Positions 1 to 64,000 of a stretch of 64,000 bases of DNA are shown here, one piece after another. Under the pieces are notes generated by a model that was given only the letters and a program-made list of their open reading frames with translations, was not told the origin of the DNA and searched no databases. Made by a program: the position numbers and the translations under genes. Numbering within the stretch: the stretch's first letter is position 1; each line of letters begins with the position of its first letter. Source of the stretch: Eledone cirrhosa (Eukaryota); assembly GCA_964016885.1 (NCBI GenBank), contig OZ024742.1, positions 14,260,001 to 14,324,000 of the forward strand, read 5' to 3'.

Positions 1-4
1 CATA

Positions 5-40
<36 letters not shown>

Positions 41-436
41 GTAGATAAGAAAACCCAAGGTATAAAGCAACTCATGTTCATAGGGTGAGTTTGAATATAA
101 TTATTAAAGCCAGTTGCTACAATGGCACCACAATAAAATGCTGGAAGGTGAAAGTGTTGGCATCACGATACAACATACCCAGTCAACCATGTCAGGTGGC
201 AGTGATACAATGAGAAAATAAAACCCAGTATATGCCAGGAAGTGGTTGGTGTTAGAAAGGAAGGGCATCCAGTCATTAGAAACCATATTAAAATGGAATA
301 TATAAGCAAAACACAGTCATCTGACCTGTCTGTCTAACTTCAGAGCAGTACAACCTTTCTAACCCATGGAAGTGTGGAAAATAGGTGTAAAATGATGATT
401 AGGATGATGGTGATTATATATATATATATATATATA

Positions 437-1345
437 TCATCATCATCATCATTTTACGTTTGCTTTTCCCTGCTTGCAAAGGTGCGACGGGTCCTATTCA
501 GTACAGCATCTCTCCACCCGTCACGGTCCTTCGTCATCTCCTCCGTGAGTTTCAGCGATCTGAGGTCTGCTCTCACCACCTCCACCCATGTTTTTCATGG
601 TCTACCTCTACTGCGTCTTCCTTCTATGGGATTTCTTGGCACTTCTTTACCCAGCGGTCATCCTCCATGTGCATCACATGTCCATACCATCTCAGTCTTC
701 TCTCCTGCACACCACAGCTTATCCCTCTTATACCCAGTTTCTTTCTCAACTCGTCTATGCTTGGTCGTTCATGCACATTGACATTGCACATCCAACAGAG
801 CATGCTTGCTTCATTTCTCTCCAGCCGTCACATATCCTCTGCAGTTGCTTCCCATGTCTCACTACCATGCAGCATTGCACATCTCACACAGGCATCATAT
901 AACCGTCCTTTCGTACACAAGGAGAAACCCTTCTTTGTCGACAGAGGAAGCAGCTCCCTAAACTTCTTCCAACCCGTCCTTATTCTAGATACTATGGCCT
1001 TGGAACACCCCCTCCCATGCTAATCTGATCACCTAGGTACTGGAAGCTATCAACCACTTCTATAGAACCCATCTGCATTGGAAAAATGAGTCTATCACAG
1101 CGATTACTACTGCCAACTTTCCCTGTACATCCACTGCATACATAGTTTTCCCTACCTGTTAGTTTGCCTGTTATCCCACTACATATCATGTGTACCCAAC
1201 ATCTGCATTGCGTACATTTTATGGAATTTATGCCAGTTCCTTTCCTACATATTGAACATGGCCATTTCCCTGATGGAATCAGAGTATTGTCCTCTTTTCT
1301 ACTTATCAACACTTTTGTCTTAGCTATTTTTAAAATTAACAAAAA
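437..1345 (-). mobile_element. Decayed RTE-clade LINE 3' fragment
   Basis: KTKVLISRK...[13 protein letters not shown]...VVDSFQYLGD; (CAT)n tail at 437; frameshifted. Confidence 0.9.
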
Positions 1346-1787
1346 TCGTTGGTATTAATTCAACGGTCTCTGGCCAGCATCTAGCTCATTCAATGAATTT
1401 GCTGAATTACAGTAATGGAGTTGCAATATGTGTGTGTGTGTCTGTGTGTATGGTTATATTGGGGTTTACCAATATAGATCCTGGTAAAGATGCCTTTAAA
1501 TGTACTTGTAATTTGCAATATATTAATTGATATGGTATGGAGTTATCTCTTGTATGTATTACTCTTGAAACTTATAACAATATATAAATTCCTGAAGATA
1601 TGTCGAGCAATGGACTGATACTTTGTATATATCGTGGTATGTCCCACTGTTATACATTGAAACATGCTTTAATTAAAATAATGTTTTAAGTATAATTTGG
1701 TTATTCTCTCTCCATTTATATATATATATATATATATATTGATTGATTGATTGTTTACAATATTTTGAATTGGTTTTCTAACTTTAG

Positions 1788-2086
1788 GTGTGGAGGCTAC
1801 TTCCCAGGACTTGACATCTTCGCCCACCACCTCACAGTCAAGTGCTAGCTGTGATGGTGTTGAGAACATTGAGGAAGGACGCGGAAACCATGACCACGCT
1901 GAACAGACTCATTTAAAACAACAACAACCAGACCAGGAGCAATTACCTGTTGATAAAATATCTCATTGCCAAATTGGTTCTGTTGCACCTGTATGGGTAC
2001 CAGATGCAGATGCACCCAATTGCATGCAGTGTGAAGCCAAGTTCAGATTTACAAAGCGCAGACATCATTGCAGAGCTTGTGGAAAA
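1788..2086 (+). CDS. ZFYVE9: SARA/ZFYVE9-like exon A: N-terminal half of the FYVE zinc finger
   Basis: tttag|GT acceptor and AAA|gttagt donor. Translates ...[34 protein letters not shown], containing the FYVE WxxD and RRHHCR motifs. Confidence 0.93.
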
Positions 2087-2129
2087 GTTAGTAAATCTTC
2101 ATCTTTACGCATACGTTATTGTTTATTTG

Positions 2130-2556
2130 TAGCACTTCTTCTTCACCCACTTATTCCTGAGAGGGTTGTGGTGGCTGAGTTCTTAAACACACCTCCCAGC
2201 TGGTCCTTTCAGAAACAACTGGATACCCAAGCGAGACTAGCCAAGCTAATGGATGTTATCCAACCATCTTGCTCAGGGTCTACCCTTGGATCTCCTGCCG
2301 GTTGGTTTTGCCCGTAAAATCTGTCCAGTAATACTTTCCCGAGACATTCAAACCACATGTCCATAGTATCAGAGCTGTGATCTCTCAATTCAGAGTAGCA
2401 ACTCTATCTGGAATGACTCTCTGATCTCCAAGCTATGCACTCTATCAAGTAACATTACTCCAAAGACACTTCAGAGGAATCCCATTTCAGCCACTTGTAT
2501 TCATGATTGTATTCTTTCAATCATTACCCAAGATTCATGACCATAAGTTGGCATGA
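2130..2556 (-). mobile_element. Old RTE/Expander-like LINE relic
   Basis: Minus strand reads PTYGHESWVMIERIQS*IQVAEMGFL, typical of the RTE post-RT region. Confidence 0.65.
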
Positions 2557-2607
2557 CTACCAAATTATTATTATCTGTGAAGTAAATAATTCCTTTTTCT
2601 TCTGTAG

Positions 2608-2707
2608 GTATTTTGTTCAGCGTGTTGCAGTATGAAGACTAAGTTACAGTATATGGAGAATAAAGAAGCCAGAGTCTGTTTAGCTTGTCATCAACTTATT
2701 AACATCA
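2608..2707 (+). CDS. ZFYVE9: SARA exon B: C-terminal half of the FYVE finger
   Basis: tgtag| acceptor, A|gtcagt donor. VFCSACCSMKTKLQYMENKEARVCLACHQLINI (RVC motif); phase 0 in, phase 1 out. Confidence 0.93.
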
Positions 2708-2784
2708 GTCAGTAACATTTCTTTCTCTCCATTTCCACATTTTGTTTTTATTTTTAGTTCATATTTTACAAAATTTCTTTTCGG

Positions 2785-3425
2785 TTTTACCCTGTTTTTA
2801 GTTGTCCTATTTTACCCAGTTCCTCTTCTATTTTACCCAGTCCCTCTCCTATTTTACCCCCATCCTCTCCTATTTTACCCACATCCTCTCCTATTTTACC
2901 CACATCCTCTCCTATTTTACCCAGTTCCTCTCCTATTTTACCCAGTTCCTCTCCTATTTTACCCACATCCTCTCCTATTTTACCCAGTTCCTTTCCTATT
3001 TTACCCAGTTCCTCTCCTATTTTACCCAGTTCCTCTCCTATTTTACCCACATCCTCTCCTATTTTACCCACATCCTCTCCTATTTTACCCAGTTCCTCTC
3101 CTATTTTACCCAGTTCCTCTCCTATTTTACCCAGTTCCTCTCCTATTTTACCCAATTCCTCTTCTATTTTACCCAGTTCTTCTCCTATTTTACCCACATC
3201 CTCTCCTATACATCTGGTAGGTAATAGGTTTCTATTCCAGAGATCAATATTTTATAATGTAGCTGTAATACTACATGGCCGGTATACTGCAGAAATGTAG
3301 CTGTAATACCACATGGCTGGTATATCACAGTAATGCAGCTGTTCCTCTCCTATTTTACCCACATCCTCTCCTATTTTACCCACATCCCCTCCTATTTTAC
3401 CCAGTTCCTCTCTTATTTTGTCCAG
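2785..3425. repeat. 21-bp minisatellite (cctattttacccagttcctct), interrupted at 3209-3342
   Basis: About 20 tandem copies plus about 4 more after the interruption. Confidence 0.95.
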
Positions 3426-3947
3426 TTTCTGTATAAACCATACCCAAAATTGGGTCGAACGGACTCTTCAGTTGTGTTAAGGGCATGAAAACGTCTCTAT
3501 TGTTGGTGATCAACATGATAAATACACCCAGTACACTCTGTAAAGTGGTTGGTGATCATCCAGCCATAGAAACCTTGTCAAATGAAAGATCAAGAGAACA
3601 CTTCAGTTTTGTCAAAGACATGACAACCTTATTACTGTTGGTGCCACAATAAAATGTATCCAGTAGACTTGGTAGAGTGTGAGAATGTATGTTAGTGAAG
3701 ATGCTGTTCCCCACCCCATCTCATATATCAGTGGCTCCAATTAAGTGAAGACTTGGTCTGAGATCACCTGTCCAGCCCATGCTAGCAGGGGGAAATGAAT
3801 ATTAAATAATGATGAGGATCATTGCTTAATATATAATATTTTGGAATGGAATAATATTTTGTGAACACTATTGTTACACATGTTGATGACCATGTAGCTA
3901 TATATATCTGGTAGGTAATAGGTTTCTATTCCAGAGATCAATATTTT

Positions 3948-5075
3948 ATAATGTAGCTGTAATACCACATGGCCGGTATACTGCAGAAATGTAGCTGTAA
4001 TACCACATGGCTGGTATATCACAGTAATGCAGCTGTAATACCACATGGCCGGTATACTGCAGAAATGTAGCTGTAATACCACATGGCTGGTATATCACAG
4101 TAATGCAGCTGTAATATCACATGGCCAGTATACTGCAGAAATGTAGCTGTAATACCACATGGCTGGTATACCACAGTAATGTAGCTGTAATACTACATGA
4201 CTGGTATATCACAGTAATGTAGTTGTAATACTACATGACTGGTATATCACAGTAATGTAGCTGTAGTACTACATGGCTGGTATATTACAGTAATGTAGCT
4301 GTAATACTACATGACTGGTATATCACAGTAATGTAGCTGTAATACCACATGGCTGGTATACCACAGTAATGTAGCTGTAATACTACATGACTGGTATATC
4401 ACAGTAATGTAGCTGTAATACCACATGGCTGGTGTACCACAGTAATGTAGCTGTAGTACTACATGACTGGTGTAAAACTGTAATGTAGCTATAGTACCAC
4501 ATGTAGCTGTAATACTACATGGATGGTATATCACATTAATGTAGCTGTAATACCACATGGCTGGTATACCACAGTAATGTAGCTGGAGTACTACATGGCT
4601 GGTATATCACAGTAATGTAGCTGTAATACTACATGGCTGGTATATCAGTAATATAGCTGTAATACCACATGACTGGTATATCACAGAAATGTAGCTGTAA
4701 TACTACATGGCTGGTATATCACAGTAATATAGCTGTAATACTACATGGCTGCTATACCACAGTAATGTAGCTGTAATACCACATGGCTGGTGTACCACAA
4801 TGATGTAGCTGTAATACCACATGGTTGGTATATTACGGTAATGTAGCTGTAGTACTACATGGCTGGTATACCACAGTAATGTAGCTATAATACCACATGT
4901 AGCTGCAATACCACATGGCTGGTATATCACAGAAATGTAGCTGTAATACTACATGGCTGGTATACCACAGTAATGTAGCTGTAATACCACATGGCTGGTA
5001 TACCACAGTAATGTAACTGTAATACTACATGGCTAGTGTACCACAGTAATGTAGCTGTAGTACCACATGGCTGAT
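3948..5075. repeat. 38-bp tandem array
   Basis: Unit taatgtagctgtaataccacatggctggtataccacag, about 30 copies. Confidence 0.95.
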
Positions 5076-5076
5076 A

Positions 5077-5270
5077 TACGAGGCTTGGCTGAAAAGTTCA
5101 TAGGCTGACCAAGATACTCTCATGGAATGACCAAATAGTGTTTATTTTTCAACATAGTCCATGGAAAGAAACAATGCAGTTATTAATAAGAGTTGAAATT
5201 AATGCATGCAAGATTTCACAGCTCTAGCATCACTCCTTCGTAGTCAGCCTATGAACTATTCAGCCTCATA
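5077..5270. mobile_element. Tc1/mariner-type MITE (second copy at about 5744-5950)
   Basis: Inverted ends ggctgaaaagttcataggctgac / gtcagcctatgaactattcagcc with TA flanks; two copies about 670 bp apart. Confidence 0.65.
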
Positions 5271-5963
5271 CAACAGTAATATTCCAATAAAGTGGTTTAG
5301 AAGTTATAGCTGGCTGCTATGTATTTTCTACATAATGTCCGTTGTGTGTTCTTGTCAGATTAATTCCTCGTTTATATCATATCTTAACATCATAATGATG
5401 TTGCAGAAAATATCTAAAAACAGCTTTGTTCATTCAAATGTTTAAAGTACCTTTACTGGTGGACAGATTGTTGTGAAAATTTGCAGTATTAGAGTAAATA
5501 CTTTACTTATCAATGTGAGGAAGTCATAGTGTTATTTTGTATTTTTCAAGAATGTTTTTTTTAAATATAGTTTTATGTAGTAGAGGAGGTTATGAGTTAA
5601 AGTATATTTATAATACTATCATTCGTAAAAAGATGATGATGATGTGCTTTTATGTCACAGAAATTAAGCTCATTAATTTAAGTTGGATTCAGGTAAAACA
5701 GTGGATAATGAAGACATCTTGAAGAAATTATGAATCTTACAAATACAAAGGTCATCTAAAAAGTTCATAATCTGACCAAGATACTCTCATGGAATGACCA
5801 AATAAATTTTTTTTTTTTTCCCAACATAGTCTCTGGAAAGAAAAAATGCAGTTATTAATAAGAAAAATTGAAACTAATACATGCGTTATTTCACAGCTCT
5901 AGCATCAATCCTTCATAGTCAGCCTATGAACTATTCAGCCCACGCTCATATATTTACTATAAT

Positions 5964-6174
5964 TTAACCCTTTAACATTTAAACCGGCCGTATCAGCCAC
6001 AATTCTCTCACCTCTTTCTGTTCAAACCGGCTGTAACTGGCCACTCATATTGATGTTGAGGTATTGTTAAAAAAAAAAATATAAAAATCTCATAGACTCA
6101 ATATTATGTGAGGTAAAACCTTACCATGAAAATATAATAGTAAATATAGAGTACTATAAATGCTAAAGGGTTAA
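5964..6174. mobile_element. TTAA-flanked piggyBac-like MITE
   Basis: TTAA-CCCTTTAACATTTA...TAAATGCTAAAGGG-TTAA. The same family recurs at 10383, 37228 and 57762. Confidence 0.8.
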
Positions 6175-6759
6175 TGCAGTATTTTGAAAAACTGGTAATT
6201 CTTATTTTGTTAATGTGATTTTTTTTTTTATAAAATCACTCATTTGTGGAGTTTAATAATTACAGTTAGTTTGTATTTAGTTCTCTCAGAAATTTATTAT
6301 ACCATCTCTTTAATATCAAGCTATAGAAAAGTTGGCAGACAAAACAGAGGGGTTTCAGTTGTGTTAAAGACATGACAGCCTCCTTAGTGCTGGTGCCACA
6401 ATAAAATACACAGTACATTCTGTAGTGTGTGGGAATATATATAATATCAGTAGCTCCATTTAAGTACTGGTTGGTCTCTGGTGACCCGTCAAATCCTTGC
6501 TAGTAGAGAAAAGTAGGAAAAATGATGGTGATGGTGGTGGGGATGGAGATGAACTTTGAAATATTTCGAAAGATTTTTATTTGTTATTTTACCATAAACA
6601 TCTGTTGTTAAGAAGCCAGGTTGCACAATATGTTTTTATATTGAAGTAATGAAAACTTATTTCATCATTCTGAGACATTAGGGAAACTAAGAAGAATCCC
6701 AATCTTTCTAAAGTATTTTACTGTTGTTCTATTCCATGTCTGTTTTGTTTTTCTCTCAG

Positions 6760-6819
6760 GAGAGCTGTCCCTTGATAACCTTGTTATAACCAAGTCTTGT
6801 TGTAAAGAAGACATGAAAG
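6760..6819 (+). CDS. Candidate 60-nt alternative cassette exon of SARA
   Basis: Long pyrimidine tract ending ctctcag|, AAG|gtttga donor. 60 nt, phase 1/1, stop-free in the gene frame (ELSLDNLVITKSCCKEDMK). Confidence 0.45.
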
Positions 6820-7892
6820 GTTTGATGTGCAACCTGTTTATTTTAGCATGTTTTCTTCTTCTCTCCCGTTCTTTATCTTATTTCTTTCCCTTCTTGTTGT
6901 TGTTTCCTCCACACTCCCAGGTTGTTGTGTTGCTAACATTGACCCCTTTTTTGTCTGTTGTTTTATTAGTTTCCATTTAAAACAAGAATTCTTTGTAAAT
7001 ATTGAATTTCTTTGGAATTTAACCTGTTGACATATTTTGCTAATCATTCTACCCCGATGACCCCACCACCCATGATATGATAAGGGGGGTGGATTGGGTG
7101 GCAGTTTTTTGAGCATTCAACAAATGGTTGGCAGTATTTCTTCCGGCTCTTTACGTTCTGAGTTCAAATCCCACTACGGTCAACTTTGTATTTCATCCTT
7201 CCAGGCTCAATAGAAGAAAGTACTGATTGTTGATATAATCAACTTTTGCTTCCCCTAAATTTGCTCCTTGTGCATAAATTACAAATCTTTATAACTTCAG
7301 TCTTAGTATTCACATGTTGCTACTTAAATCTTTCATTTCCGTTTCCCGGTATTAGGTTAGTATGGATATCTTGCGTTGAGTCTATCCCCGTTTCTCTCAC
7401 CTTTTTTCTTATTTCTATTAGTTCTTTGTTTTAAAATTAATGAGCAATAACTATTTTATTTTCTTAATATATAGTATATACATGTGAATATGTGTGTGTA
7501 CATATGGCCTGTGCCTCTCTCCTTACGTCCGGCCTTGTCTCAGAGCATGATAGCTCATCTGTCCCAACCAGGCATGGAAAATAGGTGTTTAACGATGTAA
7601 ACTCCCCTCCCGCATCCCTGGTGCACCTGTCCTGTCTAACCGATGTATGGAGAGTCGATTGATCTCCTACTGTGATATAACTCCAATCCCATAGCAAACA
7701 TGTAGCCTGATGCTTGCTCTCTCTCTTTTTACATGATAAAATACATCCAGTCCACCTTGTGAGAGGGTAATGCTGGTTCCACAACAAAAAGCACCCAGTC
7801 CACCCTGTAAGGTGATCATGTTGGTATTGTAACAAAAAGCACCCAGTCCACTCTGTAAAGTAGTTGGCATTAGGAAAGGTATCCAGTTGTAG

Positions 7893-7986
7893 AAATTTAA
7901 TATAGAAATGGCTTCTACAGGACTAGAACTGTTTCCTTCGAATGAAACAGTTCTAGTCCTGTAGAAGCCATTTCTATATTAAATTT
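7893..7986. repeat. Perfect 43-bp-arm palindrome
   Basis: aaatttaatatagaaatggcttctacaggactagaactgtttc + 8-nt spacer + exact reverse complement. Related to 29236-29355. Confidence 0.9.
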
Positions 7987-8267
7987 GTCGTTTACACTCT
8001 ACTAATGTATTGAGTACCTTACTTTCTGTGGTTACCCCCAATTGAACCTGGGATTCTCATATAAATGAGAATTGGCAGAGTTGTTTCAGTGTTGGATAAA
8101 ATACCTGGGTATTTGTTCTGGATTACTGCAGTCTGAGTTTGAATCTTTCGTGGGTCAACTTTGACTTTCATCATTCTTTCAGGGTTGATAAGTAAAGTAC
8201 TGATCTGTTTACATGGATGTGAGGGTTGTATATCAAATAATATATGTTTACTAATGATAATCTTTAG

Positions 8268-8645
8268 GTGAACAGTGCTGATGTTGTTGTGAGGGGGAAC
8301 AGTGCTGCTGTTGTCAATATGTCAACAGTGCTGCTGTTGTGGGTAAACAGTGCTGCTGTTGTCAATATGTCGACAGTGCTGCTGTTGTGTCAACAGTGTT
8401 GCTGTTGTGGGTAAACAGTGCTGCTGTTGTGTCAACAGTGTTGCTGTTGTGAGTAAACAGTGCTGCTGTTGTAAATATATAAACAGTGCTGCTGTTTGTG
8501 GATAAACTACTGCTGTTGTAAATATGTCAACAGTGCTGCTGTTGTAAATATGTAAACAGTGCTGCTGTTGTGAATATATGAACAGTGCTACTATTGTGTA
8601 AATATTGCTGCTGTTGTGTGTAAACAGTGCTGCTGTTGTGGGTAA
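8268..8645. repeat. Degenerate minisatellite (aacagtgctgctgttgt core)
   Basis: About 16 variable-length units. Confidence 0.85.
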
Positions 8646-8723
8646 TTTCCATGAATAGAAGATTTTAATTGGAAGTGGTCAGCTTGAAGTATTTATTGCT
8701 ATAATAAAAACTCTTGTATTAAG

Positions 8724-9191
8724 ATGTCAACATAACATATTGTGATGTCACGTTCCCCTCTCTCATCAACATAACTAACATAGTTCCTGTGTCACATAGC
8801 TCTCTCTCTCTCCCATGTCAACATAACATATTGTGATGTCACGTTCCCCTCTCTCATCAACATAACTAACATAGTTCCTGTGTCACATAGCTCTCTCTCT
8901 CTCTCTCTCTCTCCCATGTCAACATAACATATTGTGATGTCACGTTCCCCTCTCTCATCAACATAACTAACATAGTTCCTGTGTCACATAGCTCTCTCTC
9001 TCTCTCTCTCCCATGTCAACATAACATATTGTGATGTCACGTTCCCCTCTCTCATCAACATAACTAACATAGTTCCTGTGTCACATAGCTCTCTCTCTCT
9101 CTCTCTCTCTCTCTCCCATGTCAACATAACATATTGTGATGTCACGTTCCCCTCTCTCATCAACATAACTAACATAGTTCCTGTGTCACAT

Positions 9192-9226
<35 letters not shown>

Positions 9227-9890
9227 ATGTCAACATAACATATTGTGATGTCACGTTCCTCTCTCTCATCAACATAACTAACATAGTTCCTGTGTCACAT
9301 AGCTCTCTCTCTCTCTCTCTCCCATGTCAACATAACATATTGTGATGTCACGTTCCCCTCTCTCATCAACATAACTAACATAGTTCCTGTGTCACATAGC
9401 TCTCTCTCTCTCTCTCCCATGTCAACATAACATATTGTGATGTCACATTCCCCTCTCTCATCAACATAACTAACATAGTTCCTGTGTCACATAGCTCTCT
9501 CTCTCTCTCTCTCTCTCTCCCATGTCAACATAACATATTGTGATGTCACATTCCCCTCTCTCATCAACATAACTAACATAGTTCCTGTGTCACATAGCTC
9601 TCTCTCTCTCTCTCTCTCTCTCTCCCATGTCAACATAACATATTGTGATGTCACATTCCCCTCTCTCATCAATATAACTAACATCGTTCCTGTGTCACAT
9701 AGCTCTCTCTCTCTCTCTCTCTCTCTCTCCCATGTCAACATAACATATTGTGATGTCACATTCCCCTCTCTCATCAACATAACTAACATCGTTCCTGTGT
9801 CACATCGCTCTCTCTCTCTCCCATGTCAACATAACTAACATAGTTGTAATGTCACATCGCTCTCTCTGTCATGTCAATATAACTAACATA
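8724..9890. repeat. About 91-107-bp tandem array with an internal variable (CT)n tract
   Basis: About 11-12 copies differing mainly in (CT)n length. Confidence 0.95.
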
Positions 9891-10023
9891 TGATCATCTG
9901 CCCACTTCTAATCTCAGACTTTGACAGCCCATCCAACCCATCTCATCATGGAAAGCTGATGTAAAATAATGATAATGATGTATTATATCTGAAGTGAATC
10001 TACCCAATCATATTTATATATCA

Positions 10024-10327
10024 CTAGCAGTGGTACCCGGCGTTGCACGGGATAAGGTATTTTGGAACGCGGGCCACCAACAGACCTAATCGTGGAAAAA
10101 CTGCATGCCTGGACAATATGTACAGAAAATAAACCGAATACTCTGATGGTTCACCTAATGCGGGCCTAGGAGGTCAAAAAGTTGAATTTTTTTATGTGCA
10201 TAACACTCCCTGAAACATAAGTAATACACATGTAAAGTTTGAAAAAAGTCGGTTGGGTATTTCTCGAGTTTTAGGGATTCAAACTCACACACACACAGAC
10301 AGATATCCTCAGTTTTATATATATAGA
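10024..10327 (-). mobile_element. Non-autonomous Helitron
   Basis: Minus strand begins TCTATATATATAAAACTG and ends with the GC hairpin cccgtgcaacgccggg followed by CTAG; inserted at A|T. Confidence 0.8.
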
Positions 10328-10382
10328 TTAGTAACAAACTTACAGTCTTCTTATATTGTGTTAGACTCTGGTATGGCTTTAT

Positions 10383-10595
10383 TTAAACTTTTAGCATCTA
10401 AACTGGCCGTATCTGGTCAGAATTCTCTCACCTCTATCTGTTCAAACTGGCCATAACTAGCAGCTCATACTGATGTTAAGGTATTGTTCTACAAAAAGAA
10501 TATCAAAATCTCGTAGATTCGATATTATGTGAGATAAAGCTTTTACCACAAAATACAATAGTATATATAGAGTAATGTAAATGCTAAAGGGTTAA
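10383..10595. mobile_element. TTAA-flanked piggyBac-like MITE
   Basis: Same family as 5964-6174. Confidence 0.75.
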
Positions 10596-11040
10596 GTATA
10601 GTTGTCTTCATCATCATCATTTTACAGCTGTTCTCCTTGTTGTTATATTCTTAAACTCACAGGAATGTTAAAATATGATTTAAGGGAAATTTGGCTGCTA
10701 CTTTTTGAAGATCAAGTGACTGCGTAAAGGTTCTTTCATTGGTTTGTCTAAATACATTTGTTTTTGTTGTCTAATGGTGCAAAACCATTGGCTTTATAAT
10801 GTTTGACTGTTTATTTTAGATACAGTTGTGGTTTATAGTAATATGTATTTCTAAATGTCCTCCAATTTATCAGAAAGATGTTACAGAATGATGCTTATAT
10901 TTAATATTGATCTCTTTTATTAATTATTGATTTCTTTTGATCAGCATAACTTAATAACAAAAGATTAAAGTTGTAGATAGATTTTGTTAAGGAGAGATAT
11001 AATGGCACACCTGTTATGGTGGCACACTTTATATATTGTC

Positions 11041-11322
11041 GAGGCATGTGGCCTAGTGGTAAGGGTGTTGGACTTATGATCATAATGTCATGGGTTCAAT
11101 TCCTGGACTGGGTTGTGTGTTGTGTTCTTGAGAAAAACACTTTATTTCACATTGCTTCAATATACTCTGCTGAAAAGGAGTACCAGCAATAGCTGGGAGT
11201 TAAACCCTGTGATGGACTGCCATCCTGTCCAGGGGAAAGTCTTGTACTCTCAGTTGCTTAACGCCACAGAAACCAGAATAAACACCGGCTTGATGAGCCT
11301 TCGGGCTTGGGACAGACTTTAG
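11041..11322 (+). mobile_element. tRNA-derived SINE
   Basis: A box tggcctagtgg, B box gggttcaattcc, central gatggactgccatcctgtccaggg domain. A partial minus-strand copy lies at about 57350-57512. Confidence 0.75.
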
Positions 11323-11461
11323 ACATTGTATAGTGACACAGTTTGTATAGAAGGACATATATATTTCATTTTTATTTCAGCATATTTTTTATGTTTTTGA
11401 GATGGTTTCTTCTTTATCTTAATTTGTTTGTTTTGTTTGAAAACTGCCTGAATATTGGCAG

Positions 11462-11464
11462 AAG
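11462..11464 (+). CDS. Candidate 3-nt microexon (AAG) of SARA
   Basis: ggcag|AAG|gtaacc, an AG-free U-rich upstream tract with TGC, and three downstream TGCATG motifs. Confidence 0.4.
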
Positions 11465-13137
11465 GTAACCACATCTGACTAGCCTGATGCCATGCATGTG
11501 TTAGTAACATTTCCTTGACTTTTCTCCACTCAGCTAACTCTTCTATAGAACCTTTTGCATGGATTGTTTCATATTTAAGGACCTTTTTTTTTATTATAAA
11601 ACGAAGAAAGCAAGCTAAAGTTTGTTGAGTTACTATATTATTTAAGAATGAAAATACAGTTTGGCTACTGCATGTCAGATATTCTCAGCATTCTCACCAG
11701 TTTCTCTCCCAATGATTGTGTTGTTCTTGGCAAATATTATTAATAATGGTTGATAATGTTGTTATTTAATATCTGCTTCATATTTATTACAATTTGTTTA
11801 TTTCAAGTAATTTTAGTTGTTTTATCAATAACAACAGTTGTTTCATTATTCTCTATGTTACATGATATAACCAGGGTTGTTTAAGATTAACCCTTTTGGT
11901 AACAAACTATATGAAACTACCCCAGATTCTGTGATACTAAGATGTTTGTTTTAAAGTGTTTATAAGGTAGTGTAGTTAATACGAAGCGTTGTGAGATATG
12001 TAATAAAAGACTGATAATTTTCAAAAAGCCAGTACAATACAAAGTGAAAATGATGACAAATAAAACAAAACAAAGTATATTTTAACATGATATTTCAGGG
12101 CTAATACCGTCTTTTCAATGTGGAACTGAAACAGTTCAAACCAAAACAAAACAATCAATGTATTCTTCCTTAACTGGTCCACATATCTGAAATACATGTG
12201 TGAAATCGTTATAGTAACCAGTCTGCCTCGAGCATTATTATTTATGCGTTTATATTTATCTAAAAAAAAGCTCCCATCACGATTTTATTTAAGAACCTTT
12301 GTTAAGTTATGTTCCAACCACCAACTTAAAAAGAAAGTTATGTTTCTAAACCCCTCCTAATTGATTTGTTTAAAAATGATTTTGAAATGAGACAATCAAT
12401 ACTTTTCATTAGAAATATGATAATAAAATGGTTAATATGTAATCGGTGGATATTAATAGATTAACCAGAACAATTCAAAAGAAGATGGACACCCAGAAAA
12501 TCTTATAAATTCCTGAAATAATTCAACATTCAAAAATTTACTTCTCTTCCTGACTATCATTTCACTTCTTATAATGTTGTTGCTCCTCTTATATTGGCAG
12601 AATAGTTACGAAGTTCACTACACATTCCTCTCCCTCTTATGTCTAACATACAAACATGTGTACCTTTAACAAAGTTCTCAGGGAGATTCCACATGACACA
12701 GTGCATGACACAGGTGGACTGAAGTAATGTGAAATGAAGTGCCTTGCTCAAGGACTCAATGCATTGCCAAAATCAAAGTTGCCATTAAGCCACACACATT
12801 CACAATGTCATTATATATATTCAAGGTGGACATCAAACCACATCCCCTTCACCTGTGACCCACCACACCGACCTCTCATTAAATAGCAATCAAAGAAAGA
12901 AACTTAACTTATTGCCACAAACCTGTTACTCCCCCCCCCCCCCCACACACACACATACACTCACATCACCACTACCACCAAACATGACTGAACTGGAATT
13001 TGGGGGATTTTTACTAATTTTTTACTAAACTAGTTCAGTGAGGTTATTTATGTACCAGAAGTTACAGTGTTTGATGTTTGAACAATATAGGATCTTAGAG
13101 GAATCTTCAGTTAGGGTGATCTTGTGACACTCTCTTT

Positions 13138-16100
13138 AGTACTGGTGCCACAATAAAATATACCCAGTCCCCTCTGTTGTGTGGTAGTACTGGTGCCACA
13201 ATAAAATATACCCAGTCCCCTCTGTTGTGTGGTAGTACTGGTGCCACAATAAAATATACCCAGTCCACTCTGTTGTGTGGTAGTACTGGTGCCACAATAA
13301 AATATACCCAGTCCCCTCTGTTGTGTGGTAGTACTGGTGCCACAATAAAATATACCCAGTCCAGTCTGTTGTGTGGTGGTACTGGTGCCACAATAAAATA
13401 TACCCAGTCCAGACTGTTGTGTGGTAGTACTGGTGCCACAATAAAATATACCCAGTCCAGACTGTTGTGTGGTAGTACTGGTGCCACAATAAAATATACC
13501 CAGTCCAGACTGTTGTGTGGTAGTACTGGTGCCACAATAAAATATACCCAGTCCAGACTGTTGTGTGGTAGTACTGGTACCACAATAAAATGTACCCAGT
13601 CCACTCTGTTGTGTGGTAGTACTGGTACCACAATAAAATGTACCCAGTCCAGACTGTTGTGTGGTAGTACTGGTGCCACAATAAAATATACCCAGTCCAG
13701 ACTGTTGTGTGGTAGTACTGGTGCCACAATAAAATATACCCAGTCCACTCTGTTGTGTGGTAGTACTGGTACCACAATAAAATGTACCCAGTCCACTCTG
13801 TTGTGTGGTAGTACTGGTGCCACAATAAAATGTACCCAGTTCACTCTGTTGTGTGGTAGTACTGGTGCCACAATAAAATATACCCAGTCCACTCTGTTGT
13901 GTGGTAGTACTGGTGTCACAATAAAATGTACCCAGTCCAGTCTGTTGTGTGGTAGTACTGGTGCCACAATAAAATGAACCCAGTTCACTCTGTTGTGTGG
14001 TAGTACTGGTGCCACAATAAAATGTACCCAGTTCACTCTGTTGTGTGGTAGTACTGGTACCACAATAAAATGTACCCAGTCCACTCTGTTGTGTGGTAGT
14101 ACTGGTGCCACAATAAAATGTACCCAGTTCACTCTGTTGTGTGGTAGTACTGGTGCCACAATAAAATGTACCCAGTTCACTCTGTTGTGTGCTAGTACTG
14201 GTGCCACAATAAAATATACCCAGTCCACTCTGTTGTGTGGTAGTACTGGAGCCACAATAAAATGTACCCAGTCCACTCTGTTGTGTGGTAGTACTGGTGC
14301 CACAATAAAATGTACCCAGTCCACTCTGTTGTGTAGTAGTACTGGTGCCACAATAAAATGTACCCAGTCCAGTCTGTTGTGTAGTAGTACTGGTTCCACA
14401 ATAAAATGTACCCAGTCCAGTCTGTTGTGTGGTAGTACTGGTGCCACAATAAAATGTACCCAGTTCACTCTGTTGTGTGGTAGTACTGGTGCCACAATAA
14501 AATATACCCAGTCCACTCTGTTGTGTGGTAGTACTGGTGTCACAATAAAATGTACCCAGTCCAGTCTGTTGTGTGGTAGTACTGGTGCCACAATAAAATG
14601 AACCCAGTTCACTCTGTTGTGTGGTAGTACTGGTGCCACAATAAAATATACCCAGTCCACTCTGTTGTGTGGTAGTACTGGTGCCACAATAAAATATACC
14701 CAGTCCAGTCTGTTGTGTGGTAGTACTGGTGCCACAATAAAATGTACCCAGTTCACTCTGTTGTGTGGTAGTACTGGTACCACAATAAAATGTACCCAGT
14801 TCACTCTGTTGTGTGGTAGTACTGGTGCCACAATAAAATGTACCCAGTCCAGTCTGTTGTGTGGTAGTACTGGTACCACAATAAAATGTACCCAGTCCCC
14901 TCTGTTGTGTGGTAGTACTGGTGCCACAATAAAATGTACCCAGTTCACTCTGTTGTGTGGTAGTACTGGAGCCACAATAAAATGTACCCAGTCCACTCTG
15001 TTGTGTGGTAGTACTGATGCCACAATAAAATGTACCCAGTTCACTCTGTTGTGTGGTAGTACTGGTGCCACAATAAAATGTACCCAGTTCACTCTGTTGT
15101 GTGGTAGTACTGGTGCCACAATAAAATGTACCCAGTTCACTCTGTTGTGTGGTAGTACTGGTGCCACAATAAAATGTACCCAGTCCACTCTGTTGTGTGG
15201 TAGTACTGATGTCACAATAAAATGTACCCAGTCCACTCTGTTGTGTGGTAGTATTGGTGCCACAATAAAATGTACCCAGTCCACTCTGTTGTGTAGTAGT
15301 ACTGGTGCCACAATAAAATGTACCCAGTCCAGTCTGTTGTGTAGTAGTACTGGTTCCACAATAAAATGTACCCAGTCCAGTCTGTTGTGTGGTAGTACTG
15401 GTGCCACAATAAAATGTACCCAGTCCCCTCTGTTGTGTGGTAGTACTGGTGCCACAATAAAATGTACCCAGTCCAGTCTGTTGTGTGGTAGTACTGGTGC
15501 CACAATAAAATGTACCCAGTCCAGTCTGTTGTGTGGTAGTACTGGTGCCACAATAAAATGTACCCAGTCCCCTCTGTTGTGTGGTAGTACTGGTGCCACA
15601 ATAAAATGTACCCAGTCCAGTCTGTTGTGTGGTAGTACTGGTGCCACAATAAAATGTACCCAGTTCACTCTGTTGTGTGGTAGTACTGGTGCCACAATAA
15701 AATGTACCCAGTCCACTCTGTTGTGTGGTAGTACTGATGCCACAATAAAATGTACCCAGTCCACTCTGTTGTGTGGTAGTATTGGTGCCACAATAAAATG
15801 TACCCAGTCCACTCTGTTGTGTAGTAGTACTGGTGCCACAATAAAATGTACCCAGTCCAGTCTGTTGTGTAGTAGTACTGGTTCCACAATAAAATGTACC
15901 CAGTCCAGTCTGTTGTGTGGTAGTACTGGTGCCACAATAAAATGTACCCAGTCCCCTCTGTTGTGTGGTAGTACTGGTGCCACAATAAAATGTACCCAGT
16001 CCAGTCTGTTGTGTGGTAGTACTGGTGCCACAATAAAATGTACCCAGTCCAGTCTGTTGTGTGGTAGTACTGGTGCCACAATAAAATGTACCCAGTCCCC

Positions 16101-16445
16101 TCTGTTGTGTGGTAGTACTGGTGCCACAATAAAATGTACCCAGTCCAGTCTGTTGTGTGGTAGTACTGGTGCCACAATAAAATGTACCCAGTTCACTCTG
16201 TTGTGTGGTAGTACTGGTGCCACAATAAAATATACCCAGTCCAGTCTGTTGTGTGGTAGTACTGGTGCCACAATAAAATGTACCCAGTCCAGTCTGTTGT
16301 GTGGTAGTACTGGTGCCACAATAAAATGTACCCAGTCCAGTCTGTTGTGTGGTAGTACTGGTGCCACAATAAAATGTACCCAGTCCAGTCTGTTGTGTGG
16401 TAGTACTGGTGCCACAATAAAATGTACCCAGTTCACTCTGTGAAA
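13138..16445. repeat. 48-bp satellite (about 69 copies) derived from the RTE 3' UTR / SINE tail motif
   Basis: Unit ggtgccacaataaaatgtacccagtccactctgttgtgtggtagtact runs directly into the tail ...gttaggaagggcatccagctgtagaaa...(TGA)n at 16445-16646. Confidence 0.95.
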
Positions 16446-16701
16446 TGGTATTGCTAGTGCCGCAAAAAATGCACACAGTCCACTCTGCAATGTGGTTGAT
16501 GTTAGGAAGGGCATCCAGCTGTAGAAATCACGGCAAATATGGAAGTTGTGAGCAAGATGTTGTCACCTAACTTGTCTAGCCTCAGAATATGACAACCCAT
16601 CCAACCCAGTCCGGTGTGGTGACTGAGGTAGAAAGAATGATGATGTTCATTTCACATTACTGAAATATTAACATAGCCACATCATTAAATATTAATGTTT
16701 A

Positions 16702-16915
16702 GGGCAGTAGACTGGCAGAATTGGTAGAGCATCAGACAACATGTTTTGTAGCATAGAGTTGTGACCCTTTATGTTCTGAGTTTAATTCCTGCCTAGGTTA
16801 ACTTTGCCTTTCATCTTTATGAGGTTGATAAAATAAAGTACCAGTCGAGCAGTGGGGTCAATTTAATTGACTTTCCCCTCCCAATATTGTTGGCCTTGTG
16901 CCTAAATCAGAAACG
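16702..16915 (+). mobile_element. tRNA-derived SINE, second family (degraded copies at about 7080-7290 +, 8070-8210 +, 24520-24735 -, 37000-37225 +)
   Basis: tggcagaattgg A box, gagtttaattcc B-box-like motif, shared aactttgcctttcatc...gataaaataaagtaccagt body. Confidence 0.7.
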
Positions 16916-16924
16916 ATTATCAAA

Positions 16925-19745
16925 TATTATTATAGCATTTGATCCCATTAAATATTTTCATGGCATTTGACCACATCAATAAATATTTTCATGGTGTTTG
17001 ATCGCACCATTAAATATTTTCATTGCCTTTGATCATGTTAAATATTTTCATGACATTTGATCACATCATCATCATCATCACCGTTTTACGTCCGTTCTTC
17101 CACACTAGCATGGGTTAGACAGGTTGTCCTGTTGTGGGCAGTGTCCAGTTGGCTGACCTTGTTTTGCTCATACGGGAACTGATTGTGGCTTGATTTCTAC
17201 AGCTGGATGTCCTTCCTAACGCCAACCTTATTTACAGTGAGTGCTGGGTGCTTTTTTTCTGTGGCACCTACATGTCCACTGTACAGTGTGTGCTGGGTGC
17301 TTTTTTGCTGTGGCACCTCCACGACCACTTTGCAGTGGGAGGGGGTGGGGTAATATTGTCTATATGCTTCAGCTTCGGCTTGTACCCATGGGGGGTCGGG
17401 TCTTCTGTATTACTGCGTGACGCCAGCGGTCACGGTCGTGTGTCATCGCCTTTGAGAGGTGTAATTGGGTATGGTCGGCTTTTATCACCTCATCCCAGGT
17501 CTTCTTGGGTCTCCCCACTCTGTGGTTTCCATCGATTTCTACTGCTCTGCACCTTTTTATGCAGCTGTCATCCTTCATACGCATCACATGTCCATATCAA
17601 TGCAACCTCCTCTCCTGCGCACAGCATTTGATTCCTCTTATGCTCAGTCTCTCTCTCAATTCATTTATGCTTTGCTGTTTGCATATATTACTATTACACA
17701 TCCATCGGAGCATGCAAGCTTTGTTTCTTTCTAATCTATGCAAGTCTTCCACAGGCAGCACCCATGTCTCACTACCATGCAAAATCGCTGTTCGTATACA
17801 CTCATTATACAGTCTGCCTTTCATTTTGAGGGAAAAGCCTTTTGCATCTAGCAGTGGCAGTGGCTCCCTGAACTTCTTCCTTCCCGTTCTTACCCTAGTT
17901 ATTGTACTTTCCGAACACCCACCTCCGCTGCTAATTCGGTCACCTAGGTAGCAGAAGCTGTCTACTGTTTCTACAAAGCCCTCCCAGAGTTTGGTGGTAC
18001 TTGTTTCTTGTGGCTGTTTGCTGCTTGCTGTCCCAGCACAGCTGCTACATGTGAAGCCTACATTCTTAGTTAAGCTTCCTGAGATCCCGCTACATCTCTT
18101 GTGTACCCATTGTTTGCATTTGGGGCAGAGAATGGAGTTCCTACCTACACCTTTCCTACATACTGAGCAAGGCTATTTCCCTGAGGGGATCTGGGTTCTG
18201 TTTTCTCGTCTACTTACAAGGACCTTAGTCTTTGTCAGGTTTACTTTGAGACCCTTTCTTTCTAGTCCATGCTTCCAAGTTTGGAATTTCTTCTCTAGTT
18301 CTACCATAGATTCAGCTATAAGTATGAGGTCATCTGCATACAGGAGTTCCCATGGGCATCCGGTCTTAATCTCCTCCGTTATTGCCTGCAGGACTATGAT
18401 GAACAGGAGAGGGCTAAGAACAGAGCTCTGGTGGACACTGACCTGTACGTTAAATTCCTCGCTATACTCATTGCTAATCCTAACTTTGCTGACTGCTCCC
18501 CTATACATGGCTTGTACAGCTTTCACAAGCCATTCATCTACTCCTAGTTTTCTAAGAGCCCACCAGATTATAGTACGGGGAACTCTGTCAAAGGCTTTCT
18601 CGAGATCGACGAATGCCAGGTAGAGTGGCTTACTTTTAGCTAGGTACTTTTCCTGTAACTGCCTCACAAGGAAGAGGGCACCAGTGGTGCTTCTTCCTGG
18701 CACAAATCCAAATTGCATCTCATCTAGTTTCACCCGGTCCCTAATCAACTGTGCTATAACTCTTTCTATTACTTTCATGACTTGGTCCATCAGCTTTATA
18801 CCTCTATAGTTTCTTCTATCTAGTGCATCACCTTTACCTTTGTAGCAGTTGACAATGATGCTACTGCACTAATCCTTTGGTATGACACCTTCTAGCATTA
18901 CCTGGTTAACAATACGTGTGGTTATGGTGTGACCTTCCAACCCAGATGCCCTCAGCATCTCGGCAGCTATACCCGATGGACCGGTTGCCTTCTCCGTCTT
19001 CATATCTTTGATTGCCTTACTTACTATGCTGCTGCTGACTTGTACTGCTGGCCCCTCTATAGGGTCTACTTGGGATAGGGTCGCTTCTTCCCATGCATTC
19101 TCCTCGTTTAGTAACCTATCATAATGGCACTTCCACGCATCTTTCTTCTCAGCACTTGTGAGGGAAAGCTCACCTTTATCATTCCGGATACACTTCTCTC
19201 CAATGACATCACAATTCTCTCTGACACACTGCCTCGCAATCTTGAACACCTCCTGTTTCTGATCCTCACGTTGCAAAACATGCTTGAATTTTCTATCCTC
19301 TGCTTCCCTCCTAGCTAAGCATACTTGTCGCCTAGCTTCCCTCCTGGTCTCTATGTAAAGTACCCTGCCCCACCCCTGGTCTCTATGTAATGTACCCTGC
19401 TTTAAATATTTTCATTGCATTTTATCCCACCATTAAATATTTTCATTACATTTTATGTTACCATTAAATATTTTCATGGCTTTTGATCATATTGTTAAAT
19501 ATTTTCATTGCATTTGATCATGTTGTTAAATATTTTCATGGCATTTAATCACATCATTAAATATTTTCATTGCATTTGATCATATCATTAAATATTTTCA
19601 TGGCATTTGATCATATCATTAAATATTTTCATGGCATTTGATCATATCATTAAATATTTTCATGGCATTTGACCATATCATTAAATATTTTCATGGCATT
19701 TGATCATCTTATTAACTATTTCCATGGCATTTGATCAAATCATTA
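16925..19745. repeat. 31-bp minisatellite (ttaaatattttcatggcatttgatcatatca) split by an RTE insertion
   Basis: Units at 16925-17068 and 19402-19745. Confidence 0.9.
17064..19401 (-). mobile_element. 5'-truncated RTE LINE, subfamily 2, with premature stops
   Basis: RT motifs [12 protein letters not shown] and LYADDL, PHD finger, (CAT)n tail; closely similar to 49975-52645. Confidence 0.95.
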
Positions 19746-19830
19746 CACTAATAATTATTCCTGAAGTAATTTCCTGGAAAACTAATCTCATTGTTTGCCT
19801 TATGATGATGTGCCTGTATATACACACATG

Positions 19831-19870
<40 letters not shown>

Positions 19871-19984
19871 GTATGTGTGTATGCATGTTACATATTTTTC
19901 AACATGAAGTGGTTTGTGTTAAGTTTGCAATCTGTGTTCAATTTGACCAAATATACCTTATGACAGGACAGAAGTAGATTTGTT

Positions 19985-20732
19985 AAAGTGGTGTTGGTGT
20001 TGTTGTCGTTGGTGGTGTTGGTGTTGTTGTCGTTGGTGGTCTTGGTGTTGGTAGTGTTGTTGGTGCTTTTGTCATTGGTGATGTTAGTGTTGTTGTCGTT
20101 AGTGGTGTTGTTATTGGTGCTGTTCTTGTTGGTGGTGTTAGTGTGTTGTTGACGGTGTTGGTCTTGGTGCTGCTGTTGGTGGTGGTGTTGTTGATCTTGG
20201 TGGTGTTAGTGTTGTTGGTGCTGGTGCTGCTATTGGTAGTGTTGTTGATGTTGATGGTGTTAGTGTTAGTGCTGCTGTTGGTGGTGGTGTTAGTGTTGTT
20301 GATGTTGTTGGTGATGTTGGTGTTAGTGTTGTTGTTGTTGTCGGTGATGCTGATGTTGGTGGTGGTGTTAGTGTTGTTGGTGGTGGTGGTGGTGTTGTTG
20401 TTGGTGGTGGTGTTAGTGTTGTTGTTGTTGTCGGTGATGCTGATATTGGTGGTGGTGTTAGTGTTGGTGGTGTTGTTGTTGTTGTTGTTGTCGTCGGTGA
20501 TGCTGATATTGGTGTTAGTGTTGTTGTTGTTGTTGTTGGTGGTGGTGTTAGCGTTGTTGGTGGTGGTGGTGGTGTTAGTGTTGTTGTTGTTGTCGGTGAT
20601 GCTGATGTTGGTGGTGGTGTTGTCGGTGGTGTTGATGTTAGTGTTGTTGTTGTTGGTGGTGGTGTTAGTGTTGTTGTCGGTGATGCTGATGTTGGTGTTA
20701 GTGTTGTTGTTGTTGTCGGTGGTGGTGGTGTT
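19985..20732. repeat. GTT/GGT low-complexity trinucleotide tract
   Basis: Degenerate (GTT)n/(GGT)n. Confidence 0.9.
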
Positions 20733-20995
20733 CATACATCTGTTACAATAATCATAAGAGGAGAAGAGTTCTCGGTTAATAATAACAATGAATCGCATAT
20801 GTATATCTGTGGTGTACTCGGGGTAACTTGTGGCTACCTGTGGTGTACTGGGGGCAACATGTGGCTACCTGTGGTGTACTGGGGGTAACATATATACCTG
20901 TGGTGTACTGGGGGGTTAACATATAAACCTAAACTACAAACCAACCATATTCTGCATGATAAGAAGTTGAACAAAGTGTACAGTAATGTTGTTGT

Positions 20996-21026
<31 letters not shown>

Positions 21027-21055
21027 GTTACTACTACTACTGTTACTACTACTAC

Positions 21056-22176
21056 TACTGGGTTGGACAGAAAGTTCCATTACTTTAAAAAAAAAAAAAA
21101 AAAGTTTTGTGCATTCTTCATTTCCTGTTACACCGTCAAAGGGGAAGCAACATACATCTTTCCAAATGATGGCTTCAAATCTGGTCTAAGTTGAGCAGCA
21201 TTGAATCATTATATTAACAATACCTTAGATCACACACCATGTCTGAAGACAGTGGGACTGGTTCGCTTCCATTCTAGTGATTACAGCCTTGAAGATCAAT
21301 CTTGCACAGGACAGCCATCCAACTTCAGTGACATGAAACTGCATGAGCTGGTGGAAGCCGATCCTCACAAGACATCCCATCTACTCTGGAGTACTTGGGA
21401 CATCGAAAACAACCATCCCCAATCACTTGCATGCAATAGGGACGGTGTTCAAGCTGGACCAATGGGTGTCTCACAATCTGACTGATGTCAGGCGGCAGCT
21501 GCAACTTCTCTGCTCTCCTATCGTCACACAACCAACTGGTTACATCCCATTGTCACTGGTGATGACAAATGGTATCTCTACATTAGTGTCAATCTTAAGT
21601 GGTCATGGGTTGATAAAGAGAGTGCACCACAACGGCTGACCTCCACCCTCCCAAGGCCCTACTGAACACCTGGTGGGACTGGAAAGTTATCATCTACTAT
21701 GAGCTGCTCCCTCCTAACACCAAAAGTTTACAAAAAACTGGACAGATTAGCAGCAAAAATTGCACAGCTGCAGTCACACTGTGATCCTGTCCAATTCTTT
21801 CATGATAACGATCAGCCACATATATATCAAAGATGATCCATGAGAAACTGGTGGAGTTAGGTAGAGAAGTTCTGCCCCACTCGCTGTATTCACCCAACCT
21901 CATGCCTACCAACTATCACTTTTTTCTCTCAATGAGCAATGTAAGCAGTCAAAGACCTTTGGCAATGAAGACCAGTTAAATCTGTGGCTCACAGAATACA
22001 TGAAAGCCAGAAGAATTCTATAGTGAGTGAAGGAATCATGTGCCTTCCTAAACAATGGCAAATGGTAATCACAAATGATGGCGATTATTGGGACTTGGAA
22101 CATTTTACTAATGGCAAAAAGCACCAAAGTTAAAAAAAAATTGAAAAACATCAAGAACTTTCTGTTGAAACTAATA
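21056..22176 (+). mobile_element. Decayed mariner transposon
   Basis: TIRs tactgggttggacagaaagttc / gaactttctgttgaaactaata. Frameshifted remnants IVTGDDKW, IYYELLPP, FHDN and YSPNLMPTNYHFF. Confidence 0.85.
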
Positions 22177-23540
22177 TTGTTACTACTACTGTTAATATTA
22201 CCACTAGTACCACTACCGTTACTACTACCTCTAGTACCACTACCGTTACTACTACTACTGTTAATATTACCACTAGTACCACTACCGTTACTACTACCTC
22301 TAGTACCACTACCGTTACTACTACTACTGTTAATATTACCACTAGTACCACTACCGTTACTACTACTACTGTTAATATTACCACTAGTACCACTACCGTT
22401 ACTACTACTACTGTTAATATTACCACTAGTACCACTACCGTTACTACTACTACTGTTAATATTACCACTAGTACCACTACCGTTACTACTACTACTGTTA
22501 ATATTACCACTAGTACCACTACCGTTACTACTACCTCTAGTACCACTACCGTTACTACTACTACTGTTAATATTACCACTAGTACCACTACCGTTACTAC
22601 TACTACTGTTAATATTACCACTAGTACCACTACCGTTACTACTACTACTGTTAATATTACCACTAGTACCACTACCGTTACTACTACCTCTAGTACCACT
22701 ACCGTTACTACTACTACTGTTAATATTACCACTAGTACCACTACCGTTACTACTACTACTGTTAATACTACCACTAGTACCACTACCATTACTACTACTA
22801 CTGTTAATATTACCACTAGTACCACTACCGTTACTACTACTACTGTTAATACTACCACTAGTACCACTACCATTACTACTACTACTGTTAATATTACCAC
22901 TAGTACCACTACCGTTACTACTACTACTGTTAATATTACCACTAGTACCACTACCGTTACTACTACTACTGTTAATACTACCTCTAGTACCACTACCGTT
23001 ACTACTACTACTGTTAATATTACCACTACTACCACTACCGTTACTACTACTACTGTTAATACTACCACTACTACCACTACCATTACTACTACTACTGTTA
23101 ATACTACCACTAGTACCATTACCGTTACTACTACTACTGTTACTACTACCTCTAGTACCACTACCGTTACTACTACTACTGTTAATATTACCACTACTAC
23201 CACTACCGTTACTACTACCACTGTTAATACTACCACTACTACCACCACCACCACCACTATTACTACTACTACTACAATTAATACAACCACCACCACCACT
23301 ATTACTACTACTATTAATGCTACCACTATTGTTACTACCACTACAACCACCACCACCATTACTACTACTACTGTTAATACTACAACTACCACTACTGTTA
23401 CTATTACTGTTACCACTACCACTAATACCACCACCACCACTATTACTACTACTACTGTTAATACTACCACTACTGTTATTACTACTGCTACCACCACCAC
23501 TACCACCACCACCACCACTACTACTACTACTGTTACTGTT
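22177..23540. repeat. 42-bp minisatellite built on (CTA)n, decaying into low complexity
   Basis: Unit ctgttaatattaccactagtaccactaccgttactactacta. Confidence 0.93.
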
Positions 23541-23673
23541 GCCTCTGTTTGAAACTGTGATCTGTGTTGCTTAGTTTGGTCTGTTATGCCATATTGCTCC
23601 TCTATTAATGTCTCTCTCTCTTCTTCACTCTGCTTACTAACGAACCTTCATCGTGGCTTGCCTGCTTTCCCAG

Positions 23674-23811
23674 CAGAGAACCGGTGTGGACGAAGTCCTA
23701 ATCCCAATAACCCCAGTGAATACTGCTCCACCATTCCACCATTGCAACAAGCCAATACGCATGTTCTGTTGCCTACCGTCATGGTTCCTGTCGGTGTCCT
23801 CAAGAGAGAGG
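23674..23811 (+). CDS. ZFYVE9: SARA exon C: Smad-binding domain
   Basis: TACTAAC branch point at 23635-23641, cag|cag acceptor, G|gtgagt donor. SPNPNNPSEYCSTIPPLQQA...PTVMVPVGVLKR matches the SARA Smad-binding domain. 138 nt, phase 1/1. Confidence 0.93.
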
Positions 23812-25119
23812 GTGAGTTCAAAATGGGCTTGATAATATTATTGTTGTTGTTGGTGTTGTATTGTTGTAGAGGGTGAGTTGAAAATAGGCTTGGTAACATT
23901 ATTGTTGTGGTTGGTGTTGTATTTGATATTGTTGTACAATATTAATGTCTGTGTGTGTTCCTGTCGGTGTCTTCAAAAGAGAGGGTGGGTTTAAAATGGT
24001 GTTGATAATGTTGTTGTTGTGCTTGTTAGTATTGTTGTACAATATTGTGTGTTGGTGTCTTGGTTGTGAAATGTAACAGAGATGGTATAGTGGTTGTCTA
24101 ATGTTGGTGTGTATGAAGGTAGATGTGTAGTGGATGGTGTGATGGTGGTGTGTATGAAGGTAGATATGTAGTGAGGGTGGTGTAATGGTTGTGTAATGTG
24201 TTTATAAAGGTCAATACAGAGAAGAGCTGAGAGATAAACCAAGTATGAGAGGAATTAACTGTAGTTTACTGCTACGGAATTATAATAGTTATAGATGATG
24301 AGAGGTGGATAAAATGGTGGCAAGTGGAAGGAAGCTGTAGAGAGAGGAAGACCATGGAAAACATGGAAAGAATTTGTGGAATTCTTCTCAGAATTGGGAC
24401 CTCATGAAGGAAATGTTTAAAGACTGGATCTAATGGCAAGACATGGAGAAGTCTGGTAGCATGGAATAATAGATGTAAAATGATGACGGTGATGTTGAAT
24501 AAATATAATATTACATAATTAATGCTTTCTGGTTAAGGCAGAGCCAACAGTTTTGAGGGAAGGGAAAGTTGATTAAATCGACCCAGTGCATTACTGGTAC
24601 TTTATTTTATTGACCCCGTCAGGATGAAAGGTAAAGCTAACCTCGGCTGGATTTAAAATCAGAAAGTAAAGGGCCGTAACTCTATGCCGTGAAACATGTC
24701 CCACACTCTATAAATTACTGCCAGTCCACCGCTCTATATTAGGTAATTAATGTAAATGTATTTTTATGCCAAATCTAGACTTCTTCTAATGTCTTTCATT
24801 AGAATTAAGGTAATGAGAAGGGTCAGGGTTAAGGTTAAACTGTAGTTTAGAGTTAGAGTTAAACTGTAGTTTAGGGTTAAGGTTAAATTGTAGTTTAGGG
24901 TTAAACTGTCTTGTATGAAGTAATATATCTGATGAGAATTGGTGCTGCGATATCTTGCTGTAGTTTGTGTTTAGTATGAAAGTGAGTAAACTATTTTAAA
25001 ACTATGTTTAGATATCTCAAACATAAGAAGGATGGTTTGTGTGTGTGTCTTATGTCGAGTCAATGTCTTTCTGAATATTTGTTAATTAAAACACCTGTGA
25101 ATTAGAATGTGTCCATTAG

Positions 25120-25345
25120 CCCTTTATGGAACACACAAGCCCCCCTCGCCACAACAATGCCAGGCACAGGAGTCTGGATGTCATCAAGGAAAATCTCCAG
25201 AGGCTTGATGTCACCTTGAAGGATGCAGAGGAGCTGGCACAGGACCACCAACCATGGAGGGCACTGGTGGACCTGGTCAGCTCTATGCCTGACAATGTCT
25301 CAGGGATCACTGGATCACCCCAGTCTCACCGAGCAAGAAGAAGAA
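25120..25345 (+). mobile_element. RTE-like LINE 3' end relic
   Basis: LDVIKENLQRLDVTLKDAEELAQDHQPWRALV with a (GAA)n tail. Confidence 0.65.
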
Positions 25346-26074
25346 TTAACCCTTTAGTTACCAACCCGGCTAAAACTGGTTCTATGAAATAAAACCACCT
25401 ATTTTAAAGGTTTCCAATTTTAATTTAAATCTTCCAACATAATTTTATATAAGAACCTTACATTAAGTTACTATCTTAGTAATGAAATAATGAATACTTT
25501 TAGTAAATACCTTGAAATTCTTTTTTAAACCAGAATTAGTCATTTAATTTACATATTGAGATCCAACCCATCCTGTTTTATAACATATGGGATTTCTAGT
25601 AATGTACTTTGTTTTGTCATGTGTAATAGTTTTTTAACGTCTAACTAAAATTAACTGTCGCAGGAATGCTACCACTAAAAATAAAATTTCACCAGAGATA
25701 GATTAGCAAAGTTTAATAAGCAGAGTGTGGAGTTGGAATGAAAACAGGCGGAGGAGATCTGAAAAATTAATAAGTGAGGATGGTATCCGATTCTTGGAGA
25801 CCCAAGAGTACACACCCTAATCTAGCATGCTATGTTATCTGTTGTATATTTATGCTTGGTTGGATTTCATCTCTGTTGTTTTTTTTGTCTTTTTTCTGAC
25901 ATTACATTCCAGCTTTTACCATAATTAGCCATTTGTTTTGTTTCTTTTTCTTGTCTTCTGATTGTTGCACGACAGTTTTATTTTCTGTTTCATTTAAAGT
26001 TATAAAATTATATTTTGAATGTTGACTTCTCATTGTCACAGCTGTTTGTTGTTAATAGTATCAGTTCATGTAGG

Positions 26075-27372
26075 TAGACATTGTATGATGGTTGCTAACA
26101 TGTGGAGTGTGATATTGCATGGCAGTGAGACATAGCTGGTAGATGCAGAATATATGTAGACGGTGGAGAGAAATAAAGCAAGCATGCTCCATTGGATGTG
26201 CAATGTCCATCTACAGGAATAATAATGTATGGATGAATTGAGAGATAAATTAGATATAAGAAGAATCAGATGCTGTGTATTGCAAGCATGGACATGTGGT
26301 GTTTATAGATACAGGTCACTGGCTGAAGAGGTGTTAGTTGTTGTTCACTAGAAGACTGAGTTGGTATGGACATGTGGTGTTTATAGATACAGGTCACTGG
26401 CTGAAGAGGTGTTAGTTGTTGTTCACTAGAAGACTGAGTTGGTATGGACATGTGGTGTTTATAGATACAGGTCACTGGCTGAAGAGGTGCCAGGTGTTCA
26501 CTAGAAGACTGAGTTGGTATGGACATGTGGTGTTTATAGATACAGGTCACTGGCTGAAGAGGTGTTAGTTGTTGTTCACTAGAAGACTGAGCTGGTATGG
26601 ACATGTGGTGTTTATAGATACAGGTCACTGGCTGAAGAGGTGTTAGTTATTGTTCACTAGAATACTGAGTTGGTATGGACATGTGGTGTTTATAGATACA
26701 GGTCACTGGCTGAAGAGGTGTTAGTTATTGTTCACTAGAATACTGAGTTGGTATGGACATGTGGTGTTTATAGATACAGGTCACTGGCTGAAGAGGTGTT
26801 AGTTGTTGTTCACTAGAAGACTGAGTTGGTATGGACATGTGGTGTTTATAGATACAGGTCACTGGCTGAAGAGGTGTTAGTTATTGTTCACTAGAATACT
26901 GAGTTGGTATGGACATGTGGTGTTTATAGATACAGGTCACTGGCTGAAGAGGTGCCAGGTGTTCACTAGAAGACTGAGTTGGTATGGACATGTGGTGTTT
27001 ATAGATACAGGTCACTGGCTGAAGAGGTGTTAGTTGTTGTTCACTAGAAGACTGAGCTGGTATGGACATGTGGTGTTTATAGATACAGGTCACTGGCTGA
27101 AGAGGTGTTAGTTGTTGTTCACGAGAAGACTGAGCTGGTATGGACATGTGGTGTTTATAGATACAGGTCACTGGCTGAAGAGGTGTTAGTTGTTGTTCAC
27201 TAGAAGACTGAAATCTGAGAAAAAGTTGGTCAGAGGAGATTAGAGCCGATCTTAGAATGGCTGGACCTCACAGAGATGACCAAGGAATGTTTTAAGTAGA
27301 GTGAGGTTGTGTTGGAGAGGACTTGTCCAACCCATGCCAGCATAGAAGAGTGGATGTATGATGATGATGATG
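26075..27372 (+). mobile_element. RTE 3' relic containing a 78-bp tandem array (26287-27210, about 12 copies)
   Basis: LHGSET and ASMLHWMCN remnants; the repeat unit contains the RLSWYGHV-coding segment; (TGA)n tail. Confidence 0.85.
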
Positions 27373-28744
27373 ACATTGCACAGACATACACATACTCTAA
27401 TATACATACCCTCACACATACATTCACACTGTGTCTGTTATGGCTTAGTACAACATGCTAGAAACTCTGAAGGTGTGTGTATATTGTAACTGTACACTCA
27501 CACATATATGCACACTCATACACATACTCATACACACTCATATACATACACACATATATACATACACACACTGTCTTGGAAAAGTTTTTCTCGTATCATG
27601 TTTAATTTTTACCATTCTATAATAATTTAGCAGAAAATATCTAAAATCGGGTTTGTTAATTCAGATGTTTATAGTATCTTTACTGGTAGACAGATTGTTG
27701 TGAAAACTATTAGTGGTGCAAATATAGTGCTGTCTTGTGTTTTTCAAGAATGTCTTGCTAATATCATTTCATGTGCTTTGTTAATTCAAATGTTTATAGT
27801 ATATTGACCAGTAGACAGATTGTTGTGAACATTTGTAGTATTACAGTAAAGACTTTAATTTTTAATGTGATGTAGTCATAGTGCTGGTTTGTGTTTTTCA
27901 AGCATTCCCTAACAGCTACGCCACTATCACTTCATATCCACTCATGACCCCTCCACCATTCACTCCTTAGCTGCTTTCCCCTCAAAAAGCTTTAGATACC
28001 CTCACTATTACACCCTTGTAGCTACCCTCTTCACGCTTATGCATCGCACCCATACCCACTCCATTATCACTCCTTAGCCCCCCCCCCCCCCCCCACACAC
28101 ACACACTAATGACCAAACTATCCATGTCCCTCCCCCCTACATCCACAGTGTTCTCACCACCCTGTCCTCTTCCCCTTTCATCACCCTGTCAAATCACACA
28201 TTTGCCACAACTTCATACTTATCTGTCACTTATGCACCCCCTCCCCCACTGAGCAGAGAGGGCTCTTCTGTTGGGACAAGGATCAACAACCTCTCTAGCA
28301 TTGATGCCACATAATGCACCCAGTGCACTCTGTAAGGGGTTGGCAAAAAGAAGGGTACTCCATTGTAGAAACCATTGCCTATAAGAAAAAAAGAAAGGTA
28401 GAGAGGGCCCTTCAGTTGTGTCAGTGCAACAGACCTCAGTAATGTTGGTGATCTACACTATAACGCACTCAGTACACACTGTAAATTGGTTGATGATAGG
28501 AAGGGCATCAAGCCATAAAATTTTGCCAAACAAAGGGTTGAGAGAACCCTTCAGTTATGTTAAAGACATAACACCCTTTTTTGTGCACTCGGTAGAATGT
28601 GTGACTGAACGTAAATGAAAGGTAGACCTCTCCTGGCCTATCTGGAAAGTCAGTAGCCTTGTTTCACTACTTACTTGGTCTATATAGACCTGTCCAACCC
28701 TTGCTAGCAGGGAAGGGGAACATTAAATGATGATGATGATGATG

Positions 28745-29120
28745 TCCATGCGAAGACTGGAGAGAGATGAAGCAAGCATGCTTCAATGGATGTGGAATGT
28801 TGATGTGTGGACAAAGCATGGACGAACTGAGTTAGAGGAATCAGATGTTGTGTGCAGGAGAGAGGACTGCACTGGTATGGACATGTGATGTGCACGGATG
28901 ATGATCACTGAGTGAAGAAATTCCAAGAAATCCCAGTGAAGGGAAGTCACAGTAGAAGAAGACCCAGGAAAATCTGAGCAGAAGTCATGAGAGCTGATTA
29001 TCAATTGTTGAAGCTCACAAAAGTGATCACAAAAATAGCAACAAATAGAGAGTGACTGTGCTGAAAAACATCTGTCCAATGTATGCAAGCATGGAAAAGC
29101 AGACATAATATGATGATGAT
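28745..29120 (+). mobile_element. RTE 3' relic
   Basis: LERDEASMLQWMWN...GIRCCVQERGLHWYGHVM and a (TGA)n tail. Confidence 0.8.
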
Positions 29121-29235
29121 ATATGTATGTGTGTATATGTATATATATATAATATGTAGATTCCCAAATTGTGTCAGAGGTGACCACAGTTTAAAAAGAT
29201 ACTTAATATGTTGGTAGAGTATATGCATCTTTATT

Positions 29236-29355
29236 ATATATAGAAATGATTTCTACAGGATAAGAACTGTTTCATTCATATGAAATCACCATTCCTGATG
29301 ATTGCATACAAATGAAATAGTTATAGTCCTGTAGAAGTCATGTCTAAATATATAT
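29236..29355. repeat. Imperfect palindrome with a hammerhead-like core
   Basis: Arms match 7893-7986. CTGATGA at 29295-29301 is followed by ...GAAAT...GTC. Confidence 0.75.
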
Positions 29356-29407
29356 ATATATATATGTGTGTGTGTGTAATTGTTGTTGTTATTTAACATA
29401 ATATACG

Positions 29408-29476
<69 letters not shown>

Positions 29477-29492
29477 AACTGTTGTTATTCAG

Positions 29493-29648
29493 GAAGCCAG
29501 AGGAAGGGAGAGCCAAAACAAGTGATATTTTCAGATGGTATTAGACCTGGTGGTGATCTAACTGAAGAAGTTGATCATCCTCAAGAGACACGGATACCAC
29601 CAAGACGGATTGGCCGTGTACAGAAAAAAGTAGAAAGAATAACTCAGG
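29493..29648 (+). CDS. ZFYVE9: SARA exon D with RVxF-type PP1c docking motif
   Basis: ttcag| acceptor, G|gttagt donor. GSQRKGEPKQVIFSDGIRPGGDLTEE... (KxVxF). 156 nt, phase 1/1. Confidence 0.9.
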
Positions 29649-29693
29649 GTTAGTTAAATTATTTACACTTTAAATATGTTTACATTATGAATT

Positions 29694-30146
29694 TGTAATA
29701 TTAGAATTTGGATTTAATGCTCTGAAATAGCGATATATATGTGAAGACAAACATAGAATATTCGAAAATATTCTGTATGTTTATAATAAACATTTGAAGA
29801 CCTAATCGCTATAGAATAGAATACGTCACGTATTACAATTTGAGATTCTCGATAAAAGCAAGGGAAGTAACCTACGCGTTTCATTCTCATTAGAAATCAT
29901 CAGGATTACATATCCAATGCTTTTATCGAGAACGACACAGCTAGAGACTTATAGAATACTTAGCTGTGTACAGGAACTGGTTTGAAAGAGCGGTTGCCGG
30001 TCCGGCAGAAATTAGAATTTGGATTTAATGCTCTGAAATAGCGATATATATGTGAAGACAAACATAGAATATTCGAAAATATTCTGTATGTTTATAATAA
30101 ACATTTGAAGACCTAATCGCTATAGAATAGAATACATGTAATATTA
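29694..30146 (-). mobile_element. Retrozyme / Penelope-pLTR-like non-coding insertion (311-nt unit + 125-nt redundancy)
   Basis: 29700-29824 is identical to 30011-30135. TGTAATATTA is duplicated at 29694-29703 and 30137-30146. The hammerhead lies inside. Confidence 0.75.
29867..29909 (-). ncRNA. Type I minimal hammerhead ribozyme
   Basis: Minus strand reads GUAAUC-CUGAUGA-U-UUCU-AAUG-AGAA-U-GAAAC-GC-GUA-GGUUAC. The core is intact, stem I is 6 bp, stem II is 4 bp and stem III is the palindrome ACGCGU. Predicted cleavage after GUA, between 29873 and 29872. Confidence 0.85.
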
Positions 30147-30164
30147 ATTTAATTTACCAAAGAT

Positions 30165-30642
30165 AAAAGCATCGAGTACACACTGTAAAGTGGTCGTTTT
30201 GGTGTCACAATAAAAAAACACCCAGTACACACTGTAAAGTGGTCGTTTTGGTGTCACAATAAAAAACACCCAGTACACACTGTAAAGTGGTCGTTCTGGT
30301 GTTGTGACACCCAGTACACACTGTAAAGTAGTCGTTCTGGTGTCACAATAAAAAAACACCCAGTACACACTGTAAAGTAGTCGTTTTGGTGTCACAATAA
30401 AAAAACACCCAGTACACACTGTAAAGTAGTCGTTTTGGTGTCACAATAAAAAACACCCAGTACACACTGTAAAGTAGTCGTTCTGGTGTCACAATAAAAA
30501 AACACCCAGTACACACTGTAAAGTGGTCGTTTTGGTGTCACAATAAAAACACAGTCATCTGATCTGACTTGTCTGACAACAGGACAACTCGTCTAACTCA
30601 TGCTAGCGTGGAAAAATGGACGTTAAACGGTGATGATGATGA
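30165..30642 (+). repeat. About 48-bp tandem array (about 8 copies) in an RTE-type 3' tail
   Basis: Unit aaaaaacacccagtacacactgtaaagtggtcgttttggtgtcacaat, ending in gacgttaaacggtgatgatgat. Confidence 0.9.
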
Positions 30643-31404
30643 ATTTAATGAAGGGATATAATCTACATGGGAAAAAAAAACGTTTACATGAAATTCTAAT
30701 AAGGTTTATTGCCCTTGTTTTCTAACATCAATCTTTTTTTAGATTAATTTATTAGATTAGTTTATTCCTAAGATAAATTACATAAAAATAATAAAGAATT
30801 TAATATTTAATCAAACATAGAGAAAAAGAAAGCAGTATTGGAAAGGACTATAAATGCCATCTATAATTATTATATGTTTACCATTATGCTCAGTGAAACC
30901 TGTTGTCTTTGGCTGTTGTATCTTGTTCTTACCTGAGAACAGTAGCACAATAATAATTAAGACTGTTGAAATCTTGATTTATAAATATTTTCAGTTGAAC
31001 TCTTCCCTCATATTTCTAGTGAAAGATACTGGCTATCATTTTCAAACTTTTTCATTATTAAGCTGGTGTTTGGAATGTAACTTAACAAAGCTACTTACCT
31101 AAAATTATGGTGAAAGATTTTTCAATAAATATAAATATAAAAACAAGCAGTTTTATATTGTAAAATCAAAGACAGGTTGGTATTTAAAAAAGGTTAAACA
31201 TAGCTTTGATAAATTCTATATAAGTATGGTCAGGGAATCTAACAATAGTTGGGGATAGGAGTTTCATTGGAATGTGTAAACTGTAGAAATATGAAAGGTC
31301 AGGTTAGATTTAAACATTCAAATTATCATCATAATAACTCATGTTTCAGATGATTATCCTTCTTCTTCTTCTTGATTAGTTGTTTAAATATTTCTATTTT
31401 ATAG

Positions 31405-31524
31405 GCAATGACCAATCTATCACTCCACGCACACGCTGTTTGCGGTCAGCAAATAGCCCCCGAAATAAATGTCACATCCCAGAAAATGGATTACCACCTG
31501 TTCTATTGTCCAGTAGTGGCAAAG
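31405..31524 (+). CDS. ZFYVE9: SARA exon E
   Basis: tatag| acceptor, G|gtaaat donor. ...KCHIPENGLPPVLLSSSGK resembles SARA LIPEDGLPPILISTGVK. 120 nt. Confidence 0.88.
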
Positions 31525-31773
31525 GTAAATAGTATTACCTGTTCTATAACCACCTGTTCTATAACCACCTGTTCTATAATCACCTGTTCTATTACCACCT
31601 GTTCTATAATCACCTGTTCTATTACCCCTGTTCTACCTGTTTTATAACCCCCTGTTCTATTACTACCAGTTCTATAACCACCTGTTCTATTGTCCAAAGG
31701 TAAATAGTACCACCTATTCTATAACCCTTAATATTATCCAGTAAAGGTAAATCATCATAATGTTATGTTTCAG

Positions 31774-31827
31774 ATAATGTGTTGGATGAGAATCCAGATA
31801 TTGAGCAAATTTTGACTAAAGTTAAAA
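31774..31827 (+). CDS. ZFYVE9: SARA exon F
   Basis: ttcag| acceptor, A|gtaagt donor. DNVLDENPDIEQILTKVK; 54 nt; keeps the frame between exons E and G. Confidence 0.85.
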
Positions 31828-32399
31828 GTAAGTAATTTATTAAATATTCCAATTGTTATATTGATTTACTGGTTTCTATCATTAGACTGTGGCCATGCTA
31901 GGGCATTGCTTTGATTTAGTCAATCATATCAACCCCAGTAATTATTCTTATATTCATTTATTTGTTACAGTCATTAGACTGTGGCCATGTTGGGGCACTG
32001 CCTTGATTTAGTTGATCATATCAACCCCAGTAATTATTCTTATATTCATTTGTGACTGTGGATCATATCAACCCCAGTAATTATTCTTATATTCATTTGT
32101 GACTGTGGCCCTTCTGGGGATTTGCTTTGATTTAGTCAATCATATCAAACCCAGTTTTTTTACTAAGTTTGGTACTCATTTTATTGATATTTTCTTTTTG
32201 TCAAACTGACATAAACATATACACATATATACACACATATACACACACACACCCACACATCATAATTATCATCATTGTTGTTTTTATATTGAACTTTCCA
32301 TGCCTGGATAAGTTGGATAGGACTTTTCCTCACACCAACCCTCTTAGTTGATTCTTATGACATATGGTGTACCTATTATAAACTACATACACTATACAA

Positions 32400-32701
32400 C
32401 ATCATTTTATGTCTGCTTTTCCCTGCTTGCAAGGGTGGGACGGGAACTGAATCTGGCTTGATTTCTACAGCTGGATGCCCTTCCTAACACCAACCTCATT
32501 TACAGTGAGTGCTGGGTGCTTTTTTGCCGTGGCGCCTACATGTCCACTTTGCAGTGTGGGCTGGGTGCTTTTTTGCTGTGGCACCTCCACGACCACTTTG
32601 CAGTGGAATGATAGGGACCCCAGTCCCTATCATCTCATTTCTACAGCTGAGTAAACTGTAGCAATGTGAAATAAAGTGTCTTGCTCAAGGAAACAACACA
32701 T

Positions 32702-32702
<1 letters not shown>
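32400..32702 (-). mobile_element. 5'-truncated tRNA-SINE with RTE-derived tail
   Basis: Near-identical to 55318-55580. Confidence 0.85.
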
Positions 32703-32739
<37 letters not shown>

Positions 32740-32928
32740 CTCGCATCTTTGAGTTATAAGACGGCATAGCCACACATCTCTCCATCTCCCTTGAAAATCA
32801 TGAAACTTGTGAAACTGGTTAAGTTATAAATTATTGTAAATAAACCTTCTTAAAGACACCATTTGCATTTTCAACTTGTTTTTCCTGTATATATGTGTGT
32901 ATCTATCTATCTCTATATCTATCTGTAG

Positions 32929-32997
32929 GTGATGAACATGAACCTGTGATATTTTCAATAAACAATAACCTATTTGTGAGTGTGAAAATCGTGCAGT
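32929..32997 (+). CDS. ZFYVE9: SARA exon G
   Basis: tgtag| acceptor, T|gtaagt donor. SDEHEPVIFSINNNLFVSVKIVQ resembles SARA PLVFVLNANLLSMVKIV. 69 nt. Confidence 0.88.
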
Positions 32998-33316
32998 GTA
33001 AGTATCAATATACCATGTAGTCAATGTAGGTAGATTTAGTATAACAACTACTAAACACACTTTCCCATACAGCATGAAAGCTAAAATTAATTTTAGTATG
33101 AAACATTTAAGAAATATATCAGATAATTTCTAACCAAGTTGATATGAAGTTATCAGAAAATATATTTGACCTTTGTAGCAATGAAACTGTAGTATGGTAT
33201 GACTGGTGACTCTATAATTAAAACACTGATGAAACCTTCTGTGGGATGCAACTTCATGGGTGAAGGCTAAACCTACATATATGTATGCACTTTAACATTG
33301 CAGCAATGATATAAAG

Positions 33317-36300
33317 CAGTTATGGGCAAACTGTGGCCTGCGAGCTGTATGCAGCCCATTTGACTTTCTGAATGGCACGCCTAATCTCAAAATTGTCTTG
33401 AATGTAGTGTAGCCCACCTTATAATGAGCCACATTTTATGTGGCCTGCCTTATAATGAGCCACATTTTATGTGGCCTGCCTTATAATGAGCCACATTTTA
33501 TGTGGCCTGCCTTATAATGAGCCACATCCTATGTAGCCCACCTTATAATGAGCCACATCCTATGTGGTCCACCTTATACTGAGCCACATCCTATGTGGCC
33601 CACCTTATAATGAGTCACATCCTATGTGGTCCACCTTATAATGAGTCACATCCTATGTGGTCCATCTTATAATGAGCCACATCCTATGTGGTCCACCTTA
33701 TAATGAGCCACATCCTATGTGGTCCACCTTATAATGAGTCACATCCTATGTGGTCCATCTTATAATGAGTCACATCCTATATGGTCCACCTTATAATGAG
33801 CCACATCCTATGTGGTCCACCTTATAATGAGTCACATCCTATGTGGTCCACCTTATAATGAGCCACATCCTATGTGGCCTGCCTTATAATGAGCCACATC
33901 CTATGTGGTCCACTTTATAATGAGTCACATCCTATGTGGTCCACCTTATAATGAGCCATATCCTATGTGGCCCACCTTATAATGAGCCACATCCTATGTG
34001 GTCCACCTTATAATGAGCCATATCCTATGTGGCCCACCTTATAATGAGCCACATCCTATGTGGTCCACCTTATAATGAGCCACATCCTATGTGGTCCACC
34101 TTATAATGAGCCATATCCTATGTGGTCCACCTTATAATGAGCCACATCCTATGTGGTCCACCTTATAATGAGCCACATCCTATGTGGTCCACCTTATAAT
34201 GAGCCATATCCTATGTGGCCCACCTTATAATGAGCCACATCCTATGTGGTCCACCTTATAATGAGCCACATCCTATGTGGTCCACCTTATAATGAGCCAC
34301 ATCCTATGTGGTCCACCTTATAATGAGTCACATCCTATGTGGTCCACCTTATGATGAGCCACATCCTATGTGGTCCTCCTTATAATGAGTCACATCCTAT
34401 GTGGTCCACCTTATACTGAGCCACATCCTATGTGGTCCACCTTATAATGAGCCACATCCTATGTGGTCCACCTTATAATGAGTCACATCCTATGTGGTCC
34501 ACCTTATACTGAGCCACATCCTATGTGGTCCTCCTTATAATGAGTCACATCCTATGTGGTCCACCTTATAATGAGCCACATCCTATGTGGTCCACCTTAT
34601 GATGAGTCACATCTTATGTGGTCCACCTTATAATGAGCCACATCCTATGTGGTCCATCTTATAATGAGCCACATCCTATGTGGTCCACCTTACGATGAGT
34701 CACATCCTATGTGGTCCACCTTATACTGAGCCACATCCTATGTGGTCCACCTTATAATGAGCCACATCCTATGTGGTCCACCTTATGATGAGCCACATCC
34801 TATGTGGTCCACCTTATAATGAGCCACATCCTATGTGGTCCATCTTATAATGAGCCACATCCTATGTGGTCCACCTTATAATGAGTCACATCCTATGTGG
34901 TCCACCTTATGATGAGCCACATCCTATGTGGTCCACCTTATAATGAGTCACATCCTATGTGGTCCACCTTATAATGAGCCACATCCTATGTGGTCCACCT
35001 TATGATGAGCCACATCCTATGTGGTCCACCTTATAATGAGCCACATCCTATGTGGTCCATCTTATAATGAGCCACATCCTATGTGGTCCACCTTATAATG
35101 AGTCACATCCTATGTGGTCCACCTTATACTGAGCCACATCCTATGTGGTCCACCTTATAATGAGCCACATCCTATGTGGTCCACCTTATACTGAGCCACA
35201 TCCTATGTGGTCCACCTTATGATGAGCCACATCCTATGTGGTCCACCTTATAATGAGCCACATCCTATGTGGTCCACCTTACGATGAGTCACATCCTATG
35301 TGGTCCACCTTATAATGAGCCACATCCTATGTGGCCTGCCTTATAATGAGCCACATCCTATGTGGTCCACCTTATGATGAGCCACATCCTATGTGGTCCA
35401 CCTTATAATGAGCCACATCCTATGTGGTCCACCTTATACTGTGCCACATCTTATGTGGTCCACCTTATAATGAGCCACATCCTATGTGGTCCACCTTATA
35501 ATGAGTCACATCCTATGTGGTCCACCTTATAATGAGTCACATCCTATGTGGTCCACCTTATAATGAGTCACATCCTATGTGGTCCACCTCATAATGAGCC
35601 ACATCCTATGTGGCCTGCCTTATACTGAGCCACATCTTATGTGGTCCACCTTATAATGAGCCACATCCTATGTGGCCTGCCTTATACTGAGCCACATCTT
35701 ATGTGGTCCACCTTATAATGAGTCACATCCTATGTGGCCTGCCTTATACTGAGCCACATCCTATGTGGTCCACCTTATAATGAGCCACATCCTATGTGGT
35801 CCACCTCATAATGAGCCACATCCTATGTGGCCCACCTTATAATGAGCCACATCCTATGTGGTCCACCTTATAATGAGCCACATCCTATGTGGTCCACCTC
35901 ATAATGAGCCACATTCTATGTGGTCCATTTTATAATGAGCCACATCCTATGTGGTCCACCTTATAATGAGCCACATCCTATGTGGTCCACCTTATAATGA
36001 GCCACATCTTATGTGGTCCACCTTATAATGAGCCACATCCTATGTGGTCCACCTTATAATGAGCCACATCTTATGTGGTCCACCTTATAATGAGCCACAT
36101 CTTATGTGGTCTACCTTATAATGAGCCACATCCTATGTGGTCCACCTTATAATGAGCCACATCCTATGTGGTCCACCTTATAATGAGCCACATCTTATGT
36201 GGTCCACCTTATAATGAGCCACATCTTATGTGGTCCACCTTATAATGAGTCACATCCTATGTGGTCCACCTTACGATGAGTCACATCCTATGTGGTCCAC

Positions 36301-36388
36301 CTTACGATGAGTCACATCCTATGTGGTCCACCATAGGATGAGCCACATCTTATGTGGCCCACTGCTTGAAAAGGGTTGCCCATGCCTG
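33317..36388. mobile_element. hAT-type MITE swollen by an internal 31-bp array (about 33414-36360, about 95 copies)
   Basis: Ends cagttatgggcaa / ttgcccatgcctg; 8-bp TSD atataaag / ctataaag; unit ccaccttataatgagccacatcctatgtggt. Confidence 0.85.
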
Positions 36389-36618
36389 CTATAAAGTAAC
36401 AACATTAAACACATTTTAACAATTTCATCAATTTCAATTAAAACCTTTTACTGTATATACTTGTGTATAAGTTATACCTTTGTCTATAAAATATGACATT
36501 AAAAACCAACGTCATTTATCTACTCAAACTAGAATACCTCATTTCAAAATATACAGTATCTAATTATTATATAAAATGCCACTGTTTAAAGAACCTTTTA
36601 TTTCTACATCTATTTCAG

Positions 36619-36783
36619 TGGATTGTTGTGTAAATCGAACCTGCTGGGCATTCACTACAAGAGGCATGTGTACAGTGGGACAAGATGAAATAGTTATTGT
36701 ACTGGAATGCTTTCAGGATGAAAAAATGATTCCAAAAGATATATTTTGGCATTTTCATACTGTTTATGAAGAAGCTTATAAAG
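36619..36783 (+). CDS. ZFYVE9: SARA exon H
   Basis: ttcag| acceptor, weak G|gttttt donor. LDCCVNRTCWAFTTRGMCTVGQDEIVIVLECFQDEKMIPKDIFWHF...; 165 nt. Confidence 0.9.
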
Positions 36784-37227
36784 GTTTTTATTATTAGCTT
36801 TTATCTTATTTTGCATGATTCTCTTTAGAGATTCCTACTTTCAAAATGTCATCTTCCAGGTTCCTATTTCTGCTCTTACTCACATTCAATCTTGTTCTTA
36901 GTCCTTTATTCTATAATTACTTTCAGTTTAAAATTATGGACAATATTTCTGCAGTTGCAATTCTCTTAATTCTAAAGTGAAATTTTCTATTATATTTAGT
37001 TGTGAATTGACAGTCATTAGAATGTTGAGTTAAATACTTCAGTATTTGTTTCAGCTGACAGTGTTCACAGTTCAAACCCTGCTGAGGTCAACTTTGACTT
37101 TCATCCTTTCAGGATTGATAAAGTACCAGTCCAGAGGCAGTGGTTAGTGGAATTCTTATAGAGTCAGACTAGTTGTTTTATAGTATCTCATCTGGCTTAG
37201 TACATTCTGAGTTCAAATCCTCCTGTC

Positions 37228-37463
37228 TTAACACTTTAGCATTTACATTACTCTATATTACTCTATATTTACTATTATATTTTCATGGTAAAAGCTTTAC
37301 CTTACATAATTATCTCACATAACATCGAATCTGTGAGATTTTGATATTTATTTTGAGAACAATACCTTAACATCAGTATGAGTAGCTGGTTACAGCCAGT
37401 TTCAATAGAAAGAGGTGAGGGAATTCTGGCCAGAGACAGTTGGTTTAAATGCTAAAGGGTTAA
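37228..37463. mobile_element. TTAA-flanked piggyBac-like MITE (opposite orientation)
   Basis: Reverse complement of the 5964 family, inserted in SINE sequence. Confidence 0.75.
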
Positions 37464-37837
37464 GTTGCGACCAGCAAACACTATCAACAATGGAAAGACC
37501 AATAGAAACATTTCTTGGTCTCATCTGACAATCAGCTCCTTTCCTTAGCGTCATCATCATCACTATTTAACGCCCATTTTTCCACGCTAGCATAGGTTGG
37601 ACGGTGTATTATATGTAATTACTTTGCCTCTTCTGAGATTATTAAAGTATTTCTATTGTAAATGTAATGAATACAATTAGTTTGAATAATTAAACTAAAT
37701 GTTTCTTGTATTGTATATGTCGATATCTTCAGGTAGACCTATCTCAGATGTTGTGAGTCATATTGTATATGTCGATATCTTCAGGTAGACCTATCTCAGA
37801 TGTTGTGAGTCATATTGTATATCTCTCCCTATTTCAG

Positions 37838-38062
37838 GTAATCCTGTCTCAGACATGGGACATACTATATTCAACCAAAGTTTTCTAGGGAGCCGAGACC
37901 ATGGTGGCTTCCTCTATATCAGACCAACCTTCCAGTGCCTACAGAAAATCAGTCTACCTAGTCCTCCTTACCTTTTTGGAATTCTTCTCCAGACATGGGA
38001 AGCTCCTTGGGCAAAAGTCTTCCCAATTCGATTACTTTTGAGGCTCGGTGCTGAATATAGAT
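37838..38062 (+). CDS. ZFYVE9: SARA exon I
   Basis: ttcag| acceptor, T|gtaagt donor. SFLGSRDHGGFLYIRPTFQCLQKISLPSPPYLFGILLQTWEAPWAKVFPIRLLLRLGAEYR; 225 nt. Confidence 0.95.
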
Positions 38063-38090
38063 GTAAGTTCTACATTTAACCATATATATG

Positions 38091-38122
<32 letters not shown>

Positions 38123-38140
38123 AAAAAGATGAAATCGAAA

Positions 38141-39665
38141 ATGCAACTGCAGTCTTATTTAAAAAAAAATATATATATTTATTTGGTTCCTTTACTGGTT
38201 TCGCAGTTCTTCTGCTTTTCAAAAGTAGAGTTGAGATGGAGGGTCTGTGGTTTTTCTCACATCTGGTTGGTCTTTGAATGTTACTTGTTTTATATGAAAA
38301 AAAGTGGCTCGAAACACCAGGTTTTTAGAGAAGTAATCTGATTGGTTGGTCAATAATTATAATAAATTTCGCGCCAGTTCGCGTTACAAAGTTCTTCAAA
38401 CAAGTGTGTGTATATGTGGGGGGGGGGGTCTCAGATTGTTTTTCATATATGAGTGTTTGAATTTCTTTTTACTTAAAAAAAAGGGGCTCACGAAGGCTTT
38501 TTTTTAATAAACGTAATTTGATTGGTTATAAATGAAATTATGGCTGTCTTGTGAACAAGTTTTCATTAAATTTTGCGCCCTTATTTGGAAATCCATTCTG
38601 TAGCCTTTTTAGAGAATTTTATGATAAGTAAAAGATAATGGTCAAGAGAAATGGGATGGGAGAGTTGTTCTGGTTCAGTGAATATGGTTAGTTCGCTGGG
38701 GTGTCAGAATTCAGATTTTCTATTGAAATAAAGAAAGTAAAGATATGTATGTTTATTTGTGTGCTTGTGTGTGTGTGTATTGGAAGATGATTCTATTAGT
38801 AGAAATGGGAGAGGGAGTTGTGTGTGTGTGGGGGTTGTTATGTGTGTGCATGGGTGTTATGTGTGTGTGGGAGTATGGTTAGCATGTTAAGATGAAGAGA
38901 ATATATATATATATTGTGTGCGTGTGTGTAGGAAAATGATTCCTTTAGTAGGAATATTTTTGAATGAACATATTTTCCTTACTTATTCATATTTGTTTTG
39001 TTGTATTGTCAGCGCAAACGTATGTTAAGGTTTATTTAGTTCGGGTTTTTATTTTCTAAAGTAGCAGGTGTTATGTATGTGTGTATGTGGCTGTTTGGAT
39101 GGTTAGCATGTTATGGTGTTGTCATAATGTATATTAAACCATATTTAATGCTGGTCTATATTTTTGAATAAACATATTTTCCATATTTATTCGTATTTGT
39201 TCTATTGTCTAAAAAGGCTACAGAATAGATTTCCAAATAACGGCGCAAAATTTAATGAAAACTTGTTCACGTGACAGCCATAATTTCATTTATAACCAAT
39301 CAAATTACGTTTATTAAAAAAAAAGCCTTCGTGAGCCCCTTTTTTTTAAGTAAAAAGAAATTCAAACACTCATATAAGAAAAAACAACCTGAGCCCTCCC
39401 ACTTGTTTGAAGAACTTTGTAACGCGAACTTGCGCAAAATTTATTATAATTATTGACCAACCAATCAAATTACTTCTCTAAAAACCTGGCATTTCGAGCC
39501 ACTTTTTTCCATATAAAATAAGTAACATTCAAAGACCACCAGATGAGAGAAAAACCACAGACCCTCTATCTCAACTCTATTTTTGAAAAGCAGAAGAACT
39601 GCGAAACCGGTAAAGGAACCAAATAAATATATATATATTTTTTTAAAATAAGACTCCAGTTGCAT
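38141..39665. mobile_element. Foldback element with about 460-470-bp inverted arms
   Basis: 38141-38613 is the approximate reverse complement of 39208-39665; GT-rich spacer; each arm carries a hammerhead-like motif. Confidence 0.8.
39580..39615 (+). ncRNA. Hammerhead-like motif, U3-A8 core variant (mirror copy on the minus strand at 38190-38225)
   Basis: UUU-UUGAAAA-GCAG-AAGAA-CUGC-GAAAC-CG-GUA-AAG. Stem II is GCAG/CUGC, stem III is the palindrome ACCGGU, and stem I is only 3 bp. Confidence 0.5.
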
Positions 39666-40192
39666 CTTTTTTTCTTTATACTTTCACTCGTGTAGGACAC
39701 CTCGTTTATTTTTCATTTTGTAAAAAAAACCTCACTTTCTAATAATATATATATATATATATACATATAACTGTTATAATGTTCAACATTTTTTTGCATG
39801 TTAATAGGAAGTAAAGATTATTGTTTAAGTCTTCTATGCAATATCTATTTATCTGTCTGTCTGTCTTATTAAAAGACATGTGAACCCTATAATCAGGCTT
39901 AAACAGTTTCAATGCTAAAATAGTAAAATTACCATTTTAGCATTGAAATAATTTAAGCTTTAAATGATATCTACATTCTACTTTCTTTAAAGAATGGCAT
40001 ACTAAGTAAAATAATGGTCTTACTAGTCTCATGTAATAAGATCCCCCCCACCCCTCTCTCTCTTTATATATTTAAACAATATACCAAAAAATCTTTTTCC
40101 TATATAAAGTTGAGAAACTAAACTATTAATATGTACATCATCATCATCATTTTTACATCTGCTTTTTGATGCTTGCATGGGTTGTACATACA

Positions 40193-40236
<44 letters not shown>

Positions 40237-40880
40237 AAGGGCATCCATCCCTTGAAAACCTGCCAGATAGTCCTATATGAGCGAGACACGGTCACCCGAC
40301 CAATCTTGCCTCAAGTAGGACAATTCCTGTCTAACCCATGCTAGCATGGAAGATAGACGTTAAACGATGATGATGATATATATATATATGTACTCACTTA
40401 GATTACAAATTCTCATATGGTTGTTTCACAGAAATCCAGAATATGATGTTTATAATCGATTTTAATGATTGGTATCAATCACCAATTATCAATTTTTGTA
40501 ATAAACATTGTCAAGACCACTGAAATATTTATTTGGATATCATTAATGGAGTCCTTTGTTTTGCAAACATTTAAAGCAGTTCTCCCTGTTTCAGGATACC
40601 TTCTACCCTCTCTCCCTCCTACAGAAGCCCTGAAAATGAAAATGATATACAACTCTTCCCCCTAACTCAGTGATAAAATACAAAATAAATTCAGTCCGTG
40701 AAATATTTTAATTAAATGAAGACATTAACTGTGAATAATAATTGTTAAAAACTATTTCTTAATTACAACTATTCCAACTGTTTATAATTAGGATATTTAT
40801 TTTATAATTACAATTGGTTCATTAATTTAAAAACCCAGTTGGATGTTTTGGTGAAAATATATTGGTATGGTATCTTAATA

Positions 40881-41150
40881 CAGTGGAACCTCAGTTCATG
40901 AACAATTTTTCCAAACCTAGAACATTTCGGTTCATGAAGAGTGTCTCGAGTAACAAACACATAAGCCAGCAACAACAGTTGGAGCATCGGTGGGAAAGTG
41001 TCATTTATTGTGTAGTTAGTTACTATGGTGATATCTGTTTTTCACAATCTCTCAACATTTCATATAGGAAAAATAGTTTCAGTTTACGAACATTTTGGGT
41101 GCTGAACGGCCTTCAGGGACGAATTAAGTTCGTGAACTGAGGGTCCACTG
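40881..41150. mobile_element. pogo/Tigger-type MITE
   Basis: TA-cagtggaacctcagttcatgaac ... gttcgtgaactgagggtccactg-TA. Confidence 0.85.
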
Positions 41151-41312
41151 TATCTCTGTTTGTCTATTCACATTTCTCTATATTCTATTGAAATAGTAAT
41201 CAATGTTGATATTTACCTGTAGATAGTAATCAATGTTCATATTTACCTGTAAATAGTAATCAATGTTGATATTTACCTGTAGATAATAATCAATGTTAAT
41301 ATTTACCTGCAG

Positions 41313-41500
41313 ATTATCCGTGTCCTTTAATCAGTGTCCGGAATAGGAAACCAGTATTTTGTGAAATTGGTCACACAATAATGAATCTGTTGGCTGACTT
41401 CCGCAATTATCAATACATGTTACCTCAAATTAAAGGTGTCACAATACACATGGAAGATAAACGAACAGTTATTAACTTCCCACGAAATAGATATGATGAT
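41313..41500 (+). CDS. ZFYVE9: SARA exon J (C-terminal conserved domain)
   Basis: tgcag| acceptor, GAT|gtaaga donor. YYPCPLISVRNRKPVFCEIGHTIMNLLADFRNYQYMLPQIKG...NRYDD. Not in the ORF track; read directly from the sequence. Confidence 0.95.
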
Positions 41501-42190
41501 GTAAGAAGTGTTTTACTTTAATATCTTTATTGGTTGTTATTAATACAGTTACACCTTAATTAGTTGAATTACACCTTATCCTAACATAATCTGAAGGTCT
41601 TATGTTTAATTAATTAGCCATAGTGTGTGTAACCCAGATCTCCTCTAAAATACCTGTGCTACTCTAGGGTCATAATAATTGACAGGAAATTTGACTAAAT
41701 GATGGAACATGAAGCAAGTGTTACTGACACTGGTGTGATAATCACATCTGATGACACAGGTGTGACAATCACAGCTGATGACACAGGTGTGACAGTCACA
41801 TCTATTGTTCTCAGGTGTGACAAAAGTACCACACCTGAGCTGGTCAACAATCTGGTCTATTTAAACTAAGGCAAAATCACTGTTTTCATCCATCTATGAC
41901 TTTCAGGAACATATCTTTTCGAATTAGTCATGTTTGTTGCTGTTACCAGGTCTGTGAAGAGGAAGGGAATAGTATTAATGAACAAGATTTTACAATGTCT
42001 GGATTGTGGTGAAAAAATATCAAACTGTTTTAGAAGCCTTCAATACATGCTGGGTCACACCAAGGATTTCCAACAATATGTCGTGCGGGTGTAGAAAAAA
42101 TATAAATATAAAATTAAACAAACAAAAATTACTCAAAAATACATTAACTTATTTATCACGGTTTCTCCCAGAACCTCTAGCGACTTCTTG

Positions 42191-42372
42191 CAGAACCCTA
42201 GGGTCCGGGGAACACCAGTTGAGAACTGCTGCCCTAACAACTAGGCCAGACACAGAACCCTAGGGTCTGGGGAACACCAGTTGAGAACTGCTGCCCTAAC
42301 AACTAGGCCAGACACAGAACCCTAGGGTCCAGGGAACACCAGTTGAGAACTGCTGCCCTAACAACTAGGCCT
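42191..42372. repeat. 62-bp triplication including a hAT-like terminus
   Basis: Three copies of cagaaccctagggtc...gttgagaactgctg ccctaacaactaggcc. Confidence 0.8.
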
Positions 42373-42491
42373 TCACTTAATCATAAGACTTATTGTTCAG
42401 ATAATTAAGGTGTAACTACTGTATAGAGTTTCTTACCATATAAGGAGTTTCTTTACCTATCACCATTGATCTATTGATTGATCTGTTATAG

Positions 42492-42642
42492 TTAATGAAA
42501 GTTGTAATGAACAGTAATGAACACGTGATGGCCCTGGCTGCTAACTTTAGTGCTGAGGCTGACTCTCATCTTGTATGTATTCAAAATGATGATGGCAATT
42601 ACCAGACCCAGGCCATTAACATCCAGAATAAACCAAGAAAAG
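42492..42642 (+). CDS. ZFYVE9: SARA exon K (last exon seen; the gene continues beyond)
   Basis: tatag| acceptor, G|gtcagt donor. [50 protein letters not shown]. No following TGASF-type exon was found before 64000. Confidence 0.95.
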
Positions 42643-42796
42643 GTCAGTTATTATTTTAGTCTTAAAAATAATATACGTCTTTCTCTTTCCTAAATATATT
42701 TATTTCAGTTTTGTAACATTTATAGAACTTTAGGTTTGTTTTCTTTCTTTAATTTTTTTATTTTGTAGTATTATCGATTGTTTTTATTCTTTATTT

Positions 42797-43442
42797 ATTA
42801 CTGGACCTCAGCCATGCTGGGTCACACCATAGATCTGGTCTGTCATTGACACGACTACTGGGCCTCAGCCATGCTGGGTCACACCATAGATCTGGTCTGT
42901 CATTGACACGACTACTGGGCCTCAGCCATGCTGGGTCACACCATAGATCTGGTCTGTCATTGACACCACTACTGGGCCTCAGCCATGTTGGGTCACACCA
43001 TAGATCTGGTCTGTCATTGACACCACTACTGGACCTCAGCCATGTTGGGTCACACCATAGATCTGGTCTGTCATTGACACAACTGCTGGGCCTCAGCCAT
43101 GCTGGGTCACACCATAGATCTGGTCTGTCATTGACACCACTACTGGACCTCAGCCATGTTGGGTCACACCATAGATCTGGTCTGTCATTGACACAACTGC
43201 TGGGCCTCAGCCATGCTGGGTCACACCATAGATCTGGTCTGTCATTGACACCACTACTGGACCTCAGCCATGCTGGGTCACACCATAGATCTGGTCTGTC
43301 ATTGACACCACTACTGGGCTTCAGCCATGCTGGGTCACACCATAGATCTGGTCTGTCATTGACACCACTACTGGGCCTCAGCCATGCTGGGTCACACCAT
43401 AGATCTGGTCTGTCATTGACACCACTACTTCACCATGCTGGG
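42797..43442. repeat. 57-bp tandem array (about 11 copies)
   Basis: Unit actactgggcctcagccatgctgggtcacaccatagatctggtctgtcattgacacc. Confidence 0.95.
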
Positions 43443-43454
43443 TATGTATGTATA

Positions 43455-46366
43455 TCATCATCATCATCATCATCAACGTTTAACGTCCGTGTTCCACGCT
43501 TGCATGGGTTTGGACGGGGGTAGTCCCACTTGAGGCAAGAGTGATTGTCTTGCTCGCATAGGACTGTCTGGCAGGTTTTCTACAGTTGGATGCCCTTCCT
43601 AACACCAACCACATTTACAGTGTGGGTCTGGGAGGTTTTTACCGTGTTGCCTACACGGCTACATTACAGCGTGGACTGTGTGTTTTTTTGTCGTGACACC
43701 TACACGATCTCATTTGTTTCGGCCTATGGCGCGGCACCAACATAACTTTACATAGAACGGGGTGGTGTGGATGGGGGGGGGGGGGGGTATTTTGTTAGAG
43801 ATGCCTACTGGTTGGAGTAGGTTTTACTATATATTTAGGTAAGGTGGGTCTTCTCTGTTACTGAGTACCGCCAAAGGTCTCGGTCCAGTGACATTGTCTT
43901 GGAGAGGTGTAAGTGTGTGAGGTCGGAGTTTATCAGCTCGTCCCAGGTTTTTCTAGGTCTGCCTATTCCGTGACTACCGTCTATCTTTATTGCCCTGCAC
44001 TTTGTTATACAGCTATCGACTTTCATGCGCATCACGTGTCCATACCAACGTAGCCTTCTCTCGAGTAAACAACATCTGATCCCTCTTATCTCTAATTTTT
44101 TCCTTAGTTCGTTTATACTTTGCCGTTCACGTATATTACTGTTACACATCCAGCGGAGCATGCAAGCTTCGTTCCTCTCTAGTCTGCGAATATCCTCTGC
44201 ACACAATGCCCAGGTCTCACTGCCATGCAGCATTGCTGTTCGTATGCAGGCATCGTACAGCCTGCCTTTTATTTTTAGGGAGAACCCTTTAGCAGCTAAT
44301 AGTGGTATAAGCTCTCTGAACTTTTTCCAACCAGTTCTGACTCTAGCTACAGTACTTTCAGAGCACCCTCCCCCACTGCTGATTTTATCGCCCAGGTAAC
44401 GGAAGCTGTCCACTATTTCTATAGAACCCTCTGCGCAATTGAAAGAGCTAGTATTTTGTGGGCACTTGCTGCTACTTATTGCACCAGAACACCGGCCACA
44501 TGTAAAATCTATGTTCTTAGTTAGCTTACCTGTGATCCCACTACATCTTTTATGCACCCATACTTTGCATTTAGGACATAAAATGGAGTTTCTACCTACG
44601 CCTTTCCTACACACCGAGCACGACCATTTCCCAGAAGGGACCGCCGCCTTTTCTTTCCTACAAACTAGAACTTTGGTCTTAGCCAGGTTAATTTTAAGTC
44701 CTTTTGACTCTAGGCCGTGCTTCCATGTTTGGAATTTCTTCTCTAGCTCGGCCATTGATTCCGCTATGAGTGTCAGGTCATCTGCGTATAGGAGTTCCCA
44801 TGGGCAGCCTGTCTTGAACTCCTCTGTTATAGCCTGAAGGGCAATAATAAATAGTAGGGGGCTGAGAACAGAGCCCTGATGGACGCCAACTTTGACGCTA
44901 AACTCTTCACTATATTCGTTGTTAATTCTAACCTTGCTGACTGTTTCTTTATACATGGCTTGTATAGCCCTCACAAGCCATTCGTCAACGCCTAGTTTTC
45001 TAAGAGCCCACCAGATAATGGAGCGGGGGACTCTGTCGAAGGCTTTCTCCAAGTCGACAAAAGCTAAGTAGAGGGGTTTACCTTTAACTAGGTACTTCTC
45101 CTGTAGTTGTCGTACTATGAAAAGAGCGTCTATGGTACTTTTGCCTGACACAAACCCGAACTGCATTTCATCTAGGTCGATTCTCTCTCTGATTAGTTGC
45201 GCTATTACTTTTTCCGTGACCTTCATGACCTGGTCGATTAATTTAATGCCTCTATAGTTACTCCTATCTAGGGCGTCTCCTTTACCCTTATAACAGTTAA
45301 CGATGATGCTGCTATGCCAGTCCTTCGGAACAACCCCATTCTGTACGACTTGGTTAACTATGCGGCTGACCATGGTGTGTCCGACCGTGCCAGATGCCTT
45401 CAGCATCACAGCAACTATTTCCGGAGGCCCAGCCGCCTTACCCGTCTTCATATCCTTGATTGCCTTACTTATTATACTCCCCTCGACTAACACTGCTGGT
45501 CCCTCTATTGGGTCGATATGGGGGAGACTGTCTTTCTCCCATTTATTCTCCTCATTTAGTAGCCTTTCATAGTGACACTTCCAAGCTACCTTCTTATCAG
45601 CGTCGGTGATGGCAAGTGTGCCATCGTCGTTTAGTACACACTTCTTCCCGACAATATCACGGTTTTCCTTGACGCATTGCCTAGCAATCCTGAACACCTC
45701 ACGTTTTTGGTCATCGCGTTGTAGAACATGCTTGAACTTTCTTTCCTCAGCTTCCCTTCTTGCTAAGTACACTTGTCTCCTAGCTTCCCTCCTGGCCACT
45801 TGATAGTCTTCTCTACTTCCCCCATCCCGCCATACTTTCCAAGCCTGCTTTTTGGCCTTAATTGACCCCTCCACCTTACTGTTCCACCACCATGTTACTC
45901 TCCTCCTGCCTACAGGCCTGCTCCAGCCACAGACTTCGTCTGTCGCCAACAGCAGGTTTGCTTTCAGAAATTCCCACTCTCCCTCTATATTGTCCGACTC
46001 TAAATGTTCTTCCTTACTGTCGAAAGCATCAAGTAATATGCTTTGAAATTTATTCCTGGCTGTGGGGTCCTTTAGCTTCCATATTTTTCTCCTGAGGATA
46101 GTCCTCTTCTGCTGTCGAGTACGTCTCGTCCTGACTATGAGGTCGCTAATTATCAGTCTATGTTGGGAGGTGCATTCTTCATGGGGGAGGGATTTGGTGT
46201 TTACAACAGACACTCTGTCACGTCTTCTGGTAAGGATATAATCTGCCTGGCTTGTGTGTTCCCCGGATCTATAGGTGATCAGGTGATTGTCACGTTTTTT
46301 GAAGTTAGTGTTACAGATAGTTAGGTTATTTGCATCACAGAATTCCAGGATTCTGGAGCCTTCCAT
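43455..46366 (-). mobile_element. Young 5'-truncated RTE LINE, subfamily 1 (uninterrupted 843-aa ORF 43835-46366)
   Basis: C-terminal part of the APE endonuclease (ITYRSG...ADYIL...SQHR), RT ([20 protein letters not shown]), C4HC3 PHD finger, 3' UTR and (CAT)n tail. Confidence 0.96.
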
Positions 46367-46451
46367 ATATATGTATGTATGTATCTAAACCCATGCTAGT
46401 GTGGAAGATAGACGTTAAACGATGATGATGTATGTATATATATATATGTAT

Positions 46452-46790
46452 GTTATCTCTTTCTCTTAATTTCGAGTATATTTTTTTGACCGGCCACCTT
46501 CCTGGTGGCAAGGTTGTAAAAGAAAAGAAATTGTCATCCCTTGAATCGCAAGAATGTTTTGCAAATTTTGAAGGTGCCAGCTATCGCAGCCATTTGTAGT
46601 CTATAAATTAGGGAGCTGCGCTCTTTGTCCGCAAATCCAAGTTCAGTCATACTTTGGTCCAAGCGGGTTGGTATATAACCCGTAGCTCCAATAATGATGG
46701 GTATGAAGCTAAAGGTGTATCTTGGATACTTGATTTGTAAACTCATCAATGGTCCGTAGATGTCCTCCTTCTCCTGTATTTTTCTGAGTG
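46452..46790 (-). mobile_element. R4/Dong-like non-LTR retrotransposon 3' fragment (restriction-like endonuclease C-terminus)
   Basis: KEDIYGPL...FIPIIIGATGYIP...LQMAAIAGTFKICKTFL*, then a short 3' UTR running into microsatellite. Confidence 0.7.
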
Positions 46791-46843
46791 AGTATGTATA
46801 TATGTATGTATGTATGTATATATGTATGTATGTATATATATAT

Positions 46844-47434
46844 GGTGCTACTGGTAACGTATCCCAGTACAACCTGTCTCATGGTCGGGTCGTTGGCGAC
46901 TAAACTGGCAACCCCACCAAGGTTTCTTGGTGAGGAAGGTGACTTTGGACCTCTTGCAGGACTAAAAACAAAACCTGTCAAAGGGCAAAGGAGCTCTTAA
47001 GAGTCGATGGCTATCCAAAATCATCGAGAGAGATGACTCCTTAGCCTTTGTCAAGGCAGAATTCTAGGAGAATGAAAACTCGGATATAACACCTGCAACC
47101 CTGATGGTCTCCAATGATGTTGACTTGTTCTTCTTTTTGGTAAATATCATCTTGGTTAAGAGAGTGGGACTGGCTTTGTGCAGTGCCTTTGCTCACTATA
47201 AAAGCTTCACGGCACAGGCATTGCTTTATATCTGGAGATCTCTCTGCACTTGTCGTCACATGTTACCATGGGCCCAGCACTGTGTCAATAATTGTCACAA
47301 GTGTAATGTTTGTACCAGAGTTTTCAAGTCGCTGGCTGGACTAAAAAGTCACGCTCGTTCAGCGCATCGGTAGGGGTTCTTCTACATGGATATAAAGTAG
47401 TGGCCGTACTCGAAAACGAGTTGGCAGCCACCAT
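46844..47434 (+). mobile_element. About 590-bp non-autonomous LINE-derived element
   Basis: Recurs at 54309-54917 and 56101-56549, with fragments at 52888-52950 and 55705-55790. The 3' part encodes a C2H2 remnant [24 protein letters not shown]. Confidence 0.7.
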
Positions 47435-49516
47435 GTGGTGGAACAGTAAGGTGGAGGGGTCAATCAAGGCCAAAAAGCATGGCGGGATGGGGGAAGTAGA
47501 GAAGACTATCAAGTGGCCAGGAGGGAAGCTAGGAGACAAGTGTACTTCGCAAGAAGGGAAGCAGAGGAAAGAAAGTTCAAGCATGTTCTACAACGCGAGG
47601 ACCAAAAACGTGAGGTGTTCAGGATTGCTAGGCAATGTGTCAAAGAAAACCGTGATATTGTCGGGGAGAAGTGTGTACTTAACGATGATGGCGTACTTGC
47701 CATCACTGATGCTGATAAGAAGTGTCACTACGAAAGGCTACTAAATGAGGAGAATAAATGGGAGAAAGACAGTCTCCCCCACATCGACCCAATAGAAGGA
47801 CCAGCAGTGTTAGTCGAAGGTAGTATAATAAGTAAGGCAATCAAAGATATGAAGACGGGTAAGGCGGCTGGGCCTTCGGAAATAGTTGCTGAGATGCTGA
47901 AAGCCTCTGGAACGGTGGGACACACCATGGTCACCCGGATAGTAAACCAAGTCATACAGAATGGGGTTGTTCCGAAGGACTGGCGTAGCAGCATCATCGT
48001 TAACTGTTACAAGGGTAAAGGAGACGCCCTAGATAGGAGTAACAATAGAGGCATTAAATTAATCGACCAGGTCATGAAGGTCACGGAAAAAGTAATAGCG
48101 CAACTAATCAGAGAGAGAATTGATCTAGATGAAATGCAGTTCGGGTTTGTGTCAGGCAAAAGTACCATAGACGCTCTCTTCATTGTACGACAACTACAGG
48201 AGAAGTACCTAGCTAAAAGTAAACCCCTATACTTAGCTTTTGTCGACTTGGAGAAAGCCTTCGACAGAGTCCCCCGTTCCATTATCTGGTGGGCTCTTAG
48301 AAAACTAGGTGTTGACGAATGGCTTGTGAGAGCTATACAAACCATGTATAAAGAAACAGTCAGCAAGGTTAGAATTAACAACGAATATAGTGAAGAGTTT
48401 AGCGTAAAAGTTGGTGTCCATCAGGGCTCTGTTCTTAGCCCCCTGCTATTTATTATTGCCCTTCAGGCTATAACAGAGGAGTTCAAGACCGGCTGCCCAT
48501 GGGAACTCCTATACGCAGATGATCTAATGCTCATAGCTGAATCAATGGCCGAGCTAGAGAAGAAATTCCAAACATGGAAGCACGGCCTAGAATCAAAAGG
48601 CCTTAAAATTAACCTGGCTAAGACTAAAGTTCTAGTTTGTAGGAAAGAAAATAAGGCGCTGGTCCCTTCCGGGAAATGGCCATGCTCAGTGTGTAGGAAA
48701 GGCGTAGGTAGAAACTCCATTTTATGTCCCAAATGCAAAGTATGGGTGCATAAAAGATGTAGTGGGATCACAGGTAAGCTAACTAAGAACATAGATTTTA
48801 CATGTGACCGGTGCTCTGGTGCAATAAGTAGAAGCAAGTGCCCACAAAATACTAGCTCTTTCAATTGCGCAGAGGGTTCTATAGAAATAGTGGACAGCTT
48901 CCGTTACCTGGGTGACAAAATCAGCAGTGGGGGAGGGTGCTCTGAAAGTACAGTAGCTAGAGTCAGAACTGGATGGAAAAAGTTCAGAGAGCTTATACCA
49001 CTATTAGCCACTAAAGGGTTCTCCCTAAAAATGAAAAGCAGGTTGTATGATGCCTGCATACGAACAGCAATGCTGCATGGCAGTGAAACCTGGGCATTGT
49101 GTGCAGAGGATATACGCAGACTAGAGAGGAACGAAGCTTGCATGCTCCGCTGGATGTGTAATAGTAATATACGTGAACGGCAAAGCATAAACGAACTAAG
49201 GAAAAAATTAGAAATAAGAGGGATCAGATGTTGTTTACTCGAGAGAAGGCTACGTTGGTATGGTCACGTGATGCGCATGAAAGACGACAGCTGTATAACA
49301 AAGTGCAGGGCAATAAAGATAGACGGTAGCCACGGAGTAGGCAGACCCAGAAAAACCTGGGACGAGCTGATAAATTCCGACCTCACACACTTGCACCTCT
49401 CCAAGACAATGTCACTGGAGCGAGACCTTTGGCGGTACTCAGTAATAGAGAAGACCCGCCTTACCTAAATACAAAGTAAAACCTACTACAGTCAGTAGGC
49501 ATCTCTAACAAAATAC
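47433..49516 (+). mobile_element. RTE LINE subfamily 1, 5'-truncated and 3'-UTR-truncated (651-aa ORF)
   Basis: Near-identical protein to 43835-46366, in inverted orientation. Confidence 0.96.
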
Positions 49517-49974
49517 ATATGTATATATATATGTATGTATATATATATATATATGTATGTATATATATATATATGTATGTATATATATATGTATGTATAT
49601 ATATATGTATGTATATATATATGTATGTATATATATATGTATGTATATATATATATATATGTATGTATATATATATATATATGTATGTATATATATATAT
49701 ATATATGTATGTATATATATATATATGTATGTATATATATATGTATGTATATATATATATATGTATGTATATATATATGTATATATATATGTATGTATAT
49801 ATATATGTATGTATATATATATATATGTATGTATATATATATGTATGTATATATATATATATGTATGTATATATATATGTATGTATATATATATATGTAT
49901 GTATATATATATATGTATGTATATATATATATGTATGTATATATATATATGTATGTATATATATATATGTATGT
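49517..49974. repeat. (TA)n/(TATG)n compound microsatellite
   Basis: Pure TA/TG tract; similar tracts at 52648-53100, 53443-53530 and 56550-56865. Confidence 0.95.
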
Positions 49975-52645
49975 CATCATCATCATCATCACCGTTTTAC
50001 GTCCGTTCTTCCACGCTAGCATGGGTTAGACGGGTTGTCCTGTTGTGGGCAGTGTCTGGTCGGCTGACCATGCCTTGCTCATACAGGAACTGATCTGGCT
50101 TGATTTCTACAGCTGGATGCCCTTCCTAACACCAACCTCATTTACAGTGAGTGCTGGGTGCTTTTTCGTGGCGCCTACACGTCCACTTTACAGTGTGGGC
50201 TGGGTGCTTTTTTGCCGTGGCACCTCCACGACCACCTTGCGGTGGGGGGGGGAGGGGGGGGCATATTGTTTATATGCTTCAGCATGTACCCATGGGAGGT
50301 CGGGTACCCTGTATTACTGCGTGACGCCAGAAGTCACGGTCGTGTGTCATTGACTTTGAGAGGTGTAGTTGGGTAAGGTCGGCTTTTATCACCTCATCCC
50401 AAGTCATCTTGGGTCTCCCCACTCCGCGGTTTCCATCAACTTCTAGTGCTCTGCACCTTTTTATGCAGCTGTCATCCTTCATACGCATCACATGTCCATA
50501 CCAGCGTAACCGCCTCTCCTGCACGCAGCATTTGATTCCTCTTATGCTCAGTCTCTCTCTCAATTCATTTATGCTTTGTCGTTCACGTATATTACTGTTA
50601 CACATCCATCGGAGCATGCAGGCTTCGTTTCTCTCTAATCTACGTAAGTCTTCCACCTTCAGCGCCCAGGTCTCACTACCATGCAACATCGCTGTTCGGA
50701 TACACGCATCATACAGTCTGCCTTTCATTCTGAGGGAGAAGCCTTTTGCAGCTAGCAGTGGTAGTAGTTCCCTAAACTTCTTCCATCCCGTTCTTACCCT
50801 AGTTATTGTACTTTCTGAGCACCCACCTCCGTTGCTAATTCGGTCACCTAGGTAGCAGAAGCTGTCTACTGTTTCTACAGGGCCCTCCCAGAGATTGGTG
50901 GTACTTGTTTCCTGTGGCTGTTTGCTTGCTGTTTCAGCACAGCTGCTGCATGTGAATCCTACATTCTTAATTAAGCTTCCTGAGATCCCGCTACATCTCT
51001 TGTGTACCCATTGTTTGCATTTGGGGCAAAGAATGGAGTTCCTACCTACACCTTTCCTACATACTGAGCAAGGCCATTTCCCTGAGGGGATCTGGGTTCT
51101 GTTTTCTCGTCTACTTATAAGGACCTTAGTCTTTGTCATGTTGACTTTGAGGCCCTTTCTCTCTAGTCCCTGCTTCCAGGTTTGGAATTTATTCTCTAGT
51201 TCTACCATAGATTCAGCTATGAGTGCGAGGTCATCAGCATACAGGAGTTCCCATGGGCATCCGGTCTTAAACTCCTCCGTTATTGCCTGCAGGACTATGA
51301 TGAACAGGAGAGGGCTAAGAACAGAGCCCTGGTGGACCCCAACCTGTACGCTAAATTCCTCGCTATACTCATTGCCAATCCTAACTTTGCTGACTGCTCC
51401 CCTATACATGGCTTGTACCGCTTTCACAAGCCATTCATCTACTCCTAGTTTTCTAAGAGCCCACCAGATTACTGCACGTGGAACTCTGTCAAAGGCTTTC
51501 TCAAGGTCGACAAATGCCAAGTAGAGTGGCTTACTTTTAGCTAGGTACTTTTCCTGTAATTGCCTCACAAGGAAGAGCGCATCAGTGGTGCCTTTCCCTG
51601 GAACAAACCCAAATTGCATCTCGTCTATATTCACCCGGTCCCTAATCAGCTGTGCTATAACTCTTTCTGTTACTTTCATGACCTGGTCCATCAACTTTAT
51701 ACCTCTATAGTTTCCTCTATCTAGTGCATCGCCTTTACCTTTGTAGCAGTTGACAATGATGCTACTGCACCAATCTTTTGGTATGGCCCCCTCTAGTATT
51801 ACCTGGTTAACGATACGTGTGGTTATAGTGTGACCTACAGACCCAGATGCCTTCAGCATCTCGGCAGCTATACCCGATGGACCGGTTGCCTTCCCTATCT
51901 TCATATCTCTGATTGCCTTACTTACTACGCTGCCGCTGACTTGTACTGCTGGTCCCTCTATAGGGTCTACGTGGGGTAGGGTCTCTTCTTCCCATGCATT
52001 CTCCTCATTTAGTAATCTATCATAATGACTCTTCCATGCATCTTTCTTCTCAGCACTTGTGAGGGCAAGCTCACCTTTATCATTCCGGATACACTTCTCT
52101 CCAATGACATCACAACTATCTCTGACACACTGCCTCGCAATCTTGAATACCTCCTGTTTCTGGTCCTCACGTTGTAAAACATGCTTGAATTTTCTATCCT
52201 CTGCTTCCCTCCTAGCTAAGTATACTTGTCGCCTAGCTTCCCTCTTGGTCTCTATGTAATGTACCCTGCTCCCCCCGTTCTTCCATTCTTTCCATGCCTG
52301 TCTCTTGGCCTTGACTGCTTCATCTACCTTATTGTTCCACCACCAAGTCACTCTCCTCCTGCTTGAGGTCTTACTCCAGCCACAAACCTCATCCGTCGCC
52401 TCTAGTAAGTTATTTTTTAGGAACTCCCAGTTCTCTTCTACGTTAAATGTCTCTATCTGTTCTTCTTTACTGTCGTAGGCGTTGAGTAAAATATCTTTAA
52501 ATCTGTTACTGGTTGAGGGGACTTTCAGCTTCCAGATCTTTCTTCTCCAGGTTGGCCTCTGTTTCAGGGCTCGTCTAGTTCTGACCGTGAGGTCGCTGAC
52601 AACTAAGCTATGTTGGGATGTACATTCCTCACTAGGGAAGGCTTT
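49975..52645 (-). mobile_element. Young 5'-truncated RTE LINE, subfamily 2 (open ORF of about 790 aa)
   Basis: EECTSQH...RT YADD...PHD finger...RPPMGTC*, 3' UTR and (CAT)n tail. The ORF-track N-terminus is microsatellite read-through. Confidence 0.96.
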
Positions 52646-52720
52646 TGTATATATATATATGTATGTATATATATATATGTATGTATATATATATATGTAT
52701 GTATATATATATATGTATGT

Positions 52721-52775
<55 letters not shown>

Positions 52776-53094
52776 TATGTATGTATATATATATATATAT
52801 GTATGTATATATATATGTATGTATATATATATGTATGTGTATATATATATATATATGTATGTATGTATGTATATGTATGTATGTATGAGAAGGAAAATTC
52901 TGATATAACACCTGCAACCCTGATGGTATCCAATGACGTCGACTTGTTCTGTATATATATATATATGTATGTATGTATATATATATATGTGTATGTATGT
53001 ATATATATATATATATATATATGTGTATGTATATATATGTATGTATGTATATATATATGTATATGTATGTATATATATATATATATGTATATAT

Positions 53095-53358
53095 ATATAA
53101 TGATATATAAGATCAAAAGATGGTTAAAAGAGTTCCATGTATTTTATTATGCGCATTTCAAAAACAAATATCATCATGCAATAACATTTGCGTTTTCGTC
53201 AGATAAAATAGGGAGACATGATATGAAGGTTAAGACACACTTGTGAATAGTGCAGTTTTAAATCAACATATGTTTTAAATCAACATTTGTTTTTGAAATG
53301 CGCATAATAAAATACATGGTACTCTTTTAACCATCTTTTGATCTTATATATCATTATT
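53095..53358. repeat. Inverted repeat with about 75-bp arms in a TA microsatellite
   Basis: ataatgatatataagatcaaaagatggttaaaagag...caaaaacaaat versus its reverse complement at about 53285-53358. Confidence 0.85.
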
Positions 53359-53448
53359 TATACTCCAGTCCTACAAACTGTAGAGTGCTACTTATCCGAT
53401 ATCTGCATTGCTTTATTGTACTACAATAAAACTCACCTCCTACATATG

Positions 53449-53495
<47 letters not shown>

Positions 53496-53529
53496 GTATA
53501 TATATATATGTATGTATATATATATATGT

Positions 53530-54282
53530 AAGAGGGATCAGATGTTGTTTACTCGAGAGAAGGCTACGTTGGTACGGTCACATGATGCGCTTGAAAGACG
53601 ACAGCTGTATAACAAAGTGCAGGGCAATAAAGATAGACGGTAGCCACGGAGTAGGCAGACCCAGAAAAACATGGGACGAGCTGATAAATTCCGACCTCAC
53701 ACGCTTACACCTCTCCAAGACAATGTCACTGGACCGAGACCTTTGGCGGTACTCAGTAATAGAGAAGACCCGCCTTACCTAAATACAAAGTAAAAACCTA
53801 CTACAGTCAGTAGGCATCTCTATCAAAACACACCCCGTCCCACTACCTCCACTCCATCCACACCGCCCCTTTCAATGTAAAGTTATGTTGGTCCCACAAC
53901 ATCCAGGCTGAAACAAATGAGATCGTGTAGGTGTCACAACAAAAAACACACAGTCCACGCTGTAAATGTGGCCGTGTAGGCAACACGGTAAAAACCTCCC
54001 AGCCCCACACTGTAAATTTGGTTGGTGTTAGGAAGGGCATCCAGCTGTAGAAAACCCGCCAGACAGTCCACGCTGTAATGTGGCCGTGTAGGCAACACGG
54101 TAAAAACCTCCCAGCCCCACACTGTAAATGTGGTTGGTGTTAGGAAGGGCATCCAACTGTAGAAAACCCGCCAGACAGTCCTATGCGAGCAAGACAACCA
54201 CTCTTGCCTCAAGTGGGAAAACCCCCGTCCAAACCCATGCAAGCGTGGAACACGGACGCTAAACCTGATGATGATGATGATG
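53530..54282 (+). mobile_element. RTE subfamily 1 3' end with duplicated UTR segment
   Basis: [19 protein letters not shown]...EKTRLT* followed by the 3' UTR and (TGA)n. Confidence 0.92.
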
Positions 54283-54961
54283 TATATATATATATGTATG
54301 TATATTATGTCAGGTCACCAGTTGGTCCTACTGGTAACATGTATCCCAGTACAACCTGTCTCATGGTCGGGTCGTTGGAGACTAAACTGGCAAACCCACC
54401 AAGGTTTCTTGGTGAGGAGGGTGACTTTGGACATCCTGCAGGACTAAAAACAAAACCTGTCAAAGGGCAAAGGAGCTCTTAAGAGTCAATGGCCATCCAA
54501 AATCACCGAGAGAGATGACCCCTTAGCCTTTGTCAAGGCAGAATTCTAGGAGAAGGAAAACTCTGATATAACACCTGCAACTCTGATGGTATCCAATGAT
54601 GTTGACTTGTTTTTCTTTTTGGTAAATATCATCTTGGTTAAGAGAGTGGGACTGGCTTTGTGCAGTGCCTTTGCTCACTATAAAAGCTACACGGCACAGG
54701 CATTGCTTTATATCTGGAGATCTCTCTGCACTTGTCGTTACATGGTACCATGGGCCCAGCACTATATGTCAATAATTGTCACAAGTGTAGTGTTTGTACC
54801 AGAGTTTTCAAGTTGCTGGCTGGACTAAAAGTCACACTCGTTCAGCGTATCGGTAGGGATTCTCCTACATGAATATAAAGTAGTGGCCGTACTCGAAAAC
54901 AGGTTGGCAGCCACCATATTTATGTATATATATATATGTATGTATATATATATATATGTAT

Positions 54962-55300
54962 GGAGGCACATGGCTTAGTGGTTAGAGCATTGGCCTTGCA
55001 ATCGAAAGGTTGTGAGTTCAATTCTCAGACCGGGTAATGTGTTGTTTCCTTGAGCAAGACACCTTATTTCACATTGCTCCAGTTTACTCAGCTGTAGAAA
55101 TGAGATGATAGGGACTGGGGTCCCTATCATTCCACTGCAAAGTGGTCGTGGAGGTGCCACGGCAAAAAAGCACCCAGCACTCACTGTAAATGAGGTTGGT
55201 GTTAGGAAGGGCATCCAGCTGTAGAAATCTAGCCAGAATCAGTTCCCATCCCACCCTTGCAAGCAGGGAAAAAGCGGACATAAAATGAAATGATGATGAT
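54962..55300 (+). mobile_element. Full-length tRNA-SINE with RTE-derived 3' tail
   Basis: A box tggcttagtgg, B box gagttcaattc, tail shared with the RTE 3' UTR, (TGA)n end. Confidence 0.9.
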
Positions 55301-55317
55301 TTATGTATGTATATATA

Positions 55318-55658
55318 TCATCATCATCATCATCATTTTATGTCCGCTTTTCCCTGCTTGCAAGGGTGGGATGGGAACTGATTCTGGCTAGATTTCTACA
55401 GCTGGATGCCCTTCCTAACACCAACCTCATTTACAGTGAGTGCTGGGTGCTTTTTTGCCGTGGCACCTCCACGACCACTTTGCAGTGGAATGATATGGAC
55501 CCCAGTCCCTATCATCTCATTTCTACAGCTGAGTAAACTGGAGCAATGTGAAATAAAGTGTCTTGCTCAAGGAAACAACACATTACCTGGTCTGAGAATT
55601 GAACTCACAACCTTTCGATTGCAAAGCCAATGCTGTAACCACTAAGCCATGTGCCTCC
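55318..55658 (-). mobile_element. Full-length tRNA-SINE, inverted partner of 54962-55300
   Basis: Reverse complement with only a handful of differences. Confidence 0.9.
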
Positions 55659-55789
55659 ATATATGTATGTATATATATATATGTATGTATAAATATATAT
55701 GTATGTAACATGTATCCCAATACAACCTGTCTCATGGTCGGGTCATTGGCGACTAAACCGGCAACTCCACCAAGGTTTCTTGGTGAGGA

Positions 55790-56549
55790 AATTGTCATCC
55801 CTTGAATCGCAAGAATGTTTTGCAAATTTTGAAGGTGCCAGCTATCGCAGCCATTTGTAGTCTATAAATTAAGGAGCTGCGCTCTTTGTCCGCAAATCCA
55901 AGTTCAGTCATACTTTGGCCCAAGCGGGTTGGTATATAACCCGTAGCTCCAATAATGATGGGTATGAAGCTAAAGGTGTATCTTGGATACTTGATTTGTA
56001 AACTCATCAATGGTCCGTAGATGTCCTCCTTCTCCTGTATTTTTCTGAGTGAGTATGTATATATGTATGTATGTATGTATATATGTATGTATATATATAT
56101 GGTGCTACTGGTAACGTACCCCAGTACAACCTGTCTCATGGTCGGGTCGTTGGCGACTAAACTGGCAACCCCACCAAGGTTTCTTGGTGAGGAAGGTGAC
56201 TTTGGACATCCTGCAGGATAAAAAAACAAAACCTGTCAAAGGGCAAAGGAGCTCTTAAGAGTCAATGGCCATCCAAAATCACCGGGAGAGATGACCCCTT
56301 AGCCTTTGTCAAGGCAGAATTCTAGGATAAGGCATTGCTTTATATCTGGAGATCTCTCTGCACTTGTCGTTACATGGTACCATGGGCCCAGCACTATGTG
56401 TCAATAATTGTCACAAGTGTAGTGTTTGTACCAGAGTTTTCAAGTCGCTGACTGGACTAAAAAGTCACACTCGTTCAGCGCATCGGTAGGAGTTCTCCTA
56501 CATGGATATAAAGTATGGCCGTACTCGAAAACGAGTTGGCAGCCACCAT
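55790..56549. mobile_element. Second copy of the R4/Dong fragment + microsatellite + 590-bp element composite
   Basis: Matches 46525-47434 with an internal deletion. Confidence 0.85.
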
Positions 56550-56614
56550 GTATGTATATATATATGTATGTATATATATATGTAAGTATATATATATGTA
56601 AGTATATATATATG

Positions 56615-56645
<31 letters not shown>

Positions 56646-57761
56646 GTATATATATATATATGTATATATATATGTATATATATATGTATATATATGTATG
56701 TATATATATATGTATGTATGTATGTATATATATATGTATGTATATAAATATATGTATGAATGTATATAAGTGTATATATATACACACACAGATATATATA
56801 AATGTATGTATGAATGTGTATAAGTGCATATATACACACACAGATATATACATACATATGTATATAATTAGGTGTTAACTGTAATAATGATCAGCCCTTA
56901 TTTACTACTGCTTCATTAATATCTCCTGGAGTACAGATACATAAAAACAAAGAATAATTAATAATACTCATGTTAATGTGTGTTAAATACCATTTAATTG
57001 GTTCTGAATGTGTTAAACTATGGGGGAGGGGTCATGTTAAAAATAGAGACTTAGACCGACATCAAACACCAATAGAAATTAACAAGAAAAACATTTTTTT
57101 AATTAAAAAATGAATAAATAAAGGCATTTCAAAAAATATCTAAATCCTGGTTGATATTGAAAAAAACACTCCCTGGAAGTAACACAACCCAAATATACAG
57201 TACCAAAATGTACTATGGTGAGAACAAACCTATTACTTCCTGATTTTGAAGCCTCCAAGAAATTTTACAATGCAGCACAAGACCCATTTGAGGCCCAAAG
57301 TAGGCAAAGATGGATGTTGTGTGGTTGCTATGGGGGGACCTGGAATAAACCTGGTTAAACCCCCCAGCTATTGCTGGTACTCATTTTCAGCTGAATATAC
57401 TGGAGCAATGTGAAATAAAGTGTTTTTTTGCTCAAGAACACAACACACAACCCAGGAATCAAAGCCATGACATTATGATCATAAGTCCAACACCTTTACC
57501 TCTAGGCCTCCATGTAAAAATAACAATACATAAAAATCTATAGTTTCTAAAGCCTTTCTACTAGACATAGCAGTTATTTCTTGAATATATTGCACCTGTT
57601 AAAGCAATTGTTGCATGAAAAACTTCCTTATCCCATCTCTTATATTACAATGGGGGTATTTCTTCTAGAGCTAAAAACTTATACAACAGGCCAAAATTAA
57701 AGATTGGCAAATATTATTCAAAACATTGATTAAATTATCTTATTTGAAGCAACAAAATGAT

Positions 57762-57989
57762 TTAACCCTTTAGCATTTAAACCAGCCATATCTGGCCAGA
57801 ATTCTCTCACCTATCTCTGTTCAAACCAACCATAACTTGCCACTTATACTATTGTTAAGGTATTGTTCTCAAAATAGATAACATCAAAATATCCTAAATT
57901 CAATATTATGTGAGATATTATGTAAGATAAAGCCTTTACCACAAAAATACAACAGTATATATAGAGTAATGTAAATGCTAAAGAGTTAA
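57762..57989. mobile_element. TTAA-flanked piggyBac-like MITE
   Basis: Same family as 5964-6174. Confidence 0.75.
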
Positions 57990-58550
57990 AGATTAAATTA
58001 TCTTATTTGAAGCAATAATTATTTTCTAATTGCTAATTTAAATGCTAATTAAGTATGAGATGGTTAACTCATAATTTATTATAGATTAAAAAATGTGAAA
58101 AAAACAATTAACATAATCAGGAAATCCTTCAATTTCAATCTGTAGTATTAGGAGGTAAAATTAGAATAATAAGTGGTTTCTAATTCTCAACAGAGAATCA
58201 ATATCAATTTTAGTGAATTAATCACAAAGTATTTTACTTTTAAAACTTATTTAATTTGGTCAATATAACATTTTGAAGTCTCAAGCTAATTATAGAAATT
58301 AACCTACCTCCTCTTCATAATCTTCACCTTCTTCTTATGTGTGTGTGTGTACGTGGGTATGTATATATTTATCTAGAGAGAGAAAGAGAGCTTCTATTAA
58401 ATTTCACTGAGGGGGCATTGATCATCCAAAGGCCACAGTAGAAGAATGACTTGCCCAAGGTATTGCATTGTGGGATTGAACCTGCAGCCATGTGGTTGCA
58501 GTTGGACACTAACATTATTTCCTTGCCCTAACCTGATGATCAGCTCCAAG

Positions 58551-60725
58551 AGTTGTGACCAGCAGATAGTATCAGCAATAGCAAGACTAATAGAAACATT
58601 ATTCCCTTGGTCTGATCTAATGACCAGGTGTTGTGACCAGCAGATAGTATCAGCAATAGCAAGACTAATAGAAATATTATTTCCTTGGTCTGATCTAATG
58701 ACCAGGTGTTGTGACCAGCAGATAGTATCAGCAGTAGCAAGACTAATAGAAATATTATTTCCTTGGTCTGATCTAATGACCAGGAGTTGTGACCAGCTGA
58801 TAGTATCAGCAATAGCAAGACTAATAGAAACATTATTCCCTTGGTCTGATCTAATGACCAGGTGTTGTGACCAGCAGATAGTATCAGCAATAGCAAGACT
58901 AATAGAAATATTATTTCCTTTGTCTGATCTAATGACCAGGTGTTGTGACCAGCAGATAGTATCAGCAGTAGCAAGACTAATAGAAATATTATTTCCTTGG
59001 TCTGATCTAATGACCAGGAGTTGTGACCAGCTGATAGTATCAGCAATAGCAAGACTAATAGAAATATTATTTCCTTTGTCTGATCTAATGACCAGGTGTT
59101 GTGACCAGCAGATAGTATCAGCAATAGCAAGACTAATAGAAACATTATTTCCTTGGTCTGATCTAATGACCAGGAGTTGTGACCAGCAGATAGTATCAGC
59201 AATGGCAAGACTAATAGAAACATTATTTCCTTGGTCTGATCTAATGACCAGGTGTTGTGACCAGCAGATAGTATCAGCAATAGCTAGACTAATAGAAACA
59301 TTATTTCCTTGGTCTGATCTAATGACCAGGAGTTGTGACCAGCAGATAGTATCAGCAATAGCAAGACTAATAGAAATATTATTTCCTTGGTCTGATCTAA
59401 TGACCAGGTGTTGTGACCAGCAGATAGTATCAGCAGTAGCAAGACTAATAGAAATAGTATTTCCTTGGTCTGATCTAATGACCAGGAGTTGTGACCAGCA
59501 GATAGTATCAGCAGTAGCAAGACTAATAGAAATATTATTTCCTTGGTCTGATCTAATGACCAGGTGTTGTGACCAGCAGATAGTATCAGCAATAGCAAGA
59601 CTAATAGAAACATTATTTCCTTGGTCTGATCTAATGACCAGGTGTTGTGACCAGCAGATAGTATCAGCAGTAGCAAGACTAATAGAAACATTATTTCCTT
59701 GGTCTGATCTAATGACCAGGTGTTGTGACCAGCAGATAGTATCAGCAGTAGCAAGACTAATAGAAATAGTATTTCCTTGGTCTGATCTAATGACCAGGAG
59801 TTGTGACCAGCAGATAGTATCAGCAATAGCAAGACTAATAGAAACATTATTTCCTTGGTCTGATCTAATGACCAGGTGTTGTGACCAGCAGATAGTATCA
59901 GCAGTAGCAAGACTAATAGAAACATTATTTCCTTGGTCTGATCTAATGACCAGGTGTTGTGACCAGCAGATAGTATCAGCAATAGCTAGACTAATAGAAA
60001 CATTATTTCCTTGGTCTGATCTAATGACCAGGTGTTGTGACCAGCAGATAGTATCAGCAATAGCTAGACTAATAGAAACATTATTTCCTTGGTCTGATCT
60101 AATGACCAGGTGTTGTGACCAGCAGATAGTATCAGCAGTAGCAAGACTAATAGAAACATTATTTCCTTGGTCTGATCTAATGACCAGGTGTTGTGACCAG
60201 CAGATAGAATCAGCAGTAGCAAGACTAATAGAAACATTATTTCCTTGGTCTGATCTAATGACCAGGAGTTGTGACCAGCAGATAGTATCAGCAATGGCAA
60301 GACTAATAGAAACATTATTTCCTTGGTCTGATCTAATGACCAGGTGTTGTGACCAGCAGATAGTATCAGCAATAGCTAGACTAATAGAAACATTATTTCC
60401 TTGGTCTGATCTAATGACCAGGTGTTGTGACCAGCAGATAGTATCAGCAGTAGCAAGACTAATAGAAATATTATTTCCTTGGTGTGATCTAATGACCAGG
60501 TGTTGTGACCAGCAGATAGTATCAGCAATGGCAAGACTAATAGAAACATTATTTCCTTGGTCTGATATAATGACCAGGTGTTGTGACCAGCAGATAGTAT
60601 CAGCAGTAGCAAGACTAATAGAAACATTATTTCCTTGGTCTGATCTAATGACCAGGTGTTGTGACCAGCAGATAGTATCAGCAATAGCAAGACTAATAGA
60701 AACATTATTTCCTTGGTCTGATCTG
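58551..60725. repeat. 78-bp tandem array (about 28 copies)
   Basis: Unit gttgtgaccagcagatagtatcagcaatagcaagactaatagaaacattatttccttggtctgatctaatgaccaggt. Confidence 0.96.
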
Positions 60726-62014
60726 CTGATGAGCTCCTTTCTTCTGTTAGTTGTGATCAACAGATCCCCTATCTTGTGTCAATGGTGACCAGCAGATAAT
60801 ATCAGTAATAGAAAGACTAATAAAAACATGTTTTTCTTCCTCTAATCTGATGATCAGATCAGCTTCTTTTCTTTTTTCTAAATTTTAATTTTTATTATTT
60901 ACTTTACTCTTTAATTTTTTGTATCTAATTTACAGATTTCTCTCAAAACTAGTTGAACATGTCACTTCTATTGCCATAAACTACTGTGATAATTAAACAA
61001 GAAATATAACATCCATTTAAATACTAACCCATACTAACACACACTTAATACATGTTGTAATAGTAGTAGTATATGTTAATCTGACTAACTTATAATATAA
61101 TCCATACTTACCAACACTTATAACATTATACACTAAAATATTGTAGATATATATTTCCACTGAGCTCTTTGTGTTTTGTCGTAGCGGTGAGTTCTGGTGT
61201 CCTTGGCCCTATAACCACCTCCCTACTCACCACCATCAGTACGGAGTTGGCTACCAGCAGGTGTGAGTCTGCGAGCTGGAATGGCTGCTCTTCCAACACG
61301 TTTCCCTCACCATCCTCCATCGAAACGCCTTCTCCATTGGGACCACGGGGTGGCCAGCACGTGGGCCCCCATTTACTTATAATAGGGAGAACGAGAGAGG
61401 CAGTGACCGTTCCACAGTAGGCATATCAACAAAAGTAAACTTTATTTACATTCTAGTGCAACAGACTTGGGTCTCCACAAAGTTATGGTATAGAACTAAA
61501 CTAGTTCTGTAAGAGGATTAAGTTTAGTTTTTATCCACTATAGTCCAGCTAGGATGTTGTTGTACTCATTCTTTTACAACTAATCCTAAACGGACGGTAG
61601 TCCGTTTAGTAATATTGTTGTGGTCGTGTTTTCGTTGGCAATCGTCTGTTTACGACAGTACAGCGCGGCTCTACTTAATTTAACTGAGATAAAACTTATA
61701 TGAGCATGAACAGTAGATCATTACGCATATTTTGGCTTAAAAATCTAGAAATTTGGTCCAGCGGGAAAAAGTTTATAATCAAAGTTTGCTGATAAATCTT
61801 GTGTTCAAGTGAGTGAGTAGTAAGCGTGACGCTAGGGGAGGTAATCCAGAAATGACGTAGCTTTGTCATTAAGCCAGTTGCCTCAACTAGATTGCAATTA
61901 TACTCAAAAGAACTTTAAAATGTCAATCACTTGTCAGTAATTCACTATGATCATTTAATTATTGGATAGTTGTTGCTTGCATTGCCTTAAAAAATAGTAG
62001 ACCAGATAGAAAAA

Positions 62015-62969
62015 TGCGTACAGCAAAAAAAAGTAATATTGTTGGAATATAAACCTTTAAAAGAATAGGACAAGAAACTAAGATAAAACTTTAAAGAATT
62101 GGACAAGAAATAAAAAATTTTACAATAATATTAGTGGCAAAATTTTTTTATTTGTTTCCTGTTCTATGCCCCAGTATCTTCTTGATTAGTGCATAATAAT
62201 TGTCATGCTCTCATTGTGCGTTGCCCCTGAGCGGTTGGTTCTGGTTGGCTGAGCAGTTCTGCTCCGTCAGAATGACCATTGCAAGAAGAATTGGCCGATG
62301 CAGCTGCAGGTCTCCTCCAAGAATGCACTTCTGGTCCCGCAACACCAGATGAAGATGGAGAAGACGACCGGGACAAGATGTCGACTCTGACCACCGACTA
62401 CAGCACCTCCCTCAACCACCGGTCCTCCCTCCCTCTGTCCCGTCATCCCTCCAGTCCTCCTGCTCCCCCTTCCTGTACCAGAAAGCTGTGGCACGCATTC
62501 ATCTGGACTGCCGGACTTGAACTCAAGGACAAGATGCAAGGAGAAGATGGACGGGTTGGTCAAGATCAAGGATGAGCTGGACGACAAGACCGTCCGCTGC
62601 TGCTCAAGATCTGTGCTCATGGGCCCATGGGTCCATTCACATTATGCATGACACATGAGGCGTGTCGCCGAGTGATGAAATAGGGGTATGGTTATGGCCC
62701 AATTGGTGTTCAAACCAGGATCAAATGATCCTCCCGGTCTGACGACGACCTCTGAATGTGGAACCCAGAGCCTATGAATGTGGAACTCGATTTTTTACCA
62801 ATAAATATTTTGCCACTAATATTATTGTAAAATTTTTTATTTCTTGTCCAATTCTTTAAAGTTTTATCTTAGTTTCTTGTCCTATTCTTTTAAAGTTTTA
62901 TTTTAGTTTCTTGTCCTGTATTTTTAAAGCTTTATATTCCAACAATATTACTTTTTTTTGCTGTACGCA
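62015..62969. mobile_element. Non-autonomous TIR element with long AT-rich subterminal repeats and a GC-rich interior
   Basis: tgcgtacagcaaaaaaaagtaatattgttgg... versus ...ccaacaatattactttttttgctgtacgca; arms about 135-170 bp. Confidence 0.75.
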
Positions 62970-62974
62970 AATGG

Positions 62975-64000
62975 TAGATATGGTCTGTTGGTGTCACTAG
63001 TGGTTGTGATGGCTAGATAGGGTCTGTTAGTGTCACTAGTGGTTGTGATGGCTTAATAGGGTCTGTTGGTGTCACTAGTGGTTGTGATGGCTTAATAGAG
63101 TCTGTTGGTGTCACTGGAGGTTGTGATGGCTTAATAGGGTCTGTTGGTGTCACTGGAGGTTGTGTTGGCTTAATAGGGTCTGTTGGTGTCCCTGGAGGTT
63201 AGTAGGCTAGATAGGGTCTGTTGGTGTCACTAGTGGTTGTGATGGCTTAATAGCGTCTGTTGGTGTCACTGGAGGTTGTGATGGCTTAATAGGGTCTGTT
63301 GGTGTCACTGGTGGTTGTGATGGCTAGATAGGGTCTGTTGGTGTCACTGGAGGTTGTGATGGCTTAATAGGGTCTGTTGGTGTCACTGGTGCGTGTGATG
63401 GCTTAATAGGGTCTGTTGGTGTCACTGGAGGGTGTGATGGCTTAATAGGGTCTGTTGGTGTCACTGGAGGTTGTGATGGCTTGATAGGGTCTGTTGGTGT
63501 CACTGGAGGTTGTGATGGCTTGATAGGGTCTGTTGGTGTCACTGGAGGTTGTGATGGCTAGATAGGGTCTGTTGGTGTCACTGGGGGTTGTGATGGCTAG
63601 ATAGGGTCTGTTGGTGTCACTGGAGGTTGTGATGGCTAGATAGGGTCTGTTGGTGTCACTGGAGATTGTGATGGCTAGATAGGGTCTGTTGGTGTCACTG
63701 GAGGTTGTGATGGCTAGATAGGGTATGTTGGTGTCACTGGAGGGTGTGATGGCTAGATAGGGTCTGTTGGTGTCACTGGAGATTGTGATGGCTAGATAGG
63801 GTCTGTTGGTGTCACTGGAGGTTGTGATGGCTAGATAGGGTCTGTTGGTGTCACTGGAGGGTGTGATGGCTAGATAGGGTCTGTTAGTGTCACTAGTGGT
63901 TGTGATGGCTTAATAGGGTCTGTTGGTGTCACTGGAGGTTGTGATGGCTTAATAGGGTCTGTTGGTGTCACTGGAGGTTGTGATGGCTTAATAGGGTCTG
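62975..64000. repeat. 39-bp tandem array running off the window
   Basis: Unit gatggcttaatagggtctgttggtgtcactggaggttgt, about 26 copies. Confidence 0.96.

Follow-up and report, generated by a model that had tools for sequence, protein, structure and literature searches.

The window, i.e. the whole stretch of 64,000 nucleotides of Eledone cirrhosa DNA that was analysed, holds part of a host gene and a short non-coding insert in one of its introns. The exon at 29493-29648 shares 90-94% identity with ZFYVE9/16 proteins of Argonauta and Octopus; Pfam gave no match within its 52 amino acids. A total of 12 tblastn exon matches were distributed along the window, all on the plus strand, which places the host gene on that strand. 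The insert is located in the intron following this exon, and its hammerhead strand runs antisense to the pre-mRNA; for this reason, cutting of the host transcript by the ribozyme of the insert was rejected. The following features were delimited (family B is an older sibling family described below):

29493-29648, plus strand: exon of SARA/endofin (ZFYVE9/16), identified by protein identity and tblastn
29694-29703, no strand: left target-site duplication TGTAATATTA, from sequence comparison
29704-30136, minus strand: single-armed retrozyme insert of 1.4 units, the minus strand being the RNA sense
29704-29742, minus strand: Penelope-type "tail" between two fixed reverse transcription (RT) start sites (unit positions ~5-9 and ~43-45)
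29718-29812, minus strand: terminal domain, structured, enclosing the second start site; 76% identity with family B
29846-29860 paired with 29918-29932, minus strand: 15-bp stem bearing the hammerhead, supported by the fold and by four compensatory pairs relative to family B
29867-29909, minus strand: minimal type I hammerhead, identified by core motif, covariation and core conservation
30011-30135, minus strand: second exact pass over unit positions 1-125, ending at the cDNA stop point, from the 125-nt repeat
30137-30146, no strand: right target-site duplication TGTAATATTA, from sequence comparison

The exact 125-nt repeat described in the initial annotation was recovered at 29700-29824 and 30011-30135 with a spacing of 311 nt, and it extends on neither side. 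Likewise, the insert is bracketed by 10-bp TGTAATATTA repeats and is free of substantial reading frames, as had been claimed, the longest ORF being 58 aa. Since the final ATTA of the left duplication also matches unit positions 1-4 (a 4-nt microhomology), the insert was delimited as 29704-30136, of which 30136 is one untemplated A at the right end. The distance of about 45 bp to the exon given earlier holds for the start of the target-site duplication, 45 nt beyond the exon end at 29648, whereas the insert itself begins 55 nt downstream. The copy was considered young because it has two diagnostic changes in common with locus L031. A 49-bp minisatellite (30175-30553) begins 29 nt past the right duplication, and kin repeats are abundant in sequencing runs.

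The type I hammerhead and the 15-bp stem beneath it, both previously read on the minus strand, were confirmed. In the order of that strand the hammerhead consists of stem I GUAAUC, CUGAUGA, a stem II whose base holds a U.U pair, GAAA, the palindromic stem III ACGCGU, GUA and GGUUAC, with cleavage predicted after GUA, at 29873/29872. The fold of the whole unit (z = -5.9) was matched in stability by none of 100 shuffled sequences and that of the hammerhead with its stem (z = -6.7) by none of 200. Cofolding of two hammerhead copies predicted intermolecular pairing through the palindrome. The Rfam scan returned no family above threshold (HH9 matched at 17 bits, cut-off 52), and the ribozyme call therefore rests on the core motif, covariation and core conservation. 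Across 112 loci the CUGAUGA core varied at N7 in 11 loci and at each other position in at most one. In one A-versus-B comparison with family B, 8 of the 24 named pairs (long stem, stems I and II) were changed on both sides, while the controls gave 0/500 for shuffles and 1-3 for slid pairings. The N7-biased variation and the eight compensatory pairs were counted in favor of putative selection on the ribozyme. In locus L172 the cleavage-site nucleotide (unit position 174) is changed from A to G in all five passes of both arms, and a probably non-cleavable variant was thus inserted nonetheless.

Searching the unit against the genome, as the initial annotation had proposed, revealed multi-copy, dispersed and tandemly multimeric relatives. 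For the window unit 523 candidate places were found; 39 of them were scored, and the matches listed had 96-100% identity. A 23-mer of the stem-and-hammerhead region had 17,976 exact matches genome-wide (control: 0). At approximately six matches per locus this amounts, by rough extrapolation, to a few thousand loci. With these matches and the multi-unit arrays, the reading of a young, dispersed, target-primed and hammerhead-bearing retrozyme-like element with tandem multimers could be upheld. The family units are non-coding and 310-312 nt long, and an arm holds as many as 22 of them. The unit length of 311 nt fits the spacing in the window, but most relatives have units of 312 nt (window subfamily) or 310/311 nt (major subfamily). 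The latter, younger subfamily is ~94-95% identical to the window unit, accounts for most 23-mer matches and for 15 of the first 16 loci in genome order. The variant pair 55C+75C occurs in both subfamilies (L243, L255-L258), which suggests, on sequence grounds, recombination between them. Units close to the family were also observed in sequencing runs X4, X5 and X6, labelled as three other organisms, with 1-11 differing letters over 48-340 nt; one 342-nt contig of run X4 returns to a point 312 bases earlier in the unit sequence, as a tandem DNA repeat would too.

Two further hammerhead families were encountered. Family B (L163:1521-2020, L179-L208) has a ~315-nt unit, 1,906 candidate places, 92-95% identity among its copies and a tail of ~34 nt, and has the terminal domain and the overall layout in common with the window family. 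Its hammerhead differs by a longer stem III and a GUU triplet; a U.U pair is likewise found at the base of stem II. Family C is represented in the window by two decayed two-armed inverted inserts (29174-29336 and 7896-8054), 74-91% identical to L115. Its stem II is nearly that of the window family and the remainder differs. Young copies, with 582 candidates, are numerous and continue into a longer element.

The metazoan non-LTR retrozymes are defined by a short non-coding unit of ~170-400 nt in tandem, and the octopod family possesses every sequence-level trait of this class. As in the retrozymes described by Cervera and de la Pena (2020; PMC7229834), as far as the available text goes, the units are ~300 nt long, AT-rich, tandem, without ORF and highly self-paired, carry one type I hammerhead each and co-occur with Penelope elements. 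Even the U.U at the base of helix II recurs in the axolotl HHR_Amex2 of that study. As to the possibly undescribed viroid-like RNA family of the initial annotation, the retrozyme class itself has been described in that paper. Circles and cleavage have been shown for those retrozymes; for the octopod family both are predictions from genome sequence. Mobilization by Penelope elements was only proposed there, and the main text, in the parts available, makes no mention of octopus, cephalopod, inverted or target site, nor does it present fixed starts or inverted arms.

The anatomy of insertion was analysed for 119 loci, comprising 39 best matches, 60 loci selected by an (AT)n-junction pattern (drawn from 100 listed matches of its 124), 16 in genome order and 4 selected by a variant. 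They have 224 arms: 115 begin within unit positions 1-17, another 100 at apparent positions 24-38 and the remaining 9 elsewhere. The apparent start at 34 reflects (AT)n microhomology and the true start lies at ~43-45, so that 215 of the 224 outer ends fall at two fixed sites ~38 nt apart (unit ~5-9 and ~43-45). In 88 of the 119 loci a long-end arm faces a short-end arm in inverted orientation, 20 loci are single-armed and 11 are of other forms. (AT)4+ adjoins 187 of the 215 ends; 60 of the 119 loci had been chosen through the (AT)n-junction pattern, but the 16 loci taken in genome order agree with this count. The inner ends, i.e. the stop points, are scattered over the unit, and short overlaps or hairpin stems are frequent at the arm junctions. 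Classical L1 twin priming was rejected, since the second start has a fixed position at which the first arm does not end.

The two fixed starts, the inverted arms and the (AT)n targets together closely match the "tail" signature of Penelope elements. The permuted start points that the initial annotation had predicted for a circular template were therefore not borne out, since priming is restricted to two fixed sites and the variation lies in the stops, while mobilization by Penelope gains support. A Penelope protein was reported to cut and extend both strands of AT-rich DNA, with RT starting at two adjacent internal sites that delimit a 30-40-bp tail (Frangieh, 2024; PMC11167929, available portions). 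An inverted truncated Penelope copy with a tail on one end was described by Craig (2021; PMC8557442, in part). In these accounts the endonuclease-positive (EN+) Penelope-like elements resemble the octopod family in having two neighboring internal RT starts, a tail at one end, an inverted truncated copy, cutting and extension of both strands and AT-rich or microsatellite targets. The octopod element differs in having no ORF and a single 310-312-nt unit that is repeated at most 22 times per arm.

[quoted passage not shown] Their ORFs include two of 938 and 1096 aa, and their ends are (TA)n-flanked. The tail of the youngest Neptune-like family measures 60 nt versus 38 nt in the retrozyme family, which was counted against it. 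The helper would be a Neptune-like element, and the terminal domain at 29718-29812 would be the region recognized by its enzyme. None of 50 Penelope loci (among 10,596 candidate GIY-YIG places), searched by blastn and nhmmer, carried the terminal domain as its own end; the nhmmer profile and blastn found only separate family B and C inserts there. The loci L070 and L115 were rejected as partner elements and represent independent (AT)n insertions. In the window, a two-armed, (TA)n-flanked remnant of the young Neptune-like family was observed at 38122-39741, with an ORF end near 39137-39208, its short end to the left and its long end to the right, and in each arm a degenerate hammerhead-like motif with a UUGAAAA core and palindromic ACCGGU. 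Unrelated hammerhead motifs also occur near Penelope loci (L105:103, L106:7986, L109:8568-9562, L079:25, L111:2858), that of L109 being repeated three times at ~500-nt spacing.

Having the same tail, inverted arms and targets, the insert might be an ordinary truncated pseudo-LTR (pLTR) fragment of an autonomous Penelope element, the more so as retrozymes have been reported to derive from pLTRs. This reading is largely refuted and was given very little credence. The arms loop back into the same unit, the nhmmer hits beside Penelope loci being only separate family-B inserts, and in 0/119 loci was an array continuous with an RT and GIY-YIG ORF. Fixed ends attached to such an ORF, the initial annotation's mark of a pLTR fragment, are thus absent from the sample; the nearest Penelope protein match lies at least 206 nt away, and the 14 of 119 loci with any such match involve differing families.

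Amplification at the DNA level, with the repeat in the window as a local duplication or assembly artefact, is the most improbable of the explanations weighed and already refuted as the primary mechanism. It leaves the dispersal, the fixed outer ends, the inverted arms of one haplotype, the target-site duplication and the conservation of the catalytic core unexplained. The artefact considered in the initial annotation is likewise contradicted by a dispersed family with fixed ends and a target-site duplication. Some turnover of this kind is indicated in older arrays, where shared variants form contiguous runs.

The fixed-start signature itself fits a circular template or an uncleaved multimer alike. 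The 1.4 units plus target-site duplication had been taken as the sign of a circle; a single copy shows no circle, and the case rests instead on family-wide variant patterns, from which a circular template appears probable. Two sites differ between loci in 40% and 52% of pairs; across the arms of one locus, discordant pairs at these sites numbered 0/366 and 0/319 (99 loci). Within 17 loci of the major subfamily only 5 of 37,686 bases deviated over both arms; the same loci differ from each other at 3.3 sites on average and comprise ~12 haplotypes, short loci being partly covered. A variant of L150 had 19 matches genome-wide, all within L150, in every unit and in both arms. Two of the three genome-wide tests of private variants bear on neither template: 13 loci carry the L165 variant, and 752 units carry the L244 pair.

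The arrays run seamlessly through the cleavage site. Inner ends near it numbered 3/186 (4.2 expected), deviations at the site 7/3938 versus 403/146714 elsewhere, and no minority indel was found at unit positions 168-178 across 493 passes. As the cDNA shows neither stops nor errors there, a cleaved linear monomer as template was excluded, and a test for template jumping across the site gave no support for it in the retrozyme family of the window.

Penelope-driven insertion could alternatively have copied a linear multimer, transcribed from a homogeneous parent array and left uncleaved, with circles as by-products. Internal initiation on unprocessed RNA has been demonstrated for an anole Penelope element (PMC11167929, in the text available), where unprocessed RNA was the main substrate and insertion in vitro did not need hammerhead cleavage. 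The fixed starts and the seamless cleavage site would be explained equally well, and haplotypes common to many loci as well as mosaic arrays fit parent arrays. However, each haplotype would need a long homogeneous parent, and the assembly contains none for the 19-unit L150 variant. Sharing of unit-specific variants in register is also predicted, yet those common to several loci (33 versus 26 expected, range 19-34) did not exceed chance. Moreover, linear copying can only shorten arrays, and yet arms of 11-22 units exist; editing would be expected per unit and not fixed across all units. We regard this explanation as unlikely, although less so than the others set beside the circular template.

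A-to-I editing is high in cephalopods. In RNA sense, A>G changes made up 16/53 locus-fixed alleles versus 15/234 singletons (p = 8e-6), an excess as expected if one edited molecule had been read repeatedly. Among the fixed alleles A>G did not differ significantly from U>C (16 versus 9, p = 0.23), and the A>G bias could also have arisen through selection favoring stems that tolerate G.U.

The older 312-nt arrays are mosaic: 105/937 within-locus pairs disagree at position 296, variants are linked in L054, L057 and L119, and contiguous runs of shared variants as well as three arm-restricted variants occur. Under a pure single-circle template these arrays need later gene conversion or mixed templates. 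Within arrays of one haplotype group T, A and G all occur at position 296, which lies at the foot of a palindromic hairpin, and position 210 changes recurrently in four loci (loci concerned at the two positions: L034, L035, L054, L055, L057, L059, L137, L138). A mutational hotspot, a modified template base or gene conversion may underlie this mixing; a modified or damaged template was not established, the linked variants fitting gene conversion too.

The many haplotypes among very young loci and the apparent subfamily recombinants (55C+75C in both) would also suit RNA-to-RNA, viroid-like replication in addition, with the arrays as snapshots of an RNA population. No ribozyme of second polarity was seen, however, and repeated retrotransposition with bottlenecks explains the diversity, which makes such replication highly improbable.

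The window copy was accordingly read as a young non-coding retrozyme RNA that a Penelope-like endonuclease and RT would have copied into AT-rich DNA, probably from a circular monomer (probability roughly 0.7, judged from sequence data). The observations behind this reading are the dispersed tandem arrays, the two fixed starts, the inverted arms, the (AT)n targets, the clonal arrays and the conserved hammerhead core. In the proposed sequence of events an array would be transcribed, neighboring minimal hammerheads would pair via the palindromic stem III and release monomers, and a host ligase would circularize them. A Neptune-like RT/GIY-YIG protein acting in trans would then bind the terminal domain and cut both target strands, cDNA would be primed at two internal sites, one per strand, with a variable number of rounds each, and the two cDNA ends would be united by microhomology. 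That the arrays directly record in the genome a rolling-circle, double-ended form of target-primed reverse transcription (TPRT) of one ligated, sometimes A-to-I-edited circle of 310-312 nt was given an even chance.

For the window copy, cDNA synthesis would have begun at the left, primed at the long-end site, aided by the 4-nt target microhomology, and continued for 1.4 units before an untemplated A was added and the cDNA joined to the far end of a non-microsatellite target. Only the long-end cDNA would have been retained, and its joining at the far target end would have left the legible 10-bp duplication. Having one hammerhead only, which is antisense to the host pre-mRNA, the copy was considered a probable dead end, release of a monomer being probably impossible with one dimer-dependent hammerhead.

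The retrozyme class, the proposed link to Penelope and the circle hypothesis are already in print. The minimal hammerheads of Penelope elements have a palindromic helix III as in the octopod family, and for them dimer-dependent cleavage was described and ligated circles were proposed as template for more-than-unit cDNA (Cervera and de la Pena, 2014; PMC4209133, partial text). The circular template is a hypothesis in that paper, on which the octopod genomic patterns bear. Retrozymes were considered non-autonomous Penelope derivatives by Li, Clavereau and Pollet (2026; bioRxiv 10.64898/2026.07.22.740005, in the portions available). The same class of partner is concluded here; the evidence there was co-occurrence in vertebrates and pLTR homology, whereas the octopod evidence is the anatomy of insertion, a homologous pLTR not having been found. 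Tandem growth was attributed to unequal crossover in that preprint. A literature search covering few subscription journals found no report of the retrozyme family in cephalopods, and within the same scope no tail or inverted-arm analysis of retrozymes.

The window copy itself is minor, yet it is among the few with a legible target-site duplication. The enzyme moving animal retrozymes and the role of circular RNAs as true templates have been proposed in the cited papers and not demonstrated there. The octopod family supplies mapped starts and a substrate of 310 nt; intact Neptune-like ORFs reside in the same genome, and very young clonal arrays number in the thousands. The questions of helper and template are therefore directly testable. 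If the proposed mechanism is true, the multimers of retrozymes and the inverted-arm-plus-tail layout of Penelope elements would be explained together, and the family would provide a minimal RNA substrate for reconstitution.
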